Source: Desulfovibrio sp.
Lineage (GTDB): Bacteria > Desulfobacterota > Desulfovibrionia > Desulfovibrionales > Desulfovibrionaceae
DNA length: 64,000 nucleotides
NCBI RefSeq assembly: GCF_034006445.1
Contig: NZ_JAVESS010000010.1
Coordinates: 28,933-92,932 of the forward strand
Direction: 5' to 3'
In this document: positions 1 through 64,000 of the stretch, in pieces
How positions within the stretch are numbered: position 1 is the first letter of the stretch
Layout of the letters: each line of letters opens with the position of its first letter
Translations under genes and position numbers: made by a program
The notes under the pieces: model-generated
Databases searched by the model: none
The model's input: only the letters and a program-made list of their open reading frames with translations
Told to the model about the DNA's origin: nothing

Positions 1-1
1 C

Positions 2-1546
2 GTGCCCTGGAGCCGCGTCGTGCCCGGCGAGCACACCTACTACAAGGGCGGCAAGCCTTTTCAGGCCACGGAAAAAAAGGAAAATGAGGGGCTTATCCAT
101 TCCCGCGCCTTTGGCGGCACCGCCAAGTGGCGTACCTGCTACACTTCGGACGGCACAGGCCATGCCGTGCTTTTCACCCTGGACAGCCGCCTGCTGCAAC
201 TGGGTGTGGATGTGCACGACCGCATGCAGGCCGAAGTGCTGGTGCACGATGGCCAGCGCTGCATGGGCTGCGTGGCCCGCGACCTGCGCACCGGTGAACT
301 GGTAGGGTACTTCGCCAAGGCAACGCTTATCGCCACCGGTGGATACGGCCGTATTTACCGGGCCACCACCAATGCCATCATCTGCGACGGCGGCGGCCAG
401 ATAGCGGCCCTTGAAACGGGCGTGGTGCCCCTGGGCAATATGGAGGCCGTGCAGTTTCACCCCACGGGCACGGTGCCCACGGACATTCTGGTCACAGAAG
501 GCTGCCGTGGCGACGGCGGAACCCTGCTGGACGTGAATGAATACCGCTTTATGCCGGATTATGAGCCGGACAAGGCCGAGCTTGCCTCGCGTGACGTGGT
601 GTCGCGCCGCATGACAGAGCATATGCGCAAGGGCTTTGGCGTGCCCAGTCCCTACGGCGAGCATCTCTGGCTGGACATCCGGCATCTGGGCGAAAAGCAC
701 ATCACCACAAACCTGCGCGAAGTGTATGACATCTCCACCCATTTCCTTGGCGTGAACCCCATACACCAGCTCATCCCCGTGCGGCCCACCCATCACTACA
801 GCATGGGCGGCGTGCGCATCAACAAGGATGGCCACGCCTACGGGCTTGAGGGGCTTTTCTCCGCCGGCGAGGCCGCCTGCTGGGATATGCACGGCTTCAA
901 CCGCCTGGGCGGCAACTCTCTTGCTGAAACCATCGTTTCCGGACGTATTGTGGGCAAAAAGCTGGTGGAATTCCTGCATGGCTACGAAACCGTGTTCTCC
1001 ACAGCCGAAATGAAGGCCGCCGCGCTCAAGGTCAAGGATCGCATCGCCGCGCTGCTGCGCGGCACGGGCGACGGCTGCTACACGCTGCGCAACGAGATGC
1101 AGGATGTCATGATGGAGCATGTCGGCATCTTCCGTAATGGCAAGGATCTGGAGGCAGGCGTCGTCAAGCTGCAAAACCTGCTGGAGCGCTGCAAAAACAT
1201 GCGCCTTGGCAGCGGCAACATCCCTGGCCCCAATGCGGAGCTTTCAATGGCCCTGCGGGTGCCCGGCATGCTCAAGCTGGCCCTGTGCACGGCCTACGGC
1301 GCGCTTATGCGCACTGAAAGCCGGGGCGCGCACGCGCGCGAGGACCACCCTGAACGCAACGACAAGGACTGGCTTGTGCGCACCCTGGCCTATTGGAACG
1401 AGGGCGACAGCCTCCCCACGCTCCGGTATGAGCCTGCCACGCCATTCTTCATTCTGCCTCCGGGCGACCGGGGCTATGGCGGCGGCAAGATCATCCAGGG
1501 CGACATCAGGGAAGACCAGATCGTTCCCTACCACGAGAAAGGTTAA
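2..1546 (+). CDS. frdA: Fumarate reductase flavoprotein subunit (5'-truncated by window edge)
   Basis: SdhA/FrdA motifs QFHPTG, HYSMGG, HGFNRLGGNSL, ESRGAH; directly upstream of an Fe-S subunit. Confidence 0.95.
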   Translation: MPWSRVVPGEHTYYKGGKPFQATEKKENEGLIHSRAFGGTAKWRTCYTSDGTGHAVLFTLDSRLLQLGVDVHDRMQAEVLVHDGQRCMGCVARDLRTGELVGYFAKATLIATGGYGRIYRATTNAIICDGGGQIAALETGVVPLGNMEAVQFHPTGTVPTDILVTEGCRGDGGTLLDVNEYRFMPDYEPDKAELASRDVVSRRMTEHMRKGFGVPSPYGEHLWLDIRHLGEKHITTNLREVYDISTHFLGVNPIHQLIPVRPTHHYSMGGVRINKDGHAYGLEGLFSAGEAACWDMHGFNRLGGNSLAETIVSGRIVGKKLVEFLHGYETVFSTAEMKAAALKVKDRIAALLRGTGDGCYTLRNEMQDVMMEHVGIFRNGKDLEAGVVKLQNLLERCKNMRLGSGNIPGPNAELSMALRVPGMLKLALCTAYGALMRTESRGAHAREDHPERNDKDWLVRTLAYWNEGDSLPTLRYEPATPFFILPPGDRGYGGGKIIQGDIREDQIVPYHEKG

Positions 1547-1560
1547 GGGAGGCAAGCTCA

Positions 1561-2352
1561 ATGGGACGCAATCTTACGTTCGAGATATTCCGCTATAATC
1601 CGCTGGATGCCGGGTCCTACCCGCACATGCAGAAATTCCAGCTTGAAGAGCATCCAAGCATGACGCTCTTTATCGCGCTGAATCTCATCCGCGAAAAGCA
1701 GGACCCCTCCTTGCAGTTTGATTTCTGCTGCCGCGCAGGCATCTGCGGCTCCTGCGGCATGGTGATCAACGGGCGGCCCGGCCTGGCCTGCCACACGCAA
1801 ACCTGTGACCTGCCGGACCACATAACCCTGCACCCCCTGCCAGTCTTCAAACTGCTGGGCGATCTCTCCGTGGATACGGGCACGTGGTTTCGCAATGTGG
1901 GCCAGAAGATCGAATCGTGGATACACACCAGCAAGGCCTTTGATCCGGCGGCGCAGGAAGAACGCATGGACAATGAGCTCGCCACCCAGATATTCGAACT
2001 GGACAGGTGCATCGAGTGCGGCTGCTGCGTGGCGGCCTGCGGCACGGCCCGCATGCGTGAAGACTTCATCGGGGCCACGGCCATCAACCGCATGGCGCGC
2101 TTCTATATTGATCCGAGAGACAACCGCACCCCGGCCGATTACTACGACCTCATCGGCGACGATACAGGGGTCTTCGGCTGCATGGGCCTGCTGGCCTGCG
2201 ACAGCGTGTGCCCCAAGCAACTGCCCCTGCACGACCAGTTGGGCATCATGCGGCGTATGGTGAGCATGGAATCCGTGAGGGGCATCCTGCCGGATTTCCT
2301 GCGTAAAAAAATGCAGGGCTGCGGCCATACGCATTGCAGCGGCAAGGACTAG
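1561..2352 (+). CDS. frdB: Fumarate reductase iron-sulfur subunit
   Basis: CCRAGICGSC, CIECGCCVAAC, CMGLLACDSVCP cluster motifs; RBS GGAGG. Confidence 0.95.
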   Translation: MGRNLTFEIFRYNPLDAGSYPHMQKFQLEEHPSMTLFIALNLIREKQDPSLQFDFCCRAGICGSCGMVINGRPGLACHTQTCDLPDHITLHPLPVFKLLGDLSVDTGTWFRNVGQKIESWIHTSKAFDPAAQEERMDNELATQIFELDRCIECGCCVAACGTARMREDFIGATAINRMARFYIDPRDNRTPADYYDLIGDDTGVFGCMGLLACDSVCPKQLPLHDQLGIMRRMVSMESVRGILPDFLRKKMQGCGHTHCSGKD

Positions 2353-2411
2353 GGCACGTTTACCTTGAAACGGCTCTGGCACCCGCGTGAGCGGTGCCCG
2401 CCGGGCAGGCA

Positions 2412-2568
2412 TGGGGAAACGCTGATTTATTTTGTTTAGCGGTGTTGCTTCACTTTTTTTGAAACAGTCGAGGACGGAAGAGTCCACTCCTGCTTCAAAA
2501 AAAGAGCGCGCCTTGCCAAACGAAATACCAGCGCGTTTCCAGGAAGCTCTTTAATCAATGCTTCCATA
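2412..2568. mobile_element. MITE-like element, family A copy 1 (157 bp)
   Basis: Near-identical to 6621-6775 (core GAGGACGGAAGAGTCCACTCCTGCTTCAAAAAA); imperfect terminal inverted repeats TGGGGAAACGCTGATT...AATCAATGCTTCCATA. Confidence 0.8.
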
Positions 2569-2721
2569 AGCACAGCCTGCACACTGTTACTGCCGTAACG
2601 GCCGTGCCGTACCCTTTGGGAGTGCATCCTAAAGGTGACCTGTTCTCACTGCGCGCCAACAGGAACGAATGGGCCTGTTGGCGCAACTACACAGAATGTC
2701 AGAAGATGCTAGGAGTAATTC

Positions 2722-3975
2722 ATGTCCCGTATAAAGAATCTGCGTGAAGATGCGCTGGCCATGCACAAGAATTTTCAGGGCAAGATTGAAGTGCGCGTAA
2801 AGGTTCCCGTTCGTGATGCCGATGATCTCACTCTTGCGTATTCGCCCGGCGTGGCGGAACCCTGCATGGAAATCAACCGTAATCCTGAAATGCTGGACGT
2901 GTACACCAACCACGGCAATTTTGTCTGCGTGGTGTCCAACGGCACAGCGGTGTTGGGCCTGGGCGACATTGGCCCCGGCGCCGCCATGCCGGTGATGGAA
3001 GGTAAAAGTCTGCTGTTCAAGACCTTTGGCGATGTGGATGCTTTTCCCATCTGCGTTGACACCAAGGACACAGCCAAGATCGTCGAGCTTGTGGAACTGA
3101 TGGCCCCCACCTTTGGCGGCGTGAACCTTGAAGACATCAAAGCACCGCAATGCTTTATCATTGAGGATGCCCTCAAGAAAAACGGCGTTTTCAAGGGCCC
3201 CATCTTCCACGACGACCAGCACGGCACCGCCGTGGTTACTCTGGCCGGGCTTATCAATGCTCTCAAGGTCGTCAACAAGAAGCTGGAAGACGTTACTGTG
3301 GTCACCAGCGGCGCGGGTGCGGCCGGTATTGCCATCATCAAACTGCTCATGGCCATGGGCCTCAAGAACGTCATCATGTGCGACACGCGCGGGGCCATCT
3401 ACGAAGGCCGCGCCGAAGGCATGAATCCGTATAAGGAAGAAATAGCCCGGCGCACCAATCCGCAGAAGGTCAAGGGCGGTCTGGCCGAGGCTATCAAGGG
3501 GGCGGACGTGTTTATCGGCGTTTCCGCACCCAACACCCTTACTGAAGACATGATCCGCAGCATGGCCAAGGACCCCATAGTCTTTGCCCAGGCCAACCCC
3601 ATCCCCGAAATCTGGCCTATCCAGCGCGCGCTGGACGCCGGTGCGCGGGTGGTGTCCACGGGGCGTTCGGACTGCCCCAACCAGATTAACAATGTGCTGG
3701 CCTTTCCCGGCATCTTCCGTGGCGCTCTGGACGTGGCCGCCACGGACATCAATGACGCCATGAAGATAGCCGCAGCCTACGCCATTGCAGAACTGGTCAC
3801 GGCTGACGAACTGCGGCCCGACTATATCATACCTTCAACCCTTAATCCCGATGTGGCCCCGGCCGTGGCTGCCGCCACTGCCCGCGCCGCCATAGAAAGC
3901 GGCATTGCCCGCAACCCTGTGGATCCGGCCATTGTGGGGAAAAACCTCAAGAACAGACTTGCTAACCGCAAGTAA
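2722..3975 (+). CDS. NAD(P)-dependent malic enzyme
   Basis: AYSPGVA, NGTAVLGLGDIG, NLEDIKAP, FHDDQHGT, PNQINNVLAFPGIFRG motifs; RBS AGGAG. Confidence 0.93.
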   Translation: MSRIKNLREDALAMHKNFQGKIEVRVKVPVRDADDLTLAYSPGVAEPCMEINRNPEMLDVYTNHGNFVCVVSNGTAVLGLGDIGPGAAMPVMEGKSLLFKTFGDVDAFPICVDTKDTAKIVELVELMAPTFGGVNLEDIKAPQCFIIEDALKKNGVFKGPIFHDDQHGTAVVTLAGLINALKVVNKKLEDVTVVTSGAGAAGIAIIKLLMAMGLKNVIMCDTRGAIYEGRAEGMNPYKEEIARRTNPQKVKGGLAEAIKGADVFIGVSAPNTLTEDMIRSMAKDPIVFAQANPIPEIWPIQRALDAGARVVSTGRSDCPNQINNVLAFPGIFRGALDVAATDINDAMKIAAAYAIAELVTADELRPDYIIPSTLNPDVAPAVAAATARAAIESGIARNPVDPAIVGKNLKNRLANRK

Positions 3976-4014
3976 AACCTTCAGGCGTGTAACAGGCGAA
4001 TAACGTTGTATCTT

Positions 4015-4048
4015 CTTCAGCCGCTGCCCCTGTGGGCAGCGGCTGAAG
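4015..4048 (+). terminator. Stem-loop after malic enzyme gene
   Basis: Perfect 15-bp stem CTTCAGCCGCTGCCC-ctgt-GGGCAGCGGCTGAAG; weak U-tract. Confidence 0.55.
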
Positions 4049-4562
4049 CCGTCTTTGCCCTTGGCGCAGTTCACTGTTTATCCCCATATCTCCTCGGTTT
4101 CTGGGAGGCCCCGCCATCAGCCCCGCCATATTTTGTCGGGGCTGATCTGTTTTCGGGAACAGGGCGTTTTTGCTGGCAAGCCTGCCGTGGCGGCGACTGG
4201 TTGCGGTTGCCCGGTTTCGGCGGCCCGGTTGTGGCCGGGCATGCCTTTGCGCACGGGCATATCACGGGCGCGCTGGGAAGACTGCAGGAGATCCTGCTGG
4301 TACTATTACGCTCCCTGTGAAAACTCTGGTATCTCACGTCTGTGTACTGATAAATGCATAGTTAATGACTATGTTTTTATCGGAAATTTCTTATGTTCAC
4401 GTTTTTAAAAATACCGATACCAAGTTGCGCATTGTACTCTCCATCTGTACTCAAGTACTACCAAAAATTTTATTTGATTGGAGATGTTCTGTTGAAGCGC
4501 ACTGTACACTGCCTGGGTGCTTACAGTGTTATATTTCTGTTATCTCAATAACCGGAGGGCAT

Positions 4563-6623
4563 ATGAAATGTAGGCGCGTGGTATCCCTGCTCGCTATTCT
4601 GCTGTTGCAGGCAAGTGGAGCATGGGCACAGGAGGAGGGGGCAACAGAGGTTTTGTTGACGCCACTTGAGATGACAGAGCCAAAAAACACCATTGACCAT
4701 ATCACCCAGACAGATATGGAAAGAAAGACGGCCACAAATCTGTGGGAAGCACTCAGGGGAGTGCAGGGCGTATATCTTCAGACAACAGGGGCCCGCAATG
4801 AGGGTACCATTGGTATACGTGGCTCAAACCGGTATCAGGTCGGCATGTATATTGACGATATTCCCATTGCCACTGCGTACCGCAATGAATGGGATTACAA
4901 TAATACCCTGACCTATGGCCTTGAGTCTGTAGACATCTCAAAAGGGTACAGTTCGCCCCTGCTTGCAAGCAACAACAACCTGGCTGGCGTGGTAAACCTG
5001 CGCACTGCAAAACCCAAAAAAGAATTTGAATTTTCAGCGAAATACATGAATTTTTTTGATCGCAGAATGCATGATCAGGGCCGCATGGCTGCCACCAGCA
5101 TAGGCACGCGGCAGGAGCTCTACTACCTGAAAGGCACCTTTGTGTATGACAACCAGGATTTTTTCACCCTGCCCGAAGGGTTTGACGCCGCACCCTACCA
5201 GGGCACGGGACGTCGCAAAAACTCCGACCACAGAAATCTGAGCGCCAACATCATTGGCGGCTGGACCCCCAGTGATGATGTGGACATCATGGTGGGCTAC
5301 ATGCGGCAAAGCTCCAGAAAAGGCCAACCCTTTGACGCAGCCGAGCTCCGTAAGGGGTCGGATCTTCCCTTTAAACGCTCGTGGTACTGGCCGGAATATG
5401 AAACCAGCCGTCTGTACACCAACGCCAATTTTAATCTGAGCAGGCAGGCCCACCTCAAGGCCGTGGTGTACTACGACTCGCATCAGGACAAGTCCGAAAG
5501 CTATACCGACATAGCCATGACCAAAAGGGACGGCGCTGATAAAAAGTATGATCAGTACACGCTCGGCGGGCAGTTGACTTTTGACTATGCCTTCAACGCG
5601 GCCAACAAGCTGGCGCTCTCTGCTGGCTACCGCATCCTTTCGCATAAAGAGTATAATGATTACGCTGTATTTGATGACACCGGACTGCCCGCCAAGCAAA
5701 AAAAGAAAAAGGCCGACGTCGGCGAGCAGCTGGATGAGCGCATTTCGGAAGGGTACTGGGATCTTGGCGCGGAATATACCCTCAAGCCCATTGAGCGCCT
5801 GACGCTTGTTTTTGGCACGAGCCTCAGCACCTTGACCCCCATGACGCTTGAAAGCCGTGACCATACTACAGATGCCATGAATTCTTATAAAAAAGGGCTG
5901 GACGATACCAAGACCCTGTTCAACTACCAGGTGGGCGCGTTCTACGACCTTACCGAAAAGCATGAAATTTTTGCCACCTTTGCCAAAAAATCCCGGTTCG
6001 CCACCATGCGCGAACGGTTCCTGAGAATTGGCGACGCTCCTGCCAATCCCGATTTGAACCCCGAACACGCTTATCATTACGAGCTTGGCTACAAGGGCCT
6101 TGTCAGCGACTGGCTCAAGCTCAACACCAGCGTGTACTACAGCGACGTCAGCGACATGATCACGTCCAAGGGGGTCAAGCCGAACATAACTTTTGAAAAC
6201 CTCGGCAGGGCCACATTCTATGGCTTTGAGGCAGGGGCTGAGGCTGTTGTCAATCAGTACTTCAGCGCGGGCGCTGTGTTCAACTACATGCGTTGGAATA
6301 ACTGCTCCAATGATGATAAGATTGCCCAATTGCCTGAAATAACAAGCACTCTTTATGGCGTGATCACTCCTCTGGAAGGGTTATCCATCATTCCCCAGCT
6401 CAACATCAGCAGCGGCTTTTACTGGAATACCTCCGCTGCTGACGTCCCGTACAGAAAGTCTCCCAACTTTGCCACTGCGGATATCAAAGCGGTGTATGAC
6501 ATCAACAAGAACTTCTCGGTGGAAGCTGGCGTGAAAAACCTGTTTGACCAGGAATATGCGTACAGCGCCTATTATCCGGAACCGGGCCGGAGCTATTTTG
6601 TGGGCGTGAGCGCCAATTTCTAG
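4563..6623 (+). CDS. TonB-dependent outer-membrane receptor 1
   Basis: Start moved to ATG 4563 (RBS GGAGGG, then signal peptide ending AWA-QE); plug motifs (IGIRG, VDISKG, GVVNL); C-terminal NLFD...YPEPGRSYFVGVSANF with terminal Phe. Confidence 0.9.
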   Translation: MKCRRVVSLLAILLLQASGAWAQEEGATEVLLTPLEMTEPKNTIDHITQTDMERKTATNLWEALRGVQGVYLQTTGARNEGTIGIRGSNRYQVGMYIDDIPIATAYRNEWDYNNTLTYGLESVDISKGYSSPLLASNNNLAGVVNLRTAKPKKEFEFSAKYMNFFDRRMHDQGRMAATSIGTRQELYYLKGTFVYDNQDFFTLPEGFDAAPYQGTGRRKNSDHRNLSANIIGGWTPSDDVDIMVGYMRQSSRKGQPFDAAELRKGSDLPFKRSWYWPEYETSRLYTNANFNLSRQAHLKAVVYYDSHQDKSESYTDIAMTKRDGADKKYDQYTLGGQLTFDYAFNAANKLALSAGYRILSHKEYNDYAVFDDTGLPAKQKKKKADVGEQLDERISEGYWDLGAEYTLKPIERLTLVFGTSLSTLTPMTLESRDHTTDAMNSYKKGLDDTKTLFNYQVGAFYDLTEKHEIFATFAKKSRFATMRERFLRIGDAPANPDLNPEHAYHYELGYKGLVSDWLKLNTSVYYSDVSDMITSKGVKPNITFENLGRATFYGFEAGAEAVVNQYFSAGAVFNYMRWNNCSNDDKIAQLPEITSTLYGVITPLEGLSIIPQLNISSGFYWNTSAADVPYRKSPNFATADIKAVYDINKNFSVEAGVKNLFDQEYAYSAYYPEPGRSYFVGVSANF

Positions 6624-6775
6624 GGAAACGCTGATTTATTCCATTTGGCGGACTTGCTTCACTTTTTTGAAACAATCGAGGACGGAAGAGTCCACTCCTG
6701 CTTCAAAAAAGATCGCGCCTTGCCAAAGGAAATACCAGCGCGTTTCCAGGAGGCTCTTTAATCAGTGCTCCCCTA
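6621..6775. mobile_element. MITE-like element, family A copy 2 (155 bp)
   Basis: TAGGGAAACGCTGATT...AATCAGTGCTCCCCTA; begins in the TAG stop codon of the receptor gene; last TA shared with the next element. Confidence 0.8.
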
Positions 6776-6901
6776 GAGCATTTAACACTTGAAATGCTCG
6801 CGTACGGCAGGCAAAAGCCCGCCTGCTCGCATTTCGTGGCAAGGATTTTTCAGAAAAATCCTTGCAGAGCATTTAACTCATTTCATTCGTAAACTGCTCT
6901 A
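6774..6901. mobile_element. MITE/ERIC-like element, family B copy 1 (128 bp)
   Basis: TAGAGCA...TGCTCTA termini; near-identical to 24388-24515 (inverted) and 32945-33071. Confidence 0.88.
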
Positions 6902-6941
6902 GCGCTGATTCAGATATGCTTGACGTACTGTGAACACTGCC

Positions 6942-6976
6942 GCTTCAGCCGTTGCCATGCGTGTAACGGCTGAAGC
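6942..6976 (+). other. Intergenic stem-loop between receptor and ABC genes
   Basis: GCTTCAGCCGTT-N11-AACGGCTGAAGC; shares the CTTCAGCCG stem with the hairpin at 4015. Confidence 0.5.
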
Positions 6977-7106
6977 GCATCCTGCGTTCATAGAGGTAGC
7001 CGTACCGTGAGCACAACGTCGACGTAACATCGGCGCAACGTAGGGCGCAAAGCGCCGGTCTGGCTCTCCCTTTGCCAGAAGACGGCCGGAGCGACATGCC
7101 GAAAGG

Positions 7107-8171
7107 ATGGTGACTGTGCAGATTCGATTACTTGCCTCAGGGCTGCTTGTGCTGTTTGTCATGCTTGCCATGCCTGTCATGCCGTGTCGCGCCGGAGCGG
7201 CGGCGAGTCCTGCTGCCGTGACTGAGAGTGGGCCAGAGGCAAAGGATGCGCGCAGCGTCTATTGCGCCACCCCGCCTTCCACATTCACGCTGTACGCCTT
7301 TGCGCCGGAACTGCTGGCTGGCTGGAATACGCCCCTCAGGGATTATGAAAAAAAATTCATTCCCGCCCGGTACCACAATCTGCCGGTGCTGGGCGGCTGG
7401 TACGGCCAGGGCTTCATACCCGACAGGGAAATGCTGCTGGCCAGCGGCATCAAAAAAGCCTTTTACCTGTCCATGGGCCCGCACGACCGCCTGCCCATTG
7501 AAAAGACCCTGACCAGCCTTGGCATGCAGGTAACCAGCGTGCCCGGCGCGAGCATGGCGGACATGGCCACCTGTTTTCTGGATATGGGCCGGGCCTTTGG
7601 CCGTGAGGAGCGTGGGGCGGCATTGGCCACCTATGCAGAGCAGACGCTTGAAAAAGTGTCCCACGCCATGCGGGATCTGCCCAGTGAAAAATGGACAAGG
7701 GTTTATGTGGCCCTTGAGGCTGACGGTCTGGCCTCCGTCTGCCGCAAGTCACAGCGAGCAGAGGTATTTGCCGCCGCCGGGGCCCTGAGCGTGCACGACT
7801 GTCCGCCCGGAACGGAAGAATCCTTTTTGCGCGTGACCTTTGAGCAACTGATGGCCTATGACCCTGAAGTCATACTGGTTTTCCATCCGGCGCTCATGCG
7901 CCGCATCCCCACAGACCCCAAATGGTCGTCCCTGCCCGCCGTGCGCCAGGGCAAGGTGTACTTTATCCCGCGCGGGCCGTTCAGCTGGCTGGAGCGTCCC
8001 GCCACCTACATGCGCCTGCTGGGCGTGCAGTGGCTGGCAAACAAACTGCACCCCGACCTCTACCCCGTGGACATCGCGGCGGAGAGCAGACATTTTATGA
8101 AACTTTTTTTCAACCTGGAGCTTGATGACGCCCAGGTGAACGATTTTTTTGATCCCTATGGCACATTCTAA
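7107..8171 (+). CDS. Periplasmic substrate-binding protein (Fe-siderophore/B12/metal class III)
   Basis: Signal peptide; LPVLGGW and C-terminal VYFIPRGPFSWLERP...LGVQWLANKLHPDLY pattern; precedes FecCD permease. Confidence 0.85.
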   Translation: MVTVQIRLLASGLLVLFVMLAMPVMPCRAGAAASPAAVTESGPEAKDARSVYCATPPSTFTLYAFAPELLAGWNTPLRDYEKKFIPARYHNLPVLGGWYGQGFIPDREMLLASGIKKAFYLSMGPHDRLPIEKTLTSLGMQVTSVPGASMADMATCFLDMGRAFGREERGAALATYAEQTLEKVSHAMRDLPSEKWTRVYVALEADGLASVCRKSQRAEVFAAAGALSVHDCPPGTEESFLRVTFEQLMAYDPEVILVFHPALMRRIPTDPKWSSLPAVRQGKVYFIPRGPFSWLERPATYMRLLGVQWLANKLHPDLYPVDIAAESRHFMKLFFNLELDDAQVNDFFDPYGTF

Positions 8172-9165
8172 AAAAACCCTGCTCATACTGAGCCTGCTTT
8201 TGCTGGCGGCCATCGTGTTTGCCCTGCCCATGGGCCGTTACCCGTTGGCCCTGGGCGATCTGTGCCGCAGCCTGCTGGACGCGTGGGCAGGGCGGCCCCT
8301 GAATGAAGAGCAGAGCCGCCAGCTTTTTTTGTTCTTTGACCTGCGGCTGCCGCGCATTGGCGCGGCCCTGGTGGTGGGAGCCTGTCTTTCCGCTTCGGGT
8401 ACGGTGTACCAGAACATGTTTCAAAATCCCCTCGTATCGCCGGGCATACTGGGCGTGCAGCACGGAGCCGCTTTTGGCGCGGCCATTGGTATAGTGTTTT
8501 TTTCTTCCTGGCCGCTCACGCAGGCTTTTTCCTTTACTGGCGGCGCGCTGGGCGTGGGGCTTTCGCTCTTTTTCGCCTGGCTTTATCCCAGAGCGCGCTT
8601 TCTGGCCCTTGTGGTGGGCGGCCTTGTGAGCAGTTCGTTTTTTGTGGCCCTGACGTCGCTTGTGCAGTATGTGGCCGACCCCAACCGCCAGCTGCCGGAA
8701 CTTGTGTACTGGCTTATGGGCACGCTGGCCCGCACGGAACCGCGCCAACTGGCCTGGAGCACCCCCCTCATGCTGGCCGGGCTGGCCTATATCTGCCTCA
8801 ATGGCAAGGCGGTGAACGCGCTTGCCATGGGGGATGACGAGGCCCGCGCCCTGGGCGTGCAGAGTATGGGCATGAAGCTGCGCCTTATCGGCGCGGCCAC
8901 CCTGATCTGTTCGCTTACCGTGGTGCTGGCCGGGGTCATCAACTGGGTGGGGCTGGTCATCCCGCATGTCATGCGTTTCATAATCGGGCCGGACAACAGG
9001 GTGGGCCTCACAGCGTCAGCCCTTGGCGGAGCGCTTTTTGTGCTGCTCACAGACACGCTCATACGTTCTGTCTGGACAGTGGAACTGCCGCTGGGCATTG
9101 CCACATCGCTCATCAGCATGCCGCTTTTTGCCTTCAGCCTGTGGTACGACTGGAAACGGCGATGA
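8158..9165 (+). CDS. FecCD/BtuC-family ABC permease
   Basis: LRLPRI, FQNPLVSPGILGV, G.INWVGLVIPH, ELPLG motifs; multiple TM helices. Confidence 0.92.
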   Translation: MAHSKKTLLILSLLLLAAIVFALPMGRYPLALGDLCRSLLDAWAGRPLNEEQSRQLFLFFDLRLPRIGAALVVGACLSASGTVYQNMFQNPLVSPGILGVQHGAAFGAAIGIVFFSSWPLTQAFSFTGGALGVGLSLFFAWLYPRARFLALVVGGLVSSSFFVALTSLVQYVADPNRQLPELVYWLMGTLARTEPRQLAWSTPLMLAGLAYICLNGKAVNALAMGDDEARALGVQSMGMKLRLIGAATLICSLTVVLAGVINWVGLVIPHVMRFIIGPDNRVGLTASALGGALFVLLTDTLIRSVWTVELPLGIATSLISMPLFAFSLWYDWKRR

Positions 9166-9920
9166 TAGAAATTCATAATCTTACCGTCAGCTATCACAGC
9201 GCCCCTCCGGTGCTGAAAAATATTTCCCTGCGCGTGGACAGGGGCGAGGTGGTCAATGTGCTTGGCCCCAACGGCTGCGGCAAAACGACGCTGCTCCGGG
9301 CGCTTCTTGGTCTTTTGCCCTCTCCGCCCGGCAGTATCTTGCTGGACGGCCGCCCTCTGGAAACAATCCCGCGGCGCAGTCTGGCCCGCAGCCTTGCCTA
9401 TGTGCCGCAACAGCATACCGGGGTTTTTGGCTTTCAGGTGCTGGATGTGGTGCTCATGGGCCGCACCGTGCGCAGTCCCTGGTTGCGTTTTTCCGCCGAG
9501 GATCGGCAACAGGCCATGGCCGCGCTGGAAAAAGTGCGCCTGACCCATCTGGCGCACAGGTCGTATCTGGAGCTTTCTGGCGGGCAACGCCAGATGGTGC
9601 TGATTGCGCGCGCCCTGGCTCAGGACTGCGGGGCACTTGTGATGGATGAACCTGTCACGGGACTGGATTATGGCAATCAGTTTCATCTGCTTGACCTTAT
9701 TGGCGAACTGGCCGCATCTGGGCCAGCCATCTTGCTCACCACGCACCATCCGGAGCAGGCCGTCTACCTTGGCGGGCGGGCCGTGCTGTTGAAAGACGGC
9801 ATCCTGGTGGCGGATGGCGCTGTGGCATCGACCATTACCGAAGATCAGGTGCGCAAGTTGTATGAACTGCCGCCCAGGGCTGAAGCGTGGATGCGCCTGA
9901 CCGGGACCAGTGCGCCATGA
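9162..9920 (+). CDS. ABC transporter ATP-binding protein (FepC/BtuD-like)
   Basis: Walker A GPNGCGKT, LSGGQRQ, Walker B LVMDEP; ATGA overlap with permease stop. Confidence 0.93.
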   Translation: MIEIHNLTVSYHSAPPVLKNISLRVDRGEVVNVLGPNGCGKTTLLRALLGLLPSPPGSILLDGRPLETIPRRSLARSLAYVPQQHTGVFGFQVLDVVLMGRTVRSPWLRFSAEDRQQAMAALEKVRLTHLAHRSYLELSGGQRQMVLIARALAQDCGALVMDEPVTGLDYGNQFHLLDLIGELAASGPAILLTTHHPEQAVYLGGRAVLLKDGILVADGAVASTITEDQVRKLYELPPRAEAWMRLTGTSAP

Positions 9921-10915
9921 GCCATACAGATGTTGCAGAAGCCGCCATTGGCATGCCCCAGGCTGCGCAGGAGCGCGGCAGGCCGGTAATTTTCGGCAAT
10001 GTGCTGGTCTTTCTGCTTTCTTTGACGCTCCATACGGCCGCGCTCGCCGCCTTGTGGTTTCTGGCTGTTCCCGCATCGGGCGCGGGACAGGGCGGGGGAA
10101 CGGACGGATATATCACGGTCAGCCTGCTGGGCGGGCTACCGGGCGATTCGGGCGGCGTTGGCTCCGGAGCCGTGCCGGCCAATGCCGCCGATGCCGCAGC
10201 CTCTTCCGCAAACGAATCAGAACCCTCAGATGCCAAGGCTCATGAGTCTCCTTCCGTCACGCCTGTTCAGGAGACTGTGCCTGCCGCTGATCACGTTACG
10301 CAGCATGCAGAGGCCGACCAGGCCAAGCCTTCTCTTCCAGTGACGGACGCGGCTATTCCTGTACGCACTGCAAAGCCCGTTCCCAAAGACAAGACCCCCA
10401 ACCCGCCCGCAAATCCCGCCGCCAACCCGCCCGCAAATTCCGCCGCCAAAAAATCCTCGCACGAGCAGGCGCGGCCAGCCAGCGCTGGCACGGCGCAGCA
10501 GGGTGAAAAGGCTTCAAGCCCCGGCCATGAAGGGGGCGGCATGGCAGCGGGCCGAGGCGGCCAAAGTAGCGGGCAGGCAGGACAAAAAGGCGGTGGAAGC
10601 GGCGGTGAAAACAGCGCTGCCGGACAGGGAGGTTCCGCCGGATATCTGAAAGGAAATTACGAGTACATCAAAAGACGTGTCAGGCAGTATCTGGTCTACA
10701 GTCCGCAGGCCAAGCGTATGGGAATTCAGGGTATGGTGACCGTGTCGTTTACCATCCAACAGGACGGCAGGGTCAGGGATGTTGCGGTCAGTAAAAGCAG
10801 CGGTTACCCTTTGCTGGACGAATCCGCCCTTGAAGCGGTGCGTAGTGCAGCCCCCTTCGCAGCGCCGCCGGAGTCGGCGCGCGTGATCATGCCCGTGCAG
10901 TTCAGCCTGAGGTAG
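9917..10915 (+). CDS. tonB: TonB energy transducer 1
   Basis: N-terminal TM with SLTLH, Pro/Ala/Gly-rich linker, C-terminal YSPQAKRMGIQGMVTVSFTI...SSGYPLLDESAL. Confidence 0.88.
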   Translation: MSHTDVAEAAIGMPQAAQERGRPVIFGNVLVFLLSLTLHTAALAALWFLAVPASGAGQGGGTDGYITVSLLGGLPGDSGGVGSGAVPANAADAAASSANESEPSDAKAHESPSVTPVQETVPAADHVTQHAEADQAKPSLPVTDAAIPVRTAKPVPKDKTPNPPANPAANPPANSAAKKSSHEQARPASAGTAQQGEKASSPGHEGGGMAAGRGGQSSGQAGQKGGGSGGENSAAGQGGSAGYLKGNYEYIKRRVRQYLVYSPQAKRMGIQGMVTVSFTIQQDGRVRDVAVSKSSGYPLLDESALEAVRSAAPFAAPPESARVIMPVQFSLR

Positions 10916-10925
10916 CGAGGTAGCT

Positions 10926-12512
10926 ATGGTTATTGCAAGAATTCTGCTTTCTCTTTTTCTGCTGGTTTGCTCCGCCGTTCCCGTTCTGGCGGATGTAAAA
11001 ATATTTGTTACCAATGATGTTCATGGCTACGTGGCCGACAATCCAGAAAAAAAGAACATCGGCTATGCCCGGCTCAAGGCCGTGGCCGATGGCGCGCGGG
11101 CCGAGGGCCATACGGTGTTTGTTCTGGATGCGGGTGACGCCTTCAGCGGCAGCGCCTTTGCGCAGATCGACCAGGGCCGCAGCGTGGCAAAGCTTATGGG
11201 ACAGGTGGGCTACCGCGTGCTCACGCCGGGCAACCACGCCTTTGATTACACCCTGTCTGAAGGCCCATTGTACTACGGCAATGAGTTGCTGCGCCTGGTG
11301 CGTGAAAACAGCCCCGGCAAGGTTGACGCCGTGGCCGAAAACCTCACGTACAAGGGGGCCGATCCTCCCGGCATGGTCACAAAGCCTGTGGTCATTTATG
11401 ATGAAACAGCGAAAAATCCACAGGGCATGCGCGTCATTGTCACTGGCGTTATTACGCCATATTCCGTGAAACCCAGCTTGCGTCAGGCGCTGGCGGACTA
11501 CGACTTCGACTTGAAGCCAACCCCCGAGGCCACCAAAAAAACCATTCTTGACCGGCTGACGCAGTCTCTTGCACCGTATGACAGGCCTCAGGATGTGGTC
11601 ATCGTGCTGAGCCACCTTGGCTATGCCGGGCCCAAAGGCGACAAGGACGGGCGTATCACCGGGCCTGATGTGGCCGCCGTGCCCAATGTGGATTTTGTGG
11701 CGGACGGGCACAGCCACAAGGCTGTGACCCCGAACCGTGACTACGGGGCAATGTACGCCAACGGCGGACGCTATCTTGAGCATTTCATGGTGATCACCCT
11801 TGATGGCAAAAAGGGCGACATGGCCCTTAAATCATACGCTGACGTGGCGGAAGTCGTGCCGGACAAGGCCATGACGGACAGCATCCGACAGCTTGATGCC
11901 GCACAGGGTCTTGAGGAAGTTATCTTCACCTCCCCTGACGACAGTGTTTTCAAGGACGGGCATTTACGCAAGGACAGCACGCCCCTGGGGCGCCTTATTT
12001 GCGAGAGCATGGCAAAGGCTGCCGGAGCCGCCATTGCCCTGCACACTCCCGGCGGCATACGCGCGGGGCTGCCCGGCGGGCCCGTGCACCGGCGTGACCT
12101 GCTTGATGTTTTGCCCTTTGACGACCGACTTGTTGCCGTAGACATGACAGGCAAGGAGATTGCCGGTGTGTTCACGCGCGGCATGGGGCACGGCGGGCGT
12201 GGCTTGCCGCAGTTTTTCGGGCTTGATGTATGGGCCTGGCGGGATGAAGACGACAGCCTGCACGTGGCCGGGTTGCGCCTCACGAACGGGGATTCGCTCC
12301 AGCCGGACAAACAGTACCGGGTGGCCCTGAACGGATTTATGGCCAGAAATATGAATCTGCCCACAAAGAAAGATCGTGGAAACCTCGTGGATGCTTTGGA
12401 AAAACAGTTGAAACAGGGTGTTGATGTGGAGGCCCTGCGGGCAGGCAGGAATTTGTTTGTTTTTGCGGACAAGGCAGCGGCGGAGGCGGCCTGGAAGGCC
12501 GGGAACCGTTAG
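10926..12512 (+). CDS. Periplasmic 5'-nucleotidase / calcineurin-like metallophosphoesterase
   Basis: Signal peptide; TNDVHG, DAGD, GNHAFD, LSHLG, GHSH motifs; C-terminal GGIRA domain. Confidence 0.88.
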   Translation: MVIARILLSLFLLVCSAVPVLADVKIFVTNDVHGYVADNPEKKNIGYARLKAVADGARAEGHTVFVLDAGDAFSGSAFAQIDQGRSVAKLMGQVGYRVLTPGNHAFDYTLSEGPLYYGNELLRLVRENSPGKVDAVAENLTYKGADPPGMVTKPVVIYDETAKNPQGMRVIVTGVITPYSVKPSLRQALADYDFDLKPTPEATKKTILDRLTQSLAPYDRPQDVVIVLSHLGYAGPKGDKDGRITGPDVAAVPNVDFVADGHSHKAVTPNRDYGAMYANGGRYLEHFMVITLDGKKGDMALKSYADVAEVVPDKAMTDSIRQLDAAQGLEEVIFTSPDDSVFKDGHLRKDSTPLGRLICESMAKAAGAAIALHTPGGIRAGLPGGPVHRRDLLDVLPFDDRLVAVDMTGKEIAGVFTRGMGHGGRGLPQFFGLDVWAWRDEDDSLHVAGLRLTNGDSLQPDKQYRVALNGFMARNMNLPTKKDRGNLVDALEKQLKQGVDVEALRAGRNLFVFADKAAAEAAWKAGNR

Positions 12513-12572
12513 TAGGGGTAGCCTGCGAGGGCGGTATTTTTAGTGGAAACTATCAGTCCGGCTGGTGTTATT

Positions 12573-12965
12573 TAGAGGCGGCGTTCAGGCAGCTATGGAT
12601 CGGTAGGAATTTTGGGGGCTGTTCTTAGTTTGAGTTTGGGCCGCCTGCGCGGCGGGCGGCAGAGGCGGTCGCAGACCGGGATTTGATCGCTGGGCTATTG
12701 TGCTGGCCGGGATTTTGTAGAGGCGGCGTTCAGGAAGGGTATAGGCCGGTAGTATTTTTTTGGGCTGCTCATTACTCTGGTTTGGGCCGCCTGCGCGGCG
12801 GGCGGCAGAGGGGGGCTGGCAGACCGGGTTTCGAACGCAGGGCTATTGTGCTGGCCGGGATTTTATATAGGTGGCGTTCAGTGCAGGGTATAGACCGAAC
12901 GTAATTTTTGGGGCTGTTCTTGGTTTGAGTTTGGGCCGCCTGCGCGGCGGGCGGCAGAGGGGGCC
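12573..12965. repeat. Three tandem degenerate ~147-bp repeats
   Basis: Units start at 12573, 12718, 12868 (TAG..GGCGTTCAG); each has invariant TTTGGGCCGCCTGCGCGGCGGGCGGCAGAGG. Confidence 0.85.
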
Positions 12966-13109
12966 TGTTAGGGGCTGTGCCCCTCCGAGGCCCCCTCTGC
13001 ACTCCCCCCGGACGACCCCCAAGGTTCTCAATTACCCTAACGTGGCGAGGGCTGCGCGGCTTTTGCTGCGGGAGCTTCCTCGCTCCGCTCGGCGATCTCC
13101 CTCCGCGCC

Positions 13110-13596
13110 GCGCAATGCCATCCACAAGTTTGGCTGTGGTTCAGCCAGGCAATCGCTTGCCATCAACGCGTTTGCTGTGGTTCAGCCAGGCATAGCTTGC
13201 CATCAACGCGTTTGCTGCGGTTCAGTTCGGGCAGGCACTTGCACTCGGCGCAATGCCATCCACAAGTTTGGCTGCGGTTCAGTAGGGGCGTCGCTTGCCA
13301 TCCACGCGTTTGGCTGCGGTTCAGTTCGTGTAGTCGCTAGTCCTCCACGAGATTGCTGCGGTTCAATTCGGGTAGTCGCGGAGTCATTCAGTGCAACGCC
13401 ATTGGTGGGGTTTGCTGCTGTTCAGAACAACGGTGAGCAAGCCATCCGGCGCAATGCCATCCACAAGTTTGGCTGCGGTTCAGCCAGGCAATAGCTTGCT
13501 ATTCACAAGTTTGGCTGCAGTTCAGCCAGGCAATCGCTTGCCATCCACGAGATTGCTGCGGTTCTGTTTGGACAGTCATTTGCACTCGGCGCAATG
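13110..13596. repeat. Tandem array of ~10 degenerate units (27-28-bp core, mostly 41-43-bp period)
   Basis: Core GCCATCCACAAGTTTGGCTGCGGTTCAG followed by short linkers that themselves recur (CCAGGCAATCGCTT). Confidence 0.85.
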
Positions 13597-13748
13597 CACC
13601 TGCAGGTGTAGCTACGGCCCAGACTGCGGGGCTGTAAATCATCCGGCGCGATGGCATAAAAGCAGTACTCCAGCCCCGATATCTGCGTTTACGCCTGTGC
13701 TGTGGCCGGATTTGTCACAGGCAGGGCTGACTTGTGGGCAGCTTGCGG

Positions 13749-14576
13749 CTATACGCTCCAGAACATGAGGGCGGCCTTTGCCTGCACACTTTCCCGCACC
13801 CGACCGTCACTGCTCAGTTCCGCCAGTTTACGGGTCAGGCCCTCCTTTTGCTGCGGGCTAAGCGGCCCCATGCTTTCAAAGAAGCGCAGATACATGAGTT
13901 CCGCCTCTTCAAGGCTGCAGTCGCTTTCCCACGCGCGGTCCATATATTCCACTTCGGGGTAGTATCCCATCAGCCAGAGCAGATTGAAGGCGCAATAAAA
14001 ACTGCGGCTTACGCGCTCCTTGTGCGCGTCCCAGTCCACCAGCGACTTGAGTTGGTCGCGCACCGAGTGGCAGGTATCAACCTGGCTGATGATGCAGCAG
14101 GAGCCGCAAGAGGCCGCGATCATTTTTTCCAGGGCAGCCTTGTCGTTGACTGCCGGAGTTCTGGAGGCAAGAACCAGGTGAAACCGGTTGCGCCATCCCA
14201 GGGCGTCCAGATCGGCAATGCTCCAGTCCAGCACCTGAAAATGCGCCTTGTCGCACCCGTCCCGCGCGGCGTTTTCCCTGGCGAGTTCTATCATGGCGGG
14301 GGCAATGTCAAAGCCCTCCACGCGACCCACCAGAGGAGCCATCTCAAGCGCGTGGCTGCCAGGGCCGCAGCCGATATCAAGTACAGACGCCGACGGGTCA
14401 AGCCCCGCCTTGCGGGCTATGTGCTCCACAAGCAGACGCCTGTGTTCGCGTGAGGCATCACCCCGGATGTGGTCGTTGAACGAAGGCGCGCGTTTGTTCC
14501 AAAAATCCGCCATGCCGGTTCGCTCTGGCTGGTAGTCCACCCAAAGCGCTTCAAAAGTACGCATGGTTAGTGGCAT
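13749..14576 (-). CDS. Class I SAM-dependent methyltransferase 1
   Basis: Motif I VLDIGCGPG, DIAPAMI; N-terminal FWNKRAPSF; overlaps DUF364 stop. Confidence 0.88.
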   Translation of the reverse strand: MPLTMRTFEALWVDYQPERTGMADFWNKRAPSFNDHIRGDASREHRRLLVEHIARKAGLDPSASVLDIGCGPGSHALEMAPLVGRVEGFDIAPAMIELARENAARDGCDKAHFQVLDWSIADLDALGWRNRFHLVLASRTPAVNDKAALEKMIAASCGSCCIISQVDTCHSVRDQLKSLVDWDAHKERVSRSFYCAFNLLWLMGYYPEVEYMDRAWESDCSLEEAELMYLRFFESMGPLSPQQKEGLTRKLAELSSDGRVRESVQAKAALMFWSV

Positions 14577-15340
14577 GATTCAGCCACCATATTTACCTTT
14601 TGCCCACCGTGCCCAAAAATGGCTTCACAGTTGTCGTTCTTGAGGGATGCGCTCATCTTTTCAGCGTCAACCACAACCAGACCCGAAAGGGAGCGCACCC
14701 CGTGCGAGAAAAGCAGAGGGTTCATGGGCGTGCTGGGGCCCACCATGTATACCTTGGCGTTGGCGCTCAGTTCCAGCAGCCTGGTGATGGTCTTATTGAT
14801 AAAGGTGGTGCCGGTAATAAAAACAAGATCTTGCTGTGGCAAAATATATTCCGCCGCAGTGTCCGGCAAATCCCCGGGTTGGGGCTGACGCTCAAGTATT
14901 GAAAGTTCACAGTGCTGGCGCAGCCGCCCAAGACCGGGAAAATGCCCGACAACGGTTACTTTTTTGCCCTTTGCCTCTGAAAGAAAAAAGTCAAAGGCAT
15001 CCCCGTGGCGATTGTCCAGCGCCGTACGCAGGGGGCTTGGCTCCACAAGAGCCAGGGTATTGTTGGCGGCGTTCAGGGCGGCAAGGCCGATGGAGGCGGC
15101 GTTGAAATCCCAGGACTTTATTTTTTCCGCTATCCGGCGCAGAGGCTGGCCCACCATGTCATGACAGGACTGGGCAGAGTCGGACGCACCCGGAGCAGGG
15201 GGGAAATACTGCGCCATCCCTATGCCGCCGCTGTCTGTCTCCACCATGAGCCAGTGTTTGCCGCAGGTGAAGGATTTGACCAGAGCAGTGTCGGGCACAG
15301 AGTCAAGCAGTGCGTCATACAAAAACCAGCGGTTACTCAT
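14567..15340 (-). CDS. DUF364/DUF4213 Rossmann-like (putative heavy-metal chelation) protein
   Basis: ASIGLAALNA, KKVTVVGHFP, LPQQDLVFITGTTFINKT, MVGPSTP; start MSNRW overlaps FmdE stop. Confidence 0.82.
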   Translation of the reverse strand: MSNRWFLYDALLDSVPDTALVKSFTCGKHWLMVETDSGGIGMAQYFPPAPGASDSAQSCHDMVGQPLRRIAEKIKSWDFNAASIGLAALNAANNTLALVEPSPLRTALDNRHGDAFDFFLSEAKGKKVTVVGHFPGLGRLRQHCELSILERQPQPGDLPDTAAEYILPQQDLVFITGTTFINKTITRLLELSANAKVYMVGPSTPMNPLLFSHGVRSLSGLVVVDAEKMSASLKNDNCEAIFGHGGQKVNMVAESCH

Positions 15341-15908
15341 GGCAGACCTCAAGTGGGCGATAGTAAGCGCCATCGGCGCAGGCGCGGCAGTATGTCTTGC
15401 CGTCCCGCAAGACTTCCTTGCAGTCCAGCACATCCTCACCACAGGCGGCGCAGGTGCATACGCGAACTGGCGGGCCGGGCAGTTCGCCTTCCGGCATGTC
15501 TATGTGTACTTCCTGCCATGCAAAGATGTCATCATCAGTGTACTTTTCCCAAAAGGCTATCTGCTCCTGTTTGGGAACATCGTGGGGAGGACGGTCGGAT
15601 GTGGTCACGTGTACCCTGACAGCCCGTCCGCTCTTAAGGTCAAGAAAAGACATGGCGGTTTTGCCATATCCATAGACCTTGACCCGCCTGCGGCCCAGAG
15701 TCACGCCTGTGACCACATGGGTGGCATCGGCCACGCATCTGTCAGTTTCCAGAAAAATAACAAGATCCCGCAGGTTGTCTTCGGGTTTGAGATCAAGCAG
15801 GCGCAAGGCCATAAGGGACATGCGGATGCCCAAGACCTGCCCGCTACAAATGTGACCGTGGTACTTTTCAGCCTTTTCAAGGAATGGTGTGATGTTTGTC
15901 ATGGCCAT
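15333..15908 (-). CDS. FmdE-family protein 1 with C-terminal C4 zinc finger
   Basis: YHGHICSGQVLG, ETDRCVADA, CAACGE...YCRAC. Confidence 0.88.
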   Translation of the reverse strand: MAMTNITPFLEKAEKYHGHICSGQVLGIRMSLMALRLLDLKPEDNLRDLVIFLETDRCVADATHVVTGVTLGRRRVKVYGYGKTAMSFLDLKSGRAVRVHVTTSDRPPHDVPKQEQIAFWEKYTDDDIFAWQEVHIDMPEGELPGPPVRVCTCAACGEDVLDCKEVLRDGKTYCRACADGAYYRPLEVCHE

Positions 15909-16047
15909 ACTGTAGTTGTGGTGTATGATATAGTTGCATAAACCTGACCTGTGACACGGAGCCTGTCAATGTATTATGGGGGGTAAGTGTGTACTCAGTA
16001 TTGTTATAACATTGCTTACGACATGTCACGTCTTTGTTAAATTTTAA

Positions 16048-16076
16048 TAGTCACGCTTTTTTAGTAACCGAGACTA
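16048..16076. promoter_or_regulatory. Candidate transcription-factor operator (imperfect palindrome)
   Basis: TAGTCACG-N13-CGAGACTA (7/8 symmetric) in AT-rich DNA upstream of fmdE1. Confidence 0.45.
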
Positions 16077-16363
16077 TTGTGTGGACGGATGACATAGTCA
16101 TTCCATTGGCTTTTTCAAAGGAGCGTGCGCTGCCCCTTGTGGGCTGGGGAAGATGTGCGTTGCAATGGCGTGCTGCCTGCAGGAAGGCTGTAGTTGGAGC
16201 CACTCAGCACAGACACATTTGGAGCGAAGTATGTTTTGGGGCGTGAATTCTCTACGTTCAAGGCATGCCCGTTACGGCGCTTGAACTCGCGGATAACCAG
16301 CGTTGACGCTATCCGGCGAACGCCAGCAGGGAACCGACGCTCTGCGCCATACTAAAATACAAG

Positions 16364-16422
16364 AAGAGTTTTCGGGGGGGAGTGTGGGGGAGGAGCTCTT
16401 TTGCAAAAGGCCCCCCCCGCAA
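16364..16422. repeat. REP-like GC-rich hairpin, family E copy 1
   Basis: AAGAGTTTT..GGGGG.GTGTGGGGGAGGAG..CTTTTGCAAAAGG..CCCC; second copy at 31351-31416. Confidence 0.7.
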
Positions 16423-16461
16423 GGCATTTCAGGCTATCTGCGGCATGACGCCATGGAGCGC

Positions 16462-17349
16462 TTACCGCAAACTGAAGATGAAGGGCAGTTCCACCAGGGT
16501 ATTCACTGGCTGACCCTTGAGTTTGCCGGGGACAAAACGCATGTTTTTTGCCGCCTTGAGCGCCGCTTCCTCGAAATACCCGTCCGGCGTCGCGTTGACA
16601 ACTTCACAGTTGCGGGGCTGGCCGGAGGCGTCCACCACAAGGCGCACCTTGACGGAACCCTGAATGTTCATGCGTTGGGCCCTGGCGGGGTATTCCGGTT
16701 CAACGCGCCGGGTAATGCTGGGGCGTTGATCCAGTACATCGCAGGCGTAGGCGTCAATCCCGCCCACGGTGCGCGGCTGCGGCCCTGCTGGTGCGGTTGC
16801 CCCTGCCTGAAGTGCCGGGCCAGCCGTGGTGCCTGTGGCGGCCGAGGCAACCGTAGTGGTCGGGACGGCAGGAGAAGGCTGTGCTGCCGGAAGGGAAGGC
16901 TGCTCAGGCGTGGCTGCTTCCTTGGGTATGGCTGTTTCGCTCTTTTTGGGGCTGATCTTTTTTGCTTCCGGCTTCGGTGGTACAGGTTTGGCGGGGCGGG
17001 CATCCGGCTTTGGCTGCGCCAGTTCCGGCGGAGGCGGCGGAGACGGCGCGGGCTTTTCCGCCACAGCGGGCGCGGCAAGCAAGGTGGGATCTGCAGACAC
17101 GGCAGGCGGCGATCCAGCGGCCGGAGCAAACTCGGCAAGCGTCACACGGTAGACCCTTACCGCTGTGGGTGGCGCTTCCCTGCCCAGCAGCAGCAAACCG
17201 CCCAGCAGCAGCGCGTGCATACCCAGGGAAAGGGCCAGGGCCACGCCACGTATGCCAGACAGTGTCGTCATGGGCGTCTTTCCTGGTATTTCTGCGTTGA
17301 ACTTCGTCCTGTATTCCGGACGAGTGCCATCAGAGTACACTCCCTGCAT
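16462..17349 (-). CDS. tonB: TonB energy transducer 2 (start uncertain: 17349 or 17271)
   Basis: TM SLGMHALL, Pro-rich linker, YPARAQRMNIQGSVKVRLVVDASG...FEEAALKAA. Confidence 0.87.
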   Translation of the reverse strand: MQGVYSDGTRPEYRTKFNAEIPGKTPMTTLSGIRGVALALSLGMHALLLGGLLLLGREAPPTAVRVYRVTLAEFAPAAGSPPAVSADPTLLAAPAVAEKPAPSPPPPPELAQPKPDARPAKPVPPKPEAKKISPKKSETAIPKEAATPEQPSLPAAQPSPAVPTTTVASAATGTTAGPALQAGATAPAGPQPRTVGGIDAYACDVLDQRPSITRRVEPEYPARAQRMNIQGSVKVRLVVDASGQPRNCEVVNATPDGYFEEAALKAAKNMRFVPGKLKGQPVNTLVELPFIFSLR

Positions 17350-17365
17350 AAAAAGCTCGTTTTCC

Positions 17366-18115
17366 TTAAAAAAGCACATGGGGCTGGCCGTCAATGGTCT
17401 GCAAACGGACTGCCATGCCGTATGCGCGGCCAAGGTCATGCTCGCTCAGTCCCGATGTCGGCCCCTGATATGCCGGGCGTCCCTGGTGCAGAAGCATGGC
17501 GTGCTGCGTGTAGCGCAGCGCATAGCTCAGGTGGTGCAGCACGATGCACACACAAATGCGGCGAGTTGTACTGATATCTGTAATTGTTTCAAGCAGTTCA
17601 ACCTGATTGCGTATGTCCAGGTGGTTGACGGGCTCATCCAGCAGAAGGACGGGAGCTTCCTGCGCAAGAGCGCGGGCTATAAGCACTTTTTGCAGCTCGC
17701 CGCCGCTGAGGCTGGTGACGCACTGTTTTTCCAGATGGGTGAGATGCAGTTCTTCAAGGGCGGCCTGTGTTTTCAGGCGATCTTCCTTGCCGGGCAGCCA
17801 GCCCATGTGCGCTCTGCGCCCCAAAAGCACGGCATCAAAAACGCTGCTCGGCACGGGCTGGGCAGTCTGCGACAGGTAGGCCACGGCTTGCGCGCGCTGG
17901 CGGCGGTTCAGGCCGAAAAGGCCGCTTCCTCCGTACAGCACGCGCCCGGATGTGGGGCGTTCAAGCCCGGCCACAATTCTGGCAAGGGTGCTTTTGCCCG
18001 CGCCGTTGGGGCCGATGAGGGCCATGCAGCGTCCCGGTTCAAGGCAAAAGGATATGCCCTCAAGGATGGTTTTGCCGGAGCGTGCCACAAGAGAGATGTT
18101 TTCGGCCTCAAGCAT
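17366..18115 (-). CDS. ABC transporter ATP-binding protein
   Basis: GPNGAGKS, LSGGELQ, LLLDEP; start overlaps permease stop. Confidence 0.92.
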   Translation of the reverse strand: MLEAENISLVARSGKTILEGISFCLEPGRCMALIGPNGAGKSTLARIVAGLERPTSGRVLYGGSGLFGLNRRQRAQAVAYLSQTAQPVPSSVFDAVLLGRRAHMGWLPGKEDRLKTQAALEELHLTHLEKQCVTSLSGGELQKVLIARALAQEAPVLLLDEPVNHLDIRNQVELLETITDISTTRRICVCIVLHHLSYALRYTQHAMLLHQGRPAYQGPTSGLSEHDLGRAYGMAVRLQTIDGQPHVLF

Positions 18116-19340
18116 GCGCCCTGGCCCCCCTGAAAAGAATGTACAGAAAAACCGGAACCCCGGTGAAGGCGCAGACAATGCCTACAGGCAACAGGGCGGG
18201 GTAGATGATGGACTGGGCCACGAGGTCGGCTGCCAGCAAAAAACACGCGCCAAACAGGGCGGAACCGCCTAGCAGAAAAAAATGTCCGGCGTGGGGAAAG
18301 ATGAGCCGCACCATGTGGGGCGCCACCAGGCCCACAAAGCCGATGACCCCGTAAAAGGCGGTGGCAAAGGCCGCCATAAGCGAGGCCATGAGCAGGGTAG
18401 TGCAGCGCAGCCGCAGCACTGACACGCCCAGAGCCGCCGCCTGGGCGTCGCCCCAGCGCAGGGTGTCATAGTCCAGGTTGCGGCGCAGGGAAAAGACGAG
18501 GCCCGTCAGCAGCACGAGGCCCACCAGCGCGACCTCGCGCCAGCTTCCCCTGCCCAGATCGCCGAAGCTCCAGAAAACGGTGGCGGCCACCTGGCTGTCA
18601 GAGGCGAAAAACTGCAAGGACATGGTGGCGGCCCCAAAGAGGGTGGACAGGGCCACCCCTGCGAGAATAAGCCCCTGCGGCCCCATGCCCCGCACCATGC
18701 TGAAGGCCAGTATGATCAGGGCCGCGCTGAGCGAACCGGCCAGCGCGCCCATGGCCACGGTGCTCAATCCCGCCAGTCCGCCAGCCATGGGCAGAATAAC
18801 CATGGAAAAGCTGGCTCCAAAGGCGGCCCCCTGTGAAAGCCCCAGGGTAAAGGACGAGGCCAGCGGGTTGTTGAGCACATTTTGCAGCATGGTTCCGGTG
18901 AGAGCCAGGGACGCGCCGACAGCCAGGGCGGCGCAGACCTTGGGCAAGCGCAGATGGAGGACAAAATAACGTAAGGATTCGTCGCCGGAAGCGCTGAACA
19001 GGGCGGCCCAGATGTCGGACCACGAGCGTGAAAGCGCACCCATCTTTAGGCCCGCCAGCCCCAGCAGCACGGTCACAACCAGCAGTGCCGCCATTGAGAA
19101 GACGCGCGCGCGGGGGCCATCCCACGGTTGGGAGCAGCAGTCCCCTTTTGGGGCCACAAAAAGCGGGGAGTGCTGGCTGCCGCAATAAGCCTGGCTGCCG
19201 CAGTGGGCGTGCGGGCTGTCGCAGTGGGCCTGGCTGCCGCAGTGGGCATGCGGGCTGTCGCAGTGGGCCTGGCTGCCGCAGTGGGCTTGGGGGTGCTGGG
19301 CCGTGTCACTCTGGCCGCCAGTGGGCACCTTACCGGGCAT
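18108..19340 (-). CDS. FecCD-family ABC permease with His/Cys-repeat N-terminal extension
   Basis: LRLPKV, NNPLAS, GVIGFVGLVAPH, LPVG; N-terminus HCGSQAHCDSPHA repeats; ATG overlaps the upstream stop (ATGCCCGGTAA). Confidence 0.9.
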   Translation of the reverse strand: MPGKVPTGGQSDTAQHPQAHCGSQAHCDSPHAHCGSQAHCDSPHAHCGSQAYCGSQHSPLFVAPKGDCCSQPWDGPRARVFSMAALLVVTVLLGLAGLKMGALSRSWSDIWAALFSASGDESLRYFVLHLRLPKVCAALAVGASLALTGTMLQNVLNNPLASSFTLGLSQGAAFGASFSMVILPMAGGLAGLSTVAMGALAGSLSAALIILAFSMVRGMGPQGLILAGVALSTLFGAATMSLQFFASDSQVAATVFWSFGDLGRGSWREVALVGLVLLTGLVFSLRRNLDYDTLRWGDAQAAALGVSVLRLRCTTLLMASLMAAFATAFYGVIGFVGLVAPHMVRLIFPHAGHFFLLGGSALFGACFLLAADLVAQSIIYPALLPVGIVCAFTGVPVFLYILFRGARAHA

Positions 19341-20409
19341 AGTCCAGCCCCTGTGCGGTCAGTTGCAGTCTGCCCGGCCTGCCGGTGACGCGCACCATGT
19401 CTTCATACAGGGGGAAGCCGTTGAAAAGAATGAATATTTCATCGGCCAGCGCCTCGGGATCAAGGCTGGAATATCTTTGGGGGTAGGCTGCCTTGGCCAT
19501 GAAAAAGGCATTGATATACAGCACTTCAGGATTGTTGAAATAGGCCGTGTGGGGCAGCAGCAGCCAGGTGTTGCCGCTTGTGAGGGCTGTGAGGCGTTCA
19601 TAATACCGCCGTTCGCTGTCCAGCGCCTGGCGTATGAGCGGCAGCCCGTTGCCGTCTATGAAGATCAGGGGCGGGTCGGCCGCCAGCAGAAATTCCCTGT
19701 TGATGAAAAAATGTCCTGATTGGCCCATACCATCGACCATGTTTTTTACGCCCGAAAGCGTGAAGGGCAGAAAGTCGGCGGCCGTGCTTTTGATGTCCTG
19801 GTTGCCCTTGTAGGAAAGCCCGCCCATGTAGGCCTGCACCATCGCTTGTTCAGCCGGGGCGGGCAGGCGTTTGGCCAGATCGCCAATGCCCGTGACCAGT
19901 TCCTGAGCGCGTTCTTCCCTGCCCAGAATGTTTCCGGCAAGGAGGATGGACTCAAAAAAAATCTCGCTGTCAAAGGCGGGCAGCCCCTGACTCAGGGCAA
20001 TGACCGGCACGCGCAGCTTGCGCTGGATCTGGTCAGGTTCTGACGGATCAGTGGAGATGATAAAGACCACATCCGGGTTGAGGGCCACAATACGTTCATA
20101 GTTGGGCACGCGCACGGCCCCGGCCTTGCCGACCACGGGCAGGTCTTTGAAGCGCTCGCGGTTGCAGAGCACATAGGGCTTGGCAATGACGGCCTTGTCG
20201 ATGTCCTCCACGCCCACGATCCTGTCCTGCGCGCCAAGGTAGGTCACAAAGGCCATGCTGCTGCCAAGGGCGATAACGCGCCGCACGTTTTGCGGCTCCG
20301 GCACTTCCACAAGGCGGCCCATGGCGTCGGTGACGGGGCGCGCCCCGGCAGGAGCCGCGCCCGACAGCAGCGCCAGAGCCAGCAGGAGCAGACTCAGCGC
20401 TTTTGCCAT
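19330..20409 (-). CDS. Periplasmic substrate-binding protein (class III)
   Basis: Signal peptide (APAGA-RP), VTDAMGRLVEVP, PNYERIVALNPDVVF, KAAYPQRY. Confidence 0.88.
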   Translation of the reverse strand: MAKALSLLLLALALLSGAAPAGARPVTDAMGRLVEVPEPQNVRRVIALGSSMAFVTYLGAQDRIVGVEDIDKAVIAKPYVLCNRERFKDLPVVGKAGAVRVPNYERIVALNPDVVFIISTDPSEPDQIQRKLRVPVIALSQGLPAFDSEIFFESILLAGNILGREERAQELVTGIGDLAKRLPAPAEQAMVQAYMGGLSYKGNQDIKSTAADFLPFTLSGVKNMVDGMGQSGHFFINREFLLAADPPLIFIDGNGLPLIRQALDSERRYYERLTALTSGNTWLLLPHTAYFNNPEVLYINAFFMAKAAYPQRYSSLDPEALADEIFILFNGFPLYEDMVRVTGRPGRLQLTAQGLDYAR

Positions 20410-21161
20410 ATGATCATCTCGATGACATAGTCCGTGCGTTCCACATACTGGCCTTGTTCATCCTTGAATGTCTCCACGTGCGCTTCCACAAAGCGCGGGT
20501 CGGGTTCCGCGCCGTATTCACGCAGGGTGGTGAGGCAGACGTCCACAAGATCCTCACGGCTTTTTGCCACCACCCACTGGCCCGTGACCGGGATGGCTGT
20601 GTAGGGCACGCCATTGCGGTCAAGCCAGGATCGCATATCCTGGGCATTGTTGAAAATTTTTGGGGCAATGCCGTAGTGCTCGTGCAGGCCCTGCATGACG
20701 TTGGAGAGCATGCGGTCTGAAAAGCCCATAAAAACCACCTTGTCGGCGGCATACTGCATGAGCTTTTCTCTACTTGCGTCGCTTTCAATGGCTGGCGTCA
20801 TTGAGGCAAAAACAACGTCAAAGCGTTCATGGGCAGAAAAGTCATCCCAGCCGGAGCATACGGTGGTAATGTTGGTGATGTGCATGGCCGCGGCGTCTTC
20901 GCGCAGCAGGCGCAGCATCTCGTCGGACACGTCCACCGCCGTGACGTGCTCGCCCATGCGCGCCAGACGCAGGGTGTACATGCCGCTGCCACAGCCCACA
21001 TCCAGAATGCGTTTATTGGTGAAATCCACTCCGTTTTCCATGGCGTGACGAAGCATCTTGGCCTCGTAGGTATGATCGCCTTCCTCAAAGCGCGGGAAGG
21101 TGCGCGAGCGGGCATTCCAGAATTCACGCTGCTTTTGCTGTTTTTCGTCTACAGTTCCCAT
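20394..21161 (-). CDS. Class I SAM-dependent methyltransferase 2
   Basis: ILDVGCGSG, AVDVSDEML; N-terminal FWNARSRTF; overlaps both neighbours. Confidence 0.88.
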   Translation of the reverse strand: MGTVDEKQQKQREFWNARSRTFPRFEEGDHTYEAKMLRHAMENGVDFTNKRILDVGCGSGMYTLRLARMGEHVTAVDVSDEMLRLLREDAAAMHITNITTVCSGWDDFSAHERFDVVFASMTPAIESDASREKLMQYAADKVVFMGFSDRMLSNVMQGLHEHYGIAPKIFNNAQDMRSWLDRNGVPYTAIPVTGQWVVAKSREDLVDVCLTTLREYGAEPDPRFVEAHVETFKDEQGQYVERTDYVIEMIIWQKR

Positions 21162-23359
21162 TTGATGCTGACCCCCGCGTTGATTCCCAGTGCCGGGTAT
21201 CCCCAGGCTTCTTCATACTGGGTGTTGGTTATGTTGTCCGCATAGGCTTCAAGAGTAAGGTGTTCGTCAACCCTGTAGCTGAGGCTTGCGCCAAGGGTGG
21301 CGTAGTCGTGCAGCGTGCCCTTACGCAACTGGGCCGTATTGACGTAGTAGTTGCGTTGCCCCACATAGGTCAGCACGGCGTCAAGGGTGAACTGTTCGTT
21401 GATTTTCCAGGTGGTTCCAAGGGTTCCCTTCCAGTCGGGGATGTATTCCAGCCTGTCCAGCACGCCGTTGGGGTCGGCAGGGTCATTGGTTTTTTTGCTG
21501 TCCTGCCTGGTGATGGCGGCGTTGACCGTCACAGTGTCCAGCAAATCATAGCTGCCGCTCAGGGTGGCCCCGTATATTTCGGCGTCGATATTGTAGGCGG
21601 CCCAGGCCTGGTAGCTCGGCGACCGGTTAACGTAGACAGGTTTGTGAACGATGTAGTCCTGAACGGTGTAGTAAAAGCCGGAAAGCTTGAGAAAACCCTT
21701 GCCCCCGAAGCTGTATTTATAGGCAGCGTCAATGCCGCGCGCGGTTTCGGGCTTTATGTCCTTGCCCACCAGATAGGGCACGTTGACCGTGGCGTCCCGC
21801 GATGATGCCTGCGAGTTCCAGTACAGTTCCGGGATGGTGGGGGTTCTGTAATTCTGGTACAGCGCAAGGGAGGCGGACTGGTGTTCGGTAAAGTCATACG
21901 TGAGCATGATCTTTGGGGAAAGCTGCGAGTTTAAAAGATGTTTGTCCTGACCTTCAGGGCTGTAGCTGAAACTGTCGTAGCGCAGGCCCATATCAAGACG
22001 CAGGCTGTCGGTGATGGAGAACTTGTCGGCCAGAAAGGCACCCGTGACCGTGGCGGGCCTGCCTGCTTCTGCGGAGTCCATCTTGCCCGTCCACTTGTTG
22101 GCCCCGGCCTTGTTGTAGTTTTCGTCCACATATTCAACGGTGATGGGGCCGGGGGTCAGCCTTTTGTATTCAACACCCGTCATGAGCTCGTGGCCATGAA
22201 CGGTGACGCCCGTTTTGAACTTGAAGCCGTAGGTATTGTCCACAATGACGTTACGGTCCAGTACGAGGTCGCCGTTTCTTGTTTGGGAGGGATTAAAGTC
22301 TCTGGGATTCGTTGTTTTTAACTGCATGCGGGCGTCAACGTCCGCATAGTTTTTTTCACGGCGGCTTTCGCTGTTCTTGAAACCGGAGACTTCAAAGTAG
22401 GCGGTTTCAAGAAACTCCTGCCGATAGGTGAAATCCATAAGGTGGCGGTACTTGGTCCAGTGCGCGCCGTCGCCGATAACCGTCATGGAAGGCGTGGGCG
22501 AACCACCGGCAAAGCTTTCGCCGCTGGCTGTTGGGTAGTTGGAGTCAATGGCGGAACTGAAGCCGGGCACATCCGGATTGGCGTCGCTGGCGGGGTTGCC
22601 GTCGTTTCTGTTGCTGCGGATAAGCCCGCGCCGGGTCTGGCTGTAGTTGTACCCCAGGGTGAGTTCTGCCCGCCAGGGCAGGTCGATGTAGAGCTTGGGG
22701 TTGAAGTGGAAGGAGTCGTAGTCGTTGTTGCGCAAAAAGGGGTCGGCGTGCTGATGGCTCAGGCCCACGCTGAGGCCGATGGCGTTGAACTTCTGGGCAT
22801 AGCTGCCGCGCACGTTGTGAAAATCGTAAAAGTCCTTCCAGCCGCCCATGGTGGCGTAAGCGCTGAAATGGGGCTGCTCCGTGGGCCGACGGGTATAGGC
22901 GTTGATGACCCCGCCAAGGGCGCTGTTGCCGTATTCAACCGAACTGCCGCCCTTGATGACCTCAATCTTCTCGATATTGTCCAGCGGGATGGTGCCAAAG
23001 TCGATATAGTTGCCGCCGGACATGCCCGTGGAACTGATATCACGCCCATCAAGGTTGAGCATGATTCTTTTGGATTCCATGCCCCGTATGGAAATGATGT
23101 CGCTGCTGTCTCCCATGGCGGCCTTGCGCTTGAAGGATATTTCAGGGTCGCGCACCAGGTAGTCGGCCACGTTGTTGCTGCGGTTTTTTTCCACAACAAT
23201 GGCGGTTGTTCTGTCCAGATTGTCTTCTTCCATACGTCCGGTAACCTTTATGGGATCCAGAACAAAGACATCCTGCATGAGGTTGTCGGAACCGGCCGCG
23301 ATCCCCGCTCGGGGAAAGGCCATAACTGCCAGCAAGCACAGACTGAGAACAAGTTTCAT
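21149..23359 (-). CDS. TonB-dependent outer-membrane receptor 2
   Basis: Start moved to MKLVLSL (GGAG 7 nt upstream); plug ISIRG, IEKIEVIKGGSSVEYGNSALGGVIN; C-terminal DNITN...GVSIKWEL. Confidence 0.9.
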   Translation of the reverse strand: MKLVLSLCLLAVMAFPRAGIAAGSDNLMQDVFVLDPIKVTGRMEEDNLDRTTAIVVEKNRSNNVADYLVRDPEISFKRKAAMGDSSDIISIRGMESKRIMLNLDGRDISSTGMSGGNYIDFGTIPLDNIEKIEVIKGGSSVEYGNSALGGVINAYTRRPTEQPHFSAYATMGGWKDFYDFHNVRGSYAQKFNAIGLSVGLSHQHADPFLRNNDYDSFHFNPKLYIDLPWRAELTLGYNYSQTRRGLIRSNRNDGNPASDANPDVPGFSSAIDSNYPTASGESFAGGSPTPSMTVIGDGAHWTKYRHLMDFTYRQEFLETAYFEVSGFKNSESRREKNYADVDARMQLKTTNPRDFNPSQTRNGDLVLDRNVIVDNTYGFKFKTGVTVHGHELMTGVEYKRLTPGPITVEYVDENYNKAGANKWTGKMDSAEAGRPATVTGAFLADKFSITDSLRLDMGLRYDSFSYSPEGQDKHLLNSQLSPKIMLTYDFTEHQSASLALYQNYRTPTIPELYWNSQASSRDATVNVPYLVGKDIKPETARGIDAAYKYSFGGKGFLKLSGFYYTVQDYIVHKPVYVNRSPSYQAWAAYNIDAEIYGATLSGSYDLLDTVTVNAAITRQDSKKTNDPADPNGVLDRLEYIPDWKGTLGTTWKINEQFTLDAVLTYVGQRNYYVNTAQLRKGTLHDYATLGASLSYRVDEHLTLEAYADNITNTQYEEAWGYPALGINAGVSIKWEL

Positions 23360-23483
23360 GCGTACTCCGGAGCGGCGCCTGTGCTGAAGGTTGGTGTCAG
23401 TCCTGCGCATGTGATGTTTTTTAAAAAAGTGCTACTGTCTGATGGAAAAAAGGCTGCTCGCGGCAGCCTTTTGCCTTTTTTTG

Positions 23484-24020
23484 TTACCAGCGCCGGTGGT
23501 ATGTATGCTGGCAGTCCAGGCAGACCTTTTTGCCGTCCTCAAGGCGCAGCATGGGTTCCGCCACGCCCTCGCCGCAGACTTCGCAGGCTATGGTGGAAAA
23601 AATGCGGGGAGCTTCAGGGATTGCATAGTCCGGGGCCGCCGCGCTGAATAGTTTTTCAAGCGGCATGTCCATAAGGGTTTGCTGCCATTCATCCCTGCTG
23701 GCCTGTTCGCTTTTATTGACCTGCAGGCACAGGCGCAAGGACGCGCCGCTTTCGCGGTCAAAAAAGGAATAGGCGTGTTTGCCGCGCGGGCGCGCCACAA
23801 GATTGCCCTTGCCAGCCGAACAGCCGAGCAGGCTTTGAATGGCGTCCACACCGCAGGCGTCGTTTTCTGTAACGCAAACAAGCTTGCCGTAGGCGGCCTG
23901 CCCAAGCACGGGGTGGGCCATCACAGCCTCCACGGCGCGCAAACCGATGACAAGGCCGGGGCAAAGATGCCCGTGAAAGGTTACGGCCCTGTTGAGCCTG
24001 TCCGAAGCTGATTGGTCCAT
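23484..24020 (-). CDS. FmdE-family protein 2 with C-terminal C4 zinc finger
   Basis: FHGHLCPGLVIG, ENDACGVDA, CSAGKGNL, CEVCGE...VCLDC; start moved to MDQSA. Confidence 0.88.
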   Translation of the reverse strand: MDQSASDRLNRAVTFHGHLCPGLVIGLRAVEAVMAHPVLGQAAYGKLVCVTENDACGVDAIQSLLGCSAGKGNLVARPRGKHAYSFFDRESGASLRLCLQVNKSEQASRDEWQQTLMDMPLEKLFSAAAPDYAIPEAPRIFSTIACEVCGEGVAEPMLRLEDGKKVCLDCQHTYHRRW

Positions 24021-24187
24021 GATGCCCCCCTGCATGCAGCCTGACTCTGCATGCCAGTTTCCGCATAGCTGTTTGCTTTTGCATGGCAGTTTGGCCACGC
24101 CTTCCCGTGCGCGGCCTACCCCGGTCATCCCTGCCCAGCGGCATTGTCGCCGTGTGGATACGACGGTACGGCTTTGGGCAATTCATA

Positions 24188-24214
24188 GTAACACAATTTG
24201 AATTATCGTAACAC
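24188..24214 (-). promoter_or_regulatory. NikR-type operator GTGTTAC-N13-GTGTTAC
   Basis: Minus strand gtgttacgataattcaaattgtgttac; half-site and spacing match the deltaproteobacterial NikR site as I recall it; overlaps the -10 box. Confidence 0.65.
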
Positions 24215-24233
24215 GTAAGGCTAAGCTTGGCAA
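24205..24233 (-). promoter_or_regulatory. Sigma70 promoter of the fmdE2-receptor 2 operon
   Basis: TTGCCA-N17-TACGAT on the minus strand. Confidence 0.7.
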
Positions 24234-24387
24234 GAAGTCTGCGCTTGTTTGCCATGCACGTTGGCGACGCACGCAGGCAGCAGGATTTGGCAGTGGCAGG
24301 GCAAGGGCCGTGTGTGTTGCAACGCTTTGTGGGGAGGGCGGGTTGTTCTGTCAGTAAAGAGCAGGGCGGGCAGCGGTGGACGTGCTG

Positions 24388-24515
24388 TAGAGCAGTTTAC
24401 GAATGAAATGAGTTAAATGCTCTGCAAGGATTTTTCTAAAAAATCCTTGCCACGAAATGCGAGCAGGCGGGCTTTTGCCTGCCGTACGCGAGCATTTCAA
24501 GTGTTAAATGCTCTA
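24388..24515. mobile_element. MITE/ERIC-like element, family B copy 2 (inverted)
   Basis: Reverse complement of 6774-6901; TAGAGCA...TGCTCTA. Confidence 0.88.
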
Positions 24516-24546
24516 GAATGGCAGGTGCGGCCTTGCGCAAAAGAAT

Positions 24547-24576
24547 GAAAAAAGCCCGGAGGGGGCCTCCGGGCTT
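24547..24576 (-). terminator. Rho-independent terminator of the TPR operon
   Basis: AAGCCCGGAGG-ggg-CCTCCGGGCTT stem followed by T6 on the minus strand. Confidence 0.8.
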
Positions 24577-24619
24577 GTGATTTGCGCGAAAAGAAGAATC
24601 AGCGTTTCCAACTGGCTCT

Positions 24620-25246
24620 TTAGCCGGCGTTTTCCTTGAGCTCTTGCATGAATCCTTCGGGCACTTCAAAGCCGAGCTTTTGGGCTGTTTCCGCCGCTTC
24701 TTTGGCCTTGGCATGCTCGCCCTGGTCAAAATAGGCCAGCGCAAGGTTGTTCCAGGCAGGGGCAAAGGCGGGTTCTTTTTTGATGATGGCCAGGCACTGT
24801 TCTTCGCAGGCCTTGTAGTTGCCCTTCATGAAATAGGCCGTGGCCAGGGCGTTTTGCGCCTGCACAAAGTTGGGGTCCCACTTGAGGGCCTTGTTCAGGG
24901 CGGTGATGGCCTTGTCGGGTTCGCCGCGCTGCAGGTGTACAAAGGCGATATTGCCCCACGGCACGGGGAACTTGGCGCGGCAGTTGGCGGCTTCTTCATT
25001 GTAGCGCAGGCAGCCGTCAAGGTCGCCGCGTTCAAGGCAGATGCCGCCAAGCTGCACGTAGGCCTCGGCCAGGTGCGGCGAATTGCGCACGGCCTCCAGA
25101 AAGGATTCTTCGGCGGCCACAAAGTCGCGCTTGCTCAAAAGGGCCAGGCCCAGATTATAGTGATGGTTGGCGCATTGCTCATTTCCGGCAATTTCCGCCT
25201 TGAGGTCTGCAATATACTCGTCCAGATCGTCGTAGCGAGCTTTCAT
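24620..25246 (-). CDS. Tetratricopeptide-repeat protein
   Basis: Repeated TPR patterns (HYNLGLAL, AYVQLGGI, AQNALATAY, AWNNLALAY). Confidence 0.88.
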   Translation of the reverse strand: MKARYDDLDEYIADLKAEIAGNEQCANHHYNLGLALLSKRDFVAAEESFLEAVRNSPHLAEAYVQLGGICLERGDLDGCLRYNEEAANCRAKFPVPWGNIAFVHLQRGEPDKAITALNKALKWDPNFVQAQNALATAYFMKGNYKACEEQCLAIIKKEPAFAPAWNNLALAYFDQGEHAKAKEAAETAQKLGFEVPEGFMQELKENAG

Positions 25247-25635
25247 TGGATGTGTCCTTCTTTTTTCAAAAGATCATGGTACCAGCGGCAAAAGTCGAAA
25301 ATGCCCATGTATTTTTCGTCTTTATTGATGACGCCCAAAGCGCATTCCATAGCGCCCTTGCTGTAAGCCTTGCCGTACGGCCCGTTCTTGGCCGTATCGC
25401 GCAGAAATTCGTTGATAAGCTGTTGCGTGGTGCGCTTTGAGATGTCCGTGCGCAAATCAAGAGGATCATTGGGTTTCTGGAAAGGATCCCAGTTTTCATA
25501 GCCCAGGCGGTCCACAAATTTGCGGCGACGCGGATTCATGCGGTCATAAATCTCGCGCTTGAGCTTTTCCTGCTCTTCGTTCAGTTCTTGCGGCGTGCCG
25601 TCCCGAAAGACGGTGGCGGGTATGCTGCCGTACAT
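25243..25635 (-). CDS. Conserved hypothetical protein
   Basis: Start MYGSIP after AAGGAG; ATGA overlap with the TPR gene. Confidence 0.7.
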   Translation of the reverse strand: MYGSIPATVFRDGTPQELNEEQEKLKREIYDRMNPRRRKFVDRLGYENWDPFQKPNDPLDLRTDISKRTTQQLINEFLRDTAKNGPYGKAYSKGAMECALGVINKDEKYMGIFDFCRWYHDLLKKEGHIQ

Positions 25636-25753
25636 GCCGTACTCCTTGCTGTGCGCCAAAAACGTCTGTGGGCGTGCCGTTCCGGTTTGTGCCGGATTCG
25701 CCGCAGCCACGCCCGCGCGCACGGCGGTTGCGGCTGATATTGCCAGCGGCGGC

Positions 25754-26428
25754 CTAATCTTCTTTCTTGGCGGGGCCTATGCCAAGGTACGCCTCGTCAT
25801 AGCGGGTCAGCAGCGCCATGGACAGCGGCACATAGACTTCATGCAGTTCCTTGAAGCGCGACTTGGCGGCAGTGGCAATTTCCTTGCTCAGATCTTCAAG
25901 CCTGGCCTGCATCTTGTCCATATGCACCGTGGGGTAGGAACGGCCCTTTTCAAAAGCCGAGAACCCGCATACGTGCCCCTGGCCGCCAATGGCCGTGGGC
26001 ACGCCGTAAAGCCGACAGGTGATGGGTCTGGCTTCATACAAAAGGCAGCGATCTTCATCGTCCAGCAGCGGACAGCGCATCTTGACTTTGGCGGCCACGG
26101 ACATGATGGCTTCGGGGCTTTCGCCGTCTTTCTCAGCGCGGTACAGTTCGCGCTTGAGGCGGGTGATGTGGCGATCCAGTTCAGAAGCGCGCTCCAGAAT
26201 GGCCGAGCGTTCGGGCCCGTAATTGAAAGCTTTTTCAAAGGCCCTGTGAATATACATGGCCTCCACCAGCGAAAGGTCGAACATGGCGTGGCAGCAGTCG
26301 CTACAGCCTTCTTTACAGGTCACGCACTGCGGACATGCCTCCCGTACCCGGTCAAAGAGGGTGTCGGCCTCAGCCCGCAGGTTTTCATAACGGGCGAAAA
26401 TGTCGGTCAGATCAGGGATCATGGTCAT
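25754..26428 (-). CDS. YkgJ-family cysteine-cluster (Zn/Fe-S) protein
   Basis: CKEGCSDCC, CPLLDDEDRCLLYEARPITCR motifs. Confidence 0.85.
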   Translation of the reverse strand: MTMIPDLTDIFARYENLRAEADTLFDRVREACPQCVTCKEGCSDCCHAMFDLSLVEAMYIHRAFEKAFNYGPERSAILERASELDRHITRLKRELYRAEKDGESPEAIMSVAAKVKMRCPLLDDEDRCLLYEARPITCRLYGVPTAIGGQGHVCGFSAFEKGRSYPTVHMDKMQARLEDLSKEIATAAKSRFKELHEVYVPLSMALLTRYDEAYLGIGPAKKED

Positions 26429-26728
26429 CCTGTGGCTGTGCGGAGGGCGCGTACGGCCGTCCGGCAAATGTGCGGCAGGGCGCAGGCGGAAGGTGTGAAC
26501 CTTGTTTTTGCGGGCGTTCTGGCCAGGCCTGAACACAAAGCCCACAAGGCGTATCCGGTCGCGCCCGGCGTAGTGTACGGGATTTCAAGGCTGGTTGTGA
26601 TCCGCAGGGAAAAACCCCGCGTTTCGCCTTGTATGTAAGTGCCGCCTGGCGCTCGTGCGTCGGGCGGCACAACACTCAGTCTGTGACTGGGTCAGCAATG
26701 GAATGCCAAACGGCCTTCCACCATTACC

Positions 26729-26917
26729 TTAGTTTTCTTCAATGGTAATGGCGCTGACTTCACAGACTTCGACACAGGATTCACAGCCGAGGCATTCTTC
26801 AGCGTTCACCGGTTCGGACTTACCGTCCTTGATTTCATAAACTTCAACGGGGCAAACATCCACGCATTCGCCACAGCCGATGCACTTGTCCACGTCAACA
26901 TTCACATTGTAACCCAT
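26729..26917 (-). CDS. Ferredoxin, 2x[4Fe-4S]-type
   Basis: CIGCGECVDVCP and CLGCESCVEVC; RBS GGAGG; 62 aa. Confidence 0.93.
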   Translation of the reverse strand: MGYNVNVDVDKCIGCGECVDVCPVEVYEIKDGKSEPVNAEECLGCESCVEVCEVSAITIEEN

Positions 26918-27140
26918 GATGTCCTCCCAATAGGTTGTCTTGCTTGATCTCACAAGCGGGTAAAATTAGCTTGTGCAATTGGATAGCTTTAGCCTACCCC
27001 CCTGTCAAGTGCCCTTTGTTCTGTGCCTGAAAAGCCTCGCCATGCGCTGGTTTTCAGGCGTATGGCCTGTGATGGGGTCAAAAAGGCAAAGCATTGCCGT
27101 ACCCCGCCGGAATCTGCCCGAAGGGGCGTAATCCGGCTGC

Positions 27141-28586
27141 TCAGGGCATTATTCTGGCGTAATAGCCCTTGCCGTTACGCATGACCTGCAAAAGCACCTG
27201 CCCGGCCATGCGTTCGCGCCGGAAGGCCTGCAACAGATCGTTCATCTCGCGTACAGGGTTGGCCCCCACAGCGGTGATTGCATCGCCCTTGCGCAAGAAA
27301 CTTGAAGCCCCCTGCTTGTTGACGCTGTTGACCACAACGCCGCCGGATGTCTGCACCGCGCTGAAACCCCAGCGTTTTTCCATGAGAGCGCGGGCGTTTT
27401 CATCCGTAAAGGGCGCGGGAACAACCTCGACCGTCACGGCCCGGCCGTCCCGCCGCAGGGCCAGGCGCAGCTTTGCGTCTGGCGTCTGGTTGCGCAAAAT
27501 ATCAAGATAGTCGCGTCGGTCGCGCACGGGCGTTGCATTGATGGTGTCCAGAATGTCGCCGGGGCGTATCTGGGCCTTGTCGGCAGGAGTGCCGGGAAAA
27601 ACCATATTGATCAGCACGCCGCGCGCGTTCTTGAGGCCCAGCGCCATGGCGGTTTGCACGTCCACATCCTGCACGTCAAGCCCGAGCCACAGGGGAGCGA
27701 CCTTGCCGCTGTCCACAAGGTCGGCCATAACCCGGCGGGCCTTGTTGACGGGGATGGCAAAGCCTATGCCCTCGGCCCTGGCGTCCACGGCAGTGTTGAT
27801 GCCGATAAGCACGCCCTCCAGATTGAGCAGGGGGCCGCCGCTGTTGCCGGGATTGATGGCCGCGTCGGTCTGTATGAGGTCGGTAAAGGCGCTGTTGCGG
27901 CTGCGTATGGTGCGCCCCAGGGCGGAAACCACACCCGTCGTGACCGTATGGCTGAAGCCGAAGGGGTTGCCTATGGCAATGACGGTCTCGCCCGGCATCA
28001 CGTCGTCAGAATCTCCAAGGCGCACTGCCGGAAGATTCTGCGGGGCCCTGATCTCCAGTACGGCTATGTCGAAATCAGGGTCGGCCCCCCGCACGATGGC
28101 GGGGAACTCACGCCCGTCAAGCAGGCGTACCATGACTTCGTCGCCGCCCGCGATAACGTGGGCGTTGGTGAGCACGAGTCCCTTTTTGCCGTCAACAATA
28201 ACGCCTGTTCCCAGGCTTTCGCGCTTCTGGTTGCGGGGGGAGGGGCCGCCGAAATCCGGGCTCAATCCAAAGCCCGGCCCAAAAAACTGTTCCAGAGGCG
28301 AAAGATATTGCCCCTGAATCATATGGGTGCTGGTGATGTTGACCACAGCCGGAGCAACGGCCTGCACGGCGCGAACCACAGGGGTCATGCGCGGGCTGTT
28401 TTCCTGAGGGGCCGCGCCTGCCTGCGCAGGGGCAAGGGTAAGCAGCCCGCCGGAAAGAAGCGTCAGCAAGGTCCAGTAGAGCGCCCAGGACAAGGTGCGG
28501 TGGACGCCGCAAAAATGCCGTTGCCCGCACAGGGAACGAACCCTGGAGGGAACCTGGGCATATATGGTTGTGAGAGTTTGGGTCAT
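27141..28586 (-). CDS. htrA: HtrA/DegP-family serine protease with PDZ domains
   Basis: LTNAHV, DIAVL, QTDAAINPGNSGGPL; PDZ domains; start uncertain. Confidence 0.92.
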   Translation of the reverse strand: MTQTLTTIYAQVPSRVRSLCGQRHFCGVHRTLSWALYWTLLTLLSGGLLTLAPAQAGAAPQENSPRMTPVVRAVQAVAPAVVNITSTHMIQGQYLSPLEQFFGPGFGLSPDFGGPSPRNQKRESLGTGVIVDGKKGLVLTNAHVIAGGDEVMVRLLDGREFPAIVRGADPDFDIAVLEIRAPQNLPAVRLGDSDDVMPGETVIAIGNPFGFSHTVTTGVVSALGRTIRSRNSAFTDLIQTDAAINPGNSGGPLLNLEGVLIGINTAVDARAEGIGFAIPVNKARRVMADLVDSGKVAPLWLGLDVQDVDVQTAMALGLKNARGVLINMVFPGTPADKAQIRPGDILDTINATPVRDRRDYLDILRNQTPDAKLRLALRRDGRAVTVEVVPAPFTDENARALMEKRWGFSAVQTSGGVVVNSVNKQGASSFLRKGDAITAVGANPVREMNDLLQAFRRERMAGQVLLQVMRNGKGYYARIMP

Positions 28587-28720
28587 TGGTGAGAATCCTC
28601 GGTTTCGTATACCCGTCATAATAAGCACCCTCAGGCGATGGTAAAGGGCGGGCTGGCATATTCTCTCTGTTTGCCGCGCCTGCCCTTGCGCACGGAAAGG
28701 GGAAAGGCTAGAGAAAAATT

Positions 28721-29845
28721 ATGAACGACACCACTTCACAGTTTTTTTCATCCCCAATGGCACTTGAAAGGATTTTTCCCGACCTGCATATCGAACCTTT
28801 GCGCCAGCAGGATCTGGATGCGGCCCAGGCGCATCTCGACGACCTCACCAAACCCAGAGGCAGCCTCGGCAGGCTTGAAGATCTGGCCCGCAGGCTCTAC
28901 GCCATGCGTAGGGGGCAGGTGCCCCTGCGGGTACAGCCTGCGCTCATGCTAACCGTTGCGGGCGATCACGGCGTGGCGGCTCAGGGGGTTTCGCCTTTTC
29001 CGCAGGCCGTGACGCGCCAGATGGTGCAGAATTTTTTTGGCGGCGGCGCGGCCATCAACGTGCTGTGCCGCAGCATGGGCATGGAACTGCGTGTTGTGGA
29101 CGCCGGTTGCGCTGGCGGCCCGTTTGCGCCGAACCCCATGCTGCTGGACTGCCGCCTCGGTGACGGCACGGCGGATATGACGCTTGGCCCGGCCATGAGT
29201 GTGGAAACCTGCCTCAAGGGGTTGCGTGCGGGCGTCAAACTGGCTCATGACGCCGCAGACAAAGGATATCAGTGTCTTGGCGTGGGGGAAATGGGCATTG
29301 CCAACTCCACTGCGGGTACGGCCCTTTACTGCGCGCTGCTGCACCTTGAACCTGAGGTCATGGCAGGGCCGGGGGCGGGAGCCGATGCGGCCATGGTGAA
29401 GCACAAGGCCCAGGTAGTGCGCAAGGCCCTGGCCGTTAACGAAAAAGCGGTGCGCAGCGGCGATCCCTTGAAAGTTCTGGCCGCTCTTGGCGGCTACGAG
29501 ATTGTGGTAATGAGCGGCATCATGCTGGGCGCGGCCTCGCGGCGCTTGCCCGTGCTGGTGGATGGCTTCATTTGCAGCGCGGCCTATGTGGCGGCCTTGC
29601 ACATATGCCCGGTTCTGGCCGAGTACGCTGTGCTGTCCCATGCCTCGGCAGAGCAGGGGCACGGTCGGGCGCTGGCCCGGCTGGAGGAGGCCACGCCCGA
29701 ACAGCGGCCCCTGCTGCACCTCGACATGCGGTTGGGCGAGGGCACCGGGGGGGCCGTGGCCTATGGCCTGCTACGCTGCGCCGCCGACATCTATAATGAT
29801 ATGGCCACATTCAGCGCTGCCGGTGTGGCGGAGCAAACATGCTGA
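28721..29845 (+). CDS. cobT: Nicotinate-nucleotide--dimethylbenzimidazole phosphoribosyltransferase
   Basis: LTKPRGSLGRLE, AGDHGV, GEMGIANST, LDMRLGEGTG. Confidence 0.95.
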   Translation: MNDTTSQFFSSPMALERIFPDLHIEPLRQQDLDAAQAHLDDLTKPRGSLGRLEDLARRLYAMRRGQVPLRVQPALMLTVAGDHGVAAQGVSPFPQAVTRQMVQNFFGGGAAINVLCRSMGMELRVVDAGCAGGPFAPNPMLLDCRLGDGTADMTLGPAMSVETCLKGLRAGVKLAHDAADKGYQCLGVGEMGIANSTAGTALYCALLHLEPEVMAGPGAGADAAMVKHKAQVVRKALAVNEKAVRSGDPLKVLAALGGYEIVVMSGIMLGAASRRLPVLVDGFICSAAYVAALHICPVLAEYAVLSHASAEQGHGRALARLEEATPEQRPLLHLDMRLGEGTGGAVAYGLLRCAADIYNDMATFSAAGVAEQTC

Positions 29846-31014
29846 CCATGACAGACGGTGCCAGGGGGGATTTGGATGCGCCTCGCGCGGACGGCGTGAC
29901 GATAACTCCCGCTACATGCCCTGCCGCAGACCCGGCAGTAGACCCGGCCGCAGGCCTTGCTGCTGATTCCGCCGCAGGCCTTGCCGCAGATTCTGCCACA
30001 GACCCTGCCGCAGGCCCGGCAGTATACCCGGCCGCAGGCCTTGCCGCAGACCCGGCAGTAGACCCGGCCGCAGCCCCTCTGCTTGAACTGCGCGAAGTTT
30101 CACGGCGTTTTGCCGTCAGGCGGGGTTTTTTTGCCGAGCAGCGCCTTCTTACGGCTGTGGACGCCGTGAGCCTTTGTCTTTATCCCGGTGAAAGTCTGGG
30201 GCTTGTGGGCGAATCGGGCTGCGGCAAATCGACTTTGGGGCGGCTTGCCTGCGGTCTGCTCGCACCCTCAGAGGGGCAGGCGCTGCTTGGCGGCAGGGAT
30301 TTGCCCCCGGCAGGGGCCAACAGCTGGGCCTCCGGGCAGATTCAGATGGTATTTCAGGACCCTTTTTCTTCACTCAACCCACGGCTTTCCGCCAGGGCCT
30401 CCATTGCCGAGCCTCTGGCTGCGCGCAACATTCCCCGGGGCGAACGCCTCAGGCTGGCTGACGAAATGCTTGCCACCGTGGGGCTTGAAGGCATGGGGGG
30501 AAGGTACCCTCACGAATTTTCGGGCGGCCAGCGTCAGCGCATAGCCGTGGCCCGCGCGCTTATCACCCGGCCTCAGGTGGTGGTATGCGATGAGCCCGTG
30601 TCCGCTCTGGACGCCTCGGTGCAGGCGCAGATACTGAACTTGCTGCGCGACGTGCAGGAACACTTTGGCCCGGCCTATCTTTTCATTTCGCACGACCTTT
30701 CCGTGGTGGGTTTTTTGTGCAGGCGCATTGTGGTCATGTATCTGGGGCAGGTGGTGGAAGAAGCCTCAGCGGAGCAGCTTTTTTCCGGCGCGGCCCACCC
30801 CTACACGCAGGCGCTCATGGCCGCCATGCCCACGGGCGAGGGCGGGGGCTATCTTGCCCCGCCGCTGGAAGGCGAACTGCCAAGCCCTCTGGACCCGCCG
30901 AACGGCTGCCGTTTTCATCCCCGTTGCCCCAAGGCGCAGGATATTTGCCGTCGTGAGGCTCCGGCCTGGAAGGAGCGCGCCCCGGACTGGCGGGCACGCT
31001 GCTGGTTTGCCTGA
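29839..31014 (+). CDS. Oligopeptide/dipeptide-type ABC ATP-binding protein with Ala/Asp/Pro repeat N-terminus
   Basis: GESGCGKS, QMVFQDP, FSGGQRQR, CDEP, HPYT, PPNGCRFHPRC. Confidence 0.9.
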   Translation: MLTMTDGARGDLDAPRADGVTITPATCPAADPAVDPAAGLAADSAAGLAADSATDPAAGPAVYPAAGLAADPAVDPAAAPLLELREVSRRFAVRRGFFAEQRLLTAVDAVSLCLYPGESLGLVGESGCGKSTLGRLACGLLAPSEGQALLGGRDLPPAGANSWASGQIQMVFQDPFSSLNPRLSARASIAEPLAARNIPRGERLRLADEMLATVGLEGMGGRYPHEFSGGQRQRIAVARALITRPQVVVCDEPVSALDASVQAQILNLLRDVQEHFGPAYLFISHDLSVVGFLCRRIVVMYLGQVVEEASAEQLFSGAAHPYTQALMAAMPTGEGGGYLAPPLEGELPSPLDPPNGCRFHPRCPKAQDICRREAPAWKERAPDWRARCWFA

Positions 31015-31081
31015 CGCGCACCGGGCAGGGCGCTCGAAGGGCGGGCCGAAAAACCGTTTTTCCTGTTCTTTTACCGAATGA

Positions 31082-31124
31082 AACGTCGGCTTTCAGGCAT
31101 GCCTGAAAGCCGACGTTATTTTTA
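31082..31124 (+). terminator. Rho-independent terminator
   Basis: 17-bp stem AACGTCGGCTTTCAGGC-at-GCCTGAAAGCCGACGTT then ATTTTTA. Confidence 0.75.
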
Positions 31125-31187
31125 CCGCGCCGGACTGGCCACGGGTTTTGAAACATCCCCACTTCAGATCAGAAAACCCTTTGTGCC

Positions 31188-31338
31188 TAGAGCAGATTAA
31201 CTTTGAAATGCTTCACATTTCAAAGTGTTCATTCAGCCGAAAAATGTGATTTTCAGCTGAATCCACGCCACGTTGTGGCGCGCTGCACTTTTGTGCAGCG
31301 TTAGAGCATTTACACTTTTTCAAAGTTAAAATGCTCTA
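31188..31338. mobile_element. MITE-like element, family C copy 1 (151 bp)
   Basis: TAGAGCAGATT...AAAATGCTCTA; matches 62790-62940 (inverted) and both arms of 39289-39640. Confidence 0.85.
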
Positions 31339-31350
31339 ATGAACCACAAC

Positions 31351-31416
31351 AAGAGTTTTAGGGGGAGGGGGTGTGGGGGAGGAGACCCTTTTGCAAAAGG
31401 GTCCCTCCCCCACAAA
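31351..31416. repeat. REP-like GC-rich hairpin, family E copy 2
   Basis: Similar to 16364-16422; followed by CCTAACCG 8-mer repeats at ~31437-31462. Confidence 0.7.
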
Positions 31417-31453
31417 GTATTTCACCATAACCTTAACCTAACCGCCTAACCGC

Positions 31454-32284
31454 CTAACCGCCCTTGCGTTCCATTTCCGCACCGCGGGCGTCAGCGGCCA
31501 GCACGGCGTCAACCAGAAGGCCGGTGAGGCCCGCGCGATCCAGCACGTTCACTCCGGCAATGGTCAGGCCGCCGGGCGAGCAGACGTTGTCCCGCAGCTG
31601 TCCGAGGGGTGAGGCGTCCTGCTCCGCCATGCGGGCCGATCCGGCAAAAAGGGCCGTGACCATCTGCCGTGACTGGGCGTGGGTGAAGCCCAGCGTCACT
31701 CCGGCCTGCACGAGTCCCTGCATCATGGCAAACACGTAGGCCGGGCCAGCGCCAATGAGCGCGGAAAAGGCCGTGAACTTTTCTTCAGCCAGTTCAACGC
31801 ACTGCCCCAGAGTGCCGAAAACCTGCAAAAGGTTTTGCTTGTGGCTTTGGGAGAGTTTGGGGTCTTCAAGGCACAGGGCAAACACGCCCATGCCCACCAG
31901 GGCGGGCGTATTGGGCATGCAGCGCACTACGGGGCAGGCGTTTTCGGCCCATTGGGCAAGGCTGTTGCTGGTGATGCCCGCAGCCACGGACACAAGAACC
32001 TTGTTTGCGTCAAGCGCGGGGCGCAGTTGCCCCACCACTTCCCGTATCTGGTAGGGCTTGACCGCCAGAATGATGATGTCCGCATTTTCGGCCACAGCGA
32101 GGGGGCTTGTCATGACCTGCACCCCTGCTTCTTCAAGGGGACGCATGCGCGAGGTTGTGCGGTTGTAGCCACACAAAGCGTAAGCGTCCGTCTGGCCCTG
32201 GGTATGGCCCGCACTGCGGGCCAGCCCGGCCAGAATGGCTCCACCCATATTGCCGCAACCTACACAGCCTATGCGCATTGTCAT
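31454..32284 (-). CDS. proC: Pyrroline-5-carboxylate reductase
   Basis: GCGNMG, ILAVKP, VRCMPNTP, GAGPAY, VCSPGGLT. Confidence 0.95.
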   Translation of the reverse strand: MTMRIGCVGCGNMGGAILAGLARSAGHTQGQTDAYALCGYNRTTSRMRPLEEAGVQVMTSPLAVAENADIIILAVKPYQIREVVGQLRPALDANKVLVSVAAGITSNSLAQWAENACPVVRCMPNTPALVGMGVFALCLEDPKLSQSHKQNLLQVFGTLGQCVELAEEKFTAFSALIGAGPAYVFAMMQGLVQAGVTLGFTHAQSRQMVTALFAGSARMAEQDASPLGQLRDNVCSPGGLTIAGVNVLDRAGLTGLLVDAVLAADARGAEMERKGG

Positions 32285-32287
32285 GAT

Positions 32288-32707
32288 TTACTCCGAAATT
32301 TCCAGGCCACTGAAGAAATAGCCAATTTCAAAGGCGGCGGTTTCCTGAGCGTCCGAGCCATGCACGGCATTGGCCTCAATGCTCTGGCCGTACTTGGCGC
32401 GGATGGTTCCGGATTCGGCCTGGGCAGGGTTGGTGGCGCCCATGAGAGCCCGCCAACGGGGCACAGCGTCTTCACCACGCAGCACCACGCAAACCAGGGG
32501 GCCGGAGGACATATAGTCCGTCAGGCTGTCGAAAAAGGGGCGTTCGCGATGGACGGCATAGAACCCGGCGGCCTGGGTCTTGGAAAGATGCAACCTTTTG
32601 AGGGCCACGATCTTGAGCCCGGACGCCTCCATAGCCGCCAGTATTTCACCGGTGAACTGGCTTGCAACGGCATCGGGTTTGATAATGGCAAAGGTGGATT
32701 GCATCAT
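32288..32707 (-). CDS. ndk: Nucleoside diphosphate kinase
   Basis: TFAIIKPDA, HRERPFF, GTIRA, NAVHGSD; start moved to MMQST (RBS GGAG). Confidence 0.96.
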   Translation of the reverse strand: MMQSTFAIIKPDAVASQFTGEILAAMEASGLKIVALKRLHLSKTQAAGFYAVHRERPFFDSLTDYMSSGPLVCVVLRGEDAVPRWRALMGATNPAQAESGTIRAKYGQSIEANAVHGSDAQETAAFEIGYFFSGLEISE

Positions 32708-32944
32708 GACACACTCCTTAATCTGATAGGAAAAAGACGGGACGCCGCATACGCCCCGGCGCGCCCCTTGCGGCGCACTGCCCGTCCGGTGCGGCTCCCC
32801 ATCGGAGCCACGGCGGGCAAAGTTGTTAACATGGCGCTTGGGGCATCGTCGTGGTGAGGATGCACTGCGACCGCGCGGGCAAAGGCCCGGCATGCGCTGC
32901 GCCTGATGTAGAAAAAATGTCCTGGCCTGTGGCGCGGCTACTTT

Positions 32945-33071
32945 TAGAGCATTTAACACTTGAAATGCTCGCGTACGGCAGGCAAAAGCCCGCCTACTCG
33001 CATTTCGTGGCAAGGATTTTCAGAAAAATCCTTGCAGAGCATTTAACTCATTTCATTCGTAAACTGCTCTA
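32945..33071. mobile_element. MITE/ERIC-like element, family B copy 3 (127 bp)
   Basis: Near-identical to 6774-6901. Confidence 0.88.
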
Positions 33072-33091
33072 GCACGGCCACTATGGCGTGG

Positions 33092-34717
33092 CTATCGTGC
33101 AGGTGTACGGGCCGTATCGGCAGCCTTTTCCTGCGCAAGGCGCCAGACCAGCCGCCGCAGGGGCACAAGGGCCACCTGCTCCTTGTCCTGCCAGGTTCGC
33201 AGGGCGCGCAGGGTTTCCTCATACGGGTGACCGATGGCCACTGCGTAGCCTCTGGCGCGGGCCTTTGCCGCCGCCTGATCCAGGGCGGACAGGATGTCGG
33301 GCGTCTGGCGGCGTGTATCAAGAAAAACGTCCCGCACGGCGCTTACCATGCCCAAGGCCCGCGCCTGCACTCCCAATTGTGAATCCGGGGTGGTGAGGCT
33401 GTCCAGCACAAAAAAGCCCATGCCCTCAAGCCAGGCGCACAGGTGGCGGCAGGAGGCCGCGCTGCCTGTGAAGGCCGAGCCCATATGGTTGTTCAGACCC
33501 ATGGCCGACGGCAGGGCAGAAAGATTGTCCGTAAGGGCAGCCCTGATCTGGCCGGGATCCATATCCGTACGCAAGGCTCCCGGCCCGGGCTGCGGGCGTT
33601 TGCCGTCTGCTCTGGCCAGCGGCTCCATGGGCACATGGGCCATGACGTCGAGCCGCCGCTGTGCGGCCACATCCGCCGTTGCACGCGCGTGCGGCGCGCG
33701 CGGCCAAATGGCCAGGGTTACAGGATAGGGCAGGGCGGCCAGCGCCTCCGCGGCACTCAGGCTTTGGCCCATATCGTCAATAACCAGTGCAAGGGCGGGC
33801 CGGGGCAGAGGTATTGCCAGATCAGCCAGTTGCGCCTCGCGTCCAGGAAAAAGAAAGCGGTGCGTGAGACGGCCATTATCGTATATGTCCAGACTTCCCG
33901 CATCTGTCCAGGCGAGGCGGATTGCGCCGTTGGCAAGGTCTGGGCCAAAACGGTCTGGGCCAGCACGGTCTGGATCAGGCAGGGCAACTTCACTGTGGGG
34001 CAGGGCCGCGCCGCCTTTGGCATTGGGGCCGTTTTCACCACGCAGGCCGCCGGGGGCGGCCTCTTCAGCCGCGAGCTTTGTTCTTTCCGCCAGAACAGTG
34101 GCGTCTGGCCGGGCCAGCTTGTCCAGCAGCCCCAGGCCGAGGCGCAGCGGAGCGCAGGGGCCTGTCACTGTATAGACGCGGACCGCAGGAGCCTGGCTGG
34201 CGGCAGCGGGAAACTCGGCTGCCTGCCCCGACGCTCCGGAGGGTGCGCCAGAGGCTGCGCCGGAAGAGTCGCTGTTGCCGCGCTGCGCGTTTTTCGCCAT
34301 GCCCTTGGGGTCAGCCGTGCCGCCAGGGTAGCCGCCATATCCGCTGTCTGGGCCGCCACCGATAGGGGGAGAAGCCAGTTCCCGCCGCCAGCGGGCGGTG
34401 GGCAGCGTTTGCGGCAAAACTTCTTCCACCATCTTGTCCAGCGCATCCAGTCTGGCCTGCGGATCGGCGGCGTCCCTGCCTTTTTGCGGCCTCTGGCCCG
34501 GAAGGGCAAACAGGGGGGCGCTGGCGGCATCCGTCACTGCCGGGGACTGGTTTTCAGCAAAGGGGGCGGGCGCGTCACGTCCCACCCACAGGGCAAAGGC
34601 CAGACTGGCCGCCAGCCAGAGCCCCCCGGCGAGGGCCATGCGTACAGACGCGGAAAGCCTCCCGCCCGACCACAAAGGGCCAGTCTGGAGGCTTTCCGTA
34701 TCATTTTTATGAAGCAT
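33092..34717 (-). CDS. Divergent polysaccharide deacetylase (YibQ-like)
   Basis: LVIDDMG, AHVPMEP, GLNNHMGS, FVLDSLT, RDVFLD, AIGHP; long low-complexity N-terminal half. Confidence 0.88.
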   Translation of the reverse strand: MLHKNDTESLQTGPLWSGGRLSASVRMALAGGLWLAASLAFALWVGRDAPAPFAENQSPAVTDAASAPLFALPGQRPQKGRDAADPQARLDALDKMVEEVLPQTLPTARWRRELASPPIGGGPDSGYGGYPGGTADPKGMAKNAQRGNSDSSGAASGAPSGASGQAAEFPAAASQAPAVRVYTVTGPCAPLRLGLGLLDKLARPDATVLAERTKLAAEEAAPGGLRGENGPNAKGGAALPHSEVALPDPDRAGPDRFGPDLANGAIRLAWTDAGSLDIYDNGRLTHRFLFPGREAQLADLAIPLPRPALALVIDDMGQSLSAAEALAALPYPVTLAIWPRAPHARATADVAAQRRLDVMAHVPMEPLARADGKRPQPGPGALRTDMDPGQIRAALTDNLSALPSAMGLNNHMGSAFTGSAASCRHLCAWLEGMGFFVLDSLTTPDSQLGVQARALGMVSAVRDVFLDTRRQTPDILSALDQAAAKARARGYAVAIGHPYEETLRALRTWQDKEQVALVPLRRLVWRLAQEKAADTARTPAR

Positions 34718-34740
34718 GTGCTGTCAGGTGACGCCCGGCG

Positions 34741-36108
34741 TCAATCGGCCTTGATTTCACGCATCTTGGGCAGGCTCTTGACCATCTGCAGGCCCATGCG
34801 CAGCTGATTGTCACGCGCAAGCTGTTCCTGCGCGTCATTGGCCGAATTTTTGCCCTTGGCCGCCTTCTTGTCCGGTTTGGTTTCAAGGTGGCGGTTCAGG
34901 TCCTGCTCGCGCAGCATCATGCGCGGGTTGTCCTTGTCATCGTTGCGGGGCGCTTCAAAGGGGATTTCCAGATCAGGCACAATGCCTTCGGCCTGAATGG
35001 AGCTGCCGTTGGGCGTGTAGTACAGGGCCACCGTGAGCTTGAGGCCGGAGCCGTCAGCCAGGGGAATGATGTTCTGCACAGAGCCCTTGCCAAAGGAGCG
35101 TTCGCCCACAATGAGGGCGCGCTTCTGGTCACGCAGAGCGCCAGCCACAATTTCAGAGGCAGAGGCGGAACCCGCGTTGATGAGAACCACCATGGGAACG
35201 CGCACGTCGTCGCCCTGCTTTTTGGCCGTGTACACACGCTCGGTGTTCTCGCGGCGGCCCTTGATGGAAACGATGGTTCCCTTGTCAAGGAAGGCGTCAG
35301 ACACGCTTACGGCCTGATCCAGCAGCCCGCCGGGGTTGTTGCGCAGGTCGAGCACGATGCCCTTGATGCCGCCAGTGGCCTTGCTTTCTTTTTCAGCGGC
35401 CTTGAGGGCCTCTTTCAGTTCGTCAGTGGTGCGTTCGGAGAAGCGCGTGAGCCGCAGCCAGTAGTAGCCGTCTTCCAGCTTTTTGGACTTGACGCTGATG
35501 AGGGGGATGGCGTCACGCGTGATCCGCACGGTTTGCGGGTTTTTGGATTCGTGGTGCAGAATGACCAACTCAACTTCCGAACCCTTGGGGCCACGGATGC
35601 GCGACACCACTTCCTGGAGGGACAGTTCCTGGGTTGGCTGGCCGTTGATGGACAGAATGATGTCGCCCGGTTGCAGGCCAGCACGGAAGGCCGGGGTGTC
35701 CTCAATGGGAGTGACCACGGTAATCTGGCCGTTTTCCTGTGATATTTCTATGCCCACGCCAAAGAACTCGCCGGAGGTGGTCTCCTGCATTTCTTTGTAT
35801 TCATCGGTGTTCATGAAGGTGGAGTGGGGGTCAAGCCCTTGCAGCATACCCTTGACAGCACCGTTGATCAGGTCACCTTGCGAAACATCGCGAACATAAT
35901 AACGCTCCACCAGATCAAGTACCTGGCTGAAGCGCTTGAGGGCATCGAATTTATTGGGAGCATCCTTGGTCTGCTCTTTGGCCGGATCCTTGGCCGATTC
36001 CTTGGCCGGTTCCTTGGCTTCGGCGCTGTGCACCATGCCCCCGCACGCCAGAGCGACACCGAGGAGCAGTGTAAAACTAAGTACAAATGAACGGAAAAGA
36101 AGACGCAT
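34741..36108 (-). CDS. ctpA: Carboxyl-terminal processing protease (S41)
   Basis: LDPHS, GVGIEI PDZ, LDLRNNPGG, SASASEIVAGAL, SFGKGSVQ; start moved to MRLLF. Confidence 0.92.
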   Translation of the reverse strand: MRLLFRSFVLSFTLLLGVALACGGMVHSAEAKEPAKESAKDPAKEQTKDAPNKFDALKRFSQVLDLVERYYVRDVSQGDLINGAVKGMLQGLDPHSTFMNTDEYKEMQETTSGEFFGVGIEISQENGQITVVTPIEDTPAFRAGLQPGDIILSINGQPTQELSLQEVVSRIRGPKGSEVELVILHHESKNPQTVRITRDAIPLISVKSKKLEDGYYWLRLTRFSERTTDELKEALKAAEKESKATGGIKGIVLDLRNNPGGLLDQAVSVSDAFLDKGTIVSIKGRRENTERVYTAKKQGDDVRVPMVVLINAGSASASEIVAGALRDQKRALIVGERSFGKGSVQNIIPLADGSGLKLTVALYYTPNGSSIQAEGIVPDLEIPFEAPRNDDKDNPRMMLREQDLNRHLETKPDKKAAKGKNSANDAQEQLARDNQLRMGLQMVKSLPKMREIKAD

Positions 36109-36773
36109 ATTGACGTTCTCCACACAGACTGAATGGACGTAAGGGGCACCGCAACATGGCGGTCCACGGCGCTGAAAAATGGGCGCGCGCCCCATGACGC
36201 CAGAGCAGGACACTTATGCCCAAACCAGCGTGCATCAGTCCATACTGAACTTTTTTGATTAAAAAGGCAAACCAAAAGGCGGCCATTACCGCATGGCAAG
36301 CCTGCTGCGCCAGAATTGACAGGGGTGGAAGATCCGCGCGTCCAAAACGCGCTGTCTGGAAAAGCTGCGGCAACAGCAGGAACAATTCCCGTATGGCTCA
36401 AACACTTCTGTGAGACCCCGCCCGCAGCATGCGCCGTGAAGTGGATTCTGCTGAAAATGACATGTGGCTGTGGAACGACCCATTGAACTGTGGGACATTT
36501 CAATGGGCATTTGCACCCATGACGCCGTCGCGCACGGTCACAGGGCCAGATTGAAAGAGGGCCGCTGGCATCTGCCAGCAGCCCCCGCCCCCTTTGAGAC
36601 TCTTGAACACATCGGATTTATTCGTGGCGGTCAGCGGGCGCATGGCCCGGCTTTTCGCCTGAAATCTTGTGTGGTTGCTCCCTCTCTGCCAAGCGCCGCT
36701 TACGTGGATTGGCCCGCATGGGCGCGTCCTTTGTCAGCGTATGGATGCCTGGAGCAAATCCTGTTTGAATGTC

Positions 36774-37277
36774 TTACTTGCAGCATTCGCTGGCGTTGAA
36801 AAAGGCAGCCGTGCCAGCGCCGCACACGGGACAGGCGTCACAGGGGCCTTCGTGGGTGTAGCCGCAGACCTTACAGATGTAGTAGTCGGTCGCGGGCAGA
36901 CCAGCGGGGTTTTCAAGGGCCTTTTTATACAGGGTGGCGTGCACTTCTTCGACGGTGTTCACAAAGTCGAAATATTTGGCGATGGCGGTCTTGCCTTCTT
37001 CCTGGGCGTCCTTGATCATTTCGGGATACATCTTGGTGAATTCGTAGGTTTCACCTTCAATGGCCGCCTTGAGGTTGGCCACAGTGTCGCCGATTTTGCC
37101 AGCGTTGCGCAGATGCGCGTGGGCATGGATGGTTTCGGCGGCAGCAGCAGCGCGGAACAGCTTGGCAACCTGGGGCATGCCTTCTTTGTCGGCAGCCTGG
37201 GCAAAGGCAAGATATTTACGGTTGGCCTGGGATTCACCAGCAAAAGCCGTCATGAGATTTTCTTGAGTCTTGCTCAT
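36774..37277 (-). CDS. rbr: Rubrerythrin
   Basis: AFAGESQANRKY, EETIH-like ETIH and EEVH diiron ligands, C-terminal CKVCG...CPVC rubredoxin domain. Confidence 0.92.
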   Translation of the reverse strand: MSKTQENLMTAFAGESQANRKYLAFAQAADKEGMPQVAKLFRAAAAAETIHAHAHLRNAGKIGDTVANLKAAIEGETYEFTKMYPEMIKDAQEEGKTAIAKYFDFVNTVEEVHATLYKKALENPAGLPATDYYICKVCGYTHEGPCDACPVCGAGTAAFFNASECCK

Positions 37278-37317
37278 TTTTCACTCCTTACAGTGTAAAA
37301 ATTTTGTTGTTTGATTT

Positions 37318-37336
37318 ATCGAGAACGATTCCTATT
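37318..37336 (-). promoter_or_regulatory. PerR-like box upstream of rubrerythrin
   Basis: Minus strand AATAGGAATCGTTCTCGAT, an imperfect 19-bp palindrome 41 bp upstream of the start; resembles the Desulfovibrio PerR consensus as recalled. Confidence 0.6.
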
Positions 37337-37445
37337 TAACCAATAGCCCTGTGCTTGTAAAGCCTTTTTGTAATAATTTTACGTGTGCTGGGTGCAACTA
37401 CTGATATCTATATAAAATAATTATTTATTAATGGCAATTTTACGT

Positions 37446-37570
37446 TAGGCAGTTTGTGAATGAAATGAGTAAATTACTCTACAAGAATTTTCATGAAATC
37501 CTTGCCACGAACAGCGATCAGGCGGTTTTGCGCCTGCCGTGAGCGAGAATTTCAAGTGTTCATTGCGCTA
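37446..37570. mobile_element. Degenerate family B element, copy 4
   Basis: TAGGCAGTTTGTGAATGAAATGAG...CAAGTGTTCATTGCGCTA is colinear with 24388-24515 with many substitutions. Confidence 0.72.
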
Positions 37571-37758
37571 AGGGCACTCCGTCATTGTGGCAGGGCGCGC
37601 ATTTGTCTGTCATATCCTCAAGCCTGTGCCATATAAGTATGCGCCATGCGGTGACGTGACATTTGCTCCGCACCGGCTGCCGTGCGGCAGACCTGCGCCA
37701 GCCACAGCGAGAGCGTGCCGCCGTTGCCTAAGCTTCCGGCTGCGGTTACACTGCCCGC

Positions 37759-38481
37759 ATGGACGCCAGTAATATTATTGAAAAGCTTGCTCTCGTCCCC
37801 CATCCAGAAGGGGGATATTACCGCCGTACCTATCAGTGCGGGCAGGTGCTGACGCCCAGGGGCATGCCTTGCGGGTTCGAGCAGCCCCGGCCCGTATCGA
37901 CAGCCATACTTTTTCTGCTGCGGGCAGGGCAATATTCGCGCCTGCACCGCATACGCCAGGACGAGTTGTGGCACTTTCACCTTGGCGGGCCGTTGCGGCT
38001 GGTCTGGATAGACAAAGTGGGCCGCGCCCGCGAGGTCATTTTGGGGCCGGATATTTTCAACGGGCAGGCCTTGCAGTTTGCCGTGCCCGGCGGCCAGTGG
38101 TTCGGGGCCACGCCAGCGCCCGGTTCCGGGTTTTCACTGGTGGGGTGTACGGTTGCTCCAGGTTTTGACTTTACCGATCTGCAGCTGGCCCGGCGTCACG
38201 AACTGGAGCGGCGTTTTCCTCTGGCGCTCGATTGTGTCCGCGAATTCTGCCCGCCAGACGGCCCGCCTGAAATTTTGCCAGAGATTTTGCCAAATCCTTC
38301 GCCAAATGCTTTGGCAAACGCGTTGCCAAACACTTTGCCAAACACTCTGGCAGCCGCCCCGCAAAGCACCCCATCAGCTGTTCCCATAAATGCCCCGGCT
38401 CTGGATTTGCCGCAGCATGCGCAAGGTGAGGCACGCTGCCATGAAGACGATCCTCTGTGGCACTGCAAGGGGCGGGCATGA
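37759..38481 (+). CDS. Cupin-superfamily protein (DUF985/YML079W-like)
   Basis: LVPHPEGGYY, TAILFLL, HRIRQDELWHFHLG, FSLVGCTVAPGFDF; repetitive tail EILPEILPN... Confidence 0.85.
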   Translation: MDASNIIEKLALVPHPEGGYYRRTYQCGQVLTPRGMPCGFEQPRPVSTAILFLLRAGQYSRLHRIRQDELWHFHLGGPLRLVWIDKVGRAREVILGPDIFNGQALQFAVPGGQWFGATPAPGSGFSLVGCTVAPGFDFTDLQLARRHELERRFPLALDCVREFCPPDGPPEILPEILPNPSPNALANALPNTLPNTLAAAPQSTPSAVPINAPALDLPQHAQGEARCHEDDPLWHCKGRA

Positions 38482-39110
38482 GCCGTTACGCCGTGCCTGC
38501 CGCCGCCCCGGATCAGCCGCACTGCACAGAAATGATCATCCGCCGCAGCCGCTTTCTTGCCCTTTGCGCCCACACGCCTGGGCCCGTTGCCGCCCGCGCT
38601 TTTGTGGAAGAAATACGCAGGCGTCACGCGGATGCCACCCATAACTGCTGGGCGTACGCGGCGGGAGCGCCGGGGCATACGGCCCAGATCGGCTCCTCCG
38701 ACGATGGCGAGCCTCACGGCACGGCTGGCCGGCCCATGTTGCAGGTAATGCTGCACAGCGGCGTGGGCGAGTTGTGCGTGGTGGTGAGTCGCTGGTTCGG
38801 CGGGGTCAAGCTCGGCACTGGCGGCCTTGTGCGCGCCTATCAGGACAGCGTGCGCGAAAATCTGTCTTCCCTTCCTCTGGTGGAGCGCGTGCCGAAGGCC
38901 CGCCTGGCCCTTACGGTGGAATACGCCCATGTGGACGCCCTGCGCCGTTTGCTGCCGACTTTTGAGGCGCAGACAGCGACCGAAGATTATGCGGCCCAGG
39001 CGCATTTTACGCTGCTGCTGCCCGAAGAGCATCTGGCGCAGTTCGAACTGGCCCTGGCAGGACTGAGCAATGGCTCGGCCCTTTGCCAGCGCGTTGAAGA
39101 AGACGTCTGA
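38478..39110 (+). CDS. yigZ: YigZ/IMPACT-family protein
   Basis: SRFLA, ATHNCWAY, DDGEPHGTAGRPML, RWFGGVKLGTGGLVRAY; ATGA overlap. Confidence 0.92.
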   Translation: MSRYAVPAAAPDQPHCTEMIIRRSRFLALCAHTPGPVAARAFVEEIRRRHADATHNCWAYAAGAPGHTAQIGSSDDGEPHGTAGRPMLQVMLHSGVGELCVVVSRWFGGVKLGTGGLVRAYQDSVRENLSSLPLVERVPKARLALTVEYAHVDALRRLLPTFEAQTATEDYAAQAHFTLLLPEEHLAQFELALAGLSNGSALCQRVEEDV

Positions 39111-39288
39111 ATCGCATTGGCGACAAGGTTCAGCGATACTACGCTGGGCAATGCGCCGAGACAGAACGCCGCGCGTGGGTGTTCTGTCTGCTGTTCCCCA
39201 CAACTTGGCATGCGCGAAAGGAAGATGCTTTTTCCTCCAGCAGTGGCAATGCATCTGCTGTTCACGTGCGCCTTGCCGGTACTTCCTC

Positions 39289-39640
39289 TAGAGCAGATCA
39301 ACTTTGAAATGCTTCTCATTTCAAAGTTTTCATTCAGCCGAAAAATGCGATTTGCGTCACCCACCAGCAGGCTGCACGTTCTATTAACCAATTGCTGTCT
39401 TTGCGGCAGTCGTTGGCGAGTCTACGAGCCTTACGAATGGCGACAGCGATTGCACAGAACAAAATGGATAGTTACTCATGCTGTCTTCAAGCGTAGTTTC
39501 CTGCGTCACAACGCTTTAAGCGTCCGTAGCTTCCTTCGTCGCAACGGCCAAAGCTCGGCTGAATCCACGCCACGTTGTGGCGCGCTGCACTTTCGTGCAG
39601 CGTTAGAGCATTTACATTTTTTCAAAGTTAAAATGCTCTA
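39289..39640. mobile_element. Long family C element (352 bp) with a ~201-bp internal segment
   Basis: Left arm to 39353 and right arm from 39555 match copy 31188-31338; 39354-39554 is extra. Confidence 0.82.
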
Positions 39641-40052
39641 ACATGTCTGATTTTTTGTTCCCCCTCGTTTCACTCTACTGTGTGTATAAGAATAGCCGGG
39701 TCTGGTGCCCCACGCTGCAATTGCCGCTGCAAGTGCTGCACACCGCGAGCCAGGGGTGCCCTTGGGTACAATGGACTGCTCCCTGGCAATCTCTTTTGAC
39801 GCGCATTACTCGCAGGTTTCTGTTAAAATAGTATAATACTAAAAAATAATTGTATGTTTTTATTGTGCTGAATGCATTTTATGTCTGGCTGTCTTGCTGC
39901 ACAAACCATGCTGAAATTTTCAGTTAAATAAAAGGGTGTGAAATTGTACTGTTGATTTATACCTAAACACATTGTATAAAAAAATGCATAATTATAATGA
40001 ATATGGTGTCAATAGACAGAGATAAATAAAACGCCAATGGGGGTAGACGTCT

Positions 40053-40757
40053 ATGTGTCGCACATTTCACGCCGTAACGCTGTGTATTAGTTTAGGATGC
40101 ATATTTTTTGTGATGTTGTTTTGCAAACCTGCTTTCAGTGCTGAGGATGCGTCAAATGTCCAGGCTCGCGCTGGTGCATTGCAGACATGGCGTGAACAAT
40201 GTGCCGACCCAGACCCGGACCTGCGCCTTGCATATATTGAAAGTGCAATTGCCAGCAATGATACCAGTATTCAGCGTATTTGCATACGGCTGGCTCTGCA
40301 GAGTGATAATGCTGACGTTCGCAACCTTGGTCTGCGTGCTGCGCTTGTATCTGTTCCGCAAATTACGTTTGTGACAACCATGCCCAGAAGTTTTGAAAAT
40401 GACCTTAGACACGCAGCTGGAGATGATAAAAAACTCAGTAACATAAAGAATAGTCCAGGGTATCGTCTGTATGAAGGTGTGAGGGGCGGATTAATCATGT
40501 GCAGTGAAAAAGTTGAATTTGAAAAAAATAATTTTATCTGGAATTCTCTGGCTTCAAATTCTGAAGTAAGAAGCGACTTCACCGGAAAGGCAGTAATCAT
40601 AGGGTCACGAATTAATTGGACAGGAAGAGTGTTCGGAATTGCTGGAACTGGGTATAATTGTACAATAAATGTGGCGCTTACAAGTGATGCAAAGCTGAGG
40701 GGTGTTCTTGATTGTCGCGATGCGGCTCCGATAGATATTATTGCGGATCTTTTATAG
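40053..40757 (+). CDS. Hypothetical exported protein (cassette gene 1)
   Basis: Signal peptide ending PAFSA; helical repeat-like segment DPDLRLAY...NADVRNLGLRA; lower GC. Confidence 0.75.
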   Translation: MCRTFHAVTLCISLGCIFFVMLFCKPAFSAEDASNVQARAGALQTWREQCADPDPDLRLAYIESAIASNDTSIQRICIRLALQSDNADVRNLGLRAALVSVPQITFVTTMPRSFENDLRHAAGDDKKLSNIKNSPGYRLYEGVRGGLIMCSEKVEFEKNNFIWNSLASNSEVRSDFTGKAVIIGSRINWTGRVFGIAGTGYNCTINVALTSDAKLRGVLDCRDAAPIDIIADLL

Positions 40758-40773
40758 AAATCAGAGGCATAAA

Positions 40774-41514
40774 ATGCGGATAGCTTTTTTTGCTTTATGC
40801 TGCTTCATGACAATGGCGTTGCCCGGTACGCTACCATCAAGCGCATTTTCAGCCGAGTCCTTGCCAGTGATTGAAGCTGACGCGGCATCGTTCAAAGAAA
40901 GTTTCGACCAGGCAGTACCAGTTTCAGGCAATATTATTGCGGGGCTCCGGTTTGGCGACGGGGCGAAAAAAATCTCCGCCAACGGCACATTTCTTGCGCC
41001 ACCGCAGGGGCGAGATGTTTGTGTGCGCGTTGTGACGAGGGATGGCCGGTTTTCGGCCAGCAACATCTATCGCTTGGCCAATGACGAACAGCTTTCTCAG
41101 GCCAATGCCGCAGGGAGGGTGCATTTGTCGCCCATAACCCACAGTTATGCTGAAAAACTCGTCAATTACGTCGTTGACGACCTGGCTGTCAGTGCCTTTA
41201 TGGCGAGTGAAGGGGGGTGCGCAGCGGGCAAAACGCCCTACGTGCCGCAAATTGTCAGTCAAGGTACCGAGAAGGTCTTTACTGTTCTTGTAAACTCAGG
41301 TGGCCGTTCCTGCCGTCTCACGCTTCAGCCGAACAGGAAAAGCGTTCAGTGCGCGCGTTTTTCAAACGGAGCGCGCATCGCCTATGATCAGGAATGCGTC
41401 ATGGATGTTTCGCACCTTACACCGGGCATCAATAACTTCGTACTGGTTCTGGACGATGGCTTTAATGAAGAACGCAGCAGCTTTCAGGTGATTGTTCCCA
41501 GCAACCTGCCGTAG
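40774..41514 (+). CDS. Hypothetical exported protein (cassette gene 2)
   Basis: Start moved to MRIAFF (GAGG upstream); signal peptide ending SAFSA; several Cys. Confidence 0.75.
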   Translation: MRIAFFALCCFMTMALPGTLPSSAFSAESLPVIEADAASFKESFDQAVPVSGNIIAGLRFGDGAKKISANGTFLAPPQGRDVCVRVVTRDGRFSASNIYRLANDEQLSQANAAGRVHLSPITHSYAEKLVNYVVDDLAVSAFMASEGGCAAGKTPYVPQIVSQGTEKVFTVLVNSGGRSCRLTLQPNRKSVQCARFSNGARIAYDQECVMDVSHLTPGINNFVLVLDDGFNEERSSFQVIVPSNLP

Positions 41515-41521
41515 GTGAAGC

Positions 41522-42562
41522 ATGCAATTTGCCGTTCCAAATCGTCGCCATTTTGTGCGCACCCTCAATGCCCATGTGCAAAGAAAGCCCCGGCGGTTTT
41601 TTATTGGTGCCAGTTTTTTTCTAGCGCTATTGCTGGTTATCGTCCTTTACCTGCTGGTAAAAAAGGAACCCTACGTCGTTGTTGACGCTCTTACAGAGTC
41701 CGTCATCTATCGCGTTCGACGTCCACAACTTGCTGCAGTTCCGCTTGAAAATGCACTTGTACGGGGCCACGTAGAAAATTGTTCACTATTTTCCGCTGCA
41801 GACGAGTCGTCAAATTTTACCGGAATTGTCACGCCTTCTGTTGGAAGTATCGTTACTTATCGGTTTACACCCTCAAAGGTGTCTATCGAAATTAATGGCG
41901 GAGATTATAGCGGTGGCAATTTGACCAGTGATGATGGCGTTATCTGCGCTTTGCCACAGAGTATCAGTTTTGTTGCGGACATCAATAACTTCGTCAGGCG
42001 TCCTCTGCCTCTCGTGGGACCCGCTGACATCGGGCGGGAAATGTCGGTGCCAGAATCAACCGCTGTACTGCAACGTTCCGGCAGAGATTTTATGTTTGGC
42101 GGAACGGTACAGGTGTTTGGACGGGCAGTGGCGCCGCCTTTTCGGGGAGATTTGTACCCTTCGTCCAGTAATTCTTTTCCCCTCCCCGCAGGGGGCAGAG
42201 TCTCGTCAGGTGATAGTCTCAGCGCTAAACAAAAAGATAGTGGCGCGCCGGCTTTTTACGGTGTGGTCAGCGTTGACTCCCAGTCCTTCAAAGTTTCTGC
42301 GTCTACTGTTTCCAAAAAACTCAAGCTCTATCGCTCGGGCATGAGCGGCGAAAAAGAAGTTTTTGGATTGGGCATGCTTGCATTGGTTTTTTCCGACCCA
42401 AGCGTGATATTTATCACTGTTTTTATCGCCAGTTTTTCCTTTTCGATGCAATTGCTGAAGACGTTGCACGACATAGCCAAAAAGAACTTCGAAAATTCAG
42501 AACCCGGTGATTCAGGCGAAATGGCCCAACCCGTGAAGGATGTTCCCCCCAATGAGCATTAG
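41522..42562 (+). CDS. Hypothetical membrane protein with two TM regions flanking a large loop (cassette gene 3)
   Basis: Hydrophobic FFIGASFFLALLLVIVLYLLV and GMLALVFSDPSVIFITVFIASFSF. Confidence 0.75.
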   Translation: MQFAVPNRRHFVRTLNAHVQRKPRRFFIGASFFLALLLVIVLYLLVKKEPYVVVDALTESVIYRVRRPQLAAVPLENALVRGHVENCSLFSAADESSNFTGIVTPSVGSIVTYRFTPSKVSIEINGGDYSGGNLTSDDGVICALPQSISFVADINNFVRRPLPLVGPADIGREMSVPESTAVLQRSGRDFMFGGTVQVFGRAVAPPFRGDLYPSSSNSFPLPAGGRVSSGDSLSAKQKDSGAPAFYGVVSVDSQSFKVSASTVSKKLKLYRSGMSGEKEVFGLGMLALVFSDPSVIFITVFIASFSFSMQLLKTLHDIAKKNFENSEPGDSGEMAQPVKDVPPNEH

Positions 42563-42619
42563 CTGGATGCGCATCCCTGAGCGTGAAAAAAAACTGCAGT
42601 CAGGCGGGGTGAGCAGGAT

Positions 42620-43735
42620 ATGAAAATAAGCCTGTTCGTCTTCATATTGCTGATCGAGGTAGTTTGCCTTCCGGCTGCATGGGCTGAAACTGTTCATATT
42701 CAGGCACGGAGCGGGGAAGTGGGGCATGGGTGGCTGTTTGGATCCATGATTGATGGTGCGTGCTGGATAGTTACCCCGGCCCACGTGGTCGCGTCGCCGG
42801 AAACGGGAGAGCTTGAGCCATTCTACTTTTATGACGGGACCGAGGCTACGGGACAAAGTGCCAAACCATTTCGGCTTGTGACTGGAAAAGCAGTGACTGC
42901 AAAAGCAGAAAAAGAAGCAGATGATCTGGCTTTTGCCCGTGTACAAACAGGCCGAACTGACGGAGCGTGCACTTCTCGCCTTGGGCTTCAAGATTATGCT
43001 TACAAAAACCTGCTTCAGCGACAAAGTGGCTTTTACATTGCCAATATGTTCAAAACGAGTTCTGGCACGTTTAACGTCACCTTATCCCGTAAGGGAGTGG
43101 ACGCTTATGGCGGTGCTTTGCTCGAATTTTTTTCTGACGACCCGCGATCTGAACCATTCATGCACCAGGGATTGAGCGGTGCAACAGTTATGGCTGATTT
43201 TGGAAATAAAATTCAGCCTGTTGCCATGGTGGTAAGTATCAGCGCTGATAAAAAAAGAATCACAGCCTTGCGCTACGATTTTATCAAGAAACGCTTTGAG
43301 AAAGGCCCTCTACCAGAGGACGTCTCTGTCAGAAAAGATGCTGACGATGGGGATTTTGACTTTAAAATCATTGAGGCAAAGTATATGCCCATGCCCGGCG
43401 ACAAAGGCCCGGACAGTTTACGAGGGAAAAACGGATGCTGGAAAGCAGCGGCCAAGGGCGGGCAACGCACTGTTGAGTTGATTTTTGCAGTTAAAAATTC
43501 CAATGCCACAGTCTCAAGCATTGAGGTATTTCAATCCAACGATTGCCAGACTGCCCCGGCAAAGTTCTGGATTGATCAACGTTCTCCCGGTGCGGAAGAA
43601 TGGCAGTTTGTTGCTGCGGGTTCCAGCACGAGTGAAGGTGTAAAGTGTACTGTCAACAGCAAGGGAGTTCGAGAATTTCGCCTGAAATTTATGGCGGACA
43701 AACCCGTGGGCGTGGCCAGATTGCGCCTGCGTTAA
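42620..43735 (+). CDS. Exported divergent trypsin-like serine peptidase with C-terminal beta domain (cassette gene 4)
   Basis: Signal peptide (AAWA-E); triad-like motifs IVTPAHVV, DDLAFARV, QGLSGATV in the right order. Confidence 0.65.
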   Translation: MKISLFVFILLIEVVCLPAAWAETVHIQARSGEVGHGWLFGSMIDGACWIVTPAHVVASPETGELEPFYFYDGTEATGQSAKPFRLVTGKAVTAKAEKEADDLAFARVQTGRTDGACTSRLGLQDYAYKNLLQRQSGFYIANMFKTSSGTFNVTLSRKGVDAYGGALLEFFSDDPRSEPFMHQGLSGATVMADFGNKIQPVAMVVSISADKKRITALRYDFIKKRFEKGPLPEDVSVRKDADDGDFDFKIIEAKYMPMPGDKGPDSLRGKNGCWKAAAKGGQRTVELIFAVKNSNATVSSIEVFQSNDCQTAPAKFWIDQRSPGAEEWQFVAAGSSTSEGVKCTVNSKGVREFRLKFMADKPVGVARLRLR

Positions 43736-44010
43736 TGACTTTTTATGCTGTATTGCAGCGGCGGCCCTATGCGAAGCCGCCCGCCATGAGCTTGCCGCGC
43801 CCTTTCAGCCTTTGCCGCAGGTGCGGCGTATGCCTTGAATCATGCGACAAAAAATGAGCGAACTAATCAGTATCTATACTGATGCGGCCCTTTTCACGCA
43901 ATGCCAGTCGCCATGCAAAGATCGCAAATTTGCCACAATCGCATAACGTATGCACTGCTAGATAGTTGCGTGCAACTGCCGTGAAAGAAAGCATTGCTGC
44001 GAATAGCTGC

Positions 44011-44088
44011 GCGCAACGGGCCGCAAGGGCCAGCGTCGTCGAGAATTCCGCGCAACAGGTCGCAAGGGCCAGCGCCGTCGAGAACTGC
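44011..44088. repeat. Two 39-bp tandem repeats
   Basis: GCGCAAC.GG.CGCAAGGGCCAGCG.CGTCGAGAA at 44011 and 44050. Confidence 0.75.
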
Positions 44089-44195
44089 GCACAATAGGCT
44101 GCAACGGTCAGCGTCGCAACAGGCAGCGTCGCACCGGGCGTACTGCGGGAGTGGCGGCAGCCTGATGGCAAAGGCCGTCCGCGCGGGTTTGGCGG

Positions 44196-45362
44196 TTATT
44201 CCACCACTTTCACAGGCAGGCCAGGGGCAAGGCGCACCTGGCCGTCAACGACCACCAGTTCGCCTTCCGCCAATGTCCCTTCCACAACGGTGACGCCCTT
44301 GTGCTCAAACAGGGCCTTCACTGTGCGGTAAGCGGCGCGGTTGTCCTTGTCCACAACATACACATAGGATTCATCCCGGCCGGACTGCACCGCGCGCGCG
44401 GGCACGGTGAGCACCTGTTCCCCCATGCCAAGGGGCAGTTCCACCTGCACGAACTGGCCTGGCCACAGGTGGCGGTCGGCGTTTTCAAAGGTGGCCCGCA
44501 GGCGGATGGTGCCGGTGCGCGTGTCCACGGTATTGTCGACGAGGGTCAGCAGCCCGTGTTCCGGTTGCGCGCCTGTGGGCGTGGCAGTAACGAGGACGCT
44601 TTCAGTGGCCATGCGGTCAAGTATGACGGGCAGATGGGCCTCAGGAACGGAAAAGCCCACATAGATGGGCGAAAGGGTGTCGATACTCACAATGGGCGTT
44701 GCGTCAGTGGACTTTATCATGTTGCCCTTATCCACATTGAGCGCTCCAACCCGTCCGCTTATGGGGGCCACCACTGTGCAGTAGGCAAGGTCAAGGGCCG
44801 CGCTTTCCTCGGCAGCCTTGTCAGACTGCACCGTGGCGCGCAGCGCTGCGGCCTGGGTGGCGGTCTGTTCGTAGGCTTCACGGCTCACATAGCCGCCGCC
44901 CACCAGTTTTCCGTAGCGCGCCATGTCATCCAGGGCCTTGTTGAGTTGGGCCTGCGATTTGGCCAGCATGCCGCGCTTTTCACGCAGGATAGCCTCGAAA
45001 GGGCGGGGGTCGATGGTGACAAGGGGTTGCCCTTCCCGCACATCCTGCCCTTCTGTAAAGTGGACCTGCTGTATTTCGCCCGCCACGCGAGGTCTGACGC
45101 CCACAGAGGCCGATGCCCGCACGTTGCCCACCACGTGCAGCAGGCGCGGCACATCGGCACGGGCCACAGCGGCCGTGCGCACAGGCGCCGCAGGCGGGCC
45201 GGACGTTTTCTGGTCGTCGCCAAAGCAGCCGTTCAGGGCTGGAAGCAACGCAAGGCTCAGGGCCAGCAGCAGTGCCCGTGGGAAGGGGGCGCGCCGCAGC
45301 TGCCCCGCAAGGCTGGTACAGGAAAAAAATGGCGTCGCCGGGCGGTTGTCAAAGGGCGTCAT
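44196..45362 (-). CDS. RND efflux membrane-fusion protein (MdtA-like)
   Basis: Lipobox-like ALNGC, VRPRVAG, LVTIDPRP, APISGRVG, DTRTGT, LWPGQF. Confidence 0.9.
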   Translation of the reverse strand: MTPFDNRPATPFFSCTSLAGQLRRAPFPRALLLALSLALLPALNGCFGDDQKTSGPPAAPVRTAAVARADVPRLLHVVGNVRASASVGVRPRVAGEIQQVHFTEGQDVREGQPLVTIDPRPFEAILREKRGMLAKSQAQLNKALDDMARYGKLVGGGYVSREAYEQTATQAAALRATVQSDKAAEESAALDLAYCTVVAPISGRVGALNVDKGNMIKSTDATPIVSIDTLSPIYVGFSVPEAHLPVILDRMATESVLVTATPTGAQPEHGLLTLVDNTVDTRTGTIRLRATFENADRHLWPGQFVQVELPLGMGEQVLTVPARAVQSGRDESYVYVVDKDNRAAYRTVKALFEHKGVTVVEGTLAEGELVVVDGQVRLAPGLPVKVVE

Positions 45363-45536
45363 GGATATATCCTTAAAAGAAGCATGGCAGCGAATATACG
45401 GACAGCGCAACGCAGGGCCTCACTGGGCGGCCTGAACCAAGAGCGGGTATGACCATGCGGACAGGGTGAAGCAAGGGCCGCCCGGCGTCAAGCGAATAGA
45501 GGCATTTGGGGGCCTATTTGGGGCTGTTTGCCAACA

Positions 45537-45564
45537 TTGACTTTCACCCCCTTCCCGGCATAAT
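45537..45564 (+). promoter_or_regulatory. Sigma70 promoter of speA
   Basis: TTGACT-N16-CATAAT. Confidence 0.6.
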
Positions 45565-45627
45565 TACGCCTCTTTTTTTGCAGCAGGATTTTAACCCTCG
45601 CCCGTAGGGCGATACAAGGAGTGCGAG

Positions 45628-47544
45628 TTGGCAAAAAACCGCGCATTGCAGCAGTGGCGGGTGGAGGATTCCATCGAACTGTACGGTATCCGCAATTGGG
45701 GTGCCGGATATTTTGACGTTTCCGATGCGGGCGAAGTGGTTATTTGTCCGCAGGGCCCCAAGGGCCCGCAGGTTTCAATACCGGAGATCATCTCCGGCCT
45801 GCGGGACAGGGGCCACGACATGCCCGTGCTTTTGCGCGTGGAAAATATTTTGGACTCGCGCATAGCGAATATTCACGAGAGTTTTCGCAAGGCCATCAAG
45901 AATCTCAGCTATACCGGGGCCTATCGCGGCGTTTTTCCCATCAAGGTAAACCAGCAGCAGCAGGTGGTTGAAAAAATCGCCCAGTTCGGGGCGCAGTACC
46001 ATCACGGGCTTGAGGTCGGCTCCAAGGCCGAACTCATCGCCGCCGTGTCGCTGATGCTGGACCGCGAGGCCTGCATTATCTGCAACGGCTACAAGGACGA
46101 GGAATTCATGGATCTGGGGCTTCAGGCTCTGCGCCTGGGCTTCAACGTCTTTTTCGTGCTTGAAATGCCCAGTGAACTTGGCGTGCTGCTTGAGCGCAGC
46201 AAGGTTCTTGGCGTGCGGCCCAACATTGGCGTGCGCGCCAAGCTGGCTGTAAAGGCTGGCGGGCACTGGACGGATTCCGGCGGAGAGCGTTCGACCTTCG
46301 GCCTTTCCCCCGCCCAGATCGTGGACGTGGTGGATACGCTCAAGGCTCATGACATGCTTGATTGCTTCAAGCTGCTGCACTACCACCTGGGTTCGCAGGT
46401 TTCCAACATCCGTGACATCCGTACAGGCGTCATGGAAGGCACGCGCCTTTACGCGGGCCTTGTGGAAGAGGGCGCGCCCATGGGCTACCTTGACCTTGGC
46501 GGCGGCCTTGCCGTTGACTATGACGGCTCGCATACCAACTACATTTCTTCGCGCAACTACAGTCTGGACGAATACTGCACAGACGTGGTGGAAGCCATCA
46601 TGAGCACCCTGGATGAGGCCAATGTGCCCCATCCGCATATTATCACCGAATCGGGGCGCGCCACCGTGGCCTACTATTCGGTGCTGCTGTTCAACGTGCT
46701 GGACGTGAGCATTATTGAAGAGGTGCAGCTGCCCGACGTTCTGGCCGAAGGCACGCCGGAACCCGTGCAAAACCTGCGCGAAACGCTGGCCAACATCAGC
46801 CTGCGCAACTTGCAGGAATGTTATAACGACGCCATCTACTACCGTGACGAGATGCGGCAGCTTTTTTCAATGGGCCGCGCGAACCTGCGCCAGCGGACGT
46901 TGGCCGAGCGTTTTTTCTGGGCCATCATGATGCGTATCGCTCAGGAAAAAACCCGACTCAAGAACGTGCCCCGCGATCTGGCCGATATTGATGTGAGCCT
47001 GGCCGACATCTATTACGGCAACTTCAGCGTGTTTCAGTCCTTGCCGGACACCTGGGCCATTGACCAGCTTTTCCCGGTCATGCCCATCCACAGGCTCAAG
47101 GAGTTTCCGGCGCGGCACGCCATTATTTCGGACATTACCTGCGATTCGGACGGCCGCATCGACCAGTTCATTGACCCGCAGGGCATGAAGCCCACGCTGG
47201 AGCTGCATCCCCTGCGTGACGGCGAAGAATATTATCTTGGCGTGTTCCTTGTGGGCGCATATCAGGAAACCCTTGGCGACCTGCATAACCTCATGGGGGA
47301 CACCAACGTCGTGTCCATCCGCGTGGGCGAGGACGGAAGATATGAGTATGTGCGCGAAATTCGCGGCGACTCTGTGGCGGACATTCTGAGCTATGTGGAA
47401 TATGACCCGCGCCGCATACTTGAAGACCTGCGCGACACTGCCGAGCAGGCCGTGCGCCAGGGCCGCATTTCGCCCAGCGACAGGTTCTCCATCATGCAGG
47501 CATTTGAAGACGGTTTGCGCGGCTATACCTATTTTGAAAGGTAG
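45628..47544 (+). CDS. speA: Biosynthetic arginine decarboxylase
   Basis: WGAGYF, VFPIKVNQ, GLEVGSKAEL, HYHLGSQ, DLGGGLAVDYDG, TCDSDG, GAYQETLG; TTG start after AAGGAG. Confidence 0.95.
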   Translation: MAKNRALQQWRVEDSIELYGIRNWGAGYFDVSDAGEVVICPQGPKGPQVSIPEIISGLRDRGHDMPVLLRVENILDSRIANIHESFRKAIKNLSYTGAYRGVFPIKVNQQQQVVEKIAQFGAQYHHGLEVGSKAELIAAVSLMLDREACIICNGYKDEEFMDLGLQALRLGFNVFFVLEMPSELGVLLERSKVLGVRPNIGVRAKLAVKAGGHWTDSGGERSTFGLSPAQIVDVVDTLKAHDMLDCFKLLHYHLGSQVSNIRDIRTGVMEGTRLYAGLVEEGAPMGYLDLGGGLAVDYDGSHTNYISSRNYSLDEYCTDVVEAIMSTLDEANVPHPHIITESGRATVAYYSVLLFNVLDVSIIEEVQLPDVLAEGTPEPVQNLRETLANISLRNLQECYNDAIYYRDEMRQLFSMGRANLRQRTLAERFFWAIMMRIAQEKTRLKNVPRDLADIDVSLADIYYGNFSVFQSLPDTWAIDQLFPVMPIHRLKEFPARHAIISDITCDSDGRIDQFIDPQGMKPTLELHPLRDGEEYYLGVFLVGAYQETLGDLHNLMGDTNVVSIRVGEDGRYEYVREIRGDSVADILSYVEYDPRRILEDLRDTAEQAVRQGRISPSDRFSIMQAFEDGLRGYTYFER

Positions 47545-47655
47545 GCCGTTGCAAAAAAGGCGTTTCAGTAGAGCGGAGCGCCTTTGAGAATGGACACTCC
47601 CCCAATAAGGTACGCCCGTTACATGACGTAACAGGGCAAATACGCTTACAGCGAA

Positions 47656-47730
47656 CCAAAACAGGCGACGGGCATCGGCCCGCCGCCTGTTTTGGCGTGT
47701 TTTGGCGTATTTTGGCGTGTTTTGGCGCGT
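47656..47730. terminator. Hairpin between convergent speA and DGC genes plus 10-bp tandem repeat
   Basis: CCAAAACAGGCG...CGCCTGTTTTGG stem; TTTGGCGTGT x4 at 47691-47730. Confidence 0.55.
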
Positions 47731-47766
47731 TGTACCGTGCTGATGTGCCCTGTCCTGCGGCGTCAG

Positions 47767-49152
47767 TCAGGCCTGCTGCCCACGGGGTGCGTTGCGCACG
47801 CTGCCGTGTGACTGCTTGTCCCTGTACATGGCCTGGTCAGCCCGCGAAAGCAGCACGTCCAGATCCGTGCCGTGGTCGGGGTATGTAGCCATGCCCACGC
47901 TGAATGTGATGGCGACGGGAATGCCCTCGGCAGGCAATCCATTGGCTAATTCACGCCGCGCATTTTCCAGGGCCTCCTGTGTTCGGGCCACGTCATTTTC
48001 ACCTGGCAGTATGAGAATGAACTCGTCACCGCCTATGCGGGCAAGGGCGTGGGGTTTGGGAGCGTATTTGTGCATGATGGCCGCAAAGTGCTGCAGCACC
48101 CTGTCTCCAGCCTTGTGCCCGTAATCATCGTTAATGGGCTTGAATTTGTTCAGGTCAAGATAGTACAGGCTGAATTTTTTTTCAGGGTTGGTTTCTATTC
48201 GCTGGCCAAGATCGTTAAAGAGCCCGCGCCTGTTCAGACAGCCTGTCAGGGCGTCGATATACACAATCTCTTCCAGGCGGCGATGCGCCAGAGCCATGTC
48301 GTACCTGCGCTGGGCCAGCATGGAAACCAGCAGGCTGAGCAAAACGCTGGAGCCAACGTAAAGCCATGTTTCCGTGAGCTGGTACCATGCCCTCTTTGCA
48401 GAGAGTTTGAAAAACCACTTGCCATTGAGTATGTGCACAGGCATTTCCACGTAGGGAGCGCCCCGGGATTCAGGACTGGCGCCCTTGGCGAGTATCTGAC
48501 GGGTGCCGCCGTAAGGGCTTTCGCGCCAGATTTCATAGGGCAGGCCCAGTTCGTCAAGCAGCCGCAATTCCGCGCCCTTCAGCACTTCAGGAAAATTGAG
48601 AGCAATGGAAACAATGCCCCAAAACTGCCTGGGCTTGTTCTTGGCGTCTGTATAGATCGACAATCGGCCTATGAGGGCCGTGCCGCCTGTCATGATGGGC
48701 ACGGGCCCCGCCATGACTATAGGGCTGCTGTGCCTGGCCTGCCGTATGCTCTCCCAACTGCCAAAAGAGTAAGTCAGTATGTCCTTGCCCAGCAGTATTT
48801 CGTTGCCCGGTATGGGATACGCATGGCTCACAATGCCCTTGGGCGCCATGATGATGCCTTGAATGCAGGGGTCGTCAAGCAGCGCGGCTGCCACTTGCTC
48901 AAAATTTTCAACCTTACCGCTGGCCGTAATGGTTATTGCAGCAAGTGTCTGTATTTTATAGAAATATTTTGTCAGTGAGCTTGTCAGTTTATCTATTTGC
49001 AGCGTAATGACGCTTTGGAGTTCAGCTATGCGCATCTGCGCGTTGCGCTGCACAAGAAAATCTGCTCCCAGCAAGGTCAGTGACAGTGAAATTGCAAGCG
49101 CCACGAAAAAATGCCGACAGTCTTTCAAACATCTGCGCATGCAAGCCTCCAT
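47767..49152 (-). CDS. CHASE-sensor diguanylate cyclase
   Basis: N-terminal TM, CHASE-like region (GIVSHAYP...AGPVP...FWGIVS), second TM, DALTGCLNRR, DLNKFKPINDDYGH, RIGGDEF. Confidence 0.9.
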   Translation of the reverse strand: MEACMRRCLKDCRHFFVALAISLSLTLLGADFLVQRNAQMRIAELQSVITLQIDKLTSSLTKYFYKIQTLAAITITASGKVENFEQVAAALLDDPCIQGIIMAPKGIVSHAYPIPGNEILLGKDILTYSFGSWESIRQARHSSPIVMAGPVPIMTGGTALIGRLSIYTDAKNKPRQFWGIVSIALNFPEVLKGAELRLLDELGLPYEIWRESPYGGTRQILAKGASPESRGAPYVEMPVHILNGKWFFKLSAKRAWYQLTETWLYVGSSVLLSLLVSMLAQRRYDMALAHRRLEEIVYIDALTGCLNRRGLFNDLGQRIETNPEKKFSLYYLDLNKFKPINDDYGHKAGDRVLQHFAAIMHKYAPKPHALARIGGDEFILILPGENDVARTQEALENARRELANGLPAEGIPVAITFSVGMATYPDHGTDLDVLLSRADQAMYRDKQSHGSVRNAPRGQQA

Positions 49153-50212
49153 ATGCTGCCGGAAGTGACTTCACGTTGCCCCTCATGCAATCTTTGCCAA
49201 AGCTACTCTTTGACAGTAGAGGGTCGCTGTCGTGGTGATTGTGCCATGTGAGAGGCCTCAGTTCTCAGTCGGATATGGCGGCCTTTCGCAGCGCTGCTTT
49301 TGCTGGTGCATACTGGCAGCGTGCAGGTGATGACAGGGGCGCGTATGCTGCTGGTCAGCATGGACGCGTTGCGGCTGCCCGAATCACGGGCGCGGCAATG
49401 TATGGGTAAAAAATCGTATCCGTACGGGTTGCCCGTCACGCCGTAGGGGGTGGGGGCACGGCCTGTGGTGCGTTCAGACGGTTGCGTGTTGGCGACAAGT
49501 CTTTGTTGCGCCGTCGTCCCTCTGACTGATCCACCTTCCCTGCCTGGTGGCAAGGCTGGCGAAAATCTGATTGTCTGGCGCGGTTTTTATTCCATTAAAG
49601 CAAAAATCTTATGATGTTCACAGCAATTGATATGAACAATTTGTGTAAAGAAGGTCAGAGTTGCTGTTGTGTAGTGGAAACAGCCATTGTTAATTGATAT
49701 AATACTACACAGTGGAGTTTTAAAATGTGCAGTACGCAAATTTTACCAGCACCTGTTGCAGAATATTATATATAAAGTATGTATTATGTGTTGCTATGCG
49801 CCATAAAAAACTATTACCCATTTGAGTTAAGGATGGCATGTGCAATAAAAATTGAAACAAAATGGCATTGAAAACTATTTCGGCGTACAAACAAAAATTA
49901 TAAAATACAAAAAATTTTATAAAAAGTGTACAGCTTCGCACAGTAACGTAGCGATTTTGCGTAGTTGTTTTTTATTAGTAGTAAAACATATTGCATGGTT
50001 CTTCAATAATAAAATAATGCCTGCGTTAAAGGTATGTTACGAATGCACCTCCATCCGCAAAGGCAAAAAGACAAATCGGTTCACTGGCATGGCTCAGGTC
50101 AGGTTGGAACAGGGCGGCGGGTAAAATGCGAAAGATTCTCTCGTAAAGGCAGCTTGGTTTGTGGGGGTATTATCCCCCCCCCAAAAAAAGTTGCCCAAAT
50201 TCTGTTGGACAC

Positions 50213-50247
50213 AGAAAAAGCCCTTACGATTTTCATCGTAAGGGCTT
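50213..50247 (-). terminator. Rho-independent terminator after tRNA-Arg
   Basis: AAGCCCTTACGAT-tttc-ATCGTAAGGGCTT with a T-run on the minus strand. Confidence 0.78.
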
Positions 50248-50257
50248 GATTCTTTAG

Positions 50258-50334
50258 TGGTGCGCCCGAAGAGATTCGAACTCCTGACCTACAGGTTCGT
50301 AGCCTGTTGCTCTATCCAGCTGAGCTACGAGCGC
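50258..50334 (-). tRNA. tRNA-Arg (anticodon ACG)
   Basis: GCGCTCGTAGCTCAGCTGGATAGAGC...CT-ACG-AA...GTTCGAATC...CGGGCGCACCA; 77 nt; encoded CCA. Confidence 0.97.
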
Positions 50335-50519
50335 GCAACGAAGGGGAATCTATATTAAGTCGCAGTGGCCGTCAAGCTTTTTTCCAAAATATTTTTTGAA
50401 AATCTGCGAACTTAGTTGAAATTTTCAAAAAGCGCACACGCCATTGCGTGCACCGTCAGCGCGCGAGCACTGTCAAAAACACAATAAACCGTCGGCAGAA
50501 AAATCTGCCCTCAAAGGCA

Positions 50520-50786
50520 CTAGGCTTCGATGCCGTTAACGGCGCGAGCCAGGCGCGAAATCTTGCGCGCGGCCTTCTTCCAGTGCATGGCGCCCTTGCT
50601 GGCAGCCTTGGAAAGCACGGAAGTGGCGGCCACCAGAGCTTCATTGGCCTGAGCCTTGTCGGTGGTCGTGATGGCGGAACGCACCTGTTTGATGGCGTTC
50701 TTCACGCGGGTACGGGCGGCGCGGTTACGACCGGCCCTCTGCAAGCTCTGCCTGTGACGCTTGATGGCTGACTTATGGTTGGCCAC
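50520..50786 (-). CDS. rpsT: 30S ribosomal protein S20
   Basis: [10 protein letters not shown]...[12 protein letters not shown]; GTG start after GGAGG. Confidence 0.96.
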
Positions 50787-51002
50787 GGTATCCTCCACTA
50801 TGTTGGGCTTGCGCTGGCAAGCCATGAGTCCGAATTCTGATGCGCTATCGCGAAGACGGGTTGTTAGCACAGCCCCGTATGGCTGTCAAGCTTTGCGCCG
50901 GAATTCCGGCGGCATTCTTTCTTTTTGTCAACCATTCCGGTTGTTCCTCTCCCACCGACGGGCAGGCAGGAACAACCGGAATGGGAACATACTCGCACAG
51001 GA

Positions 51003-53087
51003 CTATATTTGCAAGGCCGCAAAATCGGCCAGACGGGCAAAACGCCCACCCAGGGCCTGCAGCATGGCCAGGCGGTTGCGCCGCAGGGCCGTGTCATCGC
51101 ACATGACCATGACGCCGTCAAAAAAAGCGTCCACGGCAGGGCGCACTTCGCTGAGGCAGGCCAGTGCGCCAGCGTGATCCTGCGCTGTCCACATCTGGTC
51201 AAGCTTCGGCAGCAGTTGATCCAGCGTGGCGGCCAGGGCCTTTTCCGCATCTTCCTGCAGAAGATCCGCTGCCCACAGGGCAGGAATTTCCTCGGCCTGG
51301 CCCTGCTTGCGCAGGATGTTGGCCACGCGCTTGAAAGTCTGCGCAGCCTCGGCAAAGCCAGCCTCACGGCTGAAGGTCGCCAGGGCGGCCAGACGTGCGC
51401 CGCATTCTTTTACCTGTGCGGAACCTGCGCCAAGCACTGCGTCAACCAGCAGGGTATCCTGTCCCTGACTCATGAAATAGTTGCGCAGCCGGGCGGCGAA
51501 AAATTCCATCAGCTTGTCGAGCGCTTCGGCAGGGGGCAATTTCCACTGCCTGTCGCCGTACAGTTCCTGCGCTTTGGCGAAAACCTGGCGCATGTCCAGC
51601 GGCAGGCCGAAATCCAGCACAATGCGTATGATGCCCAAGGCGCAACGGCGAAGGCCGTTGGGGTCTGCAGCGCCGGTGGGTATCATGCCAAGGCCGAAGC
51701 AGCCCGCGAGGGTGTCGGCCTTGTCGGCCAGTGACAAAAGCGCTCCGGCCATGCTGTGCGGCAGGGGAGAATCCGGCCCGGCAGGCAGGTACTGCTCGGC
51801 AACGGCCTGGGCCACAGTGGCGTTTTCGCCTTTGCGCCCGGCGTAGATGCCGCCCATGATGCCCTGAAGCGTATCAAATTCGCCCACAAGCCCGCTGACG
51901 AGGTCAGCCTTGGAAAGCCGCCCGGCGCGCGCGGCGTCGGAAGCGAGGTCAGGTGCGCATTTTTCAGCCAGCCATTGACACAGCGCTTCAAGACGGCGTG
52001 TCTTGTCGCCCATGCTGCCAAGGCCACCGATAAAGATGACCGTATCAAGCTTTTGCAGCCAGTGGTCAAAGGTTTCGCGCAGGTCGGCGCGCCAGAAGAA
52101 ACGGGCATCGTCGAGGCGGGCGCGCAGCACCCGTTCCCACCCGCGTTTGACAATATCCATGTCCTCGGGGGTGATGTTGAGAACCGTCAGAAAATGCGGC
52201 AGCAGCTGGCCCTGGGCGTCTTCAATGCCAAAGCTTTTCTGGTGGCTTTCCATACTGGTCAGCAGCACCTCGCGCGGGACCTCAAGGTAGGCCGGATCAA
52301 AATCCGCCAGCAGGGGCACGGGATGCTCGGAAAGCCCCTGCACCTCGTCAAGGAGGCTGTCTTTCCACAGTACCTTGCCCTTGGCGGCCACGGCCTGGGC
52401 ATTGCCGCCCTCGATGATGATCTTGCGGCGCTCCGCCGGATCAAGGGTAATGGCGCACGGCCCGGCCAGGATTTTCAGAAAATCGTCGGCATGGGCCACA
52501 GCAAAGGGGCCGGGGCCGTGGATGCGGTGGCCGCAGGTTTCGCGCCCGGAGGTCATGGGGCCAACCTCAAAGGGGATGACCTCATTGTCCAACAGGGCCA
52601 GTATCCAGCGCAGGGGCCGGGCGTAGGCAAACGAGTAATCGCCCCACCGCATGCGCTTGGCAAAGGGCAGGGCCGTGATGACGGCCGGGCATATGGCCGC
52701 CAGCAGGCCGTTGGCGTTCGCGCCGCCGGTGTGCTTGCGCACGGCGACATAGACGCCTTTTTCGGTTTCCTGCTGAAAAACGTCGTCCAGGGTGCAGCCA
52801 TTGGTGCGCACAAAGCCTTCAAGGGCCTTGGTGGCCTTGCCTTCGGCGTCGTATGCCACGCGAACGGGCGGCCCGGCCACGATATCCTCGCGTTCAACCT
52901 GCACGGGATTGAGATTTTCAATCATGACCACGGCGCGACGCGGCGTGCTCATGACACGCAGACCGCCATATTCCAGACCGGCTTCATCAAGGGCCGCGGC
53001 AAATCTTGCGGAGAGTTCCGCCTCTTCGGGAGCCAGAAAACGGGAGGGCAGTTCTTCGCTGCCAATTTCAAGCACAAAGGTGGCCAC
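51003..53087 (-). CDS. glyS: Glycine--tRNA ligase beta subunit
   Basis: FVLEIGSEELP, TPRR, MRWG, KADLVSGLVGEF..LQG, DPNGLRR, LRRNRL; GTG start. Confidence 0.96.
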   Translation of the reverse strand: MATFVLEIGSEELPSRFLAPEEAELSARFAAALDEAGLEYGGLRVMSTPRRAVVMIENLNPVQVEREDIVAGPPVRVAYDAEGKATKALEGFVRTNGCTLDDVFQQETEKGVYVAVRKHTGGANANGLLAAICPAVITALPFAKRMRWGDYSFAYARPLRWILALLDNEVIPFEVGPMTSGRETCGHRIHGPGPFAVAHADDFLKILAGPCAITLDPAERRKIIIEGGNAQAVAAKGKVLWKDSLLDEVQGLSEHPVPLLADFDPAYLEVPREVLLTSMESHQKSFGIEDAQGQLLPHFLTVLNITPEDMDIVKRGWERVLRARLDDARFFWRADLRETFDHWLQKLDTVIFIGGLGSMGDKTRRLEALCQWLAEKCAPDLASDAARAGRLSKADLVSGLVGEFDTLQGIMGGIYAGRKGENATVAQAVAEQYLPAGPDSPLPHSMAGALLSLADKADTLAGCFGLGMIPTGAADPNGLRRCALGIIRIVLDFGLPLDMRQVFAKAQELYGDRQWKLPPAEALDKLMEFFAARLRNYFMSQGQDTLLVDAVLGAGSAQVKECGARLAALATFSREAGFAEAAQTFKRVANILRKQGQAEEIPALWAADLLQEDAEKALAATLDQLLPKLDQMWTAQDHAGALACLSEVRPAVDAFFDGVMVMCDDTALRRNRLAMLQALGGRFARLADFAALQI

Positions 53088-53091
53088 GGCT

Positions 53092-53970
53092 TTACCTCGC
53101 ATCCTTTTTGAGCATGGGATAGCCCAGTTCTTCGCGCTGAGCTGCGTACAGGCGGGCCACGCCCGCCGCCAGGGCCCGCACCCGGCCGATGTAGCCTGTG
53201 CGTTCAGTGATGGATATGGCCCCGCGCGCGTCCAGCAGGTTGAAGGTATGCGAACACTTCAGGCAGTAATCATAGGCGGGCCAGGGCAGCCCCAGCTCCA
53301 GCATGGCCTTGCACTGGCCTTCGAAATCGCTGAAATGGCGCAGCAGCATTTGCGCGTCGCTGACTTCAAAGTTGTGGCGTGACTGTTCCACTTCGTTCTG
53401 GTGGTAGATGTGGCCATAGGTCACATCCTTGTTCCAGGCCAGATCGTAAACGGATTCCACACCCTGAAGATACATGGTCAGGCGTTCAAGGCCGTAGGTC
53501 AGTTCAACGCTCACGGGCGAAAGGTCAATGCCGCCCACCTGCTGAAAGTAGGTGAACTGGCTTACTTCCATGCCGTTGAGCCATACTTCCCAGCCGAGTC
53601 CCCAGGCGCCGAGGGTGGGGGATTCCCAGTCGTCTTCCACAAAGCGTATGTCGTGCTGGGCGGGATTGATGCCCAGGGCATTGAGGCTTTGCAGATAGAG
53701 GTCCTGCACATTGTCCGGCGAGGGCTTCATGATGACCTGAAACTGGAAGTAGCGCTGCAGGCGATTGGGATTTTCGCCGTAGCGCCCGTCAGTGGGACGC
53801 CGTGAAGGCTCCACGTAGGCCACGCTCCAGGGTTCGGGACCGATAACCCGCAAAAAGGTATGGGGGTTGAAGGTGCCTGCCCCGCATTCCACACCGGAGG
53901 GCTGCTCGATGACACAGCCCTGCCTCGCCCAGTAATCTTGTAGGGTGAGTATCACGTCCTGAAAATACAT
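53092..53970 (-). CDS. glyQ: Glycine--tRNA ligase alpha subunit
   Basis: [46 protein letters not shown]. Confidence 0.97.
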
Positions 53971-53981
53971 GTGCTGTCCTT

Positions 53982-54131
53982 TATAGCAGATTAACGTTGA
54001 GAATGTAGATTCTTAACGTTTAAAATTCGCTCGCTTCGGTGCTTGATAGCGCAAGTAAATAGCGCTGACACCTTTGCGGCGGGCGTCTGCTTACGCAGCC
54101 GCCAGAGCAGCTTCAAAGTGAAGTTGCCCCA
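53982..54131. mobile_element. MITE-like element, family D copy 1 (degenerate, 150 bp)
   Basis: TATAGCAGATTAAC.TTGAGAAT...GCGGGCGTCTGCTT...CCGCCAGAGCA..TTCAAAGTGAA.TTGC; colinear with 54205-54354. Confidence 0.72.
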
Positions 54132-54204
54132 GGAACGCTGATGAAACGGATGACGACTCGTTGCCATGACAGGGCGCACAGTGCGCGCACCCCCCCCGAA
54201 ACCC

Positions 54205-54354
54205 TTGAGCAGATTAACTTTGAGAATATACATTCTCAAAGTTTAAGGCACACTCACCTCGGCGTTTAACCGCGCAGATAAACTGTGCTTACGCCTCAGT
54301 AGCGGGCGTCTGCTTCCGCATCCGCCAGAGCAATTTCAAAGTGAAATTGCTCTA
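54205..54354. mobile_element. MITE-like element, family D copy 2 (150 bp)
   Basis: TTGAGCAGATTAACTTTGAG...GAAATTGCTCTA; ends resemble those of family C. Confidence 0.75.
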
Positions 54355-54506
54355 ATAGTCTGCCACTGTGCGCAGGGCAGCGGCATTGAAGGCAAAAAGC
54401 CGCCAGTCAATGGTTCCCTGTTATGCAGTGCCCCCGTGGTCTGGCAAAAAAAATCCCTGAACCAGACCCAAAAACCGTAAACCACAAGCCCGGCGAACCG
54501 TTCCTG

Positions 54507-55259
54507 TCATACGCGGCGAAAAAAGCCCCCTTCCCACGCCAGCCCCAGGTGGTATTGCACAAAGCCGTCAATAACCCGCGAGCAGGCCCGCCGGTCCGCT
54601 GGAGGCAGTTCCTCCGCGTGCCAGGCGGATGGCAATTCTTGCTGCACATGGCGCAAAAGGTCAAGTCCGTCGGCGCTCAGTTCCACGCCATAGCGCACTG
54701 GCCCGGCCTCGGCACGGCAGGATGGGCAGCGCACGTGCCCTTCGTCCACCACAAACTGTCCGGGGCCGTTGAGTTCACAGCCGCAGTGACCGCACACGTC
54801 AAGGCTTGGCGCAAAACCCAGAGCACCCGCCAGGCGCAAGCGGAAGAAAAGGGGAAAAAGCGCGGGCAGCGCTGCGGCTTCCTCAAGGGTTCGCCGCATG
54901 TCTTCCACCAGCTCAAAGGCTTCGTCCGCCCCTTCGTCTCCCACCCCGAGAGCCTCCACAAAGCGCAGGCAATTGGCGGCAAGGCCCATACGCCGCCAGT
55001 CGCGCCGAAGCGCCTGGGGGCCGTTCAGCAGCACGGCTTCTTCCAGGTTGAGAAATCCGCCGCGCGGCGAGGTTTTCACCCGGCAGTGCAGGCTGTTGAG
55101 CACGTCAAGGCAGCCGCAAAAGCGACGCCTGCTTCTGCTGCCGCCAAAGGCGAACAGCGTCAGCAGGCCGTGCTTGCGACAAAGGGTCTTCAGCCAGAGG
55201 TCCGACTCACGAAAGTGCCCCATGCGCAGCACAAGCGCGTGATCGGCCCATTCCGTCAT
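54507..55259 (-). CDS. recO: DNA repair protein RecO
   Basis: FRESDLW, AFGGSRSRRRF, Zn-finger CGHCG...CPSC. Confidence 0.92.
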   Translation of the reverse strand: MTEWADHALVLRMGHFRESDLWLKTLCRKHGLLTLFAFGGSRSRRRFCGCLDVLNSLHCRVKTSPRGGFLNLEEAVLLNGPQALRRDWRRMGLAANCLRFVEALGVGDEGADEAFELVEDMRRTLEEAAALPALFPLFFRLRLAGALGFAPSLDVCGHCGCELNGPGQFVVDEGHVRCPSCRAEAGPVRYGVELSADGLDLLRHVQQELPSAWHAEELPPADRRACSRVIDGFVQYHLGLAWEGGFFRRV

Positions 55260-56227
55260 GGGAGTGCCGGAGGGAAGGTCAGCGTGCGTACCTGACCGGT
55301 TGCGCCCACGGGGGGGAGTTCCTCGCCATCATAGCGCAGGCGCACTCCGCCCGCATTGCCGAGCTTGAGTTCCAGACTCTTGGTGAACGTAAGGGCAAAG
55401 GTGTCGCCCTTGCGCAGGGAAAACTGCCTCGTATCGGTATGGTCGGCATTGGAATGCACCCAGCATTCTTCCGTGGCCGTAATGATGACCTTGTGGGGGC
55501 CAGTCACAGGCGTCTGCGGAGATGTGGGGGCCGATGTGGCGGCTGACGCTGCGGCTGGGCCAGTGGTTGCGGCAGTGCCCGGCGTTGTGGCGGGCGCAGC
55601 CGGTGCGGAGGCCTGCGCGCCAGCGGTTTCGCCACGCTGCGCGCCGGAAGCGGCGGGCGCTGCGGAGCGGCCAGCCTGCGGCCCGCTGTCTGTGGCGGCT
55701 GCGGCGGGTTGCCCGGCAGTGCCACTCTGGCGTGCCTCACGGCCAAGGTTGCGGGCCTCTGTTCCCACAGGCGGCGTTTCCGCAGTGTCCGGGCTTTGCA
55801 TGGGTGCGGGCTGCGCCTGGCGGCGCGTCTGGCTGGTCAAAACATCCAGTGCGCCGTGCTGCCAGACCAGGTAAACGCCAATACCCAGCAGCAGAACGAC
55901 AAAGACGGACAAAAAGGGTTTGAAATTGCGCCTTGGGGCCAGAGTGACGTCCGGCAGGGGCGTCTGCTGTATCAAAGCTTCTTCGTTTTCAGCCTCCAGA
56001 GCGGACAGGGCCGCGCTGATTTCTTCGGCTGAAAGCCCCACATATGCGGAGTACGAACGAATGAAACCCTTGGTATATGCCAGATGGGGCAAAGAAGCGG
56101 AGTCACCGGCTTCGAGCGCGCGCAAAAGGCGTGCGCCTATCTTCAGGTGGTTGGCCGCATCTTCAATGCTGAGGCCCCTTTTTTCGCGCTCCGCGCGAAG
56201 GACCGCGCCCAGTTCCTCTAAGGTCAT
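55256..56227 (-). CDS. rodZ: RodZ-like HTH / DUF4115 membrane protein
   Basis: LGAVLRAEREKRGLS, YTKGFIRSYSAYVGL, single TM, CWV...LKLGNAGGV. Confidence 0.85.
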   Translation of the reverse strand: MTLEELGAVLRAEREKRGLSIEDAANHLKIGARLLRALEAGDSASLPHLAYTKGFIRSYSAYVGLSAEEISAALSALEAENEEALIQQTPLPDVTLAPRRNFKPFLSVFVVLLLGIGVYLVWQHGALDVLTSQTRRQAQPAPMQSPDTAETPPVGTEARNLGREARQSGTAGQPAAAATDSGPQAGRSAAPAASGAQRGETAGAQASAPAAPATTPGTAATTGPAAASAATSAPTSPQTPVTGPHKVIITATEECWVHSNADHTDTRQFSLRKGDTFALTFTKSLELKLGNAGGVRLRYDGEELPPVGATGQVRTLTFPPALP

Positions 56228-56363
56228 GCAAAGCCTCGATAAAGGTCTTTGCCGCCCCGTGGGCGGCTGTTGCCGGTGGCTGTCCCGGCCTGAGGCCAAG
56301 GACGGTACGCCGCCGGAATGGCGCGGCGCGGCCGGGGGCCACGCGCACGCCTGAACGGTTATG

Positions 56364-57302
56364 CTACAACCGAATATCGATTACCGCTTTTTTGCGCAAT
56401 TGTCCCGTATAATCGTCAAAGCGTTCCATGGCCTTTGGCTGACGCAGGATGGCGTCGATCTGCGGCTTGGCCTCTTCAAGCGTGAGTATTTTCAGCTCAC
56501 TGCCGCCGCCAGGACGGAAAAGATGCACCTGCGCCTTGTGCCCCTGAAGGTCAAAGACTTCGGTCACATCGCCGGGCTTCATCTTGGTGAGCCGTCCTTC
56601 CCATTCGGGGTTCAGGCGATCCCATTCCACCGGCCCCATATCGCCGCCCTTTTCCTTGTTGGGCGCGATGGAATACTTCAGCGCGGCTTCTTCAAAGGTC
56701 AGCGCCCCGGAGCGTATCTGAGCGGCAATGGAGGCGGCGTTGACCTTGGGCGAATAGACCAGAACCCCCATGTGCAGACCGCTGCGGTCGTACATGGTGG
56801 ATTTGTGGGCCTCATAGTATGCCTTAATTTCCTCTGGCGTGACCACAACCTTGCGGCCCACTTCCATACTCATGATCTTCTGGCGCAACAGCGACTTTTC
56901 GATGTTGCCGCGCAATTCGGCCACGCTGCTCTTCTGGCGCGTGAGCTGCTCCTCAAACTGCTGCTTGGTCATGTTGCGGCCCTGCATCAGTTTGGCGATC
57001 TCATTGTCGATTTCCGAAGGAGAAATGCTGACTTTCAGTCTTTTGGCTTCCTGGGCGATGAGAATATCCATAATCATCAGATCCAGAACCTTGCGAAAAA
57101 CCGTGTCCACCTGCTTGGCGTTGGCCGGATTTTCGGGGTTAAGCCCGGACCGGATAATGTCAGGCAACGCATTTTTTTGCAGGTCAAACATGGTAATGAC
57201 TTGTCCGTTGACAACAGCAGCCACCTTATTAAGCTGTGCGGCCTGCACGCCGCATGCGGTTGTAAGCATGATCGCCAGCAGCAAAACAAGTATTTTCCTC
57301 AC
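56364..57302 (-). CDS. surA: SurA-like periplasmic chaperone/PPIase
   Basis: VAAVVNGQVIT, parvulin-like FEEAALKYS...KGGDMG; GTG start. Confidence 0.8.
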   Translation of the reverse strand: MRKILVLLLAIMLTTACGVQAAQLNKVAAVVNGQVITMFDLQKNALPDIIRSGLNPENPANAKQVDTVFRKVLDLMIMDILIAQEAKRLKVSISPSEIDNEIAKLMQGRNMTKQQFEEQLTRQKSSVAELRGNIEKSLLRQKIMSMEVGRKVVVTPEEIKAYYEAHKSTMYDRSGLHMGVLVYSPKVNAASIAAQIRSGALTFEEAALKYSIAPNKEKGGDMGPVEWDRLNPEWEGRLTKMKPGDVTEVFDLQGHKAQVHLFRPGGGSELKILTLEEAKPQIDAILRQPKAMERFDDYTGQLRKKAVIDIRL

Positions 57303-57436
57303 AGAGATTCTCCCTCGTGCAAAGCGCGGTGCGCCTGTTTATCTTTCGATTTTTAGCCCAAAACAGCATGACATGCAATGACCGCCTGGCGGGCTTACAG
57401 ACCCTGCCGGTCACGCCTGTCGGACGCCCCCGTTTT

Positions 57437-58660
57437 TTATGGCCCGTCTGTTCCGCCGCCTCCCTCGGGGGCGTTCAATCCATCTCCGCCGTCCGCCGGA
57501 GCGGAGCCGACATCGTCGGAACCGTTGACGCCGCCGCGCACGGCCGGGCCTGCGGCGTCGCCGGGAGTGTCATCGCCCATGGCCGATCTGGCGGAGGGCG
57601 GCGTTAGCAGGCCGGCCATGAGATCCGGATTCACGCGAACCTTCGCCCGGCCCAGCGCCGTGGTCAGCCAGCTTTCAAAGGCGGCATCCTTGCGCTGCTG
57701 TTGCAAAATGTTTTCAATGAGCGGGTAGGCGTCGGCCATGCCCATGGTATGGGCGGCGTTGCGCTCCTTCAGGGCAAGACCGTACCAGCGTCCGTCTTCC
57801 TGAACAGGGGCGGCGCACTGGCCGGGCGCGAGTTTTTCAGCTTTTTTCAGCCAGGCAGGCGGCAACTGGGCCGCGCTGATTTCCTGGCACTGCACCATGA
57901 GGTTTGCGGGTGGCTCTTTTTCAACAGGATGGCCAGAGGTGAAGGCGCTGCAAAATGCCTGAACAGGTTGGGATTCTAGGGAGGAAATCAGGCAAACGTC
58001 CAGAATTTCGGGCAAGGCGAACTCTGCTTCGTGTTCCTTGTAATAGGAGCGCACATCGCTCAGAGAAATGCGGATGCCGGGCAAAAGGATGCGCTTTTCA
58101 AAGCTCTGCATGGCCAGAAGGTCGCGCATGAGCACGCGCCATTCATTTTCATCCAGTGATTCGTCGGCCAGAAAACGCGCCAGCCCTTCCTCGCCGCCGT
58201 AGTCCTCCCTGACAGTCGCCACGGCGGCTTTAAGGGCGGCGTCCGTCACGGGAATCTGCAAGTCACGCAAATCCTGGCGCACCAGAGTGTAAATGATCAG
58301 CGTGCCCAGCGCGTCGCCGTACTGACGCTTCATGTTTTCGAGGGAAGGCCGCTGCAGGGTGCCCAGAGCGGTGGAGCGGCTGTCCAGCAGGGCCTGCACC
58401 GTGCGCAGGTAGATGGGTTCTCCGTTGACAGTGGCCACCACGCCTTCAGGCAGGCGGGCCTCAAAGCAGGCGCACAGCAGAAGGCAGCATGCCACGAGCG
58501 CCAGACGTGCCGCCAGAAATACGCCCTTGCGTCCCGGCCCTGCGGCAAAAGCCGCCCCGTGCCCCGGACGCGCCGACGCCACCGGGGCGCAGCCGGAAAC
58601 CGGGAGCGGCAGCATGTCATGCTGACCGGGCGTGGCAGAAATGATCAGGGGCATGGGCAT
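57437..58660 (-). CDS. SurA N-terminal domain / peptidyl-prolyl isomerase-like lipoprotein
   Basis: LLLCAC lipobox-like, VATVNGEPI, VRSYYKEH; start uncertain. Confidence 0.72.
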   Translation of the reverse strand: MPMPLIISATPGQHDMLPLPVSGCAPVASARPGHGAAFAAGPGRKGVFLAARLALVACCLLLCACFEARLPEGVVATVNGEPIYLRTVQALLDSRSTALGTLQRPSLENMKRQYGDALGTLIIYTLVRQDLRDLQIPVTDAALKAAVATVREDYGGEEGLARFLADESLDENEWRVLMRDLLAMQSFEKRILLPGIRISLSDVRSYYKEHEAEFALPEILDVCLISSLESQPVQAFCSAFTSGHPVEKEPPANLMVQCQEISAAQLPPAWLKKAEKLAPGQCAAPVQEDGRWYGLALKERNAAHTMGMADAYPLIENILQQQRKDAAFESWLTTALGRAKVRVNPDLMAGLLTPPSARSAMGDDTPGDAAGPAVRGGVNGSDDVGSAPADGGDGLNAPEGGGGTDGP

Positions 58661-58751
58661 CCTCTTTTGACGTCGGCCGGAGCAAAATGCAGCCGGAACG
58701 AAACGCAGCCGGAGCGAAATGCAGCCGGAACGGCCTGGGCTTTGGCCCAGG

Positions 58752-61700
58752 TCAGGCCGAAACCTTTGCCGCAACTGGTATGCGTATGTCTTCCAGTGCC
58801 TGACGCAATCTGTCAAGCCCCTGCGCAAGGGGAACGTCTTTTTCCAGCGTCAGCGCAAGGCCCGCCGGGGGGTGGACGCGCGCGCCCGGCAGGGACGCGG
58901 CAAGAGCCACAATGCGCTCCGGCTGCACGGCCGTCTGGCCGTCCGGCCAGGTCAGGCGCACGGATTCGCGGCGCACCTCGGCCTTCTGCACCTGAAGTTC
59001 CGTAAGAAACTGCTTGAAGTCCAGCACGGCCAGGAAGTTTGCCAGCTCTTCGGGGAATGGCCCGAAACGGTCGCGGATGGACAGGGCCGTTTCTTCACGC
59101 GCGGCCCCGCCGGAAGCCGAGGTAAGGGCCTTGTAGCAGCGCAGCCGTTCGCGTCCGTCGTCAATGTACGACGCGGGAATATGCGCCGGAAGGCCCAGCG
59201 TCAGTTCCGTTTCTGTCACAATGCTTTCGGGCATGCCCTTGAGGCGGCCCACGGCTTCCTCCAGCATTTCAAGGTACAGGTCAAGGCCCACGCGGCACAT
59301 GTGCCCGGACTGTACTTCGCCCAGAATATTGCCCGCGCCGCGCAGGCGCAGGTCTTCCATGGCCACCTGAAAGCCCGCGCCCAGGTAGTCCATGTCCATA
59401 ATGATGCGCAGGCGCTCCTCGGCCACGGCAGTGAGGCGCTCGGCGTCGGGCACCACAAAAAAGGCGTATGCCTGCCTGTCGCTGCGGCCCACGCGGCCGC
59501 GCAGCTGGTACAGTTGCCCCAGGCCGAACATCTGGGCCTGATCCACCACCAGGGTGTTGGCGCGGGGAAAGTCCAGGCCGGATTCCACTATGGACGTGCA
59601 TACCAGCACATCCAGTTCGCCATGCCAGAACTTGTGCATGGTGTCTTCAAGCTCGGTTTCGGACATCTGGCCGTGGGCCATGCCCACACGGGCCGCAGGA
59701 ACAAGCCCGCGCACGTATTCCGCCACGCGCTCCAGCCCCTGCACACGGTTGTAGACCCAGAATATCTGGCCTTCACGCTCCATTTCGCGTTCCATCACCT
59801 TGCGCAGCACGTTGTCGTCCCTGCGCAGCACGGCGCTGGCCACGGGTTTGCGGTCCTGCGGCGCTGTTTCGATGATGGAAAGCTCGCGGATGCCCGACAT
59901 GGAAAGCTGCAGGGTACGCGGAATGGGCGTGGCCGTGAGCGTCAGCACATCCACGTTTTTTTTGAGGGCCTTGAGCTTTTCTTTATGGCGCACGCCAAAC
60001 CGCTGTTCTTCATCAAGAATGAGCAGGGTCAGATTGGGCAGCTTCACGTCGGTGGACAAAATGCGGTGGGTACCGATGAGGATGTCCACCTGCCCGGCGG
60101 CAGCGGCCTTGAGCACTTCTTTTTGTTTGGGGCGCGTCACAAAACGGCTGAGCAGGCCCACATTGACGGGAAAGCCCGCCAGGCGCGCCCTGAAAGTCTG
60201 GTAATGCTGTTCGGCCAGCACGGTGGTGGGGCAGAGCATGGCCACCTGCCGCCCCTCTGAGGCGGCGCGGAAGGCGGCTCGCAGGGCCACCTCTGTTTTG
60301 CCGAAGCCCACGTCGCCGCACACAAGACGATCCATGGGGCTTGACTTGTCCATATCGTCCAGCACGTCCTGGATGGCCTTGGCCTGATCCGGGGTTTCCT
60401 CAAAGCCGAAGGTGGCCTCGAATTCGTGATACAGCTCGCCGGGCGGGTCGTAGCGGAAGCCCTTGGTGACCTTGCGGTAGGCGTACATCTCCACCAGGTC
60501 GGCGGCGATTTTTTCAATGGCCTTGCGGGCTTTTTCCTTGCCGACCACCCAGGCGGCGCCGCCCAGGCGGTCAAGGGCTGGCTCCACGCCTTCCGTGCCC
60601 TTGAAGCGCTGGATAAGCCCCAGCCTGTCCGCAGGCACGTAGAGCTTGTCCTTGCCGGAATACTCCACCAGCAGAAAATCGTTGGCCGCCGCGTTGAGAT
60701 CCAGATGGTGCAGGCCCGCAAAACGCCCGATGCCGTAATCGCGGTGTACCAGAAGATCGCCGGGCTTGAGGTCGTCAAAAGTGTCCAGACCCTTGAATAC
60801 GCGGGAAGAAACCCGGGGCGTTTTTTCGGCCTTGGGGTAGAGGATGTCCTCGCCGAGCACCAGGGTGCCGTCCCAGACAAGGTCTGCGCCCGACCTGAAG
60901 GGTGAAACAAGGGCAAAAAGTCCCTTCTGTTCCGGCGCGTAGCGCAGGGCGGGCACAATGCCGTCCTGCTCGGCCAGTTTCAGAAACTTTGCCCGGCTTC
61001 TGCCTGACGAAAAACTGAGAACCACCTGGCGGCGGCTGTTGCGCCACTCCTTGAGAGCCGTGGAGAGGTGCTGCCAGGGGCGGTCTTGCGCGCCCGGCAG
61101 GGGAAAGAGGTCAGTAAAGGAGTGCAGGGGACGTTCGGCCAGGTCAAGGCCGCGCTCTTCGACGCCCATGACCAGAGGTTCGGCGTAGATACGCTGAAAG
61201 CCGTTCCAGGGCGCGGGCTGCGAGCTTTTGCGCAAGGTGAGCGTAGCGGGTTGCGGCAGGGGGGAGTCCGGGGCCTCCAGCCTTTCCTTGAGGCTCAGGC
61301 GGCCGTCGCGCAGGGCGTCGGCGCTGTCGGCCTCGCCGGGCAAGAGCCACAGACTGTCCTTGGGCAGCCAGTCTTCAATGAAACTTGTGGTTTCAAGCAC
61401 GCTGCCGGGCAAAAGTCCCAGGCCGCCGCTGTCCAGCGATTTTTTGAAGGAATAGCACTCGTTTTCGCCAATGCGGCCTTCGGCGAACATGCGGTCGCAA
61501 CGATCGCGCGCCGTTGCCAGGGCTTTGGCGTCAAGCGCCAGCGGGCTGGCGGGAAGGAGCGTCAGTTCGTCGCAGCCCTGCAGGGAGCGCTGGCTTTCAG
61601 CGTCAAAAACGCGCATCTCATCCAGGGTGTCGCCAAAAAACTCCAGGCGCACGGGCTTGGCGTAGCCAGCGGGAAAAATATCGAGGATATCACCCCGGCG

Positions 61701-62207
61701 CGCCATTTCTCCGGGCCGGGTGACCATGGTCACGCGCTCGTAGCCCCATTCCACGGCCTGATCCAGCAGCAGTTCGGGCGCGTAATCGCTGCCCTTGCGC
61801 AGGTCAAGGTTGCGTGAGGCGAAGAAATTCAGGGGCACATGACGCAGCAAAAGACTTTCAACACTGCACACGAGACAACGCGGCTGCCCGAGACCAAGGC
61901 CATACAGGGCGGCCAGGCGCGCTGCCCACGAGGCTCTGTCCTGCCGCTGGTTCAAGGCGGGCAGGGCCAGGCACGGGCTGCGCCACAGGGGTTCGGACAG
62001 GGGCTTTTCGCCCAGGGAAAGTTCCGGGGTAAAGAGCGTCAGCAGTGCGCGGGCAAGCGTATACTCTTCACGTTCGCGCGCCACCAGAACAACCGTGCGC
62101 CCACGGGTCATGGCCTCAACGGCGAGACGACAGCGCGTGGCCATACCGCTGCGCTCGATATATATCTGATTTTCCTGACTTGCCAGTACTGCGTTAAAAA
62201 TGTCCAT
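58752..62207 (-). CDS. mfd: Transcription-repair coupling factor
   Basis: RGDILDIF, VHRDYGIG, FEETPDQ, CGDVGFGKT, DEEQRFGV, LYQLRGRVGR, DLRLRGAGNILG; start 62207 or 62249. Confidence 0.96.
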   Translation of the reverse strand: MDIFNAVLASQENQIYIERSGMATRCRLAVEAMTRGRTVVLVAREREEYTLARALLTLFTPELSLGEKPLSEPLWRSPCLALPALNQRQDRASWAARLAALYGLGLGQPRCLVCSVESLLLRHVPLNFFASRNLDLRKGSDYAPELLLDQAVEWGYERVTMVTRPGEMARRGDILDIFPAGYAKPVRLEFFGDTLDEMRVFDAESQRSLQGCDELTLLPASPLALDAKALATARDRCDRMFAEGRIGENECYSFKKSLDSGGLGLLPGSVLETTSFIEDWLPKDSLWLLPGEADSADALRDGRLSLKERLEAPDSPLPQPATLTLRKSSQPAPWNGFQRIYAEPLVMGVEERGLDLAERPLHSFTDLFPLPGAQDRPWQHLSTALKEWRNSRRQVVLSFSSGRSRAKFLKLAEQDGIVPALRYAPEQKGLFALVSPFRSGADLVWDGTLVLGEDILYPKAEKTPRVSSRVFKGLDTFDDLKPGDLLVHRDYGIGRFAGLHHLDLNAAANDFLLVEYSGKDKLYVPADRLGLIQRFKGTEGVEPALDRLGGAAWVVGKEKARKAIEKIAADLVEMYAYRKVTKGFRYDPPGELYHEFEATFGFEETPDQAKAIQDVLDDMDKSSPMDRLVCGDVGFGKTEVALRAAFRAASEGRQVAMLCPTTVLAEQHYQTFRARLAGFPVNVGLLSRFVTRPKQKEVLKAAAAGQVDILIGTHRILSTDVKLPNLTLLILDEEQRFGVRHKEKLKALKKNVDVLTLTATPIPRTLQLSMSGIRELSIIETAPQDRKPVASAVLRRDDNVLRKVMEREMEREGQIFWVYNRVQGLERVAEYVRGLVPAARVGMAHGQMSETELEDTMHKFWHGELDVLVCTSIVESGLDFPRANTLVVDQAQMFGLGQLYQLRGRVGRSDRQAYAFFVVPDAERLTAVAEERLRIIMDMDYLGAGFQVAMEDLRLRGAGNILGEVQSGHMCRVGLDLYLEMLEEAVGRLKGMPESIVTETELTLGLPAHIPASYIDDGRERLRCYKALTSASGGAAREETALSIRDRFGPFPEELANFLAVLDFKQFLTELQVQKAEVRRESVRLTWPDGQTAVQPERIVALAASLPGARVHPPAGLALTLEKDVPLAQGLDRLRQALEDIRIPVAAKVSA

Positions 62208-62377
62208 TAACCCGTTCCATTGACCTGGCTGTTCTTCTTGCACGGCCATGACGCGCGCGAACGATCTGCACAAAGTTTTAAATGACGTGTTGTTATGAAG
62301 CCCTAAAAAAAGGCTGCCGTAAAGTGACAAGGGGGCGGCCCTAAAGCCGCCCCCGGTCAACCGTATCTGTCGTTTTT

Positions 62378-62698
62378 CTAGTTGGTGCCGCAGCCGCCGC
62401 CGCAGCCGGAGCAACCGCCCTCGCTCTGAGGCAGGGGCACGTTGGGCTCCACCATAAAGCCCATAGGGGTGAGGTCGATTTTCACGCCTTCAACCTGGGC
62501 CAGCAGGTCCTTGTTGATGCAGAAGGTGAAGCCGCCCTGTTCATCGCTCTGGTCCTCATCTGTGGCGGCGTCGAGGGCCAGCGCAAGGCGCGGGCCGCTG
62601 CAACCGCCGGGGGCAAGGTATATGCGGATGTCGCTTTTGTCCTTGCCTTCAAAGTAGGCTGCCAGTTCTTTTTGAGCGCTTTCGGTAAGTTCGAGCAT
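62378..62698 (-). CDS. IscA/HesB-like protein, Cys form
   Basis: IRIYLAPGGCSGPRLALALD; C-terminal CSGCGGGC. Confidence 0.88.
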   Translation of the reverse strand: MLELTESAQKELAAYFEGKDKSDIRIYLAPGGCSGPRLALALDAATDEDQSDEQGGFTFCINKDLLAQVEGVKIDLTPMGFMVEPNVPLPQSEGGCSGCGGGCGTN

Positions 62699-62789
62699 GG
62701 TTCCTCCATGATTTTTTCGGGTATTTATATATTCCGAAAAACAGGCTGAGATGCTTCATCGGCTGACGGGGAACCAGGCCCGTTTCGAT

Positions 62790-62940
62790 TGGAGCATTTA
62801 ACCTTTGAAAAAAGGTAAGTGCTCCAACGCTGCACGAAAGTGCAGCGCGCCACAGCGTGGCGTGGATTCTGCCGAAAATCGCAGTTTTCGGCAGAATGAC
62901 AACTTTGAAATGCTTCACATTTCAAAGTTGATCTGGCCTA
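62790..62940. mobile_element. MITE-like element, family C copy 3 (inverted, 151 bp)
   Basis: Reverse complement of 31188-31338 with substitutions; end TA lies in the stop codon of the selenoprotein gene. Confidence 0.82.
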
Positions 62941-63252
62941 GTGGCTTCCGCAGCTTGAGCAGCTGCTGCAACCATCGCCTTCTGAAGCAAAGGGCACGTC
63001 TGGTATGAGCGTGAACCCCATGTAAGTTAAATCAACGGAAACTCCCTTCACTTCATCAAGCAAAGACTTGTTCATGCAGAAGGTGTATCCAGCCTGTTCC
63101 TCGGTTGTATCCTGGTCATTCGGCTCGTCCAGAGCCAGAGCGAGGCGCGGGCCGCCTCAACCAGCCGAGAGGTAAATCCGAATCGGATCCTTTTTCTTGT
63201 CCGCAAAGAAGGTATCAAGCTCCTTGCGGGCAGTGTCGGTCAATTGAATCAT
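62938..63252 (-). CDS. HesB-like selenoprotein (104 aa, UGA at codon 32); absent from the ORF track
   Basis: MIQLTDTARKELDTFFADKKKDPIRIYLSAG-U-GGPRLALALDEP...GCSSCSSCGSH; TGA at 63157-63159 aligns with Cys of the adjacent paralog; RBS GGAGG; hairpin after the UGA. Confidence 0.9.
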
Positions 63253-63379
63253 GGTGTCCTCCATATTTCTGGTGCCATAGTAACTAAGGCCATGCTTCTG
63301 GCTTGTCAATTGCCGGGGGCCTTTTCTTCAATCACAAAAAGCGGTAGGGTTTTGCCAGGCAGATGCCACGGGAGGAAAC

Positions 63380-63919
63380 ATGAACACAACCCTGCTGCTT
63401 GAGCAGCACGAAATGGCACGTATGCTGGAACGCCTGGCGTCCCAGATTATGGAGCGCCACGCCAAGTGCGACCATGTCATGCTGGTCGGTATTGAACGCC
63501 GCGGCGCTGATCTCGCCCGCCGCCTGTCCGCCCTGCTTGAGGATCGCCTTGGGCATCCCGTGCTGCTGGGCACGCTGGACATAAACCTCTACCGCGACGA
63601 CTGGACAAGCCTTGAAGGCAAACCCCACATCGGGCAGTCGCGTATACCGGCCAGCGTTGACGGGCGCGTCATCATTCTTGTTGATGACGTGCTGTACACT
63701 GGGCGCACCATACGTGCCGCCCTGGAGGCCCTGTTGGACTACGGACGCCCCATGGCGGTGGAATTGCTGGCCCTCATTGACAGAGGGCGCCGCGAGCTGC
63801 CCATCCACGCGGATTATGTGGGCCGCACGGTCAATACCAGCCGCCATGAACGCGTTGACGTGCTGCTGGCTGAACGGGACGGACAGGACGCCGTACACCT
63901 GACGGCAAGTCCCGTATAG
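63380..63919 (+). CDS. pyrR: Bifunctional pyr operon regulator / uracil phosphoribosyltransferase
   Basis: LDINLYRDD, ILVDDVLYTGRTIRAAL, DRGRRELPIHADYVG. Confidence 0.95.
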   Translation: MNTTLLLEQHEMARMLERLASQIMERHAKCDHVMLVGIERRGADLARRLSALLEDRLGHPVLLGTLDINLYRDDWTSLEGKPHIGQSRIPASVDGRVIILVDDVLYTGRTIRAALEALLDYGRPMAVELLALIDRGRRELPIHADYVGRTVNTSRHERVDVLLAERDGQDAVHLTASPV

Positions 63920-64000
63920 TATATAGTGTGCAATGGCGGCAGGCGGCTTGGCAAAAATGCCGCCCGTCTGCATGAATCATCCGGCCGTTACGTGCGGCCC

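Follow-up and report, generated by a model that had tools for sequence, protein, structure and literature searches.

We propose that the minus strand of the window, by which we mean the whole 64,000-nucleotide stretch of Desulfovibrio sp. DNA under analysis, contains at positions 62938-63252 an intact, functional gene encoding selenocysteine (Sec) within a 104-residue HesB/IscA-like selenoprotein. We consider this reading very probable. The features on which it is built, and those next to them, are the following.

62938-63252, minus strand: HesB/IscA-like selenoprotein gene (very probable), 104 codons and a TAG stop, with its ATG at 63250-63252.
63157-63159, minus strand: in-frame UGA, the proposed Sec codon 32, in a U-G-G-P motif (UxGP in the family); the plus strand reads TCA.
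63258-63262, minus strand: Shine-Dalgarno sequence GGAGG, 5 nt upstream of the ATG, read directly from the DNA.
63122-63136, minus strand: probable SECIS core hairpin GGCUC-UGGAC-GAGCC, an element of the RNAfold minimum free energy (MFE) structure that is conserved in Sec forms.
62378-62698, minus strand: Cys-containing paralog of 106 aa, directly downstream of the selenoprotein gene (NF038090, 102.7 bits).
62789-62937, no strand assigned: multi-copy, hairpin-rich repeat element of about 148 nt, between the TAG stop of the selenoprotein gene and the paralog, outside the gene.

When TGA is translated as U, the gene reads as a single frame of 104 aa. Its product, MIQLTDTARKELDTFFADKKKDPIRIYLSAG-U-GGPRLALALDEP...CSSCSSCGSH, has a Cys-rich C-terminal end, and the full 104-residue translation is MIQLTDTARKELDTFFADKKKDPIRIYLSAG-U-GGPRLALALDEPNDQDTTEEQAGYTFCMNKSLLDEVKGVSVDLTYMGFTLIPDVPFASEGDGCSSCSSCGSH, the TGA of codon 32 being the only one in frame. 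The ORF listing made with translation table 11 contains fragments only, one of 45 aa from the C-terminal part and one of 50 aa that stops at the TGA. A sequence-only reading of this DNA had proposed the 104-aa read-through product, colinear with the neighbouring HesB-like gene and with its UGA on the Cys of that gene. Re-translation reproduced its coordinates, lengths and motif comparison, and colinearity was borne out by BLASTP, which aligns the selenoprotein with the paralog at 56% identity over 89 residues (E=3e-36) and places U32 opposite the paralog Cys (SAG-U-GGPRL versus PGG-C-SGPRL). A promoter scan of window positions 62250-63450 did not find a sigma-70-like site.

We assigned the protein to a family by comparison with profile HMMs. 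The NCBIfam model NF038090 (IscA_HesB_Se) matches the whole selenoprotein with 90.3 bits, above its cut-off of 85. Residues 32-35 read U-G-G-P, with the U opposite a Cys both in the paralog and in 23 further homologues; UxGP is the Sec motif of HesB-like selenoproteins (PMC13188914). The score against TIGR01911 (HesB_rel_seleno) is 35.7 bits for a cut-off of 66.35, and the protein is thus filed under NF038090, a different subfamily from TIGR01911. The equivalog HMMs of IscA, SufA and ErpA all score far under their cut-offs (29.5 versus 58.8 for TIGR00049; 18.6 versus 150.6 for IscA), and Pfam PF01521 (Fe-S_biosyn) is borderline, with 25.2 bits for a gathering score of 26.3. The protein shares the IscA fold, yet it is no member of the IscA/SufA/ErpA equivalogs.

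The fold itself was predicted with AlphaFold2 from 24 homologues. The model has a pLDDT of 85.3 and a pTM of 0.73, with disorder confined to the Cys-rich tail (residues 92-104). Its top PDB matches are IscA with a [2Fe-2S] cluster (1x0g), SufA (2d2a) and E. coli IscA (1s98, 1r94), and Foldseek relates it to A-type carriers with E values of 1.7e-6 to 5.7e-5 and TM scores of 0.6-0.7. On this model, the product has the fold of an A-type Fe-S carrier. When the sequences are aligned, U32 falls on the first ligand Cys of IscA/HI1723, which corresponds to Cys35 of E. coli IscA. Across the family alignment, LALALD and three C-terminal Cys (CxxCxxC) are invariant, and the Sec/Cys position is nearly so. 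Judged by homology, the probable role of the selenoprotein is to bind or pass on a metal, an Fe-S cluster or a chalcogen.

In order to follow the TGA codon through the family, we extracted the homologous sequences from fetched loci and obtained 34 distinct Sec-type and 23-24 Cys-type sequences. A TGA occupies the homologous codon in all 34 of the former, which are orthologues from many genera of Desulfovibrionaceae, while the 23-24 other homologues have Cys (TGC/TGT) at this codon. Such a recurrence of TGA at one codon in 34 distinct sequences is far beyond chance. A scan limited to a single genome for each species detected orthologues in Desulfovibrio sp. MES5 (95% amino-acid identity), D. 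falkowii and others, with the TGA at the same codon and conservation to the same C-terminus; some lineages have Cys instead. A homologue was present in 283 of the 301 Desulfovibrionaceae genomes searched, and a large share of the best matches contain a single TGA; very often a Cys copy lies on the same strand a few hundred bases away. Three members of this set (G050:C2:20959-21270, G114:C24:23488-23799 and G157:C37:35171-35479) show one TGA plus a second stop (TAG/TAA) in the matched span; they may be true pseudogenes, or alignments that overrun the natural stop.

We then compared selection on the two sides of the UGA, using five close relatives together with two more distant ones for which the estimates were finite. 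The dN/dS ratio is 0.10-0.22 downstream of the UGA and 0.04-0.13 upstream. These values are comparable, which indicates that the entire frame is under purifying selection, and the downstream ratio shows that the gene is no pseudogene.

Sec insertion would depend here on a candidate SECIS hairpin within the coding region, for which overlapping folds can be drawn. The bSECIS model, as quoted in PMC13188914, describes an apical loop of 3-9 nt, an upper stem of 4-16 bp, a spacing of 16-37 nt and an MFE of at most -7.5 kcal/mol, with a G as the first or second loop nucleotide and, as a rule, a G or U after it. The hairpin GGCUC-UGGAC-GAGCC lies at +21 to +35 after the UGA. Compared with this model, it has a 5-nt loop (UGGAC) on a stem of 5 bp, or of 6 bp with the flanking U.G pair 63121/63137. 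Its loop reads U-G-G-A-Y in 34 of 34 Sec forms, so that loop positions 2 and 3 are both G, and the apical loop comes 25 nt after the UGA (alignment columns 4-28). RNAfold gives -8.4 kcal/mol for the 5-bp and -8.8 kcal/mol for the 6-bp form, on the stable side of the quoted -7.5 kcal/mol. The hairpin thus agrees with the published bSECIS model on all counts. The RNAalifold consensus is the same hairpin. An Rfam scan of window positions 62300-63400 at E<=10 returned chance hits only, with no bacterial SECIS match.

Conservation of this hairpin is concentrated in a 17-nt island, YUGGCUCUGGAYGAGYC, that never varies among Sec forms, whereas the flanking codons for Gly, Pro, Arg, Leu and Ala are free to differ at their third positions. 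The stem Ala codon is GCU in 34/34 Sec forms, versus GCU in 13, GCC in 7 and GCG in 3 of the Cys forms. The Leu codon of the loop is always CUG in the 34 Sec forms and mixed in the Cys forms. The Glu codon of the stem is likewise GAG throughout the 34, while Cys forms have GAG (6), GAA (4) or other residues (13). As a result, the 5-bp stem is intact in every one of the 34 Sec forms but in only 2 of 23 Cys forms; in three Sec forms where Pro became Ser, it is retained by a change from G-C to G.U. An invariant hairpin offers zero compensatory covariation, and the pairing register is therefore supported by energy, by the fixed synonymous sites and by the Sec/Cys contrast. The Sec/Cys set of 34 versus 23 sequences constitutes a clean example of a SECIS element that shows up as a stretch of 17 nt in which synonymous sites are frozen.

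The same region can be folded in another way. The gene would then still encode a selenoprotein, with a SECIS element made of CUCG-C-UCUG/GCUC/UGGA-CGAG and a G-led loop 21 nt after the UGA, as the sequence-only reading had drawn it. This register has a G first in its loop, falls within the 16-37 nt range and pairs in 85.8% of cells across 29 Sec sequences; moreover, the invariant island is common to both folds, so that conservation alone cannot separate them. However, its energy is -5.1 kcal/mol, short of the -7.5 kcal/mol of the bSECIS model, against -8.4 to -8.8 for the other fold. Two synonymous sites of its 5' arm vary and break a pair in 12/29 and 21/29 sequences (columns 18 and 21), which implies that these pairs are not under selection. 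Half of its eight pairs in this gene are G.U wobbles, three of them in the inner stem and the fourth in the 23 of 29 orthologues with GAU. RNAfold and RNAalifold both pick GGCUC/UGGAC/GAGCC, and the SECIS candidates of the fdhA genes resemble the GGCUCUGG arrangement. We thus consider this register unlikely: a SECIS-type hairpin at the right distance was correctly recognized, but the pairing first drawn for it, although it can be formed, is the weaker of two overlapping folds. The paralog indeed lacks the stem, as had been noted; the loss is, however, not due to synonymous changes alone, since GCU>GCC and CUG>CUC are accompanied by a non-synonymous replacement of Glu-Pro by Ala-Ala.

A third hairpin, GAGGCG-GCCCG-CGCCUC (63142-63158, minus strand), which RNAfold also places here, overlaps the UGA itself and was rejected as the SECIS element. 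It is predicted in close relatives but not conserved beyond them, with only three weak pairs left in the family consensus, and the 7 nt between the UGA and its loop fall short of the 16-37 nt range. It is probably a by-product of the Gly-Pro-Arg codons.

Some Cys homologues carry the preferred GGCUC-UGGAC-GAGCC stem as well. Two of them, from Desulfovibrio metagenome-assembled genomes (L040 and L041, at about 3093-3160 in each), have the motif C-C-G-P-R-L and the complete hairpin, and a third (L039) keeps 4 of its 5 pairs. From their sequences, these stem-retaining forms look like remnant SECIS elements left after a Sec-to-Cys conversion, such as has been described for another HesB-like protein (PMC1794560).

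The genome was searched for the Sec-decoding machinery. The assembly (G000) consists of 44 contigs and is scored 99.99% complete. A selC gene for tRNA-Sec was detected at C23:91945-92034 (RF01852, 75.8 bits for a threshold of 47; called tRNA-SeC with anticodon (tca) by ARAGORN), selA at C39:47753-49135 (585.5 bits) and selD at C25:73778-74725 (318.9 bits), the latter with an in-frame TGA at RAAG-U-AAK. Three fdhA-type genes have TGA at the canonical ...ARxUH... site (ARVUH or ARTUH) and are located at C43:189621-192626, C20:193934-195967 and C41:436008-438092. These three genes and selD carry hairpins placed similarly to that of the HesB-like gene, 20-25 nt downstream of their TGA, with GG- or GGUC-type loops (GGC, GGUCU, GGUC and G-rich); one of these SECIS candidates has the string GGCUCUGG in common with the core hairpin. 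The resulting small selenoproteome (SelD, three FdhA, HesB-like) matches the lists for D. vulgaris and D. desulfuricans, the selenoproteomes of these two species comprising SelD, three FdhA, the HesB-like protein and others (PMC1794560).

In contrast to the other three genes, selB was not found in the 44-contig assembly by TIGR00475, PF09107 or tblastn with five SelB proteins; the matches were to other GTPases only (EF-Tu, IF-2, LepA, TypA, EF-G-like and Der). Elsewhere in the genus, neither selA nor selB occurs without the other (six genomes with both, six with neither), and selB is present in all eight of the nearest genomes that bear the TGA gene. The two flanks of the selB neighbourhood in MES5 map to different contigs, one to the beginning of C42 and the other to the end of C37, and each of these contig ends falls within a gene (an aminotransferase and a SulP permease). 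Roughly 11.5 kb between C37 and C42, including ispH and dusB, are missing from the assembly. Indeed, ispH was not found in the genome bin either, and this gene is normally indispensable for the MEP pathway.

Exact-protein look-ups led to an ENA contig that matches C42:1-2799 with 100% identity and continues past C42. The metagenomic contig Ga0265295_1007901 of JGI 3300028601 (L117; 12,011 nt) bridges C37 and C42: its first 127 nt are C37:68194-68320 and its last 127 nt are C42:1-127, each with 100% identity. The genes on this contig code for the rest of SulP, DusB, IspH, a CheV-like protein, SelB, a CoA-disulfide-reductase-like protein and the aminotransferase. The SelB protein has 670 aa, scores 346.2 against TIGR00475 (cut-off 242.25) and comprises GTP_EFTU, D2, the beta-barrel and both winged-helix domains. 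We infer that the exact 127-nt overlaps are the trace of a k=127 de Bruijn assembler between adjacent contigs; the bridging contig would thus be an adjacent contig of the same assembly that was left unbinned. As an observation on the bin, the omission of this one 12-kb contig deprives it of selB, ispH, dusB, the cheV-like gene and portions of two other genes.

The absence of selB is a binning gap and not a loss, and its presence is supported by the bridging-contig argument. We rejected a real loss of selB, with the TGA gene as a relic, on account of the strict selA/selB co-occurrence, the contig ends within genes, the simultaneous lack of ispH and the bridging contig. The four sel genes, whose confirmation the sequence-only reading had made the first check of its proposal, are thus accounted for, with selA, selC and selD in the genome and selB on Ga0265295_1007901. 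A genome devoid of Sec machinery, named there as an outcome that would speak against the gene, is not what we observed, though selB is absent from the deposited assembly itself. A naive test of the type 'no selB, therefore no Sec' would wrongly discard a correct finding in a 99.99%-complete bin.

These elements suggest how the gene could be decoded, Sec insertion at this UGA and SelB binding being inferred. A ribosome would reach the UGA at codon 32 while the SelB.GTP.Sec-tRNA(Sec) complex would be held on the mRNA by the GGCUC-UGGAC-GAGCC hairpin, which begins 20 nt past the UGA. Selenocysteine would then be inserted at the UGA in place of termination. The expected product would be an IscA-fold protein with Sec, as a selenolate, at the first conserved ligand Cys (Cys35 in IscA) and with a flexible, invariant CxxCxxC tail.

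Alternatively, the UGA could simply terminate translation, yielding a 31-aa N-terminal peptide only and/or a separate C-terminal protein of 66-70 aa initiated at an internal start. Bacterial Sec insertion is never 100% efficient, and because of this incomplete efficiency some of the 31-mer is likely made. Annotation pipelines have moreover deposited truncated proteins of just this kind. Databases contain 66-70-aa C-terminal fragments that begin inside LALALDEP (P0021, P0023-P0026, P0028 and P0030), one of which (P0024, named 'hypothetical protein') occurs on 413 contigs. However, the deposited fragments start at Leu codons of the conserved LALALDEP that were called as Met. Neither half would hold the IscA fold, as a beta-hairpin of the predicted structure spans the UGA (strands 24-31 and 34-41). 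Both halves are also under equal purifying selection and always colinear in one frame. Termination as the normal fate of this mRNA is therefore highly improbable.

The fragments illustrate a wider problem, which the earlier reading had anticipated in stating that pipelines mishandle such genes. Ordinary gene finders cut the Sec gene in two, and many truncated 66-70-aa entries are public; in two further deposited proteins (P0005 and P0017) the TGA was read as W, giving Trp at the Sec position.

Least probable of all is a decaying pseudogene, that is, a duplicate of the adjacent Cys gene inactivated by a TGC>TGA nonsense mutation: the adjoining Cys paralog, the lack of selB in the deposited assembly and the splitting of the frame by gene callers would fit it, but it is at odds with the identical TGA codon in 34 distinct sequences from many genera without other stops or frameshifts, with the dN/dS of 0.10-0.22 downstream of the TGA, with a conserved hairpin specific to TGA forms, with the recovery of selB on the bridging contig and with the four other TGA-containing selenoprotein genes that are intact in the genome.

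We also considered the arrangement of the Sec gene and its Cys paralog. This tandem is conserved: among the matches listed, at least 28 genomes of Desulfovibrionaceae have such a Sec and Cys pair, and the Sec gene usually comes first. The two genes might form a selenium-responsive isoform pair, comparable to the Sec/Cys isogenes of Methanococcus, in which the Cys copy would stand in for the Sec form under selenium limitation; we regard this as a rather doubtful possibility. If it were true, the selenoprotein would have a dedicated function, for example in selenium handling or in a Se-ligated Fe-S cluster, and the repeat inserted between the Sec and Cys genes could uncouple them in this strain.

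This repeat of about 148 nt gives 206 BLAST hits in the genome, including about 70 near-full copies, and resembles a MITE/REP-type repeat. The spacer between the Sec and Cys genes measures 239 nt here versus about 92 nt in Desulfovibrio sp. MES5, where the insert is absent. The insert may act as a terminator or affect co-transcription of the two paralogs. A second, unrelated repeat family of about 155 nt is scattered in about 155 copies over the genome (85-98% identity) and is present in MES5 too; examples are window positions 2415-2565 (G000 C27:31347-31497) and L054 5056-5213. The genes that flank the pair appear ordinary. Downstream, a long ORF resembling the transcription-repair coupling factor Mfd occupies 58752-62414 on the minus strand, and a PyrR/uracil-phosphoribosyltransferase-like ORF lies upstream in divergent orientation (63380-63919, plus strand), both being named from their sequence only.

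Comparison with known systems places the gene firmly in a described family. Its SECIS candidate has in common with the bSECIS consensus and with the fdhF SECIS of E. coli that it is a coding-region stem-loop downstream of the UGA with a small, G-bearing apical loop. It differs from the fdhF element by its short stem (5-6 bp), in which no bulged U like U17 of fdhF is evident, and by a sequence that is unrelated except for the G-rich loop. IscA, SufA and ErpA (1x0g, 1s98 and 2d2a) share the fold, with Sec located here on the first cluster-ligand Cys. They contain a C-x(n)-C-G-C triad, whereas here Sec stands as the first ligand and a CxxCxxC tail replaces the CGC pair. The archaeal and clostridial HesB-like selenoproteins of TIGR01911 belong to the same superfamily and have the same UxGP motif; their archaeal members use a SECIS element in the 3'-UTR, in contrast to the bacterial, in-frame SECIS candidate of this gene. 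According to PMC11097638, the archaeal member MMJJ_08070 of Methanococcus maripaludis is confirmed by 75Se, and disruption of the Methanococcus homologue has no known phenotype.

The closest counterparts are found within Desulfovibrio. HesB-like selenoproteins, a classical selenoprotein family of prokaryotes, were reported in this genus in 2006-2007 (PMC1794560, PMC1914089): Table 3 of Zhang et al. 2006 (PMC1794560) includes them for D. vulgaris and D. desulfuricans, and DVU_1382 of D. vulgaris is named as one (PMC1914089), in agreement with the initial remark that such proteins were already known in Deltaproteobacteria. Our analysis brings little that is new for biology, as the family has figured in catalogues of Desulfovibrio selenoproteins for some twenty years, and NCBIfam provides a model devoted to it. 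The gene described here is the orthologue, in another Desulfovibrio species, of a known HesB-like selenoprotein whose biology is already known. It shares with the NF038090 family and DVU_1382 its size, the UxGP motif at the first ligand Cys position, the genus and family of its host and the Sec-decoding trait, and it differs from them in nothing of substance, the local distinction being the repeat of about 148 nt just after its stop codon.
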